NCBI GenBank assembly: GCA_951406725.2
Contig: OX597816.1
Coordinates: forward strand, 81,282,001-81,346,000
From: Octopus vulgaris
Taxonomy: Eukaryota
DNA length: 64,000 bases
Direction: 5' to 3'
Position numbers and translations under genes: made by a program. The notes below the pieces were generated by a model. The model saw only the letters and a list, made by a program, of their open reading frames with translations. It was not told where the DNA came from and searched no databases. Shown one piece after another: positions 1-64,000 of the stretch (positions are counted from its first letter, which is position 1; the number at the start of each line of letters is the position of its first letter).

Positions 1-1828
1 ATACTCATGATAAAATATACATAACTTAAGGAAACAGTAGAATCCATATAAACTAGTAATAGTCTGATACAACAAATAGTAATACAAAATGCTGGGATGA
101 ATTTTTATGTTGAGTGGAAGAGGAAAATTTTTAAATTTCGGGCAAGGTACTTCATCGGAGATAAAGATGGGGTAAGATTTCTGTTCAGAAGACCAGACCT
201 CTCTTCTTCCTGGCTGAATACAAAATTTTTCCACTGTTTGAACTGTTTCTTCATGGCTTACTACTGTGTATCATGAGCAATTTAAGTTGTGTGAGAAAGA
301 TTTCACAAATTTAAATTGTAAAATACTTGTTTTATATTCAAATGTAGTCTTTGATTTATTTAATTCGAAGATATCATCGAATATTGATGATTGATCTGTT
401 GATATTGTTAAGACGTAGGTGACAACTCTAATCGAGAAGACCTATTAACCAAAGATATTCAAGTGGATGCTATCCAACCTCTTTTCAGACATAGTGTATC
501 TATTTCTTTGTCGAGTGTGTTGTCAATATTCTAAAACGGTATGGTGCAATTCCATGACCAGCATTTGCCTGTTATTTCTAACAGGCAAGCCACCACGTAT
601 AGACTCCCTCGTTGACCTATGGAAAAGAGATCAGCACACTGAGTAAAACATAATCCTCAGATGGACAGTTTGGATTGTTTGGTTTTTGTGGAGTAGGGAT
701 TACGATGCTCTGATAAATCTGAGATCTTATTGTTATGATAAGGACTACATTGCTGATCCTAAAAATTAAGTATGAGTAGAAAATAATGAAGTTGTCAGAT
801 AGCGTGATACTTTAAGGAACATTGTAGCAAGAGTCGATAGGTTATCATTAACCCTGTTTAATTTAAGGCTTAGATGACTAAAGTGATGATTCTATAGTAA
901 ATAATTACTAAGGTATAAAACTATATAATTAACGAATCTAACAAAAGAGAGTTCTACGTCATTCGATAAAGATATTTTACTTTTATTACCTGACTTCTTT
1001 TGTCAGTGGAATATCACTAGTTTAGATTTATTGGCATTCAATGAATTAGTTGGAATTGGCTGTCTGAAGCCATTTACTGGCTGACTTAAGCTCAGAATTT
1101 AAGATAATTTCAATTAGTACAATATACATCATATTTAAATAGCTGTGTAACGAAATCATTTGCATAAAATTAGAATAAGAAATTAACCTAAGCCAAATTA
1201 TGACTCACTCTCCTTTTTTCGTTTTTATTCCTTATATATTTCAGTATCGTGTGTGAATACGTATGTCGTTGTAGTGGCGATGTCGTTCCTACTGTTGTTG
1301 TGTAGTCCCAGAGGTCAGCAACGATCGAGATAGTCGACTACAAAGATAGTCGATTACACGATGATGAAGTATTACCCATAGATACATAGTGCGCAAATAT
1401 GCCATACTCGTTCGGTTGCACGCCATACTACACATTCTAACATATAGTTAAATGTATGCGGTGATGTATGATTGCCTGAACATATTGTACTCTTTCCATG
1501 TACAGTCTGTTGTTGTCCAACATTTGTTGTCCCTAAATCAGTTTATATCGGCCAGACCTATCAGCAAAAGAATCCTAGTCAAGACCATCCACACTTATTT
1601 TCAAACTTAGAATTTTTACAAATATGTTGTCTAATATTTTTTGGTCTTGTTCTGTTTTATTTTGGTCGGCAGGGTGAGATTTAAGGGAGGTTTTTAGTTT
1701 TGCAACTATTTCTAGCTCCCTCGTAGACGTTGTCGATAGTCAGAGCAGTGGTAGGTAAGGAGAATTTGGTCCGAATACTACGACTGCTTCAACTCCTCCA
1801 GAATTATTATTAGCATTCAGTAATGATA

Positions 1829-2282
1829 ACTAAAAGTGAACTTGTTACATTGAGTTGTGAGTCTTGGCTGTATTTGGAATATCAAATGTTTACCTTTGAG
1901 GATAGTTTCGGTAACCCGTCTCAAAAGGTGACGCTGCCAGGGATACTTAGCATAGGGATGTAGGGTATCTTTGCATAGCATATAGGTGTGCGGTGTGTAG
2001 TCACAATAACGCATTTGTCAGACAGCCCGATAGGCACAAATACAGCGATGGTTTAGTAGATATTGAGTGAGAATGGGATCTAGAATTTTGAAGAGTTTGT
2101 GTATTTGTGTATCAGTCAAGGATGAGTATGGAATATCAAATTAATTGATGTAGAAAGTTGAGGAATTGAGAATGATTCGGTTTCTGCATCGACATCAACA
2201 GCAAGATGTTTATAGCTAATAAGTGCTCAGGGTGTTGAAGTGATTGAGAACGAGGATTTGGGAAGTGAAGTGAAGTATATGT
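1829..2282 (-). repeat. Dispersed repeat copy, inverted partner of 4111-4594
   Basis: Reverse complement aligns along about 450 bp with 4111-4594 (shared blocks such as GTTCTCAATCACTTCAACAC, GATACACAAATACACAAACTCTTCAAA, CCCTACATCCCTATGC). Roughly 80% identity by eye. Confidence 0.85.
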
Positions 2283-2289
2283 AATCACT

Positions 2290-3650
2290 GCAGAAAGGGA
2301 AATAGTCGAAACTTGTGTGTGTGTGTGAATGTTTATGCTTGTCTGAAGGGAGTCAAAACAGTTTTTAGGATGCTGTTGTAGTGGTGTTATAGATATGTGC
2401 TTCTTAGAGGTTATGTTGCATATAGAGACAAAAAGACTGTTGACACTGAAGTTTGCTGCAGTAACCAACTGTGTCTCTCGCATATCTATATTTTGTGTGT
2501 AAAAGTCTATATATGTGGTCCTGCTGGAGTCTATAATGATTTAGAAGTGTATTGCTGCGTGTTTTTGTAGTTTGTTATGATTTCTCTTTGAGAGACTGAA
2601 AGCCTAAGCAGGACTGCTATACGCCATATTAAATCGAATGCATAACTTCTACACTGACGTTGTTATACATTTCTGTTGGACAAAGTGGCACTTTGTAAGT
2701 CCTGTAAGTATGTTTTTGCGTCGTTTCATAGTTCGTTTATTTGCTTTTACTGTCTTCAACGTGTAAAGAGAATGTCGTGAAGGAGGTGTGTGTAGTTCCT
2801 AGTATTTTTGTTGTTACTGTTGTTGTTGTTTTTCTTCTTCTTCTTCTTCTTCTTCTTCTTCTTCTGCTTGTCTTTAAGTACCACTCATCTCTTCTCTTTA
2901 GGAGTGACGAGTTTACATTATCCGATTTGTAGTTTGATTTGAGATACATTTGACTGCTGTTTCTAGCATATATAGCAACCATGTAGGGTCTCCCATGTGT
3001 GATATTTATGTTTATGAATATGATGGTTGATCATAATTGATATTTTTTGAAGATGAAAGATAATAGCTAAAGCAGATGCCACTTCAAGTCTATTAATTTG
3101 GAGCCAAGTTTCTGGATTGTTGAAGTTGTACAGTAATGTATGAGGGGTGGTGGGAAAATGGAAGAGGTGACTGCGTGCCCTCTGTGTATGAGAGAGTAAG
3201 TTTTGAAAGTGTGTGTGGAGGTTGTATGGGTACAGATTTTAGACATGTTAGATGAGAGAATGCTTGTGACAGTTTATTCGAAAAATGTTGATCTTAGATA
3301 TGCTGCTTATATTGCATAGGTTTAGCGACCCCTAGATAGCTTGCTATCCATGTTTTCTGCTGTTTCATGAGATTTAGATTATTTACATCTATGTGCTAGT
3401 CGGAAGCTAAAATGGAAAGCTTTGCGAATGACAAAGTAGTGTGTATATGGCTGCTTTTGTTGTTCAAGTCGTCACATGTTTTTTTGTAAATAGTGTGGTC
3501 GTTCATTGAAGTTACCTGTGCCAGATTCTGTTTTAGTGTGGAAAATATGCTGGTTAAGGACCCATAAAAGAATTGAAACTGTGCATTTGAGATTACTGAG
3601 CCTTTGAGCTCATACTTCAGTTGAAATTCTGCTAAGCTTTAGAATTTTGA
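2290..3650 (-). mobile_element. Highly degenerate LINE RT fragment (I/Jockey-like)
   Basis: Minus-strand remnants WIASYLGG (cf. WI..YL.GR) and YSSPA*AFSLSKRNHNKLQ (cf. YA.PAW...LS..N..KLQ..QN.ALR). Many stops and frameshifts, and a (GTT/CTT)n tract at about 2810-2865. Confidence 0.5.
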
Positions 3651-4110
3651 TTACTTTTGTCCAGTTTTCATAGTATAAGTATTTGGTTGTGTTGATGCGA
3701 GTAGTTGTTTTTCCAAGACATTTTTAACCCCAAGCCTCACAGAACAGGCATGTAATCAAAGGCATGCACAATTCTCCCTTTTATTGTCTAACAATTTTGA
3801 ACTCTGGCTCAATCCAGATCCTACACAACACTTCTTACTAGCATGAAAACCACATATGCTCTTTCTCTTCGATATACCTATGTTCCAACCGTCATCTATA
3901 CTCCCTTTCTACTCACACTTCGCTCCAAAAATGCGATGTCCCTGCATATGTAAATTCCATTCCTCTCGCCACTGATTTCTCTTTCATTTGAATATCAGCA
4001 ACAAAATTTCCAGTTATTCTGGAATATCTCAATATATCTGCTTTCTCTGCCACTCTGCAAATTTCACCAACTACTAACAAGTTCGACTATATCTCTTTCT
4101 ACGTTAAGGA

Positions 4111-4594
4111 AATATACCTCATTTTACTTCTCAAGTCCTCGTTCTCAATCACTTCAACACTCTGAGCACTTGTTAGCGATAAGCATCATGCTGCCGCTGT
4201 CGATGTAGATACAGAATCTTTCCCATTTCCTCAACTTACTACATCAATTAATTTAATACTCCATACTCATCCTTAAGTGATACACAAATACACAAACTCT
4301 TCAAAGTTCTTAATCACTCTCTCACCCAATATTTACTAAACCATCACTGTCTTTGTGCCTATCAGGCTGACAAATGCATTATTGTGACTACCCACCACAC
4401 ACCTACATACTATGCAAAGATGCCCTACATCCCTATGCAAAGTATCCCTAGCAGAGTCACCTTTTCAGACGGGTTACTGAAACTATTTTGCTGTGTCTAG
4501 GGAGAGTCATTATGCCAACATATCCTCTGAGGTAAACAATCGATATTCCAAACACAACCAAGGCTCACAACCCTATGTCTAAGTTCACTTATAG
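4111..4594 (+). repeat. Dispersed repeat copy, inverted partner of 1829-2282
   Basis: See 1829-2282. This copy has an extra block of about 35 bp near 4487-4522, bounded by TAT microhomology. Confidence 0.85.
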
Positions 4595-5029
4595 CTGCGC
4601 AGTCTATGGCGTTTAGAGGACATTGCTAATCCCTATAAACTAGTTGACTCTTACTCAGAATCCCAACTCCTCAAGATCCATCATCCGAACACGAATAGTA
4701 CCTCCGTTTATCAAACCATATGCTAACCTTCCCGTTTTCCAACCGGTATCCCATTGTTTTAGTTTATTGACAAAAGGCTCAATACCAACTATGTGGAATT
4801 ATCCTCCTCGTCTCCAATTCTCAAAACCAACGATGGTTCTGTAAGAAGTACATCTTCAGAGGTTTCCACATTTGCTGTTCGTTTTACATCTAACTACACA
4901 CTACAAACCATAAATATATTTCCTGCAAAACTATGTCTTTTTACCTCACCAGTATTACAATCAACGTACACACATATGCCAAATACGAATCAACAAGGTC
5001 ATCGGACCTAACAATTTCCCTTTTTATTT

Positions 5030-6340
5030 CCTAACTATTGGCTCTAGAACTACCTAATATCATCACCAAATTCGATCTCTTTCTTTCTCTCCCGGGATCA
5101 ATTCAAATCTTTACAAACATTGCATTGCGTCCTATTCATAAGAAGTGCAATCCCTTTGACCCTGCTAGCTTCTCTCAATCGCAATTACTTCCAGCATATC
5201 AAAGCTTTTGGAGACAATCATTAACAGCAACCTCCATCATTTGAATCTCTTCACTCCCTTAATGATCATCAATATGGCTCTTTTAAACCCAGCTTTACTG
5301 CTCTCCTATGTCATTCTCCTGTGAGATTTCGCCCACTAGAAATTTTGTGAAAGTAATTTTGTAAAAGTAATTGACCTCAATATCAGCAAAATTTCTGATC
5401 GTGGTCGGCAGGCGAATCTCCTTGCAAAACTGTTTGCCTTTTAAAAACTGGTTCTATGCGTCTCTAGTCTCAATGATCAGTGGTTTCCTGTCAGTTCGCA
5501 CCATGCGCTGATGGATCTCTCTCTGACCCCATTCTGTCAACCTTAGAATGCGCCCACACACTTTCTTCTACACATGAACGGTTCACTTACCAACCCACTC
5601 CTATGCAAACAATGCGTTAATTCTTTCTTAACTTTCTGCACACATGCAATCTGGTGACTTCGCGCCAGACCGGTACTGGCTAAAGGAGAAATATTAAAAC
5701 GTCCTCTAATGGAGCCATGCCAAAATTGTCTCCTTTACTGGACATCTCAATCATTGCACATATCAAGAAGATATATTCGAATGGCACCATCACCAGCCTA
5801 AACATAAGCTGCACACAACTAGTACTTTCATTATCGCTTCAAATTCTAGACCTCATCATCACTGAAACTCTCGCCTGACTAACCCACAACCCTATCATAG
5901 CAAAAACTGTATCTCAAAATTTCGCCTTCCTCTTTACAGCCAGAAAATACTTTATCTCCAACAACTACTAATTCTCTACAATACACAGGGCAGGGGACGG
6001 CCGTATGGATGTCTTAGACTACATCCGAAGAAAGGCCCTTTTACTGATTAGCTCATTAGTACACTCCAATCTCTATCCCACAGATGTAATATCCTTTCCT
6101 TCAATTCCTTCTATTTTATCACGGTTGTTCCTGCTTTTCAGAACTGACTGGTTTCGTACCACATTCACTCGTCACTTCTCCTCTGGTCAACTCCATTTTT
6201 TCCCCCTCCCTCGAACTCATTCTATCAACTACATGCATTCCTTTCTTGTCGCAACGCGAGCCATCTGCAATTCTTCTTTGCACATCTTTTTCCTGCAACT
6301 GCCTAGAGGTAGAACATTAACGAAGTCATTCATATAGATT
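5030..6340 (+). mobile_element. Degenerate CR1/L2-group LINE reverse transcriptase and C-terminus
   Basis: Ordered remnant motifs ALELPNIITKF..PIHKKCNPFDPASF (cf. PIPKKGD..DP.NYRPI), SKLLETIIN, LNDHQYG, IDLNISKISDR...LLAKL (cf. LDISKAFDRVWH), PHTFF, then LDYIRRKALLLI...YMHSFLVATRAICNS (cf. SFFPRT..LWNSL). Confidence 0.8.
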
Positions 6341-7779
6341 TTGGATGGAGTATGAAGGCCATAAAAAACAGCCGCTTCCTCCAGATTAAAATATTAAAAA
6401 AAAAATATGCACTTCTTTTCTAAGATAGTATGGGGTTTGATAGAGATTTGACTACTATTTCTAGAGGGTCAAACAACCGCATAGAGTCTCTCTCATTGAT
6501 TTGTTGCTCCAATAGTTTTAGATGTTTAGTGACTAAAGGGCAGTATATTTTATGTATATGATGTAATTTTGTCTGACCTTAGAGGTTTTCCATTTAAGAT
6601 TTCCTTATAGCTTTTCTGGTGTGTTGTAGAAGAAAGTGTTCGCAGTCATTATCAATGTGGAAGGTGTGTATTTTACATTTTTGTGTTCCTTTCTTCTGCA
6701 TGTATTTTCCGAAAGTATTTGCTAAGGATATTTGCTTGTTGCTGGATCATTGCGTGTTATCTGAAGTTGTTATTATGAGATATGATATGATGCGGTCATT
6801 AATGATTTTGCATGGTATCTAACTGTTTAGGGTTTTGTGTTAGATACAAATGTTTAACGGTTCTATATTTATCACAGGCTTATTTTATGATATTTCCTTG
6901 TTCAGTTACCTGGGGGCTGAGTTTCATTTCGGTTATGTGTGGTGTTAATGTATTGCTTTTAGTTTGTTTGTTTTTTTATCAAGGTAGCTATTTCAATTGT
7001 GTAATTGAGGTTGTATGTTTTATGTTGCCTTTTGGGATTTTTTTATAGCTTCAAGCGTCTTTAATTCATGTACATGAATGTAGCACATACATTCAACAAG
7101 CCAATAGGTGTCCATACTTGATTGTAGCAAATACATTCAAATACATGGACACGTATTGTTTATGAGTAGTTTGCGTATGCAATAAATACCATGATACTAA
7201 AGTTTTCACGAATAATCTGATAGTGTACATTGTCAAAAACTTTCACTAAATCTTCCGGCACAAAGAGACGTGACATTATAGTCAATGTCTAAGGGAGATA
7301 ATTTATTCAACAAAGTTTTCTTTCAATAAAATATATAAAAGCATTCTAAAAGTATAAAAATTACTCATACGAAAATTATTACATCTTTTCTCTATAATTT
7401 AGGAAATTCTGCATCGATAGAAAGAAAGTGCCTACTCCAAACTCAGAGGAAATCATTGAAAAAGTAAAACTGAATTAACTGTAAGAGAAATTTATTTACA
7501 GAATGTGAAGTTCAAATCTAATCTAAAAGGAAATAGACATACTTTTTTTATATAATGGATGCACCAATGATCGTAAAATACTCTACTTGTCGATCTGTAT
7601 TGAAAGGCCAACAGTTGTGTGTGCGTGTGTTGGTTTGATTTAGTTTTTTATTCCTTTATTCAAATTGTTCTGAATTCGTATTACATTGCAAAAGAAAGAA
7701 ATAAACAAATTACTTTGCAACGGAAACACTACCAAACGGATGACATCTGGTGTTCCTTAAAATTAGCTCCACTTATCTA

Positions 7780-7781
<2 letters not shown>

Positions 7782-7837
<56 letters not shown>
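7782..7837. repeat. (TA)n microsatellite, representative of many (e.g. 8180-8237, 19495-19541, 19890-19975 TA/GA, 20813-20908, 55511-55607)
   Basis: Direct reading. Confidence 0.95.
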
Positions 7838-7840
<3 letters not shown>

Positions 7841-8187
7841 TAGTGCTTCTTTATTGTTCTGTTGAGAAATCTACATCATTAAATAAATAAATAAATAAAT
7901 AAATAAATGCAATTTCAACGAACTGACTGGTCGTGGTCGGAACTATCATGGTGAGTGTTAACATGAAACCGTATGCTTCAAATTTAACCTCAGCACAGAT
8001 GTAATATAATGATATTTTATGGCCTTCATCATCTAATTTTCTCGCTGATAAAAGTCTCAGGAAAAAAAGTACAACTTTTGCTGTTAACAAGTGTTGAGAT
8101 AAGTGTTTTAGTGTGAATAGTTATGCTGAGAATATTACTGTAATCCTTTCTAAAATAATATATATTCACATACACATGGATATATAT

Positions 8188-8239
<52 letters not shown>

Positions 8240-10049
8240 ATATGCGTGCTTGTATGTATGTTCTCTTCATGATTAAATTTATGGTGTTCATTTTGACCCG
8301 CTGCCTTTTTGGTGACAAGGTTCTAAAGTGAATACGGAAAAAAAGGCTTTTCTTGTTCTTTTCGTTATCTTACGTAAATATTCACTCATTACATTTTAAG
8401 GCTTCCCATATTAGCTGCTTGTTTCCACAACAGAGAATATTTTCATTTTGTGGTCCCGAACAGTTTCTTTTAATTTGGTTGCTGTTTGTATTTTTAGATT
8501 TTAGCAACATTCTTTTGATCCGTCGGCTTCAATATGTTCCTCTATATTGGTTGTTTTTATTCCTTTTTGTATTTTCGTTACAAATTGCTCTGACTGCTAC
8601 ATCATATCTAATAAAATATTAGTATCCCAAAGACAATCTCTCACAGTCGCAATGATATGGCTCTGTTTTTAACTTTGTTTTTAATACACTGCGTTTGTTA
8701 TCGTTTGTCTTTTGAGTAAAGGTACTTAGTGGGAATTTTTTTTTTCCTGGGTAGTATAGAGATAAACATAAAGTGGAATGTTATGCGTATAAGGATACAA
8801 TATCAGAGACACTTCGTAGTTTTATTTTGGTTTTCTTTTTTCGTTAGTTTTAAGTGCTCATATAGAACTTCTAAGTAAACTGGTTTATACATTATGTAGG
8901 TCTTTCTTATCCAATAGTTTGTTTTTCTAAAAGCAAAGTTGCTGTTCTCAAACCAAGAATCAAAGGTTCACTCGTACTAATTTTGGCGATCATAACTACA
9001 TGTATTGAATTACATACTGAACAATAGAAAGTCTCTCATATTTTTCAATATTCTATATACAGATTGAATTTGCAAAACAGATATCAAGGCCCGCAGTTTG
9101 TTTATTTGAGAACCCCGACTTAATCTGTAAGGATTTATGTTCTTGCTCTTTTGATCCTTTGAACTCTATGTTACTGTAGCAGATTGTTTCTAATTAAGAA
9201 AAAAGCTCTATCATCGGCATTTTGAAAACATGAAAGGAAAACTACTAATGCATATTTTTAAAGTTACGCTTACAAACTGAAATTGTAGATTATATGTAAG
9301 ATGATATCTTTCTTTGCTTGAAGACTCAAACGTTTCAACATTCAATAACTAACCAAATGCACCAATTATTACAGATATAATTATATTTATATGATACAGA
9401 CAGAGAAACTGCAGATTACGAAGCATTTGAGCATAAATGTTTTCGTTCACTCTGCTGTTGACTGAATCGTTCACACCCGTTTGACAGCTAACTTCCCCAA
9501 CGGCGCACAGTTTTTATTTTCTGTTCCGAACAATTATGTCAAGCCTGCCAGGTAGTTTTGTAGAACCGAAATACAAACTCAAGATCGTGGAAGTAACACC
9601 CTAACCAGTGGCTCACGCGCCTATTGATGTGTTTGTTCGTGTGCGAGCGTGTGTTTGTATGTGCGCACGCGAGGGTGTGGATGTTTGTATTTATGTATGT
9701 ATATATATTTTTAAGAGGCTGAAAAGTTATGCAAATAACTGTTGACTGAAGGGTTGAGAGTGTCGTGTCTGTTTGCCTGCGTGTCTGTTTGTATTTGGAG
9801 AATGTCAAAACAAATTACCGATGAAACCAATAAAGGACATATATGTTTGTACTTATATTTACGATGCATAAAGCCCCACAGGACATTGGCAGTAATAGAA
9901 GTAACAAGTTATCATTCACCGAATTACAGCCACAAACGAAATTGATCTCATCATTATTAACCAAAGAAACACGTCGACTTTACAGAACTATTTATAGCAA
10001 AGTTCTCTGCATAATTAAAATTATATCTAACTATATTCCACTCGCATAA

Positions 10050-10666
10050 GGCGGCGAGCTGCCAGAAACGTTAGCACGCCGGGCGAAATGTTTAGCAGTA
10101 TTTCGTCTGCCGCTACGTTCTGAGTTCAAATTCCGCCAAGGTCGACTTTGCCTTTCGGGGTCGATTAGATAAGTACCAGTTACGCACTGGGGTCGAAATA
10201 ATCGACTTAATCCGTTTGTCTGTCCTCTCTGTGTTTAACCCCTTGTGGGTAGTAAAGAAATAGGTATTTCGTCTGCCGCTACGTTCTGAGTTCAAATTCC
10301 GCCGAGGTCGACTTTGCCTTTCATCCTTTCGGGGTCGATAAATTAAGTACCAGTTACGCAATGGGCCGATATAATCGCCTTAATCCGTTTGTCTGTCTTT
10401 GTTTGTCCTCTCTGTGTTTATCCCCTTGTAGGTAGTAAAGAAATGGGTATTTCGTCTGTTTTTACGTTCTGAGTTCAATTTCCGCCGATGTCGACTTTGC
10501 CTTTCATCCTTTCGGGGTCGATAAATTAAGTACCAGTTACGCACTGGGGTCGATGTAATTGACTTAATCCCTTTGTCTGTCCTTGTTTGTCCCCTCTATG
10601 TTTAGCCCCTTGTGGGCAATAAAGAAATAAAAAAAAACATTAGCACGCCAGGCGAAATGCTTACCA
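10050..10666 (+). mobile_element. tRNA-derived SINE with Meta-type central domain, internal unit triplicated
   Basis: Head GGCGGCGAGCTG..AGAAACGTTAGCAC, B-box-like GAGTTCAAATTCC and core GCCTTTCATCCTTTCGGGGTCGATAAATTAAGTACCAG. Units start at 10098, 10264 and 10447. Confidence 0.85.
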
Positions 10667-10699
10667 CCAAAAGTTTGCAAAACATAAAAGCCCAAACCA

Positions 10700-10907
10700 T
10701 TCACTTCACGCCACTAATTACAACTCAAAGAACCCTTCAGCCTGCCCTATGAACAGAAGTAGTCTCATAAGCAACAGTATCTGTTGCAAGGACTTAAACA
10801 CCAAACACAGCCACATAAAGGAGAAACCAGAACAAACCAGTAGAAAATATGATGCAACCAACATATGAATACTCGAAACACAAGCACAAAAATGACACTT
10901 CACTACG

Positions 10908-10938
<31 letters not shown>

Positions 10939-11125
10939 GGACACTAAAGTTTTAAAATGTCACACTCAGCATAAACTGAAAAATATTGTACTAAGCAAAC
11001 AACAAACGCTTCTAACTCTGTACCTCTGACTCCCACCAGTTTCTTTTCTATAAGATTGAAATACTGAACTGCGACTCTGAGTTAGTCTCTTCTTAGAAGC
11101 ACCAAATCTTCAAATCTCTAAGACA
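10700..11125 (+). mobile_element. Penelope-like element GIY-YIG endonuclease remnant
   Basis: ACPMNRSSLISNSIC (cf. CPL.G.CL...VIY), KHKNDTSLRKYI(TA expansion)WTLK (cf. T.LSKYIW.LK) and ILNCDSELVSS*KH (cf. LLN.RSEL.S.CRH). Confidence 0.6.
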
Positions 11126-11281
11126 TTTCAAACTCTTCACTGTACCATTCTATCCATCCACACCCTACAAACACATACTTTCCTTCTAACCTCTTATATT
11201 CTCCACTTCTTATACAGCTACTTCTATTTACCTACGCCTCACCTAATTATCATCACACTGCTTCACCTGACAAAAAGAGAA

Positions 11282-11347
11282 TAATGATGATGATGATGAT
11301 GATGATGATGACGATGAGGATGAGGATGATGTTGATGATAATAATAA

Positions 11348-11400
<53 letters not shown>

Positions 11401-11401
11401 A
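11282..11401. repeat. Compound (GAT)n/(AAT)n/(TAG)n microsatellite
   Basis: Direct reading. Confidence 0.95.
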
Positions 11402-11764
11402 TCTGCCAACGACTATATGAAGCCAAAACGAATCCAAAGGTCTCATGGAGGTGAGCATGACGAAACGAAGTCACTGTTAGCTTTTTCCTCGTAAATTTTC
11501 ATTAATATGAACTTTTTATAGGCTATATAGGAAGCATCTACACATTTTACAAAATGCTTGAAATAGTGTCCAAATCCCCTACAAATTTTCCCCAAACATC
11601 ATCCTGCAGTAAAAAAAAAAAACATGCTTTTGATATGTTTCGACTAAAAGACAAATTGATCCTGATTACTTTGATCAAAGTTCAACATTGCCTAAACAAC
11701 GTCTCACATTTTCGTATCTTTAATTTTCAAGAGGTTTGCATATATGTTGTGTATGTGTGTATGT

Positions 11765-11809
<45 letters not shown>

Positions 11810-12277
11810 CGTGTGCTATGTTTATGAGTGTGGGTTTATGGGTGTGTATTCCTTAGTATCTATTTGAGCGAGCATTTACAAATGTATCAATGCCTTTGGC
11901 GTGTGTGCTTCTCACATATTCTTTCTGCGTGTAAAACATGTTTAAGTCTCCGACATTGACTGTTCTGAACCAGTTATATATTTTTACTATTCTGTTTTTC
12001 ACTGTACAGCACTCATTAACCACAATTTTTACGTATGTTGACCGTCAAGAACACAATGGTTTTGTGAAAAAACAATGTGGTTACATCTATAACAACATTG
12101 GATAAGTGTATTATGGCCATGGTGCGACTTCCGGTAAGGGAAGAAATTGATGTTCGTAAGTATGTTATGCGATGTTTTCTTTTCGTAAGAACAGGGTGGT
12201 CTGTTCTTATCTCTATATAAAAGAGCTTTATTATAGCGATTCCAGCGATGTGTGAGAAGAGTACATATGTCAGTTTT

Positions 12278-12461
12278 CTGTGTATGTGCGTCTGTGTGTT
12301 ACGATGTGTGTGTGTGTGTATGTTATATGTGTGTTGGCGTGTGTGTGTGTGTGTGTATAACACACAGTCATATGCACACATATATGATATATATAGATAT
12401 ATATGTATATGTGTGTGCTTATGTTCTTTGTGCTTTGATGCTTCATTTGTGTGAAACCGTG

Positions 12462-12501
<40 letters not shown>

Positions 12502-12618
12502 GTGTGTGTGTGTGTTTGTGTGTGTTTGTGTGTGTGTGTGTGCGTGTGTGTGTGTGCGTGTGTGTGTGTTTGTATGTGTGTGTTTGCATGTGTGCGTGTG
12601 TGTGTGTGTGCATGTGTG
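12278..12618. repeat. Imperfect (TG)n microsatellite block
   Basis: Direct reading. It explains the His-Thr and Cys-Val pseudo-ORFs. Confidence 0.95.
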
Positions 12619-13661
12619 AAAAGAGAAAGAGAAGGCGACGCATAAGTACATTTGTGCGTATATGTATAACATTTTGTTTCGCAGTATATATGCATTTCAG
12701 TCTCGAGTACCGGCTCTTCTAACACTGTATGTGAGTATATGTTAATACATGTGAGCGTAGAATAGCATGTGAAATAGTATAATATTGTTTTGGCTTACGG
12801 ATATATAGGTATTTGGATTTCTGTTCCTCTGTAATGTGAGAGCGGGTGCATATGTGTGAGTGTGTGTGCCCACATTTCTACTACTGTAAGTTTTGTACGT
12901 GTCAGTATGTGTGCTTGGGAGTAGATGTAACCTCATTATTATTGCTGTGTTATCTTTCTATTTAAGACTTTCGCTGTTCAAGGCGCCACCACAATATTTT
13001 CCAGCAGTATATAGCACGGCTTTGTAAATAACAGTTCGTTAAAAATATAGCTATCTCTATCCTGCGGTGAGAAAAATTTGTTTATCGTATTTAACTGAAT
13101 GCTGATGGGGCTATAACATCAACCTTACCCCCATATAGTATTTTGCATATATGTATACACATTTATGAATGCATACATATATGCGTACATATATTCATGA
13201 ATACATATATAACTATATATCTAGTGCATCATTTTCTATGAAAGAGCTTTGTTTCTGCGTTATAAATTGGCTCTGTCACAACTGGTAAAAAAAAATTTAG
13301 AAATATTAAAGGTATAGAAATCTCAGGTTAACATAAGAAAATAGCTAAATATATTTCAATTAACTTACAAACTATCTGTCGGCTCACCACCACAGAAGCA
13401 GCAAAATTGGTCACGCCGAAAAAAAACCACGCTCACAGCAACACCAAACAACTAAAAATCATTTCAGGATGACAGCAGTCCTCCGACACACGGACGGACA
13501 CAAAAAGACACGACCGGCTGGTCAGAAGATAAAGCAACATCCTTCCCAGATACAAACCGGAAGTGATCCACCACCGACATGCCTCAAAACCAAAACTAAA
13601 CAATGACATAACAACAAACTTATCGGTGAAGATAACAAATAAAATCAGAAGTACATACATA

Positions 13662-14056
13662 GGCGCAGGAGTGGCTGTGTGGTAAGTAGCTTGCTAACCT
13701 ACCACATAGTTCCGGGTTCAGTCCCACTGCGTGGCATCTTGGGCAAGTGTCTTCTGCTATAGCCCCGGGCCGACCAAAGCCTTGTGAGTGGATTTGGTAG
13801 ACGGAAACTGAAAGAAGCCTGTCGTATATATGTATATATATATACATATGTGTGTGTGTTTGTGTGTCTGTGTTTGTCTCACTAGCATTGCTTGACAACC
13901 GATGCTGGTGTGTTTACGTCCCCGTCACTTAGCGGTTCGGCAAAAGAGACCGATAGAATAAGTACTGGGCTTACAAAGAATAAGTCGATTTACTCGACTA
14001 AAGGTGGTGCTCCAGCATGGCCGCAGTCAAATGACTGAAACAAGTAAAAGAGTAAA
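13662..14056 (+). mobile_element. tRNA-derived SINE family A, full length, with internal (TA)/(TG) tract
   Basis: A-box-like TGGCTGTGTGGTAAG, B-box-like GGTTCAGTCCC and tail CAGCATGGCCGCAGTCAAATGACTGAAACAAGTAAAAGA. Several near-identical copies occur in the window. Confidence 0.9.
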
Positions 14057-14084
14057 TACATACATACAAACAAACAAACAAACA

Positions 14085-15075
14085 AACAAAATCCTGACAA
14101 TAACTGGGAACTTCCACAGAAACAGTGATATTGACAGGCTCTACCTAAGAAGAAATGAAGGTGGTACAGGCCTCTGTGATACCTGCCGTATGGTATCACT
14201 CAGGCAGTACCTGCTAAACAACAACAGCAAAAATAAATATATTAATGCAGTCCTGAAAAGTGAAGTGAGCAACACTGTACGAGATGGCAAGTGCACTCCT
14301 CAAGAAACACTCTCTTCCTAATGATCTCCTATGCAGCCCCAAAACAGATGGACTCTCTTACCTCAGAGAAGACCTAGATACAAAGCACTCAGCATACAGG
14401 ATATGTTGCCCTGAAGCTTGAAGAAGACAGTAGAATTGACACAAAGCGCAGCCTCTCTTAGACACAAGACCACTACATCACATTGCACTTTGAAGGCTAT
14501 GCGTTTGCAATCCAGGAACAGGAGATTCCCACAAAATACCTGGTGAACAAGAGAGACAGTGACGCTCTTGTAATCCTAAGGTGCAACCGCTAGTGTAGGC
14601 TATGTCATGTTTCTGTGGAAGACATTACGCATATGATTAGCAGCTGTCCTAAAATGTCGTCACGGTACTACCTCCCTATGCGGCACGATGTTGTTGCTAA
14701 AATAATTTACAATGCCATCCGCAAAAAGGACTGTCCTGACATCCATAAACACCAACTCAGGGAATACTGGTGGAATATTCCCATCAAAACTTGTCAAATG
14801 TAAGCGTAACAGGCCGAATATTGCTGTTTGGGACAGAGGGTCAAAGGTGTGTACCATCATAGAGGTTAGCTGCGCTGCAGATATAAATATCTCTTAGAAA
14901 ATAAAAGAGGATATCTACGGACAACTGCTTCGAAACCCCCAGCTTCTATATCCAGAGTATGAATTCATATTCATACCAATAATAACTGGAGCACTAGGTT
15001 TCGTTAGTAAATGCTTAAAGGAGAATCTGGATAAACTGGGATTTTCAAAAAGAAAAACTGACCGGCTGATTGCTT
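14085..15075 (+). mobile_element. R4/Dong-type RLE non-LTR retrotransposon, 3' part (pseudogenised)
   Basis: KILTITGNFHRNSDIDRLYLRRNEGGTGL, FAIQEQEIPTKY, CCHC knuckle CRLCHVSVEDITHMISSC followed by RHDVVAKIIY, and RLE core NRPNIAVWD...CTIIEVSC, IPIITGALG. Confidence 0.88.
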
Positions 15076-15200
15076 ACATGGTTCTGGTTTCAATCCCACT
15101 GCGTGGCACCTTGGGTAAGTGTCTTCTACTATAGCCTCGGGCCGACCAAAACCTTGTGAGTGGATTTGGTAGACGGAAACAAAACAGAAGGAATCCCGTC

Positions 15201-15270
<70 letters not shown>

Positions 15271-15482
15271 CTGTAGAAATGAGTTGCGACGTCACAGGTG
15301 CCAAGCTGTATCGGCCCTTGCCTTTCCCTTGGACAACATCGGTAACGTGGAGAGGGGAGGCCGGTATGCATGGGCGACTGCTGGTCTTCCATAAAAAACA
15401 ACCTTGCCCAGACTTCTGCCTCAGAGGGTAACTGTCTAAGTGCAAACCCATGGTCAGTGTCTGACCGAAGGGGGTCACCACC

Positions 15483-15546
<64 letters not shown>

Positions 15547-15798
15547 ATGTATGTATGTAGGTATGTATGTATGTGTGTGTATATCTTCGTGTGTCTGTGT
15601 TTGTTCCCCCAACATCGCTTGACAACCGATGCTAGTGTGTTTACGTCCCCATAACTTAGCGGTTCGGCAAAAGAGACCGATAGAATAAGTACTAGCCTTA
15701 CAAAGAATTAGTCCTGGGGTCGATTTGCTCGACTAAAGGTGGTGCTCCAGCATAGCCACAGTCAAATGACTGAAACAAGTAAAAGATTAAAAGATTAA
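15076..15798 (+). mobile_element. 5'-truncated SINE family A with nested insert in its (TA)n
   Basis: Matches 13662-14056 from ACATGGTTC onward and is interrupted at 15270-15483. Confidence 0.88.
15270..15483. mobile_element. Unclassified GC-richer retroposon fragment inserted in (TA)n
   Basis: About 215 bp absent from the other family A copies, with (TA)n on both sides. Confidence 0.65.
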
Positions 15799-15929
15799 GC
15801 AATATATACTGAACGCAGAAATGCTGGTGATGGCAATTTTATTCGTAAAATAAGTAATACTTATCATGTGCAGACAAACAAATATGATATATTTCTCCCG
15901 ACAAAAATTACAAAATGAAATAGAAACAA

Positions 15930-16330
15930 ATTTCGAAGAGACTAAGCTGAATACAAATTGATTATCCTCAAAGAGGAATTAAAAGCTGTGAGTGGGAAAT
16001 TCTTTCATTGGAAAAAACTAACTCAAAGGCAAATAATAAACAAGGAATTCAGTCGAAATTAATAAGGTGCCTGAGGGAGATAAGGTGATGGTTAAAAGTC
16101 AGGAAAATACGGATTCATTATGGATGTAAATATGGATTACGGCAAAGGAGTTTAACTACGATACAATGTGATTGAGCCTACATTTCACAGAAGAATACAA
16201 TGTGTAATTTCACAGACAGAATACATTGTATAAACGGTGATATTTTCGAGACTAAGAAAGAAAGCAATTCAACATAGGAAAGCACAAGGGAGACTCTAAC
16301 TTATTGTCAGCTGCCAGTACAAAAACCTTT
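15930..16330 (+). mobile_element. R4/Dong-type LINE, pre-RT N-terminal remnant
   Basis: KLIILKEELKAVSGKFFHWKKLTQRQIINKEFSRN (cf. LK..L.A...R.....R...N..F..N), SLWM*IW.TAKEFN and HRKAQG (cf. NWKAPG). Confidence 0.5.
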
Positions 16331-16377
16331 CAAGGAAGTGTAAATATCGTTTCACTGGCAAAAACGAATCTAATGTC

Positions 16378-16585
16378 GTTACAAATTTTGGCACACGGCC
16401 AGAAAATTTGGGGGAGTAAGTAAGTCGATAACATCGACCCTAGTGTTCAACTAGTACTTATTTCATCGACCTCGAAGGGGATGAAAGGTAAAGTCGACCT
16501 CGACGGAATTTGAACTCAGAACGTAAAGACGGACGAAATGCCGCTAAGCATTTTGCCTGGCGTTGCTAACTACTTTGCCAGCTCG
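16378..16585 (-). mobile_element. Meta-domain SINE
   Basis: Reverse complement of the 10050 head and core (GATGAAAGGTAAAGTCGACCTCGACGGAATTTGAACTCAGAACG). Confidence 0.85.
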
Positions 16586-19492
16586 AAACAACAAATTTAA
16601 TATTAAAAGCAAAACCACTCAAAAGAAATTGAAGATGTGCTGAACAACTTGTAATCAACAAATGTGTGATGACAGAGGCGCGGTAGCATAGAATCTTTAT
16701 AGTTTGACTGGATTACAAGAAAGCATTGTGGATGCCAGAAGTCTTTCCACTTGCTTAACTTTCAGAAACTACAATCTGTCAAACTTCCATAATTCAACAT
16801 ATAACCAAAACTTCCTAAAGGTGAGAATATACCAGTAATTTCTAATACGTTATCAAAATTGCTTCATGAATCATTCAGGGCTATAAGTTATCACTACGGT
16901 TATTTTTCTTCTCATTAAACCCGTTATTGCGCCTATATACAAAAGTTGGTGTTTACACAAATACATATTCTGAATCCACAAATATCTGCTACCTTTTCTT
17001 TGTTGACGACCTGGAATTACATGAGCCAACTATTTACTGATTAAATTGATCTTTAAATTTATTTACGGTTAACCCAAAATAAACTTTGGATAGTGCTTTA
17101 TCAGCTGTAAATATTTTTACACAATAAACTATCGATTTCGAAAGACATGGATTATTTAATGGACTATTTACGTGATTAAGACAGTTACATGAGTGTTGAG
17201 TATGAGCTGTAGAAAGTTATTTAAGATGTTTACTATTGTTGCATACAATTTCTGTTTCAAAGTCATGTGTGCAGCTGAAGTTAAATTTAACATTAATTCT
17301 ATTAAAAATGCTATTATGTTTACTCTTCTACGGAAAGTATTTATCTTGTAAGTAAAAGTGATACTTAGCGATACGTAAACCTATATTGCGACTGAGTGAA
17401 GCATTGAACCAATTGATTTTACATTTCTCTTTATTTTTACATCTTAGAAACTTCATACAATCAGTACAACGTGTCTAAAATATGCTATTATCTATTTTGC
17501 TTCATTGTATAATGCGGTTATTCTACTGAACAAAGAGTTATCGTATAAGTGTATACTTAAATTTTTTTACTAAACTATTATGAAAAGCTGGCGATTTAAG
17601 GATGTGGGTATTGTAAGTTTTCACATGAATTCTTAGATGATAAGATTTAACGTTGTATTTAAAACAAAATAACTGTATATAAATTTTGTTTCAACCATGT
17701 TGAAGTCTAAGAGATCTTGTTTCAATATCTAATCGTTGAACATTCAAATTTTGTGAGGTGATTAGTCTATCTCGATCTAGGCCACATTTTAAACTGAACC
17801 TATTGTTTAAAAGACATAAATGTGTAAACCAAATCTCTGCAGAATCTAGGCCACCCAGTGCTACATACCAAAAATATGAGTCATCGAAACAAGTAATGAT
17901 TTTCTTACGTACATAATTATTTTCATATATGAAGGTTACAACTTTGTATTTTTATACACGGTAAACCACAAAACCCATTGTACAAGTACATTTAACTATA
18001 CTATTTGATGTTGTCAGAATGATATTTCATGATGCTATTGTCGTTCACTCGCTTTTATTTTTGATACATGAAGACAACAATAACGCATATCAGAAGAAAT
18101 ATTTTAATTTTTTAGATGATGGATGATTACTGAACGCAAACCGTATAGTTTTCAGGCGTTAGTTTAACAGAAAATAATTTTATTTGTTCAGATGTGTTGG
18201 AATGGAATGAAAGTTGTAACATGTACGGAACGGTATTGTTACAACTACTATCCCTTTAATAATTAATATCACTAATTGTTCTTTTCTTGGAACCATTAAT
18301 ATCAGCTTTAGAAAAGAATTCAATACACATAGAGAGAATTTTGATTTTGGATTGTGCAGATAATTTACAGTATCTAGAAAAAAATAAAAAAACATTTCTA
18401 AAATATATGTGGTAGGTGTGCATGTATTTCAGTTGTTAAGAGGGTTAGAATATGAAGATACTAGAACATATAAAAAGAGAGGTGAAATTAACGGGCAAAT
18501 GTAAAATGAGAAGGAGATAACTTGTATAAGTGAGGATGAGAAGAATTGAAAACGGTTTACAAATCGTTTAGAATTTTTTTAAATCAACTAGTTTATTTCT
18601 GCATATGAACTTATGTACGAGTGATTTCATCATATAGTATGTTCAAAGGGAGGTAATTGGAAGGAAAATATATAACATAAGAACTGGGGAAATGTCTGAT
18701 ATCGACAGGGAATGTAAGTGGATGATGTTAAATGTTAAAAGTTGTTGAAATAAGGTTAATGGAAGTATACATATTTACTAGTGTCCATTAACATTTAAGC
18801 TATGGAAGGGTTAGGAAAATTAAAATCATTGTAAGTAGGTAAATCGGTGAGGTTAGAAATCATGTAAGATTTTCAGTAGTAGTGTAATGAAGGTTAAATA
18901 AGTTGTGATATGGAGAAGTTATTATTACTATCTCACAATGACAAATTCAGAACGATAAACGGAGATGTTGTTAAATACAAAATGCGATGTTTTTTTTTAA
19001 TGTTGTTGTTGTTTTTTTTTTGGGGGGGGGCGTCTTTTTGTATAGAAACCAATAAGTGTTACACACACGAAATAATTACGGAATATAAGCTACGCATGCA
19101 TAAATATGGTTCAAGACGCCAATAGGTTAATAAACTTAAATTCCTAGTCAACTTGAACTTTACAATGTGCACAAATATAAACGTTTGTATATGTGTGTTA
19201 TAGGTATGTATGTATATGTGCGTATATATCAGAGACAACATATGAGATCGAGAAAATCTCAATACAGAGAACATCTGCAGCGCTCAAATGATTTCGAACT
19301 TACACTCCAAAATTTTCACTGGGGACCAAGTGAGCAGGATAAAGAGTAGCTATAAAGGGAATCCAAGTTAGCAGATATGGAGACAATTCAAGTAAACAGA
19401 TTAAATCATGGTTTTAATGTACAAAATATATATACATGTATACGTGCAAAAAAGAGAAGGTAGACTCAAAATTTTTTATGGTAAGCAATCAA

Positions 19493-19544
<52 letters not shown>

Positions 19545-19889
19545 CATGGAAAAATGCGAGCATGAAAAGTGATATTCTTAAGATTATAAACCTGGAAAAG
19601 TACAGGACAAGTTATTACTTCTAGTAAAGGAAAGAATAAGAAAGTTTTTACTTAAAATATTGCAATAAAGAATGCCAGTTCTTATTTATCACACTTTACA
19701 GTTCTCATCTTTTAAATTTATTGTACAAAACTGTTCAGCTAATTTGGAAGTTTGTCTAATTAGTCACTTTTTTCTGTATTTAAGGTAGTAAATTAGCCAA
19801 ATTCTACTTAAATAAGTATAGTGTTATTTGTAAACTATAATAAAATAAGTTTTAATATTGAAATTTTAATTTTAGCTACAATATTTTAA

Positions 19890-19979
<90 letters not shown>

Positions 19980-19991
19980 GTGTATTTTTAC

Positions 19992-20396
19992 CTTACTCTT
20001 TTACTCTTTTACTTGTTTCAGTCATTTGACTGCGGCCATGCTGGAGCACCACCTTTAGTCGAGCAAATCGACCCCGGGACTTATTCTTTGTAAGCCCAGT
20101 ACTTATTCTATCGGTCTCTTTTGCCGAACCGCTAAGTGACGGGGACGTAAACACACCAGCATCGGTTGTCAAGCAATGCTAGGGGGACAAACACAGACAC
20201 ACAAACATATACACACACACTTATATATATATACATATATACGACAGGCTTCTTTCAGTTTCCGTCTACCAAATCCACTCACAAGGCATTGGTCGGCCCG
20301 GGGCTATAGCAGAAGACACTTGCCCAAGATGCCACGCAGTGGGACTGAACCCGGAACCATGTGGCTGGTTAGCAAGCTACTTACCACACAGCCACT
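19992..20396 (-). mobile_element. SINE family A
   Basis: Near-perfect reverse complement of 13662-14056. Confidence 0.9.
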
Positions 20397-20529
20397 GGAA
20401 AAAAAACTAGTTACCAGGGCAGCAGTTTAATTAATTTATTCTTTCGAATAGTATCAGTGGAATTTTCGAAACATGTGTCGAAAGTAAAAATATTTGATTA
20501 CACCTGCGTTAAACTCTATTTATTTATTC

Positions 20530-20615
<86 letters not shown>

Positions 20616-20616
<1 letters not shown>

Positions 20617-20812
20617 AAGTTAATCCAAACATGAAAACACAACAACGCGAGGACGTAGAACAAATATAGTATTATTGGACGCTCAGGAAGGAAGGGAAGA
20701 AGGAGGGTTTTACGTTTCGAGCGGAGCTCTTCGTCAGAAACATAGGAAAAGGAAAGATCCAGAGAAGGAAAGACGGAGGAAAAAAATCGCCAACGGTACA
20801 CACGCGGTCACA
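20616..20812 (-). mobile_element. Short hammerhead-bearing retroelement fragment (Penelope pLTR or retrozyme-like)
   Basis: Lies between (TG)n and (TA)n, is homologous to 21853-22153 with the same left end, and contains the hammerhead at 20707-20741. Confidence 0.75.
20707..20741 (-). ncRNA. Minimal Type I hammerhead ribozyme motif
   Basis: Minus strand: GUUU CUGACGA A GAGC-ucc-GCUC GAAA CG UA AAAC. 4-bp stem I, 4-bp stem II, palindromic ACGU stem III, GUA site. Confidence 0.8.
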
Positions 20813-20813
20813 T

Positions 20814-20910
<97 letters not shown>

Positions 20911-21061
20911 TGCAGCTGTGGCTGTGTGGTAAGAAACTTGCTTCCCAACCACACGGTTCCAGGTTCAGTTCAACTGCGTGGCACCTTGGGCAAATGCTTC
21001 AGGCCGATCATAGTCTTGTGAGTGGATCTGGTGGACAGAAGCAGAAAGAAGACCGTCATAC

Positions 21062-21119
<58 letters not shown>

Positions 21120-21205
21120 GGAATTTACAAAAAAAAAACAAAAGACGAAGACAGGTGTGTAAACAACAAACATGTATTAGTTTAACGTTCGGGAAGTGAG
21201 AAAGT

Positions 21206-21241
21206 CTTTTACGTTTCGAGCCTACGCTCATCAACAGAAAG
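21206..21241 (-). ncRNA. Minimal hammerhead motif, A6U core variant
   Basis: CUUU CUGUUGA U GAGC-guag-GCUC GAAA CG UA AAAG. All stems are intact. Confidence 0.65.
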
Positions 21242-21299
21242 GAACACATAAATAAGCAGAGAGAGAAAATAAACAAGGTTTAGTGGCCAGCGATCAATC

Positions 21300-21554
21300 A
21301 TGGCGAATGCTGGACAGAGGTAGTCAGACAGGAGAAGCTAGGAAGAAGAGGAGATAAAAACGTAGTGGTGATCCCAAAGCGAAAGTGCGCGTGCGTGTGT
21401 ATGTGAGAGCGTGTATGTGCGTGTGGAAAGGGGCTGGCGACCTTGACGTGTGCGTGTGTGCATATGGAGGTATGTGGATGGGATCACCACTACCTTTTTA
21501 TCTCCCCTTCTTCCTAGCTCTCCTGTCTGACCACCTCTGTCCGGCATTCGCCAT
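21300..21554. repeat. Inverted repeat of about 75 bp (21300-21375 / 21480-21554)
   Basis: ATGGCGAATGCTGGACAGAGG...TAGTGGTGATCCC versus GGGATCACCACTA...CCTCTGTCCGGCATTCGCCAT. Confidence 0.92.
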
Positions 21555-21852
21555 ATATATATATATATATATATATGTGTGTATGTACGTATGTATGTAT
21601 GTATGTATGTATGTATGTGTGTATGTATGTATATGTTTGTGTGTCTGTTTGTCCCTCGAACATCGCCTGACAACCAATGTTGGTGTGTTTATGTCCCCGT
21701 AACCTAGTGGTTCGGCAAAAGAGACCGATAGAATAAGTAGTAGGCTTACAAAGAATAAGTCCTGGGGTCGATTTGTTCGACTAAAAGTGTTGCTCCAGCA
21801 TGGCCGCAGTCAAACGACTAAAACAAATATAAGAATATATATATATATATAT

Positions 21853-22153
21853 AAGGTTAATCCAAACGGGAAAACAGAAAAAACAACAACACGTGGAACA
21901 ATTAAAGTATTATTATTAGGCGCTCAGGAAAAAGGGAAGAAGGAGGGTATGACGTTTCGAGCGGAGCTCTTCGTCGGAAACATAAGAGAAAGAAGAAAGA
22001 AAGATCCCGAGGTGGGCGAACGGAGGGAAAAAAACGCGACTGGTTTTTACGAAGTAAACATGCTGAAAGGCCGGAAGTTTTGGATAACAGGGGCTGGTTT
22101 TTAAAGACAAAAGAGCGGAAAAAAGGAAGGTTGGTAACAACTCGATGAATGGG
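21853..22153 (-). mobile_element. Second copy of the hammerhead-bearing short element, TA-flanked
   Basis: Homologous to 20616-20812. Confidence 0.75.
21947..21981 (-). ncRNA. Minimal hammerhead motif, U4C variant
   Basis: GUUU CCGACGA A GAGC-ucc-GCUC GAAA CG UC AUAC. One mismatch in stem I. Confidence 0.65.
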
Positions 22154-22197
22154 ATATATATACATATACATATATATACATATACATATACATATAC

Positions 22198-22316
<119 letters not shown>

Positions 22317-22346
22317 AGCAAACTTACTTAGACACTTATCTATCCA

Positions 22347-22471
22347 CTCTGATGAAGGAGGCTGTGGAGTTTACCAATGTTCGTTTGCTTCTTTCACTGG
22401 ATGTAAATTTTGGGACAGCTACATCTGCCAACATTATGAAGTAACAATGAGCCCTCAGAAACAGCTGTCGG
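22347..22471 (+). ncRNA. Hammerhead motif with stem II region of about 100 nt (stem I decayed)
   Basis: CTGATGA (22349), GAGGCT...AGCCCTC, GAAA (22458), palindrome ACAGCTGT, GUC site. It lies in a (TA)n-flanked insert at about 22311-22540. Confidence 0.6.
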
Positions 22472-22536
22472 AATTGTAAGGCCCTTCTTCCCTCTAATTC
22501 TTTGAGTCAAGGTAATTTGAGTAAGTTTGCTCTTTA

Positions 22537-22595
<59 letters not shown>

Positions 22596-22651
22596 TTGAT
22601 TGTTTATCACCCGAAAATTTTGAGTCTGCTTTCTCTTTTTGCACGTATATA

Positions 22652-23157
22652 CCGTAAATCCTCGAGTATAGACCGCTCTTGAGTATAATACGCAGGGGAT
22701 TTTTAGGGGGCTGTACTTCTGAAAGACCTTAACCTTGTGTATAATACGTACCCCTTCTCTACCTTGAGTCGCGCGTAATTAAGCCAGCAGCACCTAGTCG
22801 AACAAGCACTTCAGCGCATGCGTAATACAATAACGGTGATGTTCTTAATTGTTATATGGGAATATAAATATGTTTTCAAATTGTTTTTGTTACATGTTAT
22901 TCTGTGTTCTGAATACTTTTATTTTAATAAATGTTGCTTAATGCAAGTTATGGATGATTCTTTTATGACTTCATTGTATTTATTTTCGCACCCGACATCA
23001 CAAAATGCGTCTGAATAAACATTGCCGGACAGCAAATAAAGACTCGGACATTTCTTAGAAAATATTTTCCATTTTCAACCTCGTATATAGTACGCACTAG
23101 GGATTTTGACCTTTAAATTTTGGGGAAAAAATGCAGATTATACTAGAGGATTTGCAG
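22652..23157. mobile_element. pogo/Tigger-like MITE
   Basis: TIRs CCGTAAATCCTCGAGTATA / TATACTAGAGGATTTGCAG, TA at both ends, and subterminal repeats of GAGTATAATACGCA. Confidence 0.8.
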
Positions 23158-23314
23158 TATGTATACATTTTGTAAATTAAAACCAAGATTTTATCTGTTT
23201 ATTTGAATCATTGTATATATAAAGTATGTATGTATGTATATATGAATGTATGTATGTATGTATGCATGTATGGATGTATGCATGTATGCATGTATGTATG
23301 TATGCATACATGTA

Positions 23315-23518
23315 CAAGGGATGTTGTAAAGTTCCTGGCTTTAAGGTATCGCGAAAGGCTTGGTTGGAGGCCCAACCTCCCGAGTTCTTTTACAGGGCTT
23401 AGAAAAACTAAAGGACCGTTGCAATAAGTGTGTGAATCTCAAAAGGAGAATATGTTGAATAAAATAATAATTAACTGATCCCACTGTTCTTTCTTTTACC
23501 AAAAGCCAGGAACTTTTT
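23315..23518 (+). mobile_element. Mariner-derived MITE (copy 1 of 3)
   Basis: TIR core AAAGTTCCTGGCTTT / AAAGCCAGGAACTTT. It retains a transposase C-terminus GLEKLKDRCNKCVNL..EYVE*. Confidence 0.8.
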
Positions 23519-23896
23519 CTTTGAGTTTTATTTAAGTTCTTGAGAGAGTTCAAGCCGGTCGCTAACAAAGTGACAAGATTTTTTGAGTTAAGAAAGTTCC
23601 CGGTATTTGTAAATATGTAGTTGAGTTAGTGTGTTGTTTGAACTGTCAATGTCGACAATCATATAACAAATGTCTTCATCTTTTGGTTGTATAAACACAT
23701 GTCAGTACACAATCCCCATAATCATGATCCTGCACTACCTTTAACCGAGAGGAGACATTTATTAATTTGTTGTAGTAAAAACTGCAAATTATTATCTAAT
23801 TTAAAAAGTCATCTTTGCAGCTCATTAACGAGAAACGAATATGCATTACTACGCTGATTTCTATCATTTATATTCACAAACACGTACGCACGCACG

Positions 23897-23943
<47 letters not shown>

Positions 23944-24440
23944 ACACAGACACACACAGACACACATACACACACACACACACGTGCATAAGTTGGTAGC
24001 GTCGTTAGAGCATCGAACAGAATGCCTTGCATTATTCATCCCAGTTCTCTGCACGCTGAATTTAAATTCTGTCGTGATCAGCTTTACCACTCATAGCCTC
24101 TGTCTAGAGAATTTACTCACAAGGCATTGGCACAGCGGGACTGAACCTAAAACTACGCAGTTGCAAAGCGAGATTTTTAACCAGGCAACTATGCCTGTGC
24201 CTATCGCCATTTAACCACACAACCATGCAAATACAGGTGTTGGACAAAATAATAGAAACACCACTTTTTATTCAATTATTTCTTCTATTATCAATATGAC
24301 AAATTCAGAACTGTTCTAATTTGTATATATGTGTTTGTATGGATTATGTATGACTTGTACTTCGTGAAATAGCCCTCTGTTTGGGGGAGGGGGGTTTACT
24401 TTTTTTTACTTCTTGCAGATATTGATATTAAATAAGTTAA

Positions 24441-24631
24441 GGCGGCAAACTGGCAGAATCGTTAGCACGCTTAGCGGCATTTCACCCGTCTTTACTTTGT
24501 CAGTTCAAGTTTCGTCGGGGTCGACTGCCTTTCATCCTTTTGGGGTCGATAAAGGAAGTGTCATAGGGGTCGATGTAATCGATTTACCCCTCTCTCGAAA
24601 TTGCTGACCTGGTGCCAAAACTTGAAACCAA
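24441..24631 (+). mobile_element. Meta-domain SINE nested in the Tc1
   Basis: Head, core and tail GCCAAAACTTGAAACC, flanked by a TTAAATAAGTT duplication. Confidence 0.85.
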
Positions 24632-24647
24632 TATTTAAATAAGTTGT

Positions 24648-24941
24648 GGAGGCACAATGACCCAGTGGTTAGGGCAGCGGACTTGCGGTCGTAGGATCGC
24701 GGTTTCGATTTCCAAACCGGGCGTTGTGAGTGTTTATTGAGCGAAAACACCTAAAGCTCCACGAGGCTCCGGCAGGGGGTGGTGACGAACCCTGCTGTAC
24801 TCTTTTTCTCACTCTTTCTTCTGTTGGCCTGCTCGCTTAGCCAGCAGGGTGGCGTCACTTGATGGCTAAAACAATGCGAAACGCATTGTGACCAGCGATG
24901 TGTAGCAACATCTGATAGCCTGGTAGGTAACATGATCACGT
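24648..24941 (+). mobile_element. Third tRNA-derived SINE family (tRNA-Arg-like head) nested in the Tc1
   Basis: A-box TGACCCAGTGGTTAG, B-box GGTTTCGATTTCC and a 15-bp TSD TATTTAAATAAGTTG (24632-24646 / 24942-24956). Confidence 0.85.
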
Positions 24942-26541
24942 TATTTAAATAAGTTGATCTGATTTCCAAAGAGAAGAAATTGTTGGAGCAGGATTCATGG
25001 AGCTTCGGTTACTAAAATTGTGGTATCGGCTAATGTTTCGAGAGGTAAGTCTATAAAAATTATGTTAGCATTCCAAAATCGAGTTCAAGCCTGCAAGTAT
25101 AATTCTGAACGGAAGACAAAACTCACAGAAAGAGACCGCAGAAAAGTAAAACGTATTAAAAAAAAGATCCATAGTATCAAAAGTAATAGCAGAGCCAAAC
25201 CACCAGCATGCCAACTCTGTGTCAACTAAAATAGTTCAGAGCTAAACCGTCACCTTACCGACCTTGTGTGTCAACCAAAATTGCTCGCCATAAGCTTCAC
25301 AAAATTGAACACTAGAGGAGAGCTACAATTACTAAACCATTCTTGTCTCCAATTATATTGATAAGCGGGGAAAATCGGTGTCAAAACTATAAGAAGTGGT
25401 TAATCGCTCAATGGAACAATGTCAATTATTCTGATGAAGAAAAGCCTTCAACTCTGACTGTTTGATTCCTACAGGAAAGCATAGAGGCGGCTCTGTGATT
25501 ATTTGGGCGGCAAATCAGGTAATTTGTCAGCCCTTTAGTTCTTCTACAAAGCAGATTTAACGCCGAACATTATCTGAGTGTTTCGGCTGGTCATATCCAT
25601 CCTATGGTATCAACATTGTTCCATGATGGTAACGCAATTTCCTTGACGATAATGTGCCGATTGATACGGCTAGTGTTATTCTAAATTGGTACGAAAACCA
25701 TAAAAGCGAAATGGACTACTTGGCTTGGCACCCACAACCCCCGGGTCTCCTATATAACTGAACATCCATGATACATTTTGGAACAGCAGGTAAGGAGCCG
25801 CTTTCCTCCATCATCGTGGCTAAAACAACTAAACAGATTTACTTGAAGAATGGTTTAAATTTCCCTAACAACCATTCAGAACTTTACGAGTCAATTCCAC
25901 GACTTATTAAAGCTGTGTTTGATGCCGAAGGGGGACCAACTTCGTATTAAATTACAAAACTTCTATTTAACAAAGTGGTTCCATTAGTGTGTCCAAACCC
26001 CGTATGCATAATATGATTTATACTTACTGCCTTTAAATCGGCGGAAAGTAAGATTTTAAGAAAAATAGTGGAATAGTGTCTAATTTATTGATGTATGAAG
26101 TTAGAAAACTTGAGGCTAAAGCCAAATCAATGATATGTAAAGACAGAAATGTTGTGTTAGGTATACGTTTAGAGAAATAATGAGCTAGAAGTGAAAGCGT
26201 AACAGAGACACAATAAATTAGATGCTGCTGGAATTAAAACTGCTTCTATTTATTACATTCATATATTCAACTGTTCCACATTTCGATTCCATAATTCCTT
26301 CCAACAGATCTCACCATATTAGATAACCTACATAATATTTTTATATTTATAACATTATTTTACTTCGCTATAAAATTATTGATTATTTCCATAAATTTTA
26401 ATTAAAAATTCCATCATAATAATTCTGAAAATATTACTTCTAACTTACACATTATTTGTTATGCGTATGATAGTAATTGTCAACACCTTTTATCATTTTA
26501 CTTCATACACGGGAGGGGATGAATTCCGTGGATTGAAGTAA

Positions 26542-26678
<137 letters not shown>

Positions 26679-27321
26679 ATGTGATGGATAGTAAATATTT
26701 CTCAATGACTGTCTTATGGTAAAGTATGTTACAGGTTTAAAATTCATGTTTTTTTTTAATATTTAGAAACCTTTTGGATACAAAAAATATGAAATTATTG
26801 TAGAGAAAAAAATTTTCACTCAAATTGATAGGAATAATATATGATTCTGTGACGGAGTCAAATAAATTAATAGATGTTAGGCTATTTTGTAGTATAATAT
26901 GATTAGATCAGATTAGTGAACTCGCTGAGATCGTAGGTATAACATTTGAATGATTCAGGATTTGTAAGTAATTAAGAAAAAGTTTAGCAAAAATAGTTTG
27001 TTTAATAATCCATTTAGCAGAACCAAGCACACAAAAGAAATTAACAAATTACTAAATTTTATAACATATATCACTTAAACAAATGGGTGCTATTCAGTCA
27101 ATTTATTTTATACAGAGAAAAGTCGGTAAATGACTTATAATTTAGATGTAAGATATATGATAGTAAGGATATCAATACGAATATTTTATTATGAATATTA
27201 CCAATAATGTTGTATATTAGAATTATTGTCTTTAGAGTTATTAAGGTAGGGTTTGTTTGAAATAAAATGGTTGAATATATGAATGTATGCAATAAATTTG
27301 AGAGCAGAAGAATGTAAGAGT

Positions 27322-27875
27322 CCTTGAACGCTCCCAGCAGAGTTTTTTGAGTTGTATTCAGAATGTTGACTGACGCAGAGGTTTTGAAGGAAGCCGACAT
27401 CCTGAGCATTAAGGCTCAGTACCGATTACGCTGAGTTGGACATTTTGTTCAGACAAATGATCAGAGGATCCATAAACAGATGTTATATGGTGAACTTGTT
27501 TGTGAAAAGCTGCAGTTCTAAGATTGTATAAAGTCCTCGCTGAAGGCATGTGATATAATTGAAGGCCAACTGGGAAAGCAATACTTATCATCACCATCAA
27601 TGGAGAAAACTAGTAAAGGGAGGAGTGGGAATTTTTGAAGAAACACACTTTTTGCGTGTCGAACTTAAATGAAAACCCACTGCTAGTGTAATGAATAGGG
27701 AAAGTTCCGTCTGCAGTATGTGCGAACGTGTATTTCTAGCTAGAGCCGAGCTCATTAGTCACAAGCGGAGCACCAAGTACAAAGTTTAGTTTTGTCTGAG
27801 CGCACAGTTTTCTTAGTCAGTAATGGTCTTCGGTCACGAGTAGGCAACCAACATAATCATCATCATCGTCATCAT
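27322..27875 (+). mobile_element. RTE-clade LINE 3' fragment
   Basis: TDAEVLKEADILSI...RLR*VGHFVQTNDQRIHKQMLYGEL, terminal finger CSMCERVFLARAELISHKRST and a (CAT)n tail. Confidence 0.85.
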
Positions 27876-27984
27876 GCAAGAGTTACGATTACTATTACAA
27901 TAGAACTTGATTAGCTAATAATTTATATAAGCATTTAATTAAAAGCGAGTAATCGAGTAGTTGTTCTTTAGGCTGACATATAGT

Positions 27985-28354
27985 CTTTTCTTTTCTACTC
28001 TAGATACAAATCCCGAAATTTGGGGATTAGATCGACCCCAGTACGCAGCTGGTACTTAATTTATCGACGCCGAAAGGCTCCTCGGCGGAATTTGATCTCA
28101 GAACGTAGCGGCAGACAAAATACCTATTTCTTTACTACCTACAAGGGGCTAAACACAGAGAGGACAAACAAGGACAGAAAACGGATTAAGTCGATTATAT
28201 CGACCCCAGTGCGTAACTGGTACTTATTTAATCGACCAGGAAAGGATGAAAGGCAAAGTCGACCTCGGCAGAATTTGAATTCAGAACGTAGCGGCAGACG
28301 AAATACGGCTACGCATTTCATCCAGCGTGCTAACGTTTCTGCCAGCTCGCCGCC
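27985..28354 (-). mobile_element. Meta-domain SINE with two internal units
   Basis: Reverse complement of the 10050 family. Confidence 0.88.
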
Positions 28355-28574
28355 TTACGGATACAAATGGTTCTGATATAGTTAATACATATAAATTTAC
28401 TTTACAAGAATTTTAATATGAAACCGAGTGTTAAGACAATATTGTTATATTTGGTAAGAGAAATAATTGATAAAGCCTATAAACATACTGAACTAATGTT
28501 GTTTGTCTATATTTCACTTTCTTTTTCCTAATTAGTTGATGGTTTGTTACACTGTCGTGTAACCTTGTAAATAA

Positions 28575-28673
<99 letters not shown>

Positions 28674-28876
28674 GATATATATATATACAGAGAGAGGGTG
28701 GAGAAAGAGAGAGACAGGGAGAGAGAGAAAGCTTTATAATTATATGTAAAAATATATAATCATAGTGAAAAGTACTTGGAAAAAATACCAACATGCTAGA
28801 AATAGAAATCAAAAAGACTCTAAACCACCTATCACTCACTGATATTATTGTTATTATTTTATAACAATAATTTCAT

Positions 28877-28916
<40 letters not shown>

Positions 28917-29057
28917 TTGAAGAGTTAAGCAAAAATTTAGATTCAGATGAATTAGGTACTTAAGTTGAGGCACCAGAATTTTGTACGGTATTATCCATGC
29001 AGTTTCAAAATAAGGTGATTAAAATCAAAATAAGCAACAAGGATATCTAGAAGTAAT

Positions 29058-29257
29058 GCAGTACGATCGTTTCAAGCGACTCCATTTAATTGAACAGTGC
29101 AGCCATTACATCAATTTAAATGCAGAGCAATCCACAGCTGCATAAATACATAGAATTTTAATTAAATTAAAACAGATGGACACATTAGTATAATTTTACT
29201 TAAAACCTCCAAAAAGGTAAGAAGATAGACAAAGAACATGCTGTCTTCTCTTCAGCT
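29058..29257 (-). ncRNA. Degenerate hammerhead motif with long stem II region
   Basis: Minus strand CUGAAGA (29249-29255), about 175 nt, then GAAA CGAUCG UA (palindrome ACGAUCGU). Stem I has only 2 bp. Confidence 0.45.
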
Positions 29258-29495
29258 TAATTTTACCCTTTATTATTAATTGACAATATAATTCTCTCCT
29301 TGATAGTAAACTACAGTTTTTTTCTGTAGAATTTTTATTCATTAGCACACGTGGGTAAGTGAGAAGGAATACGAGATCTCATTCGTCTGTTTTGAATTTG
29401 GAAGTACTGGTTTTGGGACTATGTTGTCTGATGTTGCTCGGTCAGATAATTAATGTTTAATTTTTACAGTGCTCTCAAATTTAAAATCTTGAATT

Positions 29496-29579
29496 ACTGT
29501 ACTGAAGAGTGAGAATGATAGAGTGGAAATGTGATTTTACATTTTTCACATCTCTCTAACTCCGAAACGCGTCTACAGT
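29496..29579 (+). ncRNA. Canonical-core Type I hammerhead motif
   Basis: ACTGTA CTGAAGA [55-nt stem II region closed by G(t)GAG/CTCC] GAAA CGCG TC TACAGT. Perfect 6-bp stem I, palindrome ACGCGT, GUC site. Confidence 0.8.
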
Positions 29580-30134
29580 TAATCAAAGCCGGGTGGATTC
29601 ATTATATTTTTCTCTTTGCCTGCGTGGGTTGTTGAGTATTGTTGTCTGGGTGATTTTTTTATGGTAGAGAACTAGATAGTTTTAACTACTATTTCTAAAT
29701 TTCGGTACCTGGTAATGCAAATTTTTGCTGAACCCTAATTATAATTATACTCATAATTATTTAAAAAATAATTTTTTTTTTGATACATACATACATACAT
29801 ATATATATACATACATGTATATATATATTTCAAATGCTTGGTTTCAAATGTACGAAACAAATTCTCTAACAGACTTAAAGAAAAAGAAAAATGTTAGGCA
29901 ACAAAAATTCTAGTATGACAAATACAAATTCCAAGGCATCCTATTCAACGATATCGATAAATATGTACAGGGTTATCCAAAACGAATGAACCGATTTCAT
30001 TACGCAATATTTTATTAAGGAAAAGCAAACCACAAGTATTTACTCACAAGCAACTTTTATTTTCTGTCTTATAATTGTTCACTGTGGCCACCACCTGCAG
30101 CACGGACAACATGAATGCGATAAGAGTATTCCTC

Positions 30135-30292
30135 CTAGACGCGTATCAGCATATCAAAAGCAAGCTCATTATGGAACTAAAGAATAAATTTGCTTTGCTT
30201 GAGGCGATTCCAGAAGATATTGACATAGAAGGGAAATGGAAAAACTTCGATAAAGCATTCAACCAGACAGCCAAAGTACTCAGTGGATTGTG
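30135..30292 (+). mobile_element. RTE LINE internal fragment (post-endonuclease)
   Basis: MELKNKFALLEAIPEDIDIEGKWKNFDKAFNQTAKVL (cf. EL.NRF..L....DIE..W..F..A). Confidence 0.55.
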
Positions 30293-30295
30293 ATA

Positions 30296-30640
30296 TGTTG
30301 ATACGCGTCTGAGAGGAATCATGCGTAGAGCCGACCAGGTCCACTAGTGTCCTCCATCGCTGGCAGTTCCATGCTGGCCCCTCTGCATCTTCCAAGGTGA
30401 CGTTGAGCTCTGGAGGTCTTCCCCAATCACGTCCAGCCATTTGGACGTCATGAGGCCCCTTCCACCCCGCAGCTACTGCATCGAATAAGAGTAAAGCTCT
30501 GGTAGGATGATCCAGTGGGAAACGGAGGACATGTCCATACCAGCGCATGCGACGGGTAGATGTGAGGTGAGAGGCTGCGGACTGATGCGTGCGCGCACGC
30601 AGTTCTTGTTGGAAACGTGATGGTACCATCTGTTGTTCTC
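30296..30640 (-). mobile_element. RTE LINE 3' fragment
   Basis: RRMRWYGHVLRFPLDHPTRALL...LNVTLEDAEGPAWNCQRWRTLV. Confidence 0.8.
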
Positions 30641-30699
30641 GATGTATATACATAACGCTTTCTATAGAGACAGACAGACAAATGGACAGACGAATACAT

Positions 30700-30700
30700 G

Positions 30701-30738
<38 letters not shown>

Positions 30739-30743
30739 TAGAC

Positions 30744-30798
<55 letters not shown>

Positions 30799-30807
30799 CA
30801 GATAGAT
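30700..30807. repeat. (GACA)n/(GATA)n microsatellite
   Basis: Direct reading. Confidence 0.95.
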
Positions 30808-31174
30808 TTGTAAATAATTCCGTAGATAATTTGTTAAGAGATTTAAATTACGTGTAAATTTTAGTAGTGTTACCGTAGATGGAAGAATGAAAGTGTATTT
30901 ACGACACAGCCAAAGTATTAAAATATAAATGGATTTTAAATATGAACGTGTGACTATTAATTAGATAGCACAGAAGACAAGATAATGCTTCTGTTTTGCT
31001 ATAGGGGGATTTATTTTACCTATCTGGATACTTTAGCTGTGTGCCAAACTTAACGTATATACACCATTGAAAGACATGATGCTGCGTTTTTTTTGTCTGA
31101 GAGAAAATCTCTTCATAGGCATGTTGTGTGAGAGACACAATATACATCGGAGCGAGAACATCATCCACGAGAAA

Positions 31175-31211
31175 GTCAGATGTTTCGGCCCTTTTGGGTC
31201 TTGACAATGAC
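31175..31211 (-). ncRNA. Hammerhead-like motif with U3-A8 covariation (plus A6U)
   Basis: GUCA UUGUCAA GACCC-aaaa-GGGCC GAAA CA UC UGAC. 4-bp stem I. Confidence 0.5.
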
Positions 31212-33039
31212 ATGTACACACTTACCACACGCCTCAGCAAAATTCGTCCCTTCGATATATTTTTGAAGCCAGGAATAATAAATCCACTGATGTTGCGGAA
31301 AGCTTTCCAGGTTGAATTAAACTCGCTCCGATATAAACCCCATGGTACTTATAATAAGAAATATCTCCTTACACACACACAAACCTGAAGTCCTTGTAAC
31401 AAGCTTCAAAATATCTGGCAATCAAACATTTCAAAGCCAACGGAAATCTACATTCCTTTATATTTCCTGCTTTAACAACTTATTCTTTCACGCCTCGCTG
31501 TATATTTTCTCCCCAATAGAACAAATTTTCACATATTCCAGCTATCATCATGTCAAGCATATGCACTCAAACACAACATACATACATGCATATATACATA
31601 CGTACGTATGTACGTACGCAAATAGGCAATGTTTTAAATTTGCATTAATCTTGTTATTTCCTCCGGGGCCTTTTATAATTTTCTTTAAATTCTCTGATAA
31701 TTTTTTAGGTTTCTTTTTCTTTTTCTTTCAGAAATTGAAAAGCCATTGTAAACAGAAGTTGTAAATCATCGTAACCTACCATAGTTGCACTAAATTAGTG
31801 TACAAAATATACGGCACATATTACCTACCAAATATAACCGATATTGAAATAAAACTCTGACATTAACTAATACATCTTCCTTCAGATTGTTTTACAATAG
31901 TTAATAAGAAGTCTTATAATTTATCATATCGTTTACAAAACCATATTCAGGATTTACAGAAAATTTGCAAAGTATATAAACGGTTACGTGTCTGGTGATC
32001 GCCGTCTAGATAAAGTGTAGCCTTAGCAGTCATAACAACGGTAGTTATTACTCTATCTTTGCCGCTGTGCCTTTCGTCAAGACGTCACGACAATACGACT
32101 GTCTTTATATAAAAAAGGAATTAAATTGTGTCGGCCCACTCAGTACACCGGGTCAAAATTATGTACTATCGGATGGAATAACTTTGCTTTGTATATTGAA
32201 TTTCCGTTTATTACTCGGAGTTCGATAAAATAACTACCAGTAATATATAAGAATCGATTCACTCGACTTTAGCTCTTCCTCAAACACAATTGGCCTAATG
32301 TCTAACGAGGAAATCGATATTTGTTGGTTAGTAAGACTAAAAGAAAATATGAAGTTATCTTGTTTGGAAGGATGATTAATTCAGCAAAAAGGGTAAAAAG
32401 CAAAGAGAATGCTTTGGATGTGAAGCAAAATGATAAAATATGAGAAACTGAAAACTACAGGCAATATTGACTCTACGTTTCCAATATTGTCAGAAAGATT
32501 AAAAAGACAATTTATTAATAAGAATATAAAAACAAAACAGAACGCTCAAATCGATACCTGTTAGTTCTTTCGTTGTCTCTGAAGAATTCCGGGAACAGGT
32601 TCGGAAAATATGTAATGGATTAAGCGGAAAGGAAAACGCTGCCGGTGTACATATGTAACTATCCTTTATAAATGTTTGCCTGAGAAAAAATGTGATATGG
32701 TGGGGGAATGTGTAGCGAGGAAAGACAACATAAGCACAGTACATACAAACTGATGCGTAATAAAATATTTCTAACTCATGTACACAAACGGCAATATCTA
32801 TAGAAACATAGCTGAATATTTGCAGTCGTACGAAGAAACCGAACGCTATTTCTAATACAGAAACACAACCGAAAGTTTTTGTTTGTAGTTGGATGAATCG
32901 AGCTCAAATCTGATGTATATTTTTGATCGACCCGGAAAAGATGAAAACCAAATAAAAATCGGGATTTGAGGATAGAAAATATACTTGTCTGACACTCTAC
33001 TGTTTCTAACAAATCCGTATTCTAATAATTGTTTCAAAC

Positions 33040-33450
33040 TTAAGCGCAATGCCTCAGATTTTCTGAGAAGGGTAATTCAGTTAATTGACTCCAAGTACTT
33101 GACAGACACTTTATTTTACAAAATGTAGAAGGATGAAAAATGAAATTGACTACGGCAGGATTACTGCAAGGAACATAAAGAGCCGGATGAAATGCAGGAA
33201 AGCAGTTTTACCGCTGCTCTACTGACTCTGCTGGTCCGCCGCTGTTCAGACTAATAATTCTGTCTATTATATAGGCAAAAAGCCTGGAATTTGGGGGCGA
33301 TGGGGCAAGTCGATTATATTGCGTACAGTGCGCAGCTGGTACTTATTTTATCGATACCGAAAGGATGAACGGTAAACTTGATCTCAGCAAAATCTAAACT
33401 CAGAACGTAAAATCAGATGAAATGCCAATAAGCATTTTGCCCGGCGAAGC
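33040..33450 (-). mobile_element. Two old, diverged Meta-domain SINE copies
   Basis: CTGGTACTTATTTTATCGATACCGAAAGGATGAA...CTCAGAACGTAAA remnants. Confidence 0.6.
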
Positions 33451-33870
33451 ACCCTGATAATAATGCTTCCATTATCATTGGCACAGTCGCAGTTTTCATT
33501 GGCACAGTCTACTAGTGATTTTTAAGTGATTACTGATGTAAACATCCAGAAACATTTTTAGGATAAGTATAGTTTGATGAATTGAGACTGGTAGTCCATG
33601 CTTTTCATGTATTTGCGTTATCAAACCCAAAGGGTAGAAAGACAAAGTCGGTCCACGCGGGATTTTAATACAGAACGTTGAAGAACATAACGAAATACAT
33701 TTAAAATAATAAAGATACGTAATTGCTTCAAGGTGATGTTAAGACTGTCACCCATTAAAATTAAGATTTCTGCCATATAAACAAGGTCATGACTTTTTCG
33801 TTGAAATCGGAACAGTCCCATTATTTGATAGACCCCATTACTTGACTGACAGTTATTTTATCGACTAGAA

Positions 33871-34083
33871 GGCGGCAAGCTGGCAGAAACGTTAGCACGC
33901 TGGGCGAAATGCTTAGCAGTATTTCGTCTGGCTTTATGTTCTGAGTTCAAATTCCGCCGAGGTCGACTTTGCCTTTCATCCTTACTGGGTCGATACATTA
34001 AGTACCAGTTGCGTACTGGGGTCGATCTAATCGACTAGAATCCTCCTCTAAAATTTCGGGCCTTGTGCCTAGAGTAGAAAAGG
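33871..34083 (+). mobile_element. Meta-domain SINE, single unit
   Basis: Full head, core and tail GTGCCTAGAGTAGAAAAG. Confidence 0.88.
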
Positions 34084-34176
34084 TTATTTTATCGACTGAT
34101 TGATAAAAGGTAAAGTTGATTACTGCGAGATTTAAACTTAGAACGTATAACTGTATAGTTAAATATCTCTCTCTCT

Positions 34177-34228
<52 letters not shown>

Positions 34229-34960
34229 GTCGCTCGCTCGCTCGCTCTCCTCTGTGTTAATACCAAATGTGGTCTCAAAAGAAAACACACAGATAATCAT
34301 GAAATAGAATTACCGCAAGGAAGAAAACAAATTCCTGTGTGTGAGTGTGCATGTATGTGTGTGTATGTGCATATAAATGTGTGTCTGTTCATACGTACAC
34401 ACACACCTCCATAATACATACACTCATACAAAGAATATGTGTGTGTAAATGTCATGCCATCACGAAGGATATAGGCTTTTATTGCCAGAAAATCTAGGAG
34501 ACATTATTAATGTGTGTCTTGAAATTTGTAGTGAATAAAAGGAAGTTAGGTCTCTATTTTATAAAGAAGGCAGCATTGTTAACCGGTTATGTAACAACTA
34601 CAGACAATTTAGATTGGTTGGGAAATACATATGGCATACATCAGACTACAGACTACGATAATACAAACAACCTCTGAGAATTAGAAGAAAATATGACAGA
34701 TAGCATGTATGTTTATATGTGATTTCCTTGCGTAATCAACCCGTTGAATTATGCGAAAAGTTTCAGAGGTAAAATAAAATCAAATTCTCAATGCAACCAC
34801 TGTTAGAAGATAGATCTGCCGTCTTAATATAGATTGTTGCACAGTTCTACTCTGTGAGTAGAGGATATGAAATATGATACAGCCAGTCATTGACTGTAAA
34901 ATTCTAGCTCAAATGGATTATAATTTCCATTTTGATTTATGACGAAAGTATATATTTCAA

Positions 34961-35380
34961 GAGAATGAAAAGTGGTACCGAAACATAGTTGAAATATTTC
35001 TGGAATACGAGAAAACGGAAATATTTTGGAAATTTAACAGAGAAAAGATTCGAGTTTTAGAACACAGAACATTCGATATTGAAGTTGCTGACAAAGGCAC
35101 GTATGAACATTTTATAATTAACGCTGTTATATCAAGGGACCACGCTATGTCTCATAACGAGTGCCACAAACAATTCCGAATTCCTGAAATCAAATTAGAC
35201 TTTTACAAGAATGTGAAAGGAAATAAGCGTGATACCAGTAATTATCCTAGCATTAGGATAATTTATACTGAAGAAATGTTTTCCTTTTCTCTTTCACAAT
35301 TACATGTAAAAACAAATATCAACACTACGAAAAAGAATCTGCCATGCATGAAAATGTCAATGTCATTTTGGAAAGTATAA
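34961..35380 (+). mobile_element. R4/Dong-type RLE endonuclease remnant
   Basis: EKWYRNIVEIFLEYEKTEIFWKFNREKIRVLEHRTFDIEVADK...IINAVISRD (cf. KWY.H.P..V.EN...KILWDF.I.TD..IEHRRPDIVV.DK), then KEISVIPVIILALG after a frameshift. Confidence 0.7.
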
Positions 35381-35889
35381 CTTCCTGAGATTTTTTTTTC
35401 CGTACTCCACGCCCTTGTGTATATAAATATAATTATTTCTAATTTCAGCACAAAACCAGACATCTGAAGGTGGAGTAAAGTCAATCATGATGACCCCAAT
35501 ATTTCAGTGGTACTTATATTATCCTCCTTCCACTACCCCCACCACCACCACCACCACCAAAATGAAAGACGTAGTCGATTCTGGATTCCAGAACATAAGG
35601 AGGTGCAAAAAAAAAATACTGCAACACGTCACGTCTGACAGTCTCCCAATTCTGCCTTCCATCGTCCTACTTATTGAGATATGAACACATGATATTTAAA
35701 TGAAATTCTTTCTGGTTTAGCATTGTAAATATTCTTACTCGTGGGGTTAGGAACTATTCCATTCTCAAAAGCACTCGCGCGGCATAAGTCAGATGTGGTA
35801 ATTGGAACTGTATCTTGGTTGTGTTTTTCTATGAGAAACCATTATGTAAATGTGGCAACTACAACAAACAAAAGATGAAAGTAAGAATA

Positions 35890-36213
35890 ACGACGAACAC
35901 GAATGCAACAACCAGGTGACGACGGCGGCGACCACGAAGACGACGACGACAACCATCATCACCACCACCACCACCACCACAATGACCACGATGAGGACTA
36001 CGACCACGACAAAAATGACTATAGCAACAGCTATGAATACCAAAACGACGACTACTAAGGCGACGACGACGCACAGCTGCCAAGACGAGGACGAAGACAC
36101 CGCCGACACCGCCACCGACCCCGACTACGACGACGGCGAAGAGGAGGAGAAGGATCATGATTTTGATAGTGATGGTAGTGGTGGTGGTGGTGGTGGTGGT
36201 GGTGGTGTCGGAG
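35890..36213. repeat. Degenerate compound trinucleotide tract (ACG/ACC/GGT)
   Basis: Direct reading. Confidence 0.85.
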
Positions 36214-36574
36214 GATAAGAAGCAGTCAGTTACAAATTTGTCACAAGAACATCAATGAAATATACAACGGAACTACAACAGAATATTCGAAAATAAGATG
36301 AGATTTCAGTTCCAGCGATAAAAATAAGACGACGCGGTTGTAAAGTACACGATTAGATTTTTATCCATAACTCCGTTATAATGCAGTGTATTCATCTATT
36401 TTTAGGGGGAACCAGTGCAAAAGGAATCGTAACTTGTGATCTTACCAGATCTATTTTGGCCGTGTACTATCGCTCAGTTGTGTGCGCCATCGTTATAATT
36501 TACACACATATAGACGATACAGAATAGAGGAATATGTAGTGGGGAATATGGTCCTATGTATATTATTTTTTAAC

Positions 36575-37090
36575 AGAAGACGAAGTGGTCACGGCTGGAA
36601 TGCATTTGGTCATTGGCCTACTCAATCAAGTTGATCTGGTGCAAAGCAATAAAAGGAGTACAACTGAACGGATGAAGAAGTCATTATATGGTTAATTGAC
36701 GGATCTATTCCATATCAATCACATATACTAGATCCTGATTGACTTGCTAAAAATAGCAATCACGCCCTACTGTCTCAAACAGAAAGGACACATTAGATAA
36801 CGAGGTCTTTAAAACCCTTATAAAGACGGGGTGCTGTCGGTTTGTCATAGGTCTCTCAGTTGTGGCCGGCCTAGGGCTAAACAAGTGCATTATATAGACA
36901 CGCCAAAAAGGGATTTTTACGTCGTCGCTCTGCCTGCTAAATTCTCCTCAGCTCCAGTTTATTTTCTTCAAAAACGAAAGACATTTAGGATAATCTAGTC
37001 CAAAATATATTGTCAGAAAATAAGGGACATTGCTTACAGATTCCATCATAGGTCTATTTGCTCAGTTGTTGATCTAGAACTAAACAACAA
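36575..37090 (-). mobile_element. Three decayed copies of an old short interspersed repeat (also at about 430-620, 1545-1730, 41635-41845 on + and 48150-48290 on -)
   Basis: Recurring motifs approximating GGTCACGGCTGGAATG..TTTG.TCATAGGTCT..TC..TCAG.G.TGACCTGGGGCTAAACAAC and GCTATTTCTAGC. Confidence 0.5.
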
Positions 37091-37171
37091 CAACTACAGT
37101 AATACCAGGTGTCAATCTATTGACAAGTCATCTCTTCAGCTGGTGTTGAATAAAGATACTTGTTTAGCTAC

Positions 37172-37226
<55 letters not shown>

Positions 37227-37233
<7 letters not shown>

Positions 37234-37680
37234 GTAAAATTAATTACAGACATGGACAAGAACATGAAACACCAAAGAGACGACACAAGAACCACAGGAC
37301 GGGACATTCGAAGCCCTCAGTCATCAGTCAAGAACCAGATCATCTTAGCAATTTCGGCTGATTAATCTTGAGATTGCTCCGATTTGGGCAGCCCGCCAAG
37401 GGAAATCTAAGCCAAGCGCATTAGATCCCCTGGAAGAAAGCTTCGAATGTATACAACACGAGGACGGAAAACGAACGAAGTACACGAACAAAAATACAGA
37501 ATACGTGACACCAATAAGAATACAAAAACGTAAAAACAATAACGGTAAAAATAAAAAACAAAACAAAACCAGGACGTAGGACAAGGGTCTTTCGACAGGA
37601 CGAGTTGAGTTTAGGGCTGGCTTATGAAGTTGTGCCTAATGGCCGCAGGGAGACGAACAAATACGTGTTGCTTCGGCGTG
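37227..37680. mobile_element. Unclassified insert between (TA)n and (TG)n, probably Penelope-like
   Basis: Sharp microsatellite boundaries and strand-asymmetric composition like the hammerhead-bearing inserts. Only a non-canonical CUGAUGA...GAAU is present. Confidence 0.4.
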
Positions 37681-37708
37681 TGTGTGTGTGTGTGTTTGTG
37701 GTAAGTAA

Positions 37709-37906
37709 GCGTAGGAGTGGCTGTGTGGGTATGTAGGCGTAGGAGTGGCTGTGTGGTAAATAGCTTGCTTACAAACCACATGGTTCCGGGTTCAGTCCCA
37801 CTGCGTGGCACCTTGGGCAAGTGTCTTCAACTATAGCCTCGGGCCGACCAAAGCCTTGTGAGTGGAGTTGGTAGACGGAAACTGAAAGAAGCCCGTCGTA
37901 TATATG

Positions 37907-37939
<33 letters not shown>

Positions 37940-38140
37940 ATATGTTTGTGTGTCTGTATTTGTCCCACCCCCCGCTTGACAACCGATGCTAGTGAGTTTA
38001 TGCCCCTGTAACTTAGCGGTTCGGCATAAGAGACCGATAGAATAAATACTAGGCTTACAAAGAATAAGTCCTGGGGTCGATTTGCTCGACTAAATGTGGT
38101 GCTCCAGCATGGCCGCAGTCAAATGACTGAAACAAGTAAA
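37709..38140 (+). mobile_element. SINE family A with duplicated 5' 20 nt
   Basis: GCGTAGGAGTGGCTGTGTGG occurs at 37709 and 37737. The rest matches family A. Confidence 0.9.
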
Positions 38141-38166
38141 CATATACCAGTAAAGAATAGCCCGTA

Positions 38167-38737
38167 TGGAGGTAAGACAATTTTTTTCAAGTTTGTTGCA
38201 CACACGCATTTTTGCTAGTACATACGCAGTGAAGCCATACATTAGCGTCGTATTTATTACGTTCGCTATTTTCCAGTAAATATCGGTACTTCGTTGTACC
38301 ATTTATTTGTTTTTATGTATAATTTTCCCTCACAGGCTATTCTTTACTGGAAAGCAATACTTTCGTATTGCATTACTATTTTTATTGAAACTTCTTCACT
38401 GTTCTCGTTCTGTCAACGTCTTGGCGTTCAGTCGAGTGTATTGGCATGGATGTGGCAACATTTGAAATGTTGTCGAGGTATATGTTGGCTGATGAAGATA
38501 AATCAAGTATATGTGTGCAGACATATCTTGAAAAATCTGAAACCGGTACCACATTATCCCTTTCTAGGTATTTCATCTTTCAGATGTTCTCCCTGGAGGT
38601 AAGACAATTTTTTTTCAAGTTTGTTGCACACACGCATTTTTGCTAGTACATACGCAGTGAAGCTATACATTAGCGTCGTATTTATTACGTTCGCTATTTT
38701 CCAGTAAATATCGGTACTTCGTTGTACCATTTATTTG
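38167..38737 (+). mobile_element. Partial tandem (427-bp period) hammerhead-containing element, retrozyme or pLTR-like
   Basis: Near-identical direct repeats of about 143 bp at 38167-38309 and 38594-38737, with a hammerhead between them. It ends at (TA)n. Confidence 0.8.
38482..38554 (+). ncRNA. Canonical-core Type I hammerhead motif
   Basis: ATGT(T)GG CTGATGA AGAT..TCAAGTATATGT-gtgcag-ACATATCTTGA..ATCT GAAA CCGG TA CCACAT. Palindrome ACCGGT, GUA site after 38548. Confidence 0.85.
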
Positions 38738-38738
38738 C

Positions 38739-38791
<53 letters not shown>

Positions 38792-38806
38792 GGGAAGGCC
38801 GGTTTA

Positions 38807-38869
38807 TGGGATTGCCTTAGGTTTCCTGTCCATAAAGGGTTTAGCTTTATGGCGTATCGTCAGATCCCA
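38807..38869 (-). ncRNA. Hammerhead motif with U16.1-to-C lesion
   Basis: UGGGAU CUGACGA ..CCAUAAAG-7nt-CUUUAUGG.. GAAA CCUAAGG CA AUCCCA. 6-bp stem I, adjacent to (TA)n. Confidence 0.6.
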
Positions 38870-39019
38870 AAACCTGTTGGATTTGGGATCTATGCGAGTA
38901 GTTTGTATATAAATCGAGTAAGAACGAGTAAAGGAACAAACCAGTGGCTTTATACAACTACTACAAATAATAACATTGTCCGATGTGGGCATAAATCCAA
39001 TAATTTAGAGGGAATAGTT

Positions 39020-39461
39020 TAATCGATATCATAGACTCCAGTACATGGCTGACACTTTATTTGTTTCACCCCAGAATGGAAGAAAGACAAAGTGGACCGC
39101 AGTGGGATTTGAACTCAGAGCGTAAAGAGATGGAAGAAATACTACAAAGCATTATTTTCGACGCTCTAACGATTCCGCCAATTCACCACCTCATATCTAC
39201 CAAAAGTAATAACTGCCTTCGAAAGGTGAGAAAATATTTTTTTACAATGCTTTATATAATATGAAAATGAAACTTTTAGTCCCACAGCCACTAAAGAGAT
39301 GAACAGTCACCGAAGCAGGTAGATTCCCTGCAAGGTAAACAAAATGCAGTATATGTTCCATATATTCTTCATGCAGTATATTCGAGGTCCATTCTTATCA
39401 TTGTATTTAATTCACACAGACATAAAGCCATATCCCTTTCTACTTTTAGGCACAAGGGCTG

Positions 39462-39492
<31 letters not shown>

Positions 39493-39645
39493 GATGGGTG
39501 GGAGTAAGTCGATTACATCGACCCCAGTATTTCACCTGTACTTAATTTATCGACCCCGAAAAGATGAAAAGCAAAGTCGACCCCAGTGGCATTTGAACTC
39601 AGAACGCGAAGACAGACGAAACACCGCTAAGCATTTCGCACGACC
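39020..39645 (-). mobile_element. Two diverged Meta-domain SINE copies (about 39020-39190 and 39435-39645)
   Basis: TCGACCCCGAAAAGATGAAAAGCAAAGTCGAC...TTGAACTCAGAACG. Confidence 0.7.
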
Positions 39646-40345
39646 GACCACCAGCTTAGTTATTGTGCACTTACAAAATTTAAATATCTCGTTTTGATGA
39701 ACTAACATTGTACTACATAGCTTCATGTGCATTTATAATCTCTCTCTCACACGCGCGCGCGCACACACACACACACACGTTCAGGACCGAGTGTGTCATA
39801 CAAGACTCATCTCTTTTCGCTCACCACTACTCTTCGACCTGTTACTTCGTCCTCTACCTGCCACCTAAACCCATTCGCTACAAACACTTTTTGTCGCCTC
39901 GGCACTCCTACAATGACTTGTCACCTTTATTGAATCTAACCTCAGGCACTGTTACTTCACTTTTCACAATCTTTCTTCCCATAACTGCCTCTATGGCACG
40001 CCTTTCCTGTCTATATTTTCAACCAAACAACTGACTTACAAAACTTCAAAAGTTTAAATTGAACATCAATCGCATTGATCCTAGCAAACTATCCCTCCTA
40101 CTGCTCTTTCTATAATGACCTGAAAGAGTTACAGACGAACTCATAAAATAAAATACATTTGTGTAACTCTCCATTTCTGTGTTCGCAAGATACTTGATTA
40201 GTAATGTCTTGTAAATTGTGACAGATAATGAAAAGATAATTATTGGTACCATAACCAATGAAAGTTATCCGAGGCATAGTTATTGCTAGTTGAAATTGTT
40301 AAAATTGTGGTATATTAAAATTGTTGTTGCTGTTATTGTTATTGT

Positions 40346-40384
<39 letters not shown>

Positions 40385-40543
40385 CAGTAGTTGCTATTTT
40401 AACGGTGTCGTTTTACTCTTCATTATCGCTAGCCTTCATCATCATTACAGTAACTAACAAATAGAAGAAAGTCTTGGTGAGATAAAATGATTGATTGCGG
40501 AATATAAAAAAAAAAAATCGAAAACAATACTGTTTGAAAACAA

Positions 40544-40601
<58 letters not shown>

Positions 40602-40933
40602 GCACACACACACATTCACACACAGGGTGAAAACAGTACACAAAGCCAAACAGATAATGGAAACGCAACGATCTTGTTTCTACAGCCATTTTGTGACAGA
40701 GTTCTTTGAAACAGAGGGGAAAAAACAACGGAGGTATGACTAAAAAAATACTAATTATCTCAAAACATTCATTTCTGGTGTTTTATAATGGATGAAAGAA
40801 ATGAGTCGTTATGCAATGATTAGAAATGTGCTTTGGGGCGCCTCGATTTCAGCTGATCAAATTGTCGACAACACTGATTGTGATTGTTCCAAGAAAAATA
40901 AATGCAAACATGCCAACATACATATTTCAGCGA

Positions 40934-40990
<57 letters not shown>

Positions 40991-42224
40991 CGTGAGCATG
41001 TCTCTGTGTATGTGTATGTATATAAGCGTGTGTGTATATATGTGCGCATGTGCGTGTGCGTATTGATATATTTGCATTTATGTATACACATACACACATA
41101 CACACATATATTTGTATATATTTATGCATGCTGTGCATGTGTGTATATAAGTGTGTGTACGCGTTGATATATACAAGTATATAAGTGTGTGTGAGGCTGA
41201 TATAATTATATATACATATATATATATATCATCTGCAGTATGTGTGTGCATACGTGTGTGTGCGTGTGTATGTATGTATGTGTATGTGTGTATGTGTGTG
41301 TGTTCGTATCTGTATACAGAGGAAGATAGAAGTAGATGGGCAGATAGATTATTTATTTATTTATTCATTTATTTATTTATTTATGCAACAGCAGGATCAA
41401 ACAATGGAATGTTTATTTAATAGTTCCTCTGATTTGGGTTTTGTTTTGTAATTTACTTACCAAGATATCATCTTTCGCCCCTCTCCACATTCAATCTTCG
41501 TTATTTGGACAGTCCTTTTACTGAGAAGTGTTGTTGTTTTTGCTGTTGTTGTTGTTGTTGCTGTTGTTATTGTTGTTGCTGCTGTTGATGTTGATGTTGT
41601 TGTTGTTATTGTTGTTGTTGTTGTTGTTGTTCAGCTATATGTCAGCTCCAGTTGAACAGAGCTATAGTCAAACATTTTCCGACCTTGACCATTCTGTCGA
41701 AATTTTAGGAATACCCTATCTAGAACTAATCATCGAATATGCCCTTCATTTTGGCTTATTAAGATGGTTCTGTATAATTTGAGTGACATTTGGTTGCTAT
41801 TTCAAGCAATTCAAATGGTTGGCTAGAGGCTCCCTCACTGGATTCTTCATTTTCCAGTTGTTGAAGTAACTGCTGTTGTTATTCATCCCCAAGTTGAACC
41901 TGATTTAGCGAAATCAAAGCCTTTCTAGCCGTGACCAACCTATTTTGTTTTTGGAACTTAATAAATATGTACATCATTTTTAACATGGTACGATATCGGT
42001 TGAATAATATTTAGCAGCAACCATGTGGAGATCCCTTCTTTTTGCTAAGACTCTCGTTGGTTCCTTCATTTTGCAGTTGCCAACTAGGCTGTCAGATTTT
42101 GTTAAAATTTATGGATTCATAAGGTCACACACAAGAGATGTAATCAAAAATAGAACTGAAATCACATATAATGCATGTATACGTAAGTTTGTATGCATGC
42201 AGATCTCTGTGTATATATGTGTGT

Positions 42225-42276
42225 ATGTGTAAGTTTGTACGAACATATGTGTATGTGTGCATGTATGTATGTACGA

Positions 42277-42307
<31 letters not shown>

Positions 42308-42325
42308 TGTATGTATGTATGTATG

Positions 42326-42356
<31 letters not shown>

Positions 42357-42605
42357 GCTTTCCTGGTTTTATCTTCCGAGTTTATCACCAATGGAAATAG
42401 AACCGGTTTCTAGACTAAAAATAAAACTCTTTCATTGGAATTATAGTCATCAATAAGGCAACCTTGTATGCATGTATGTATGTATGTATGTATGTATGTA
42501 TGTATGTATGTATGTATGTATGTATGAATGTATGTATGTATGTATGTATGTATGTATGTATGTATGTATGTATGTATGTATGTATGTGTGTACGTATGTA
42601 TGTAT
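42225..42605. repeat. Two (TATG)n arrays
   Basis: Direct reading. Confidence 0.95.
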
Positions 42606-42705
42606 CTGTTCTTTTTGTTTTCAATTATTTCAAGTTTTTCTGTAAGGAAGGAACTGTTTTCTAACAAAGATACAAAGCTCCATCGTTGGAATGGCAAAAA
42701 CGATA

Positions 42706-42990
42706 TCACATTTTGAACTTCAGAAATGCCATGCATAATTTTAATGTTCTGCTTACAGATCGTATCAGCAATGTGCGTGGTAGCTGGTTGATTTCTTTTT
42801 TTGAAAATCCTTGATTTTCCAGATTGTCACTCAGGTATTTACTCACTACATCAGGTAGCATTTATACTAATGTAAATTTATAATCTGGATATAGAATCTG
42901 AAGGTTTCGAAGCAGTTGTCCATAATTTTTCTCTATCTTTGTGATTTTCGAAGAGATAACCATATTGGCTGACCTCAAAGACATTACATC
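42706..42990 (-). mobile_element. 3' end of the same R4-type LINE family as 14085-15075
   Basis: NYGQLLRNLQILYPDYKF matches YGQLLRNPQLLYPEYEF at about 14917-14966. It ends FLKFKM*. Confidence 0.8.
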
Positions 42991-43687
42991 TATTCCAAAC
43001 ATATGTATGCATGCATGTATGTATGTATGTAGGTAGGTAGGTAGATATGTAGGTAGGTAGGTAGGTAGGTAGGTAGGTAGGTAGGTAGGTAGGTAGGTAG
43101 GTAGGTATGTAGGCAGGCAGGCAGGCATTATATCGGACACGGACATCGCTGATTGGTTAAGAAGTTCAGTTCGCGATTATGATGTGACAAGCTTGATTCC
43201 ATTTTGGGTATCTTTTACCGTAATCTCTGGCCATTTCTTGTTTTATGAATAAAATTGGATCAGCGGAAATAGTATACAATAGTGTCGGATCAATTGTACG
43301 AGTTATTCAAAAGGCCAGCTTTGTCATACATTCTGTCGGGTGTATTCTGCTTGTGGATTATTATAAGACATTTTCAACCGCAGTGCCACATATGTGCCAC
43401 ATATATCTGCAGGTATACCGCGCGTTATTGAGTCGAGCCAGGAAATGCTAGAATATTTAGAAAACTTGAGTGCAAAGTTAATTTATAATTTACTGTTTTC
43501 CTGTTCGGATCTGTTGAGCATGTTTTCGTCAGTGAGTTAATTGCTTATGAATTATTTATTACTAAAACAATTTCGTGTGTCTGTCACGCTGTGAACTTGG
43601 CCATCAAAAAATAACTTGAACTCAATTCACACCTAACGTCATTTTGCAATGAAGCGTGTATGTATATGTGTTTATATGTATGTGTGT

Positions 43688-43719
<32 letters not shown>

Positions 43720-43786
43720 TAAATAAAATGAGACAACAAAGCCAAGGCAGTGTGAAATTTCTAGGATATTTATAAAGAGAAAGGTA

Positions 43787-43834
43787 GTCTTACAGCTGTT
43801 TCAGGGATATGAGGGCTATCCCTTCATCAGATAT
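43787..43834 (-). ncRNA. Hammerhead motif (stem I decayed)
   Basis: CUGAUGA AGGGAUA-gcccuca-UAUCCCU GAAA CAGCUG UA. 7-bp stem II, palindrome ACAGCUGU. Confidence 0.7.
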
Positions 43835-44202
43835 GATATGAGAGAGTTAAATAGAGGGAAATAGTAGAGTTCAATATAAAGAGTTATTTTGGAAAGGGAG
43901 CGATATAGGAAGTATATCACTCATACTATTTTCGAACCGGGAGTCTAACTATGGTCCTTGTGTAGCACTTACATAGCCTTACCTGCCTTGTTGGGTTTTC
44001 TGGATACCAAAACCTCTCATATATATATATTTGTTTTATTTTATTTTATTTTATTTTATCTAGTTTCAGCTCACGAACTGTGGCCATGCTGGGGCACCGC
44101 CATTTGGTGTTGCTACATGATTTTACTTCACGAATGCTTTTTAGCAATTGCCATTTGGTGCATGGGAGAGTTCGATGCATATATATATATATACATATAT
44201 AT

Positions 44203-44778
44203 TACGGAGATGTATTCGCATAGCAAGTGATTTGATCTGAGATCGTGTGCTGAAACGAAAACAATTGCAGCGTGGAAGGTGTTTGTAAGCCATTTAAGAA
44301 ACACACAAAAGCCGTTCGATTCACTTCAACATTCATGTTTAATTTGTCAAAATATTTTCGTCGCTAAAATCCGCGACCTGTTCACTGACAAAAATCCGTG
44401 CTGCATCTGAGAAAGTAACAGTTAGTTCGTCATATATATGTACTATGTATGTGTGTATGTATGCATACACGCATGTATGCATGTATGTATGTATGTATGT
44501 ATGTATGTATGTATGTATGTATGTATGTATGTACGTACATACGCCTGTGTATGCATGTATGTATGTATGTATATATGTATGTGTATATGCACGCACATAC
44601 ACACTATAAACATAAAGCTATAAACTTGTAGTGATGGATAGATGTAGACTGACCGCTCATCACAATAATATCAAATTTCAACCTCCCCCGCCAAAACTAG
44701 GAAGTGATTTACGACCCTCACCCCCAAAAACGGCTTTGGTGTGTTTCTTAAATGGCTTACAAACACCTTCCACGCTGC

Positions 44779-44782
<4 letters not shown>
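44203..44782 (-). mobile_element. Hammerhead-bearing TA-flanked element with a partial inverted copy
   Basis: 44263-44316 and 44729-44782 are 54-bp inverted repeats with 1 mismatch. Confidence 0.7.
44343..44392 (-). ncRNA. Hammerhead motif with G3-C8 covariant core
   Basis: UUUGUCA GUGAACA G GUCGC-8nt-GCGAC GAAA AUAU UU UGACAAA. 7-bp stem I, 5-bp stem II, palindrome AAUAUU. Confidence 0.75.
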
Positions 44783-44839
<57 letters not shown>

Positions 44840-44853
44840 AGTATGTATGTATG

Positions 44854-44892
<39 letters not shown>

Positions 44893-44918
44893 TACATATA
44901 CATACATATATATATATA

Positions 44919-45131
44919 CAGCGTGAGCCAAAAGTAGGTTTACAGTTATCACGTAGGCACTTAAATTTCTTTTAAAATATTTTATTACATTTGAATTTCT
45001 ATCTTACAATTAACTAAATTAGCGTCGAACAATGGTTTCAAATATTTTTATAATTAAGATCTAAACTGTTGATATATGAATGCGAAAGAGATAGTTGAAT
45101 AACTGTAAACCTACTTTTGGGCCACCCTCTG
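44919..45131. mobile_element. Tc1/mariner-type MITE (copy 1 of 2)
   Basis: TIR CCAAAAGTAGGTTTACAGTT / AACTGTAAACCTACTTTTGG. Second copy at 58352-58578. Confidence 0.85.
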
Positions 45132-45158
45132 TGTGTGTGTGTGTATGTGTGTGTGTGT

Positions 45159-45209
<51 letters not shown>

Positions 45210-45215
45210 TGTGTA

Positions 45216-45375
45216 CGAGGGACTGCTGAAAGTTCCTGCCTTTAAGGGTCTCTATAAAGCTTAGAAAAAATTTGAAGGACTGTTGCAATAAGTGTGTGAA
45301 TCTGAGAGGGAAATACGATTAATAAAATCAATTGTATTTTCTTTTACCCAAAACCAGGAACCTTTCGACACCTCA
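45216..45375 (+). mobile_element. Mariner-derived MITE (copy 2, internally deleted)
   Basis: Homologous to 23315-23518, with TA flanks. Confidence 0.8.
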
Positions 45376-46570
45376 TATATGTTTATATGTGCATGCATGT
45401 TTATGTATGAGTATGAGTATGACTGGGTTCCTAAAATCAATTGATTTACTAAGATACTCCCCCTTCTAGAATGATACTTTCATTTTACTATTACTTTACA
45501 CTGGGTTACATTTTCACGTCATATAAATTGCTACAAATATTTTCATTTATTAAAAATTTGTGTTAGGTCCATATACGTTATAATATATTCTATCATTTAT
45601 GCACGTCACATTTTTTCTCTGAAGATAATATACTTTTGGTGAAACAAACTGTCTTTTTATTATTGTATCCATATCCATGATACGATAGATAGGTAAGCAA
45701 TATAAATTTTAACCAACTTTACATGTTAACTGATATAACTACCATTATTTAATACTGCATTGTTTATTCAGACGACTTTTGTTTTTCGCATCATAAGATC
45801 AACAATCACAAATGTTCCCAATAACATTATCAAAGTAAAATTTTTTCTTCTCTTCTTACTTTTTCAAAAATATTATAATCCGCTTTTTACTTAATCTAAA
45901 TAAAATAAACATGAATATTCGGATACTACATTGTTTTCTATTTACAGTATTTAATATATTGTAAATGATGAATTTTTTATAGATCAGGACACGTTAATAA
46001 ATTAATTATTAGAATTTTAGTTATTGCATTTCTAATCCAGAGATGGAAAAGCACTCTGTGCTCTACACAGACACGAGTAGTGCCATAAAATCTCTGCACT
46101 TTTACTGTCTCATCTATGCAGTTTATGTGCACAATTTGTGTGTGCAATAAAGATTTACACCAGTGCAAGCTGCTCGTTATTTTTTAATGCACCACACAGG
46201 TTCGTGTGTACTTTTTGCAGCAAGTGCAATGTCTGTGTCCATTTCTGTTTTAATACAATTTTAATGCTTGTTTATTAGGTATTAAAATTTTATAAAAGCT
46301 GATGGTGCCTTTTAATACTTTTCGTACATTATTCGGTGTACTGGGGATCGAAAAAGGCTCAATATGTATCATGGGTACAACTATTTGTAAAACACTCGGC
46401 TAGTTACGCTTTAAATGCATGGGAAAGCAGATGATTTGATTGAAAAGGTAGAATATTCATCACAGAAATCGACAAAGTTTCATTTACTTTTTTATTTTAT
46501 ATATGCTTACACGTGTTTTTACACTGTTATATATTATGCATAACACACACACACACGCACACATACACAC

Positions 46571-47135
<565 letters not shown>

Positions 47136-47700
47136 TTGAAGGTGACAGCGATGATTTGAAAATGTAGGCAGGGCGGTGGAAAAAAGGATCAATAAATCTA
47201 GAAGAAAGGTTAAATGAATAAAACAAAAAGAAAGAAGCTAAGAAATGTGGAATATAAAATGACTCTGGTAGTAAAGATGCTAATGAGGTGATTGTTAATG
47301 AAGTAGGAAGATAAAAACATGGTGGTGCAAGAGCAGAGGGTAATAACAATAACGAGATAATGACTCCAGTAGCACAACTGGAGGGGTCACAAAGTACAGA
47401 AGCATTAAATTTAAATACAGGTTGGGAACCGCTACGCAGTTTTTTCTATCTGCTAGAAAAACACCTGAAATTTCGTAAAATCACATTCTGATGTCATTCT
47501 AAAACATGTAGATAGATTTTTTAAACACTCCCTTGAATAATAGATACGATGGTCATAAATGATCGCTGGCTTGGGGCTAAACAACAGCAACTTGTATCTA
47601 TAGGGCAAGTCATAGTTATCTACACCTTTTGTTTTTTTCAGTGTTACGTGAATGAAAGTTATGTTTCGCTTAAGATGTTGTTCTGTTGAAGGTTGTATAC

Positions 47701-48102
47701 TCTCTCGTTTACTTGTTTCAGTCATTTGACTGAGGCCATGCTGGAGCACTGCCTTTAGTCGAGCAAATCGACCCCACGACTTATTCTTTGTAAGCCTAGT
47801 ACTTATTCTATCGGTCTCTTTTTGCTGAACCGCTAAGTTACGGGGACGTAAACACACCACCATCGGTTGTCAAACGATGTTGGGGGACAAACACAGGCTC
47901 ACAAACATATACATTCTAAGACATATATATACATATATACGACGGGCTTCTTTTAGTTTCCGTCTACCAAATCTACTCACAAGGCTTTGGTCGGTCCGAG
48001 GCTATAGCAGAAGACACCTGTCCAAGGTGTCACGCAGTGGGAATAAACCCGGAACCATGTGGTTAGTAAGCAAGCTACTTACCACACAGCCACTCCTGCG
48101 CC
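47701..48102 (-). mobile_element. SINE family A
   Basis: Reverse complement of 13662-14056. Confidence 0.9.
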
Positions 48103-48319
48103 TTCATTCCCATCTTCCAAAAAATAACTAAAGCAACAGTAAAACTCTATGAATTTTGTTCATCTTGCTAGAAAAATCACCCTCATCATACCCAGGCGTT
48201 AAATACACTGTTTCAGTAAAAGTATGGTCACCGTTGGAACGCTGTTAATCATAAATCCTCATCATCGGAACTTTGTTGGGACTAAACAAAAGTAGCAACT
48301 ACAACAAATGAGTTCTGCA

Positions 48320-48625
48320 TGTATTTATTATTTTGGTTTGTCTCGGGTTCGGTCTTTAGATAGCAGGTTACTACCTGTAACCTTAGGTATCTACAAGTTT
48401 TCAGCAGTTTTCAAGAGCTTAGAACCCTCCGGGTAATCTTTGCTGTCCCTAAGAGACGCACTTTCTGTAGAAGCTCCATCAGGCATTCTATTTCAATCTC
48501 TCTCAGCTATTTTTCTATATCTTGGATTAGTGTTCCCAGCGCTCCACATATTATAGGCACGACTTTTACTGTTCGAATACTCCAGATTCTTCCTATTTCA
48601 AATTCCAGGGAATGTATTTTTTTCT
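48320..48625 (-). mobile_element. R4/Dong-type LINE C-terminus and 3' UTR (different subfamily)
   Basis: SLEFEIGRIWSIRTVKVVPIICGALGTL...LLQKVRLLGTAKITRRVLSS*. Confidence 0.8.
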
Positions 48626-48859
48626 TGGTAATGCGTGCTTGTGTTTCTACATCCTGATTTCTTATTAGGTGCAGATTGGCTTTGCCTTCCGTCCTTCTAA
48701 AATAAAATTAGGTGCAACAAAGGTACTTCCTTATCTAAACAATCATATACTTACTTCCTACATATCTGATCTTGTTATATTAGATATATTAATTAGTAAA
48801 GTCCAGGAGACAGTTTTATGGCCCTTGTAGGCCATTCTAGACAATTGAGATTGATGCAC

Positions 48860-49070
48860 TTAATGCTCTGCTTGACCTTCTAAAGGGCCTTTTTAGTTTT
48901 TATTTTATTTATAAGTTTTTCAATGGAGAGTGGAGTAGTGTGAAAAGCCTCTTAAATGTATTGGTATACTTCCAACAAATTAACAGGTATTGGATGGCTT
49001 TCCTAACTACACTGAGGATTTAGAAAAATGGGTGGGAATCATCCAGTTTTCATGTTGGTATAATATTTAT
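48860..49070 (-). mobile_element. Possible Penelope-like post-RT remnant
   Basis: PPIFL/PFSKS-like and HSPLKKLINKNKTK (cf. WFNPPFS...HPL.KIFN.NT.K). Very decayed. Confidence 0.35.
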
Positions 49071-50083
49071 TAGATTGGTGGACAGGATTAGTGTTCTGGT
49101 ACATGGTTACACAACCCACAACTTACAGGGTGCAGTCATTGGAAGTAGGACTTTTGAACAAGCACTCGATTAGTACTAACTTTTGCGTATAGCCTGAATG
49201 ATTTAATTAACGGTTCCCTGACAGATTATCATAAATATTTAATACAGCTATATAAAAAAAAACAGTTAGATTTAGTAAGAAGCAATGAATAGAAAATATC
49301 GAGTTTAAAATGGATCTATCTAGTAGACTATAAAAGGTTTATAAGAAAGTCAATGAAGCAGGTGTTCTATAAGCGCGAAGAAACATCAACTGATATATGC
49401 GAGATTCGAGGAAATGAGAAAAACTAGTCAGCATAATCGTTCAGTATCCACAGATTGCTTCAATGTGAAATATTGCTGAACTTCGCATACAGAACAGGTT
49501 TTATTGTGATACAAATATATCCTTTTTCTTTTTTATTTTACTAAATGGTGGCAATGGTAAAATAGATAATAACATGTCTTCTACTCTTCAACCAATGTCT
49601 CATTAATTGAGACAAGGGAGAAGAAAAGAAATATTGCCCTCCAGTAAAGTTCAGATAGGTAAGCAGGGTGAATTTGGTGTCGATGAATCTATGCAAAAAA
49701 TGACATTTCAGCTTTGCTTATGGATTGTGTTGAAATATCAAATAACGTAAGAAATCTTATAGTAGTACCTTCGTGGTCAGGTGGTATAAGCCATTATGTT
49801 AAAGTTTTACTGGAGTTTCCAGTTCTTTACGAAACCTGTAATTCTGTCTCAAATTCTGTCTCCTCATACAGAAAGAAATATTACTGCAGCGTGAATATTA
49901 TATGCAAATATATATATTTATAGGTAAATACACATGACACATTTGTAGATGTGTGAGTGTCAATTCGACGGCCCGATACCTCACTGTATTACATCTTATT
50001 AACCACGTATGGACGAAAGTCGAACTCAGAAGGAGTTAAACTGAAGGAGAAAATGACACACACACATATACAGAGAGACACAC

Positions 50084-50135
<52 letters not shown>

Positions 50136-52015
50136 GTACCCCACTAGATTTACACCATAACTAGCTTTTAGAAAAGTATTTTTTCACCAAACGTACTCAA
50201 CAAATATTCATAAAACTATTAATTATTCAGGGCTGCGACCCAAAATATAGAGTGAAAGAATATATTTATGTGTATATGTTGTGTATACACAGGTGATTGT
50301 ATGTGAACAATTTTTTTTATGTATTTTGTCACTTGTACTTTGTTTCTATATGCAAACACTAATGGATTTGCCTTTACCAATTCACTTGAATCATTTTTTC
50401 TTACCTCTGTAGAAAATGAATCTTTTATTGTTTTTTTTTTCTCTCAGTTCATCTGCTACCAAGTTCGTCTTTCTTCCGTGTGAAGTCAATAAAATATAAT
50501 ATAGTGAGGTTTCGGGTCGATTGTATCGACTACACTAATTCACCTACACACCCATGAAACACCCGAGTTAGGAAAATCATTACTATTATTGTCTTTTACT
50601 TTTTATTCTTATAGTTCTTTTCCCCTTCCTTTAGTTCATCTTTTTCTTCTGTTTTTTTGTTCTCTTCTCTTTCTTCTTTCTCCTTATTTTCAACGCTTTT
50701 TTCGCCTCTATTCAAGCTTACCTTCGTTTTCTGTTTTTTTCGCTTGTCATTTCTTCTTTCACAAACGTACATTGAAACTCAGATTGTATATATTACTTGC
50801 CACCGACTTTATACTGTCTTCACAACTAAAAAGACATAACTCTGTCCATTTAGTTATAAATAGGCACTACAGACTCGGTACTGCTTTCTGATTCCTATAC
50901 TTGTTGCCAAATCCAGAACCGCATGAAACTGCTGTTTGTTGTTTGGTGAGAGTTCAAAATCTGAAACTAAGCAGCCTTCTATGTGAGAAAGACAGTTTCA
51001 TTTTATTTTAGAAAGAATTTGTGTGTTTATTTTTTACGTTTTCTCAAGTAAATTTCTCCAGATTTTTTTTCTTCCTTCGATTTTCGAGCTTAACGGTGGT
51101 TAATACCTTCAGCGGAGAGTAGAATTCGATGATATTATTTATTAATGATTTATGTATTATTCATTTATTTATGATTTCATAAAGCAATCGATGCTTAGGA
51201 ATCGATATCTTGTAAATACATGTGAAAACACTTACGTGTAATCAGTTTCGCTGTATTTCAACGTATCTTGGCAGGTGGAAGGACATGATAACAGATAAAA
51301 ATCAACAAGTAACCGCATTCATAATGCACACCGATGATCGTTATATTGTATCAGCAAATTTCATCTCATTTCATACTATAGTTATATTCTTAGAATTTTT
51401 ATATTGGACGAACAGCAGTTCAGAAAAATCTCTAGTTTATATATATTATATATATATATTGTTCTTTAACGTAGCGAAAACACTCCAGAATTTAAGCGTT
51501 AGGATCTGTTTATCCTGAGTTCATATCCACCGATACTCATAAGCCAAAACATGAGTATTGGTGGATATGTTTAATGGCGGAAATACGACATAAGCGTTCA
51601 CACAGCACTCTGCCACTGTCGGTTCAATAATTCAGTCGTTTATGTGAACCAATACAGTGATTTGCTTTCAAAACTAACATATTGATTTTACTGTAGGCCA
51701 CGCACAAGGCTTAGATTATTTACTTAGTTATTTGAAATTAGCACCAAGTAACCAACTTTGCCCGATTTCATAAAAGAAACCTAAACAAATTAGTCATTAT
51801 TTTTTTTATATATTCTTTTTTTTCACTTCGAATTCGATTTTTGGTATTATTATGGAAAGAACCGTGTTTTGTCTGCGGGTATATTTAAGATGAATCTGTT
51901 CTATGAAAAATCTTATGCAGTTAAGAAAGAAGTTAAAAAGAAATGAAGAATGCAGAACATCCATACACATACTATACACACACACACACACATGCATACA
52001 TGTGTATACATATAT

Positions 52016-52066
<51 letters not shown>

Positions 52067-52150
52067 TATATGTAATGTGCATCTGTGTGAGTGTGTGTGC
52101 GCGCGCACGTTTATGTGCGTGTGGGTGCGTGTATGTATGTGTGTGTGTGC

Positions 52151-52194
<44 letters not shown>

Positions 52195-53417
52195 GTGACT
52201 AATTTTCAACATTAATTGTAGGAATAACATGTAAGAAAGAATGTAACAGTGAAACGATATCGTAGTATTAAAAAAGAAAAAACATTTAAAACCAAGTCAA
52301 AATCCATTTACCAGTACAAAATATGAAAACATGTATCATGTTAAAAATGTAAACGGAAAAAATGTAATATAACCATACATTTTTAATGAATAGTTTCGCC
52401 ACGTAATTCAGCTGACATCTCGATTCATTGAGACTTAAAATGGTTTCAACTGTATATATGTTGCCTTACTTTCCAGTTCATAACAAGTGTAACTTACATA
52501 GACACGGCATTTAAGTAATTGCTGGTATATTCAATACAGTGAGTATCAAAAGTTATTAGAAATAGTAATGCGAAGAGAAAAGACAGCTTTTGCCCATAGT
52601 TCTATGTAATTTCAGCAAGAATGAGAAGACAACTTGGGAGATACTTTCGTCTTATTAGACTGCCGCTGTGAGTCATAAACTTTACTGCAATTGTCGAAGT
52701 TGAGATGAATACTATACACAAGTGGGATTAAGAAATAAGTATGTTTTAGGAGTCAAACTTTTGTTTTTCTTGTGGATTCTGTCTCTGAGTAATTAACTTC
52801 GAAGGTATTAATCAAAGAAATTATATTTTTTCGTTTGCATCAGTAGTTTAAACACATTTTTGTTAAGGGAACATCTGATACGTGATCTGAATCAGTTTAA
52901 CTTTTCCTATTACATTTTGGTGAGGTCATAAGTCTTAAGAAATATGAAGAGGTGGTATTTTTTTTCTTCAGATCAACATTAGAAACTGACTGAATTCTCT
53001 TTCTTCCAAGGGCCTATGAAACTTGGTTGGCAATTTTATTATATCATAATGCTTTGTAATAGTGTCACTGTGCGTCAAATATAGAAAACAGCAGTTCTTG
53101 CAGAATCCTCCTCGAATATCCATTAACATAGCAATTACTTGAAGATCCCTGCAAAGATCAATTCGGTGATCGCCGTTTAGAAATGCATTAAAAAAGATCG
53201 CCGCGTTACATTAAAGATTCTTTCGAGTGTACCGAGTGAGTGATTGGAACATATGATTTTAAATTTCCATTATGCAATAAAACATCTTTTAAACTTCGCC
53301 GTGATGAAGCATAATAGTCACCATTCACTTATCATGCCTTTCAGATAAACTTGAAAAATGTCCATTAATGTCATGACAGTAACAGAGAAGACCATCACTT
53401 TGGAATAAATTGCTAGA

Positions 53418-53982
53418 TCAAAATTTCACTGTTGTTTTCTTCAAGCAAGTGTGTTTTAAACGAGTCGCGAGAAGCCCAGCTTTATCGCCTGGCGGTTCTA
53501 AATCCTTCACAGGATCACTCAAGTTTCCTTGTATGAAAAGAAGTAGATATACTCCCTTTTGGTTCGTATTCGGAACCTGATGAAAGTTCAGAGTCAACAT
53601 CGAGAATTGCATCTACGTATTTCTTTTTTTATTGAAGTCGAGCTCGTCTTGAGAAAGAATAGAAACAGAGTGTTTCCTCATGAAATACAGATCAACCTGC
53701 AAAATCCTAATTGAGATAAATTATTATATTTATGCTTTTTATGGAAAACATTTTAATACTAACAATGCAAAAATAGTAATCTTTAAGGTGACCTTTCTAT
53801 TACCTACATATCATTGGCACTGAAAAATGCAGGTACCGGTGGCTTGCCTTTAGTGCCCAGTCAAAATAGAGGATGGTTATCATTTTAAGACTTGTAATAT
53901 ATCTCCGTTGTGATTTTGTTGCGAAGCTACCATACACATAGCAAGAATAAGGGTCTGGGTGATTTTTGCATCCTTTTGTCAT
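53418..53982 (-). mobile_element. DNA transposase N-terminal remnant, probably Chapaev3 (CMC)
   Basis: CKNHPDPYSCYVYGSFATKSQRRYIT...FSVPMICR (cf. C.N.PD.FCYICG...F.VPM.WR) and FIQGNLSDPVKDLEPPGDKAGLLATRLK (cf. F.Q.ELNDL.RDL.L.K..AELL.SRLK). Confidence 0.6.
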
Positions 53983-54180
53983 TTTGATAGTTTAGTTACA
54001 ATATTTTATAAACTTCAAACAAAATTTTATGTAAAAATCGCGGAGTTCTTGCAAAACATTTATGCATTTATTAGTAAAATGAAATATTAAAATATATATC
54101 TAAATTGATTCTTAATATGTAAGAGAAGGCAGTGAATTAAAAGATCAAATGGCCATGTCTAAAAATGTATGACTCTGTGT

Positions 54181-54245
<65 letters not shown>

Positions 54246-55289
54246 TGTGTATGTGCGTGCGCGCGTACGTGTACATGTATCTGCGAGGGAAAAACCAAAA
54301 CAGTTTCATAATCAGTGACAAAAAAATACTTTCATTACACCTTTTTGCCTTTTGAGGTATGTTTTTGAAAATTCTAATTTTTCCTACCCACTAGTGTACA
54401 TCATTGGATGTCATCTTGGTGTTTCAGTAAGTGCAATATGTTGAAGAGGTCGAATGAAACTGAAGCATTACCAAAATCGTCTCCTCCTACATGTTGAAGT
54501 TATTAAAATAATTTTTGCTATCAAACTAATGTTAATTTGTCACAGCATAAATATTTTAATTAGATTTTTAATGTTTATGAAAACTGCAAATAGATATAGA
54601 CATCAGAGCTTTGGATAGAATGTTTTGCGATATTTGATAAAGTCTCTGTACTCTGGGTTCGAATCCCATCGGAATCATTTTTGCCTTTCAACCCTTTTAC
54701 AGTCGATAAATAAGGTACCATTCCATGACAGTGGAGTGATGGAATTATTAGACAGTCGAACGATATATCTTGTGATATTTATTGCCTTCTGAATTCGAAT
54801 ACCGCCTCTTCTCACTATCAAAACAAACGGTAAAATTGTATTAGGAATTGGGGGTGATAGTGTCAACAATTTAAAAAAACTAATGGGAACATAGTTTATT
54901 TTATGAAGCGATACAAGTTTTAAGCACACTACATCAAATATACTAACTTCTAACTTAACTGTTGGTTTTCATGTAAATGGCGTTTCTAAGTAATTAACCT
55001 CGGTAACTTGTTTTGTATCACAGATACAGTTCACCTTTTAAGTTTTTTGCTTTTGTTTTTATTTTATAAGAGAAAAATTATTTCAAAATTTTATAACGTC
55101 TAAAGTCAAGTTACAGAAGCGAATAATTTTTTTTTTACATTGAACAAAGAGAATGTAACTCACCCTCTCAGATACACTCAGATACATAAACACATATTCA
55201 CGCAAGCCCAAAGAGGCAAGGATAATCATTATTTATTTTATACGATGATACATGCGTTTGTGCATGTGTCTGTATATATTACATATAAG

Positions 55290-55615
<326 letters not shown>

Positions 55616-55630
55616 ATATATACATATATA

Positions 55631-55665
<35 letters not shown>

Positions 55666-55893
55666 ACAAATATAGGATGAAGTCCCTTTCTCTACAGAAA
55701 AGAATTCCATCAGGAAGCGTGGCAGTATATTAAAAAAACCTTTACGGTTAAAATTATAAACATCTTATAAGCAAGGGCTAAAGAAGATTATTCTAAAGCC
55801 AATATACTGATTATCCATTTATAATCCACTTGCTACAGGAGAACTGAACAGAAATCGGGCAAACTAACCGTTGGAAAATTTAAATTTCGTTAT

Positions 55894-55953
55894 CTCTATA
55901 TTGAATCAATTTCGGAATTAATCTCATAAAGGATTCATTCTTCATCGGTAGAG
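55894..55953 (-). ncRNA. Hammerhead motif, U4C variant
   Basis: CUCUA CCGAUGA a GAAUgAAUC-8nt-GAUUaAUUC c GAAA UUGAUUCAA UA UAGAG. 5-bp stem I, quasi-palindromic stem III AUUGA(U)UCAAU. Confidence 0.7.
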
Positions 55954-55969
55954 CTTACAAGGGAATATA

Positions 55970-56006
<37 letters not shown>

Positions 56007-56022
56007 TTTATTTACACACACA

Positions 56023-56053
<31 letters not shown>

Positions 56054-56741
56054 GCGCGCGCACATATATAAATATAGGCAAATAGAAAATTAAAATTAAA
56101 CAAATAACAAAACACCAAAAACCAAAATATATAAGTGCTTATTTATTTAAGAAATATATATTTACTGTTAAGCATATAAACCGGGTTGATAATAATTCGT
56201 ACAGCAATACATGTCCGCAAATGTCTTCCGTACTTTAGGGAAACATGAAAAAAAATACAAGGCATAGACTAATATTCCGTTTTTCCTTGCTGCATATGTT
56301 ATAGTACTTTAACATCTTAACGCTCCACACAATAAATATTCCAAAACCGATCTTCTGTTTATCATGCTGGTGTAGTGGTGGTGCAGGGCATCTCGGAATA
56401 AATTTTTTCGTAACAATTCTATCTTTCTACGCCAATAAATATACATTTCTAGGTATACACTTCGAGATTCGCATACAACCAGTTTGGTAAGCTAAGGTAA
56501 GTCCACACTTATCAGTGATGATGCTCAATGAAGCAGAAACTTGTCCGGAGTTGTCTCCCGTGTGCGAATGGAAACTGAAAAAAAAATTGATATTATTAAC
56601 CGCCTGCTATTATCATTTTCTCGCAGCATGTTTTATTCTATTTTAGCTTTTTAATACGCCATGCATTAAATATGCTGACACATTGAATGTACCTCGATAA
56701 GAATTGTCATTTCATAATTCCCTTATAACTGAAATACAGCT

Positions 56742-57021
<280 letters not shown>

Positions 57022-57722
57022 AGTGTTTTACCTATTACCTGTAGGAGCGCATACACACCATACAAACGGGTTTTAAAATACGTGCAGATCTACAAATGTG
57101 TGTCACGTGTGCATATATATATATATGCATATATGGATACAGGACGTCACCAACTGTGAAAATAATATGAAGTACGAAAACACAAACGAGCTGAATGCGT
57201 AAACAACGAGAGAAAAAATGGAAAACACGACAAGTAACACAGTTGTCAGCTGTGTATCTACTCCTCATTTCGAGCATTCAACAACTATATGAGTCTTCGA
57301 AGACAGTTGGTCCCATAAATTCCAAAATAAAATTTTTGATTTATTGGAGGGTCAAAGTTAGGAACAAAAACAGGACAATGGTGACATACAAGGAAACCGA
57401 ACGAAAACAGAGATGGAGGGTCGTAAGACCAGAAATATATATATATACACACATATATATATCATATATATATATATACAAGATAAGAAAATGGAGAAAT
57501 ACATCTAAATCAAATATCAATTACCAGAAAATACTCAATCACATACTTTATTAAACCACCACATAAGAGACTGTAGGGTTAAACATAAAAGGCAGAACAA
57601 ACTAGTGTACATAAAGGAATGTACATAAAAAAGTGTACATAAAAGAGTAATGTTGTCTAATAAGTAGAATATATATAAAAAAGAGAATATAAATATAAGT
57701 AAATATAAATATAAGTATAGAT

Positions 57723-57855
57723 TACATCTTACAGCTGTTTCGGCCATGTAGATAAGTATGTCTCATTTTTCCAATATTAGCCTTTTATGGTAGGTCAATA
57801 TATAGATATAAATGAGACATTTACAAAAATATCATAAGGCCTCTTCGGAGATATA
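57723..57855 (-). ncRNA. Hammerhead motif, U4C variant, long stem II
   Basis: UAUAUCU CCGAAGA GGCC..AUGUCUCAUUU/AAAUGAGACAU..GGCC GAAA CAGCUG UA AGAUGUA. 7-bp stem I with one GU pair. Confidence 0.75.
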
Positions 57856-58351
57856 CATATACATATGAGTGCATATACTCACACTCCTATACATATAAAA
57901 ATATACATATACATAATAATGTAAATAAATAATATAAATTAGTAAACATATATATGTTCCACATTCAATGTTTCAGTTTTTCAACTTAATATTGTGATAA
58001 TAAACATACACATATTAGTACCTAGATGCAAATATACATAGTCAATAGTACATTATATTACGTCCTACTAATTTCCAAAGTGTCATTAAAGTTAGCATCA
58101 TTATCGTTGTCATCCCATGGAGGGTTGCATTTACAACCTCTATCTCAATTTGTATATATATATATATATAACGAAGTAATGGGGCAAGACAGTGTTTACG
58201 TGTAATCACAATTTAGGTAAGTTGAAATATGTTTGTCATATATTTCAACTGGTAAAAGCAAATAGACTGCAGTTACCGTGGCGAAAAAATCTCTGTTATG
58301 GTAAAATCATGTGGAAATGTACATCTGTGTGTGTGCATGTGAGTGTATATA

Positions 58352-58575
58352 CAAGGTGACCCAAAAGTAGGTTTACAGTTATCACGTAGGCACTTCGAAT
58401 TTCTATTAAAACATTTTATTACATTTAAATTTCTATCTTATTATTACATTTAAATTTCTAACTAAATTAGCATAGAATAATGGTTTCATATTTTTTTTAT
58501 AATTTAAATCTAATCTGTTAATATATGAATGCGAAAGAGATAGTTAAATACCTGTAAACCTACTTTTGGGCCAGC

Positions 58576-58578
<3 letters not shown>
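58352..58578. mobile_element. Tc1/mariner-type MITE (copy 2)
   Basis: Same TIRs as 44919-45131, TA flanks, and an internal duplication of TTATTACATTTAAATTTCTA. Confidence 0.88.
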
Positions 58579-58611
<33 letters not shown>

Positions 58612-58643
58612 TTTATTTAAAGCAGCAGTAAATTCAACAAAAC

Positions 58644-58679
58644 CTGTTACTGAGTTTCCCGTTGCCGTTCGTCGGACAG
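58644..58679 (-). ncRNA. Hammerhead motif, U4C variant, tiny stem II
   Basis: CUGU CCGACGA a CG-GCAA-CG g GAAA CUCAG UA ACAG, in a (TA)n-flanked insert at about 58611-58820. Confidence 0.6.
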
Positions 58680-58817
58680 TTTTTGCTAGAATGGAACCGA
58701 TATGTGAATTCTATCCAGACTATTACAAACGCTACACCTTTAAAAAATGGACTTGTTTGATTGGCCCTTTAGAAATAACGGCCAATTTTCGAGCGATAAA
58801 CAAAGATGAGTTCAAAA

Positions 58818-58859
<42 letters not shown>

Positions 58860-59160
58860 ATATTTTTTAAATATTTAAAAAATATTAAAAATATTAAAAA
58901 ATATAAAAATATAAAAATATATAAAAAATATTAAAAATATTAAAAAATATTTTTAAAAAATATTAAAAAAAATATATTTAAAAATTTATAAAATTCGAGG
59001 AAAAACCTTACATTGAATAAAATACATATTGACCTTAATGAAGGAAATATAATTAATACATGGAAATTGAAATGCATTAAAAATATGCATTAAAAATATA
59101 ACACAGCAATACATATTCATATTAAAGTATACATATATATCAACATACACAGAATAGATG

Positions 59161-59372
59161 CGTCGAATTGGCAGAATTGTTAACAAGCCGGGCGAAAAGC
59201 TACTAAGCATTTAGCTCCTCTGCACGTTCTCAATTCGAATTTCAACGAGGTCGACTTTGCTTTTCATTCTATCGAAGTCGATAAAATAAATACCAGTTGA
59301 GTACTGGGGTAGATATAATCGATTTAGCCCCTCCTCCGAAATTGCTGGTCTTGTGCCAAAATTCGAAACCAA
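59161..59372 (+). mobile_element. Meta-domain SINE
   Basis: Diverged head and core, tail GCCAAAATTCGAAACC. Confidence 0.8.
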
Positions 59373-59392
59373 TATATGAGTATTGAAAACAT

Positions 59393-59795
59393 GGCGGCGA
59401 GCTGGCAGAAACGTTAGCACGCCGGGCGAAATGCGTAGCCGTATTTCGTCTGCCATTACGTTCTGAGCTCAAATTCCGCCGAGGTCGACTTTACCTTTCA
59501 TCCTCTCGAGGTCGATAAATTAAGTACCAATTACGCACTGGGGTCGATATAATCGTCTTAATCCGTTTGTTTTTTCCTTGTTTGTCCCCTCTGTGTTTAG
59601 CCCCTTGTGAGTAGTAAAGAAATAGGTATTTCATCCGCCTTTACCTCCTTCTGAGTTCAAATTTCGCCGAAGTTGAGTTTGCCCTCCATCCTTTCGGGGT
59701 CAATAAAATAAGTACCAGTTGGGCACTGAGGAAGATAAAATCAACTTACCCCCTCCCCCGAAATTGCTCGCCTTGAATCAAAATCTGTAACCAAT
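59393..59795 (+). mobile_element. Meta-domain SINE with two internal units
   Basis: Matches the 10050 family. Confidence 0.88.
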
Positions 59796-60017
59796 ATATT
59801 TGTTGGTGTGTGTGTATGTATTGTAAATATAAATATTTTATACAAGATTATACATTTAATACGAAAACTCATATTAACTATGAGAAATGAATACGGTAAA
59901 CGTATATTAAATAAAATTTGCATATTGAGAAGTTTCACTGGAACGGCTTTATATATAGGACATGCCATGATGATATTTATACTATGTATGTATGGAATGC
60001 ATGTTGTGTTCATTATT

Positions 60018-60410
60018 CTTTTCTACTCTAAGCACAGGGCCCGAAATTTGGGGAGAGGGGGCCAGTCGATTAGATCGACCTCAGTACGCAACTGGTACTT
60101 AATTTATCGACGCCGAAAGGATGAAAGGCAAAGTCGACCTCGGAGGAATTTCAACTCAACGTAAAGACAGAACGTTTCTTATTTCTTTACTGCCCACAAG
60201 GGGCTACACACAGAGAGAATAAACAAGGACAGAAAAACGGATTAAATCGATTATATCGACCCCAGTGCATAACTGGTACTTATTTAATCGACTCCGAAAG
60301 GATGGAAGGCAAAGTCGACCTCGGCACAATTTGAACTCAGAACGTAGCGGCAGACGAAATACTGCTAAATATTTCGCTCGGCGTGCTAACGTTTCTACCA
60401 GCTCGTCGCC
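60018..60410 (-). mobile_element. Meta-domain SINE with two internal units and a 17-bp TSD
   Basis: TSD ATGTTG(T/C)GTTCATTATT at 60001-60017 and 60413-60429. Confidence 0.9.
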
Positions 60411-63269
60411 TTATGTTGCGTTCATTATTGAAAAAATTATACTAGTTTTGATAAATGAATTTTGGCTGTAACCTAGCAGAGTAACGTATGATATTTTCTA
60501 ACAAGTTTTTACCAAATTCGTGGAATGTAATTTATGTTGTATCATTTATTAAAATACCATCTTCTGTATAAAGTAATTTTTGACAGGACAGGTATACCAG
60601 CATATATACACGAAGATATACGAACACACACGCATGTGAGCGAGCGAGAGCGCGTGCACATACACACACATACACACACACAAACAGACAAACAAACAAA
60701 CACGAATAAACAAACACATACAAAATAGGGAAACGTGTCAAGTAGTACGAATTTCAGAGTAGCGACAAAATAAAACCCCAGCTTTTAATAACCATACTTG
60801 CATATTTACATATATACAGGCTTACATGCATACACATACATACATACATACATACATACATACATACATACATACATACATACATACATACATACATACA
60901 TACATACATACATACGTGGAATCGTACGTACTTATATTCATATCTACAGAGATTGTTACACTTGCTTCAAAGATAAGTGCTGATGAGTGAGGTAGCGGAG
61001 GTGGTGGTGGTGGTGATGCTGATGGTAATGGATGTGGTTGACGTCGGTGTTAAGTGAAAAGATGGACTATTGAGGGATTTATTTTTTTATATCTATTTTT
61101 GTCTTTATCTACATGCATATTTATCTATTTATTTACTTACAACCATAACTTTCGGTGAGCAACACTGAAAACTGAAAGCTAATACGTTTGTGTTAACTTC
61201 GTTAAATTACGAACCGTTAGTTATTGCTTATTTGGCATTTAGAGACATGAAGGCGTCGTCGAACGCTTGAACTAGCATCTCACTGCTGGCTTATTATTGT
61301 TCCAAAATTATCCATCCCGAACGTGTAGTTGGTATCCAATTCCGTAGTGATAATTTAGCATGTCGCCGCCAAGGAACTACTTTTTCTTTTAATTGTTAGA
61401 TTAGAAGACACGCGTAATCAGACATAATAAGGAATGTAGTTGTATACATACATTTAGTAAATAGTACACTGTGTAGTTTAGTTACGGTGAGTCATTCAGG
61501 AAGACCGATACATAACTAGGCAATTAATAAATTAGCGCGGATAGAGTAGGCATTTGGCAGGAATGGCTCGGGTGTGAAACAAAATAGTTTACAGGATATG
61601 ATTTATTCCTCTTTGGTTCTAAGTCTAAATCTCGGTACCAATTTCAATTGTGTCTTTTCTACCTTCTAGCAGTCATTAAGTAAAAGACACTAAGTCGCTA
61701 CAAAATATTAGTTCTGTGACTATTGACTTTAGGGAATACTATTTTTTAGGGGAATAGTATTTTTAGCGAATAACATTTTCTAAATTCAAAGAATCTCTAA
61801 TGTATTAGTGTATATTAAATATACTTTATACCCTCTTCTCACAAATGTGAGGCTCTTCACACTCAACACTGATAGAATTTATAAAGAGGACTAAGGATTG
61901 AATCAAGAATATTATTGGTAGAGCATAAATGAACGAATTGATATATAAACATTACTGGTCAACCAGCAGAGATTCTTAAACCTCAATTTTCCTATCTATG
62001 AGACCTAGATACAACCACAGCAAATTTTATTCTCGATAAATTATTGTCTTATCCTAAGTTAAGTGAGGAGAATAAAAAATAAGCTAACCTACTATGAAAA
62101 AGTTGACTCCATAAGCGGAAGTGTCTTGATAATAAGTGATGTTTTATTAATATAAGAACTGATTTGTAATTCATTTCTGGTTCTGAAGATGAAAATAGTA
62201 ATCCTTTCACGCCTCAGCCCAATACCAGAAACCCTCAATTATTTTTTATTCTGATCCATTTCATCCATTGCATTCAGGCCCTAGCTCAGGTTACGATCCA
62301 CATGAAGATTGTAATGGACAACAGACCATCTCACATCAAATCCATTTGACACTAACTACCTTCTCAGTGATATTATGCACTTGTGCACAAAACTGAGGTG
62401 GGATTCTATTTAATTAGACTTTTCTTTCGTTTAACTTTTGTGGTGAACTCCAGCAAATTATTGAGAGTGCTTTTATGTATATTGTGGAAGATAAAATTCG
62501 TATATTCAGCTGTAATATGTACAATGCCTATTATATATTCATCCATAAATGGTAAACTTTTCAAGTGGTAGACTTAAGCTATCAGTTGGTTTAACACCAC
62601 TACCTTGCCGTTGAGAGCTTTTAGTGGAATCTACTCTGTTACAGTGATTCGGACCATGTTTCCAGTATGAAGATAACTGATATCTGGGTGCTCTTTTTCT
62701 CCGCTACACATTCCGTGCATATTGCCCCCGTTTGTTAGAAGTTTAAAATCGTTTTCCAGCTGAGGCTCGGAGCGAAAGAATACTGGGGTCCTACCTCATG
62801 GGTAACTCCTAGACATGCCACCATAAATGTTTGCAAGCACACCTCTGATCTTACACGCTTATTTGCTATTCTGACAGGGACTAATTACCAGTTAGCTGCA
62901 ACGCAAGTCCTGGTTTCTTCCCTTTCTTACACTAGTGTTGGGGATCCCACAAAAGTCATTAGGTGCTACTTGCCATTAAAAAAAAATCAGAACACGTCAG
63001 TTACAATGAGTACATCCCTTTCAATATATGGATACAAAATTTCGTCAGTAGTTTCCAATTATAGTTCTATTGACTCCAGAGATCATTGATTGTTTTGTTT
63101 TCTTTTTGTTTTTTACTTTAGTGCACAAACAAATATTTGTAAAGGATATGATGTAGTCTGTTGACTGAACGCCAGCATTTTACTTGCTTTATTGATCCTG
63201 ACAAGACTTGGACAGAGAATGAAAAGGAATGTAGGTTTTCTTTACTTGCCAGATCTGGAGGAAGGAGCA

Positions 63270-64000
63270 GTGATTGTGGTCTTGATAGGTCATCCCGACT
63301 TGCAACTTAACATAGCAAAAAGGCATAAGCAGGAAAGGAATCTCAAAGATCCAACGTTATGGACAAGGACTGGGCGTAATGATTAGTGCGGGTCCTGTGG
63401 AATTGAACACAAGTGCGATGAGGAGGGAAAGACGAGTAGGTCGGGAATGCTCGAGTGGGAGCAGTATGAATCTAATCCGAGAATTAGACAGAAGAAAGAA
63501 CACTCTTCTGGGACAGAAGATGGTGCGTGTCTTTGTATTATTTAGATGGCTCTTTTCTGGTTGTGTTTTCGGATAACTATGTTGGAGCAATTGTACCGCC
63601 CCTGATGTGAGAGCTACACTCATTTAAGGGTCTCACCTAAGCTTTGTAGAATGTCAATATATGTTAGAGGGTGTTCCTCATGTTACTCTGAAGAGAAGGG
63701 TCAGTTGTTGTGATGTGATCCTAGCTACTTTTGCCCGGAGATGTTGATGATAATGAGGCCCAAAATTTGGAGTGATTCTCAAGGATCTTGTTGCGTGCTG
63801 TTCGTGTTTAAGAAGGTGTTGAACGGTGATGTTTTCTGAATATTAGTAACTTTTTGTTTTCTTGATGTGGTGTTTAAAAGAAACATAATTGGTATATTTC
63901 TATCAGAGAATGGTTTCAAGATCTCTGCTCATGGAATCAGTTTGTCATGTGACTCTAGCCTGAAGAGTGTTAGAGAAGAATGATGTATAGTGTCATATGT
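63270..64000 (-). mobile_element. Degenerate CR1/L2-group LINE 3' fragment
   Basis: ESLQILGLII, VARITSQQLTLLFR, LTFYKA*VRP and ECSSHIRGG (cf. MEYCSHIWGG). Confidence 0.75.

Follow-up and report, generated by a model that had tools for sequence, protein, structure and literature searches.

The stretch at 38147-38743 of the analyzed window—by which we mean the whole 64,000-nt piece of Octopus vulgaris DNA—is very probably an ORF-less hammerhead unit mobilized by a Penelope-like element (PLE). More specifically, and with a confidence only somewhat better than even, we read it as one insertion of a 427-bp hammerhead repeat, devoid of ORFs and present in many copies, which would have been moved by PLE reverse transcriptase and endonuclease from an uncut linear RNA of longer than unit length. 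The unit is likely a small parasite of PLEs of the retrozyme kind (an animal non-LTR retrozyme, a non-autonomous PLE derivative).

A link between retrozymes and PLEs has already been proposed (PMC7229834, PMC5680766) and backed by phylogeny (bioRxiv 10.64898/2026.07.22.740005), the idea of a circular-RNA retrozyme moved by a PLE resting, in the available parts of those three papers, on co-occurrence, a shared ribozyme type and the similarity of pseudo-LTRs. In Octopus vulgaris itself recently active Penelope families have been described, in a paper whose main text does not contain the word "ribozyme" (PMC13282606), and a literature search by title and start of the abstract yielded neither an octopus retrozyme nor a cephalopod hammerhead family, which the supplements of papers may list. 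The kind of element is known, and to the specialist this example should be useful rather than surprising; what makes it valuable is the insertion marks, through which the proposed retrozyme-PLE mechanism can be put to the test. Here an ORF-less unit bears the PLE insertion marks themselves along with indications of selection on the plus-strand RNA fold, and the unit, being small, lends itself to the in vitro PLE assay already in use, with which to distinguish the copying of circles from that of uncut multimers. The parts of the locus and its flanks, in window coordinates, are the following, A denoting the portion of the unit that occurs twice:

37973-38140, plus strand: SINE-like short dispersed repeat in the left flank, outside the element, recurring 5 further times in the window (89-93% identity)
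38140-38146, no strand: ACATATA, a TA-like remnant at the left insertion end, putatively the left half of the target (from the sequence)
38147-38165, minus strand: inverted copy of 38332-38350, head to head with the direct copy in the manner of PLEs (18 of 19 letters matching)
38167-38314, plus strand: first A copy (the 3' part of the unit, 5'-truncated), a pseudo-LTR-like repeat (alignment)
38315-38350, plus strand: 36-nt candidate PLE "tail" between the two 3' ends (from the geometry, with the role suggested by PMC8557442 and PMC11167929)
38315-38743, plus strand: one full unit of 427-429 bp, 36.5% GC, non-coding by appearance, predicted to fold as a long branched rod of which the hammerhead forms one arm
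38482-38554, plus strand: type I hammerhead motif (descriptor match) with a predicted cut after the GUA at 38548, a long helix II, a 1-bp helix III and the palindrome 38542-38547
38594-38743, plus strand: second A copy (alignment), whose end is the putative main start of reverse transcription
38743-38788, no strand: (TA)23 microsatellite, the probable insertion target (PLEs prefer (TA)n or AT-rich DNA; PMC8557442, PMC11167929)

The near-perfect direct repeat with 427-bp spacing and the abutting (TA)n array, both reported in the first-pass annotation, were borne out: the A copies are 98% alike, with 3 differences over about 150 positions—one substitution (38236/38664) and two 1-base indels in or beside T runs—and lie 427 and then 428 positions apart, so that the stretch amounts to about 1.35 units, while the (TA)23 follows directly behind the second copy. 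A third A copy was not found in the 64-kb window by blastn. The event had also been called recent, which those 3 differences support only moderately.

At the 5' junction stands a 19-bp piece, overlooked in the first-pass annotation, that reproduces, inverted, the unit interior at 38332-38350 in 18 of its 19 letters, and in all 19 if 38334 is given the majority letter of the family (43645 of the 44152 depth at that place in one public run, X1, described below). None of 1479 30-mers from the window, taken as a control, reached 19, the best attaining 15; 11 of the 19 letters nevertheless resemble the tail of the left-hand dispersed repeat family. The insertion begins at this piece, about 20 bp to the left of 38167, so that the layout from 5' to 3' is TA remnant, inverted piece, 1.35 direct units and (TA)23. 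On the unit, the 3' ends of the direct copy and the inverted piece are 36 nt apart. Over about 7 nt at 38739-38750 a single letter distinguishes the unit's own continuation from the TA array, and this stretch may have served priming as a microhomology. Farther out, the segments at 37230-37660 and 38789-39060 are single-copy in the window, lie beside TA arrays and contain short inverted repeats, being possibly remnants of mobile elements.

PLE insertions have been described as consisting of a partial tandem, an adjacent inverted 5'-truncated copy and a 30-40-bp tail, with a bias toward TA or microsatellite targets (PMC8557442); and a PLE has been found to cut and extend both strands of its target, using two internal start sites of reverse transcription (PMC11167929). 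By analogy, these known marks are present here: a partial tandem with the hammerhead near its 3' end, an adjacent inverted piece, and TA on both sides, with the end offset of about 36 nt as a candidate tail. No autonomous PLE partner was found.

Contigs of four public runs (X1, X2, X7 and X15, from 4 studies and with 2 organism labels) were aligned to 38110-38742, X7 and X15 being RNA only by our guess and the contigs carrying neither the level nor the strand nor the ends of an RNA. Parts of the stretch occur in 20 of the 24 runs listed (9 studies, 4 organism labels), and in all four aligned runs the unit was covered in 28-29 of 29 bins. X1 furnished 8249 contigs and X2 9470, of which 2022 and 2430, respectively, run over an end, contigs of the left-hand repeat being included in these counts; in both runs most family contigs are 90-99% alike to the unit. 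One X2 contig has a depth of 7937.5, as against 30-69 for 8 long X2 pieces listed, which ratio suggests more than 100 family copies, depth not being a copy count. The exact patterns of the unit were absent from metagenome contigs, viral contigs and prokaryote genomes.

The family contigs listed tile round the unit on to 38742, and many of the diverged ones bridge the passage from A to the remainder of the unit, which we call B. Variants at 38309/38310 are carried by 49-52 X1 and 25-26 X2 contigs, whose ends lie up to 37-41 letters away; record 10 of X15 spans 38167-38371 with 9 differing letters. Because diverged contigs of X1, X2 and X15 thus cross it, the unit-to-unit junction at 38309-38314 is native to the family. 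That slippage or unequal exchange produced a local duplication in the 5' part of a monomeric mobile element—the one-off event that the first-pass annotation had set against its own proposal—would agree with two A copies that are adjacent and 98% alike; but the junction between them is common to many diverged members of the family, and the inverted piece and the TA remnants at both ends would be left unexplained, so that we consider such a duplication very improbable.

The same shared junction makes it unlikely that the locus is composed of two scraps of a long PLE, namely, that 38167-38350 and 38351-38743 are two successive 5'-truncated ends of a long autonomous element and that a 427-bp unit does not exist. 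Such a succession is the normal route by which PLE pseudo-LTRs arise (PMC8557442), and the window holds three further PLE-like end fragments with hammerheads; in addition, two X7 contigs continue behind 38480 into unlike sequence (the agreement there being just 0.73), and in each DNA-type run the fit is partial for 273-342 contigs. Against those points, diverged copies cross 38314 and pass 38350 (records 10 and 11 of X15), 22 X1 contigs bear a variant at 38341 with as many as 32 letters between it and their end, a predicted 11-bp helix spans 38343-38353, none of the 24 loose ends listed of 301 lies at 38350, and the share of contigs running on into unlike sequence is 0 in all four runs. The best piece listed crosses 38350 by 21 letters, the length sought having been 31, and the longest listed on the unit measures 229 nt, with none among those listed spanning two ribozymes. 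We give the two-scrap composition a low probability, if not so low a one as the local duplication.

Other copies exhibit comparable ends. Opposite-strand joints were observed in X15 (38336|38392) and in X1 (38587|38635); loose ends rich in TA occur in X7 behind 38385 and in X15 before 38639, among the 24 listed of 301. The second start of reverse transcription is not fixed at 38350, because a different inverted arm extends to 38371 or beyond and one copy has its end at 38385. The inverted arms that overlap the tail begin, for their part, at 38332 in this locus and at 38336 in record 11 of X15, 4 nt apart, as if in these two cases the second cDNA had been stopped at a fixed obstacle about 20 nt downstream of the putative main start. 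A further observation concerns the variants at 38560 and 38570, which make up 1-12% of the depth in X1 and X2 versus 27-73% in X7 and X15; the subfamily bearing them may be transcribed preferentially, the RNA status of the latter two runs being guessed and each variant standing on one or two contigs.

As a plus-strand RNA the unit is predicted to be strongly self-paired, with a z-score of -5.8 for the linear fold (0 of 100 shuffles as good) and of -6.8 for the circular fold (0 of 40). The variants of the family tend to leave that pairing intact: a predicted plus-strand pair is broken by 5 of 37, whereas random places matched for base and CpG would lead one to expect 12.8 (P about 0.0003), those 37 being the 40 listed of 65 less two whose letter the second A copy already has and one duplicate. 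A stricter count of 36 gave 5 breaks versus 12.4 expected (P 0.0012), and on the linear plus-strand fold 6 variants break a pair versus 12.6 (P 0.004); in the minus-strand fold, used as a control, the corresponding figures were 13 and 16.2 (P 0.14). Because the listed variants spare the plus-strand pairs and not significantly the minus-strand ones, this comparison points to selection on the fold of the plus-strand RNA, which strand bears the ribozyme.

The unit looks non-coding, as had been claimed, because its longest frame has no homologue and is broken by indels in other copies. That frame, of 118 stop-free codons—a length reached by 66 of 2000 shuffles—includes a 95-codon ATG frame from 38315, found no match among 1.84 billion proteins and no Pfam match above the cut-off, and contains 1-base indels in other family copies; nor does the unit contain an RT or GIY-YIG ORF. 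Just behind the ribozyme, at 38575-38604, acceptor-like, ATG and strong donor-like signals occur (donor at 38599), and a variant at 38601 still fits the donor consensus. Introns are frequent in PLE pseudo-LTRs, but none of the 3 joints listed was a GT..AG skip, and no spliced contig was seen. A candidate intron between 38172 and an acceptor at 38334-38335 was rejected, that AG being private to this copy.

The ribozyme had been described as a canonical hammerhead with a GUA site and an extended stem II. The motif itself stands, with CUGAUGA at 38489-38495, GAAA at 38539-38542 and GUA at 38546-38548 (core 38489-38548), helix I formed by 38482-38488 with 38549-38554, and a long helix II of 4 + 5 + 6 bp; the term "canonical", however, was overstated, because Rfam reports no hammerhead at the gathering score in the whole window, the helix II pair adjoining the core is A-U and not G-C, and helix III is a single pair closed by a palindromic loop. 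The hammerhead is hence not fully canonical. Even at E-values up to 10 the 21 Rfam matches in 37000-39000 included no hammerhead, the best falling on the TA repeats. The full type I descriptor matched 1 of 5000 shuffled units, and none of 5000 once helix III had to be palindromic; this latter descriptor matched in 2 of 200 shuffled 64-kb windows. Within 38147-38743 there is one hammerhead only, located between the A copies.

Palindromic hammerheads of the dimer type with a long helix II have been found in PLE pseudo-LTRs (PMC4209133), and the hammerhead of the unit is likewise predicted to cleave only as a dimer. The active monomer fold was calculated at -13.5 kcal/mol versus -21.6 kcal/mol for the best monomer fold, which blocks the core, whereas the double hammerhead, at -47.3 kcal/mol, lies below two monomers (-43.2 kcal/mol), but above a competing two-strand fold (-55.9 kcal/mol). 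With one ribozyme, the locus could not release a monomer or a circle in cis; source arrays with a dimer-type hammerhead may nonetheless yield monomers and circles too. In the family, the cut-site triplet changes from GUA to GUC, which is still cleavable, in 9770 of the 23962 depth of X1, and helix I variants in the contigs hint at a compensating change. The 11 core letters free of variants among the 40 listed of 65 do not reach significance (P 0.37). Certain loose ends reveal a subfamily in which both helix I and the 6-bp hairpin that caps helix II differ from those of the unit.

On the favored reading, an outline of the insertion would be as follows. A tandem source locus would be transcribed, and a PLE protein, acting in trans, would bind the folded RNA and nick the TA tract on both strands. 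One nick would prime at the site equal to 38743 and copy 1.35 units through the uncut ribozyme, while the other would prime about 36 nt downstream (38350) and give rise to the 19-bp inverted piece; repair would then leave both cDNA ends joined head to head. The cDNA sequence crosses the cleavage site seamlessly, which leaves two possible templates, an uncut multimer and a ligated circle.

The first-pass annotation had taken the longer-than-unit copy as the sign of reverse transcription around a circle, but a copy of this length does not by itself point to a circle: in PLE clades without canonical hammerheads partial tandems are formed all the same (PMC8557442), and the RNA copied by a purified PLE was for the most part uncut, mutants of the ribozyme being inserted normally (PMC11167929). 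For those two reasons, and because in vitro cleavage was seen in only 1 of 9 dimers of Xenopus retrozymes (bioRxiv 10.64898/2026.07.22.740005), we favor by analogy the uncut linear multimer, which would explain every feature of the locus too; the locus as such fits either template. The alternative, in which monomers cut by the hammerhead were ligated to 427-nt circles and a PLE reverse transcriptase ran 1.35 times round one of them, is possible, though we regard it as doubtful. Its arguments are that retrozymes of similar build from coral, mussel and axolotl give abundant circles (PMC7229834); that the fold of the unit is closed, highly paired and kept by the variants; that the best monomer fold, in blocking the core, would protect a circle; that the family keeps a cleavable triplet and shows the mentioned hint of compensation in helix I; and that both A copies share a rare letter, a G at 38309/38737 where 98% of the X1 depth has A. 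Such a common G is to be expected from one template or from one source array, and in that respect suits the uncut multimer and the ligated circle equally.

A bolder version, which we think rather unlikely, would have the ribozyme-ligated 427-nt circles as the real templates of PLEs, with both nicked strands priming on one RNA, the one proceeding round the circle and the other stalling about 20 nt short of the first start. If this were true, the insertion junctions would constitute a direct genomic record of retrozyme mobilization by the PLE machinery, which is proposed, though not shown, in the available parts of PMC7229834, PMC5680766 and bioRxiv 10.64898/2026.07.22.740005.

As to its nature, the unit shares several features with animal non-LTR retrozymes (PMC7229834, bioRxiv 10.64898/2026.07.22.740005): it is non-coding, falls within the range of 150-450 bp and has a GC content below 45%; its hammerhead is of type I, helix III being short and palindromic; and it pairs strongly with itself, exists in many copies and has a head-to-tail junction. 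In canonical hammerheads helix II has 4 bp, whereas that of the unit is much longer and starts with A-U; mussel retrozymes, for their part, are without most of the tertiary contacts between loops 1 and 2 of the canonical type I motifs (PMC7229834). The locus differs from the known retrozymes in having one ribozyme, theirs being two or more, and an active retrozyme is recognized by two ribozymes/units (bioRxiv 10.64898/2026.07.22.740005). The candidacy as a retrozyme, as originally put forward, consequently stands with regard to the absence of an ORF, the copy number, the self-pairing and the native junction, but not with regard to the ribozymes, of which 38147-38743 contains a single one; the locus is at most an inserted offspring of a retrozyme source. 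In the available parts of PMC7229834 and bioRxiv 10.64898/2026.07.22.740005 we found no description for retrozymes of an inverted piece with a tail-sized offset, as occurs at this locus.

The pseudo-LTRs of EN+ PLEs with minimal hammerheads (PMC4209133, PMC8557442, PMC11167929) resemble the locus in the hammerhead near the 3' end with its long helix II and dimer-type helix III, and in the partial tandem, the adjacent inverted 5'-truncated piece, the ends 30-40 nt apart and the TA-rich target; EN+ PLEs are unlike it in that the unit has neither an RT nor a GIY-YIG ORF and is 427 bp long rather than kilobases. The non-autonomous Chlamys PLEs, such as MRC1 (PMC8557442), are comparable by description only, being ORF-less and having pseudo-LTRs and head-to-tail insertions; they are, however, green-algal and belong to a clade mostly without canonical hammerheads, and four motifs of the unit were absent from the supplement of that paper.

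In the remainder of the window several further features were recorded. No Pfam match above the cut-off was obtained in the 5 frames scanned of 64 long ones. The ends of the frames at 42862-43176 (minus), 30177-30833 (minus) and 13962-14321 (plus) resemble what we take to be decayed pieces of non-LTR retrotransposon proteins, though these frames gave no Pfam match above the cut-off. At 43720-44012 (minus) a fragment of about 290 bp, situated between TA and CA repeats, contains a second hammerhead-like core (43830-43791) with a 7-bp helix II, a palindromic helix III and a weak helix I; it has the look of a truncated 3' end from a PLE of another family, a relationship with the 427-bp unit having been rejected because the two are no closer than shuffles (score 38 versus a mean of 37). 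Finally, the fragments at 20613-20810 and 21850-22150 (minus), which are 78% identical and lie each between microsatellites, bear minimal hammerhead motifs whose cores are at 20737 and, with one core letter changed, at 21977, and are likely to be solo PLE ends.
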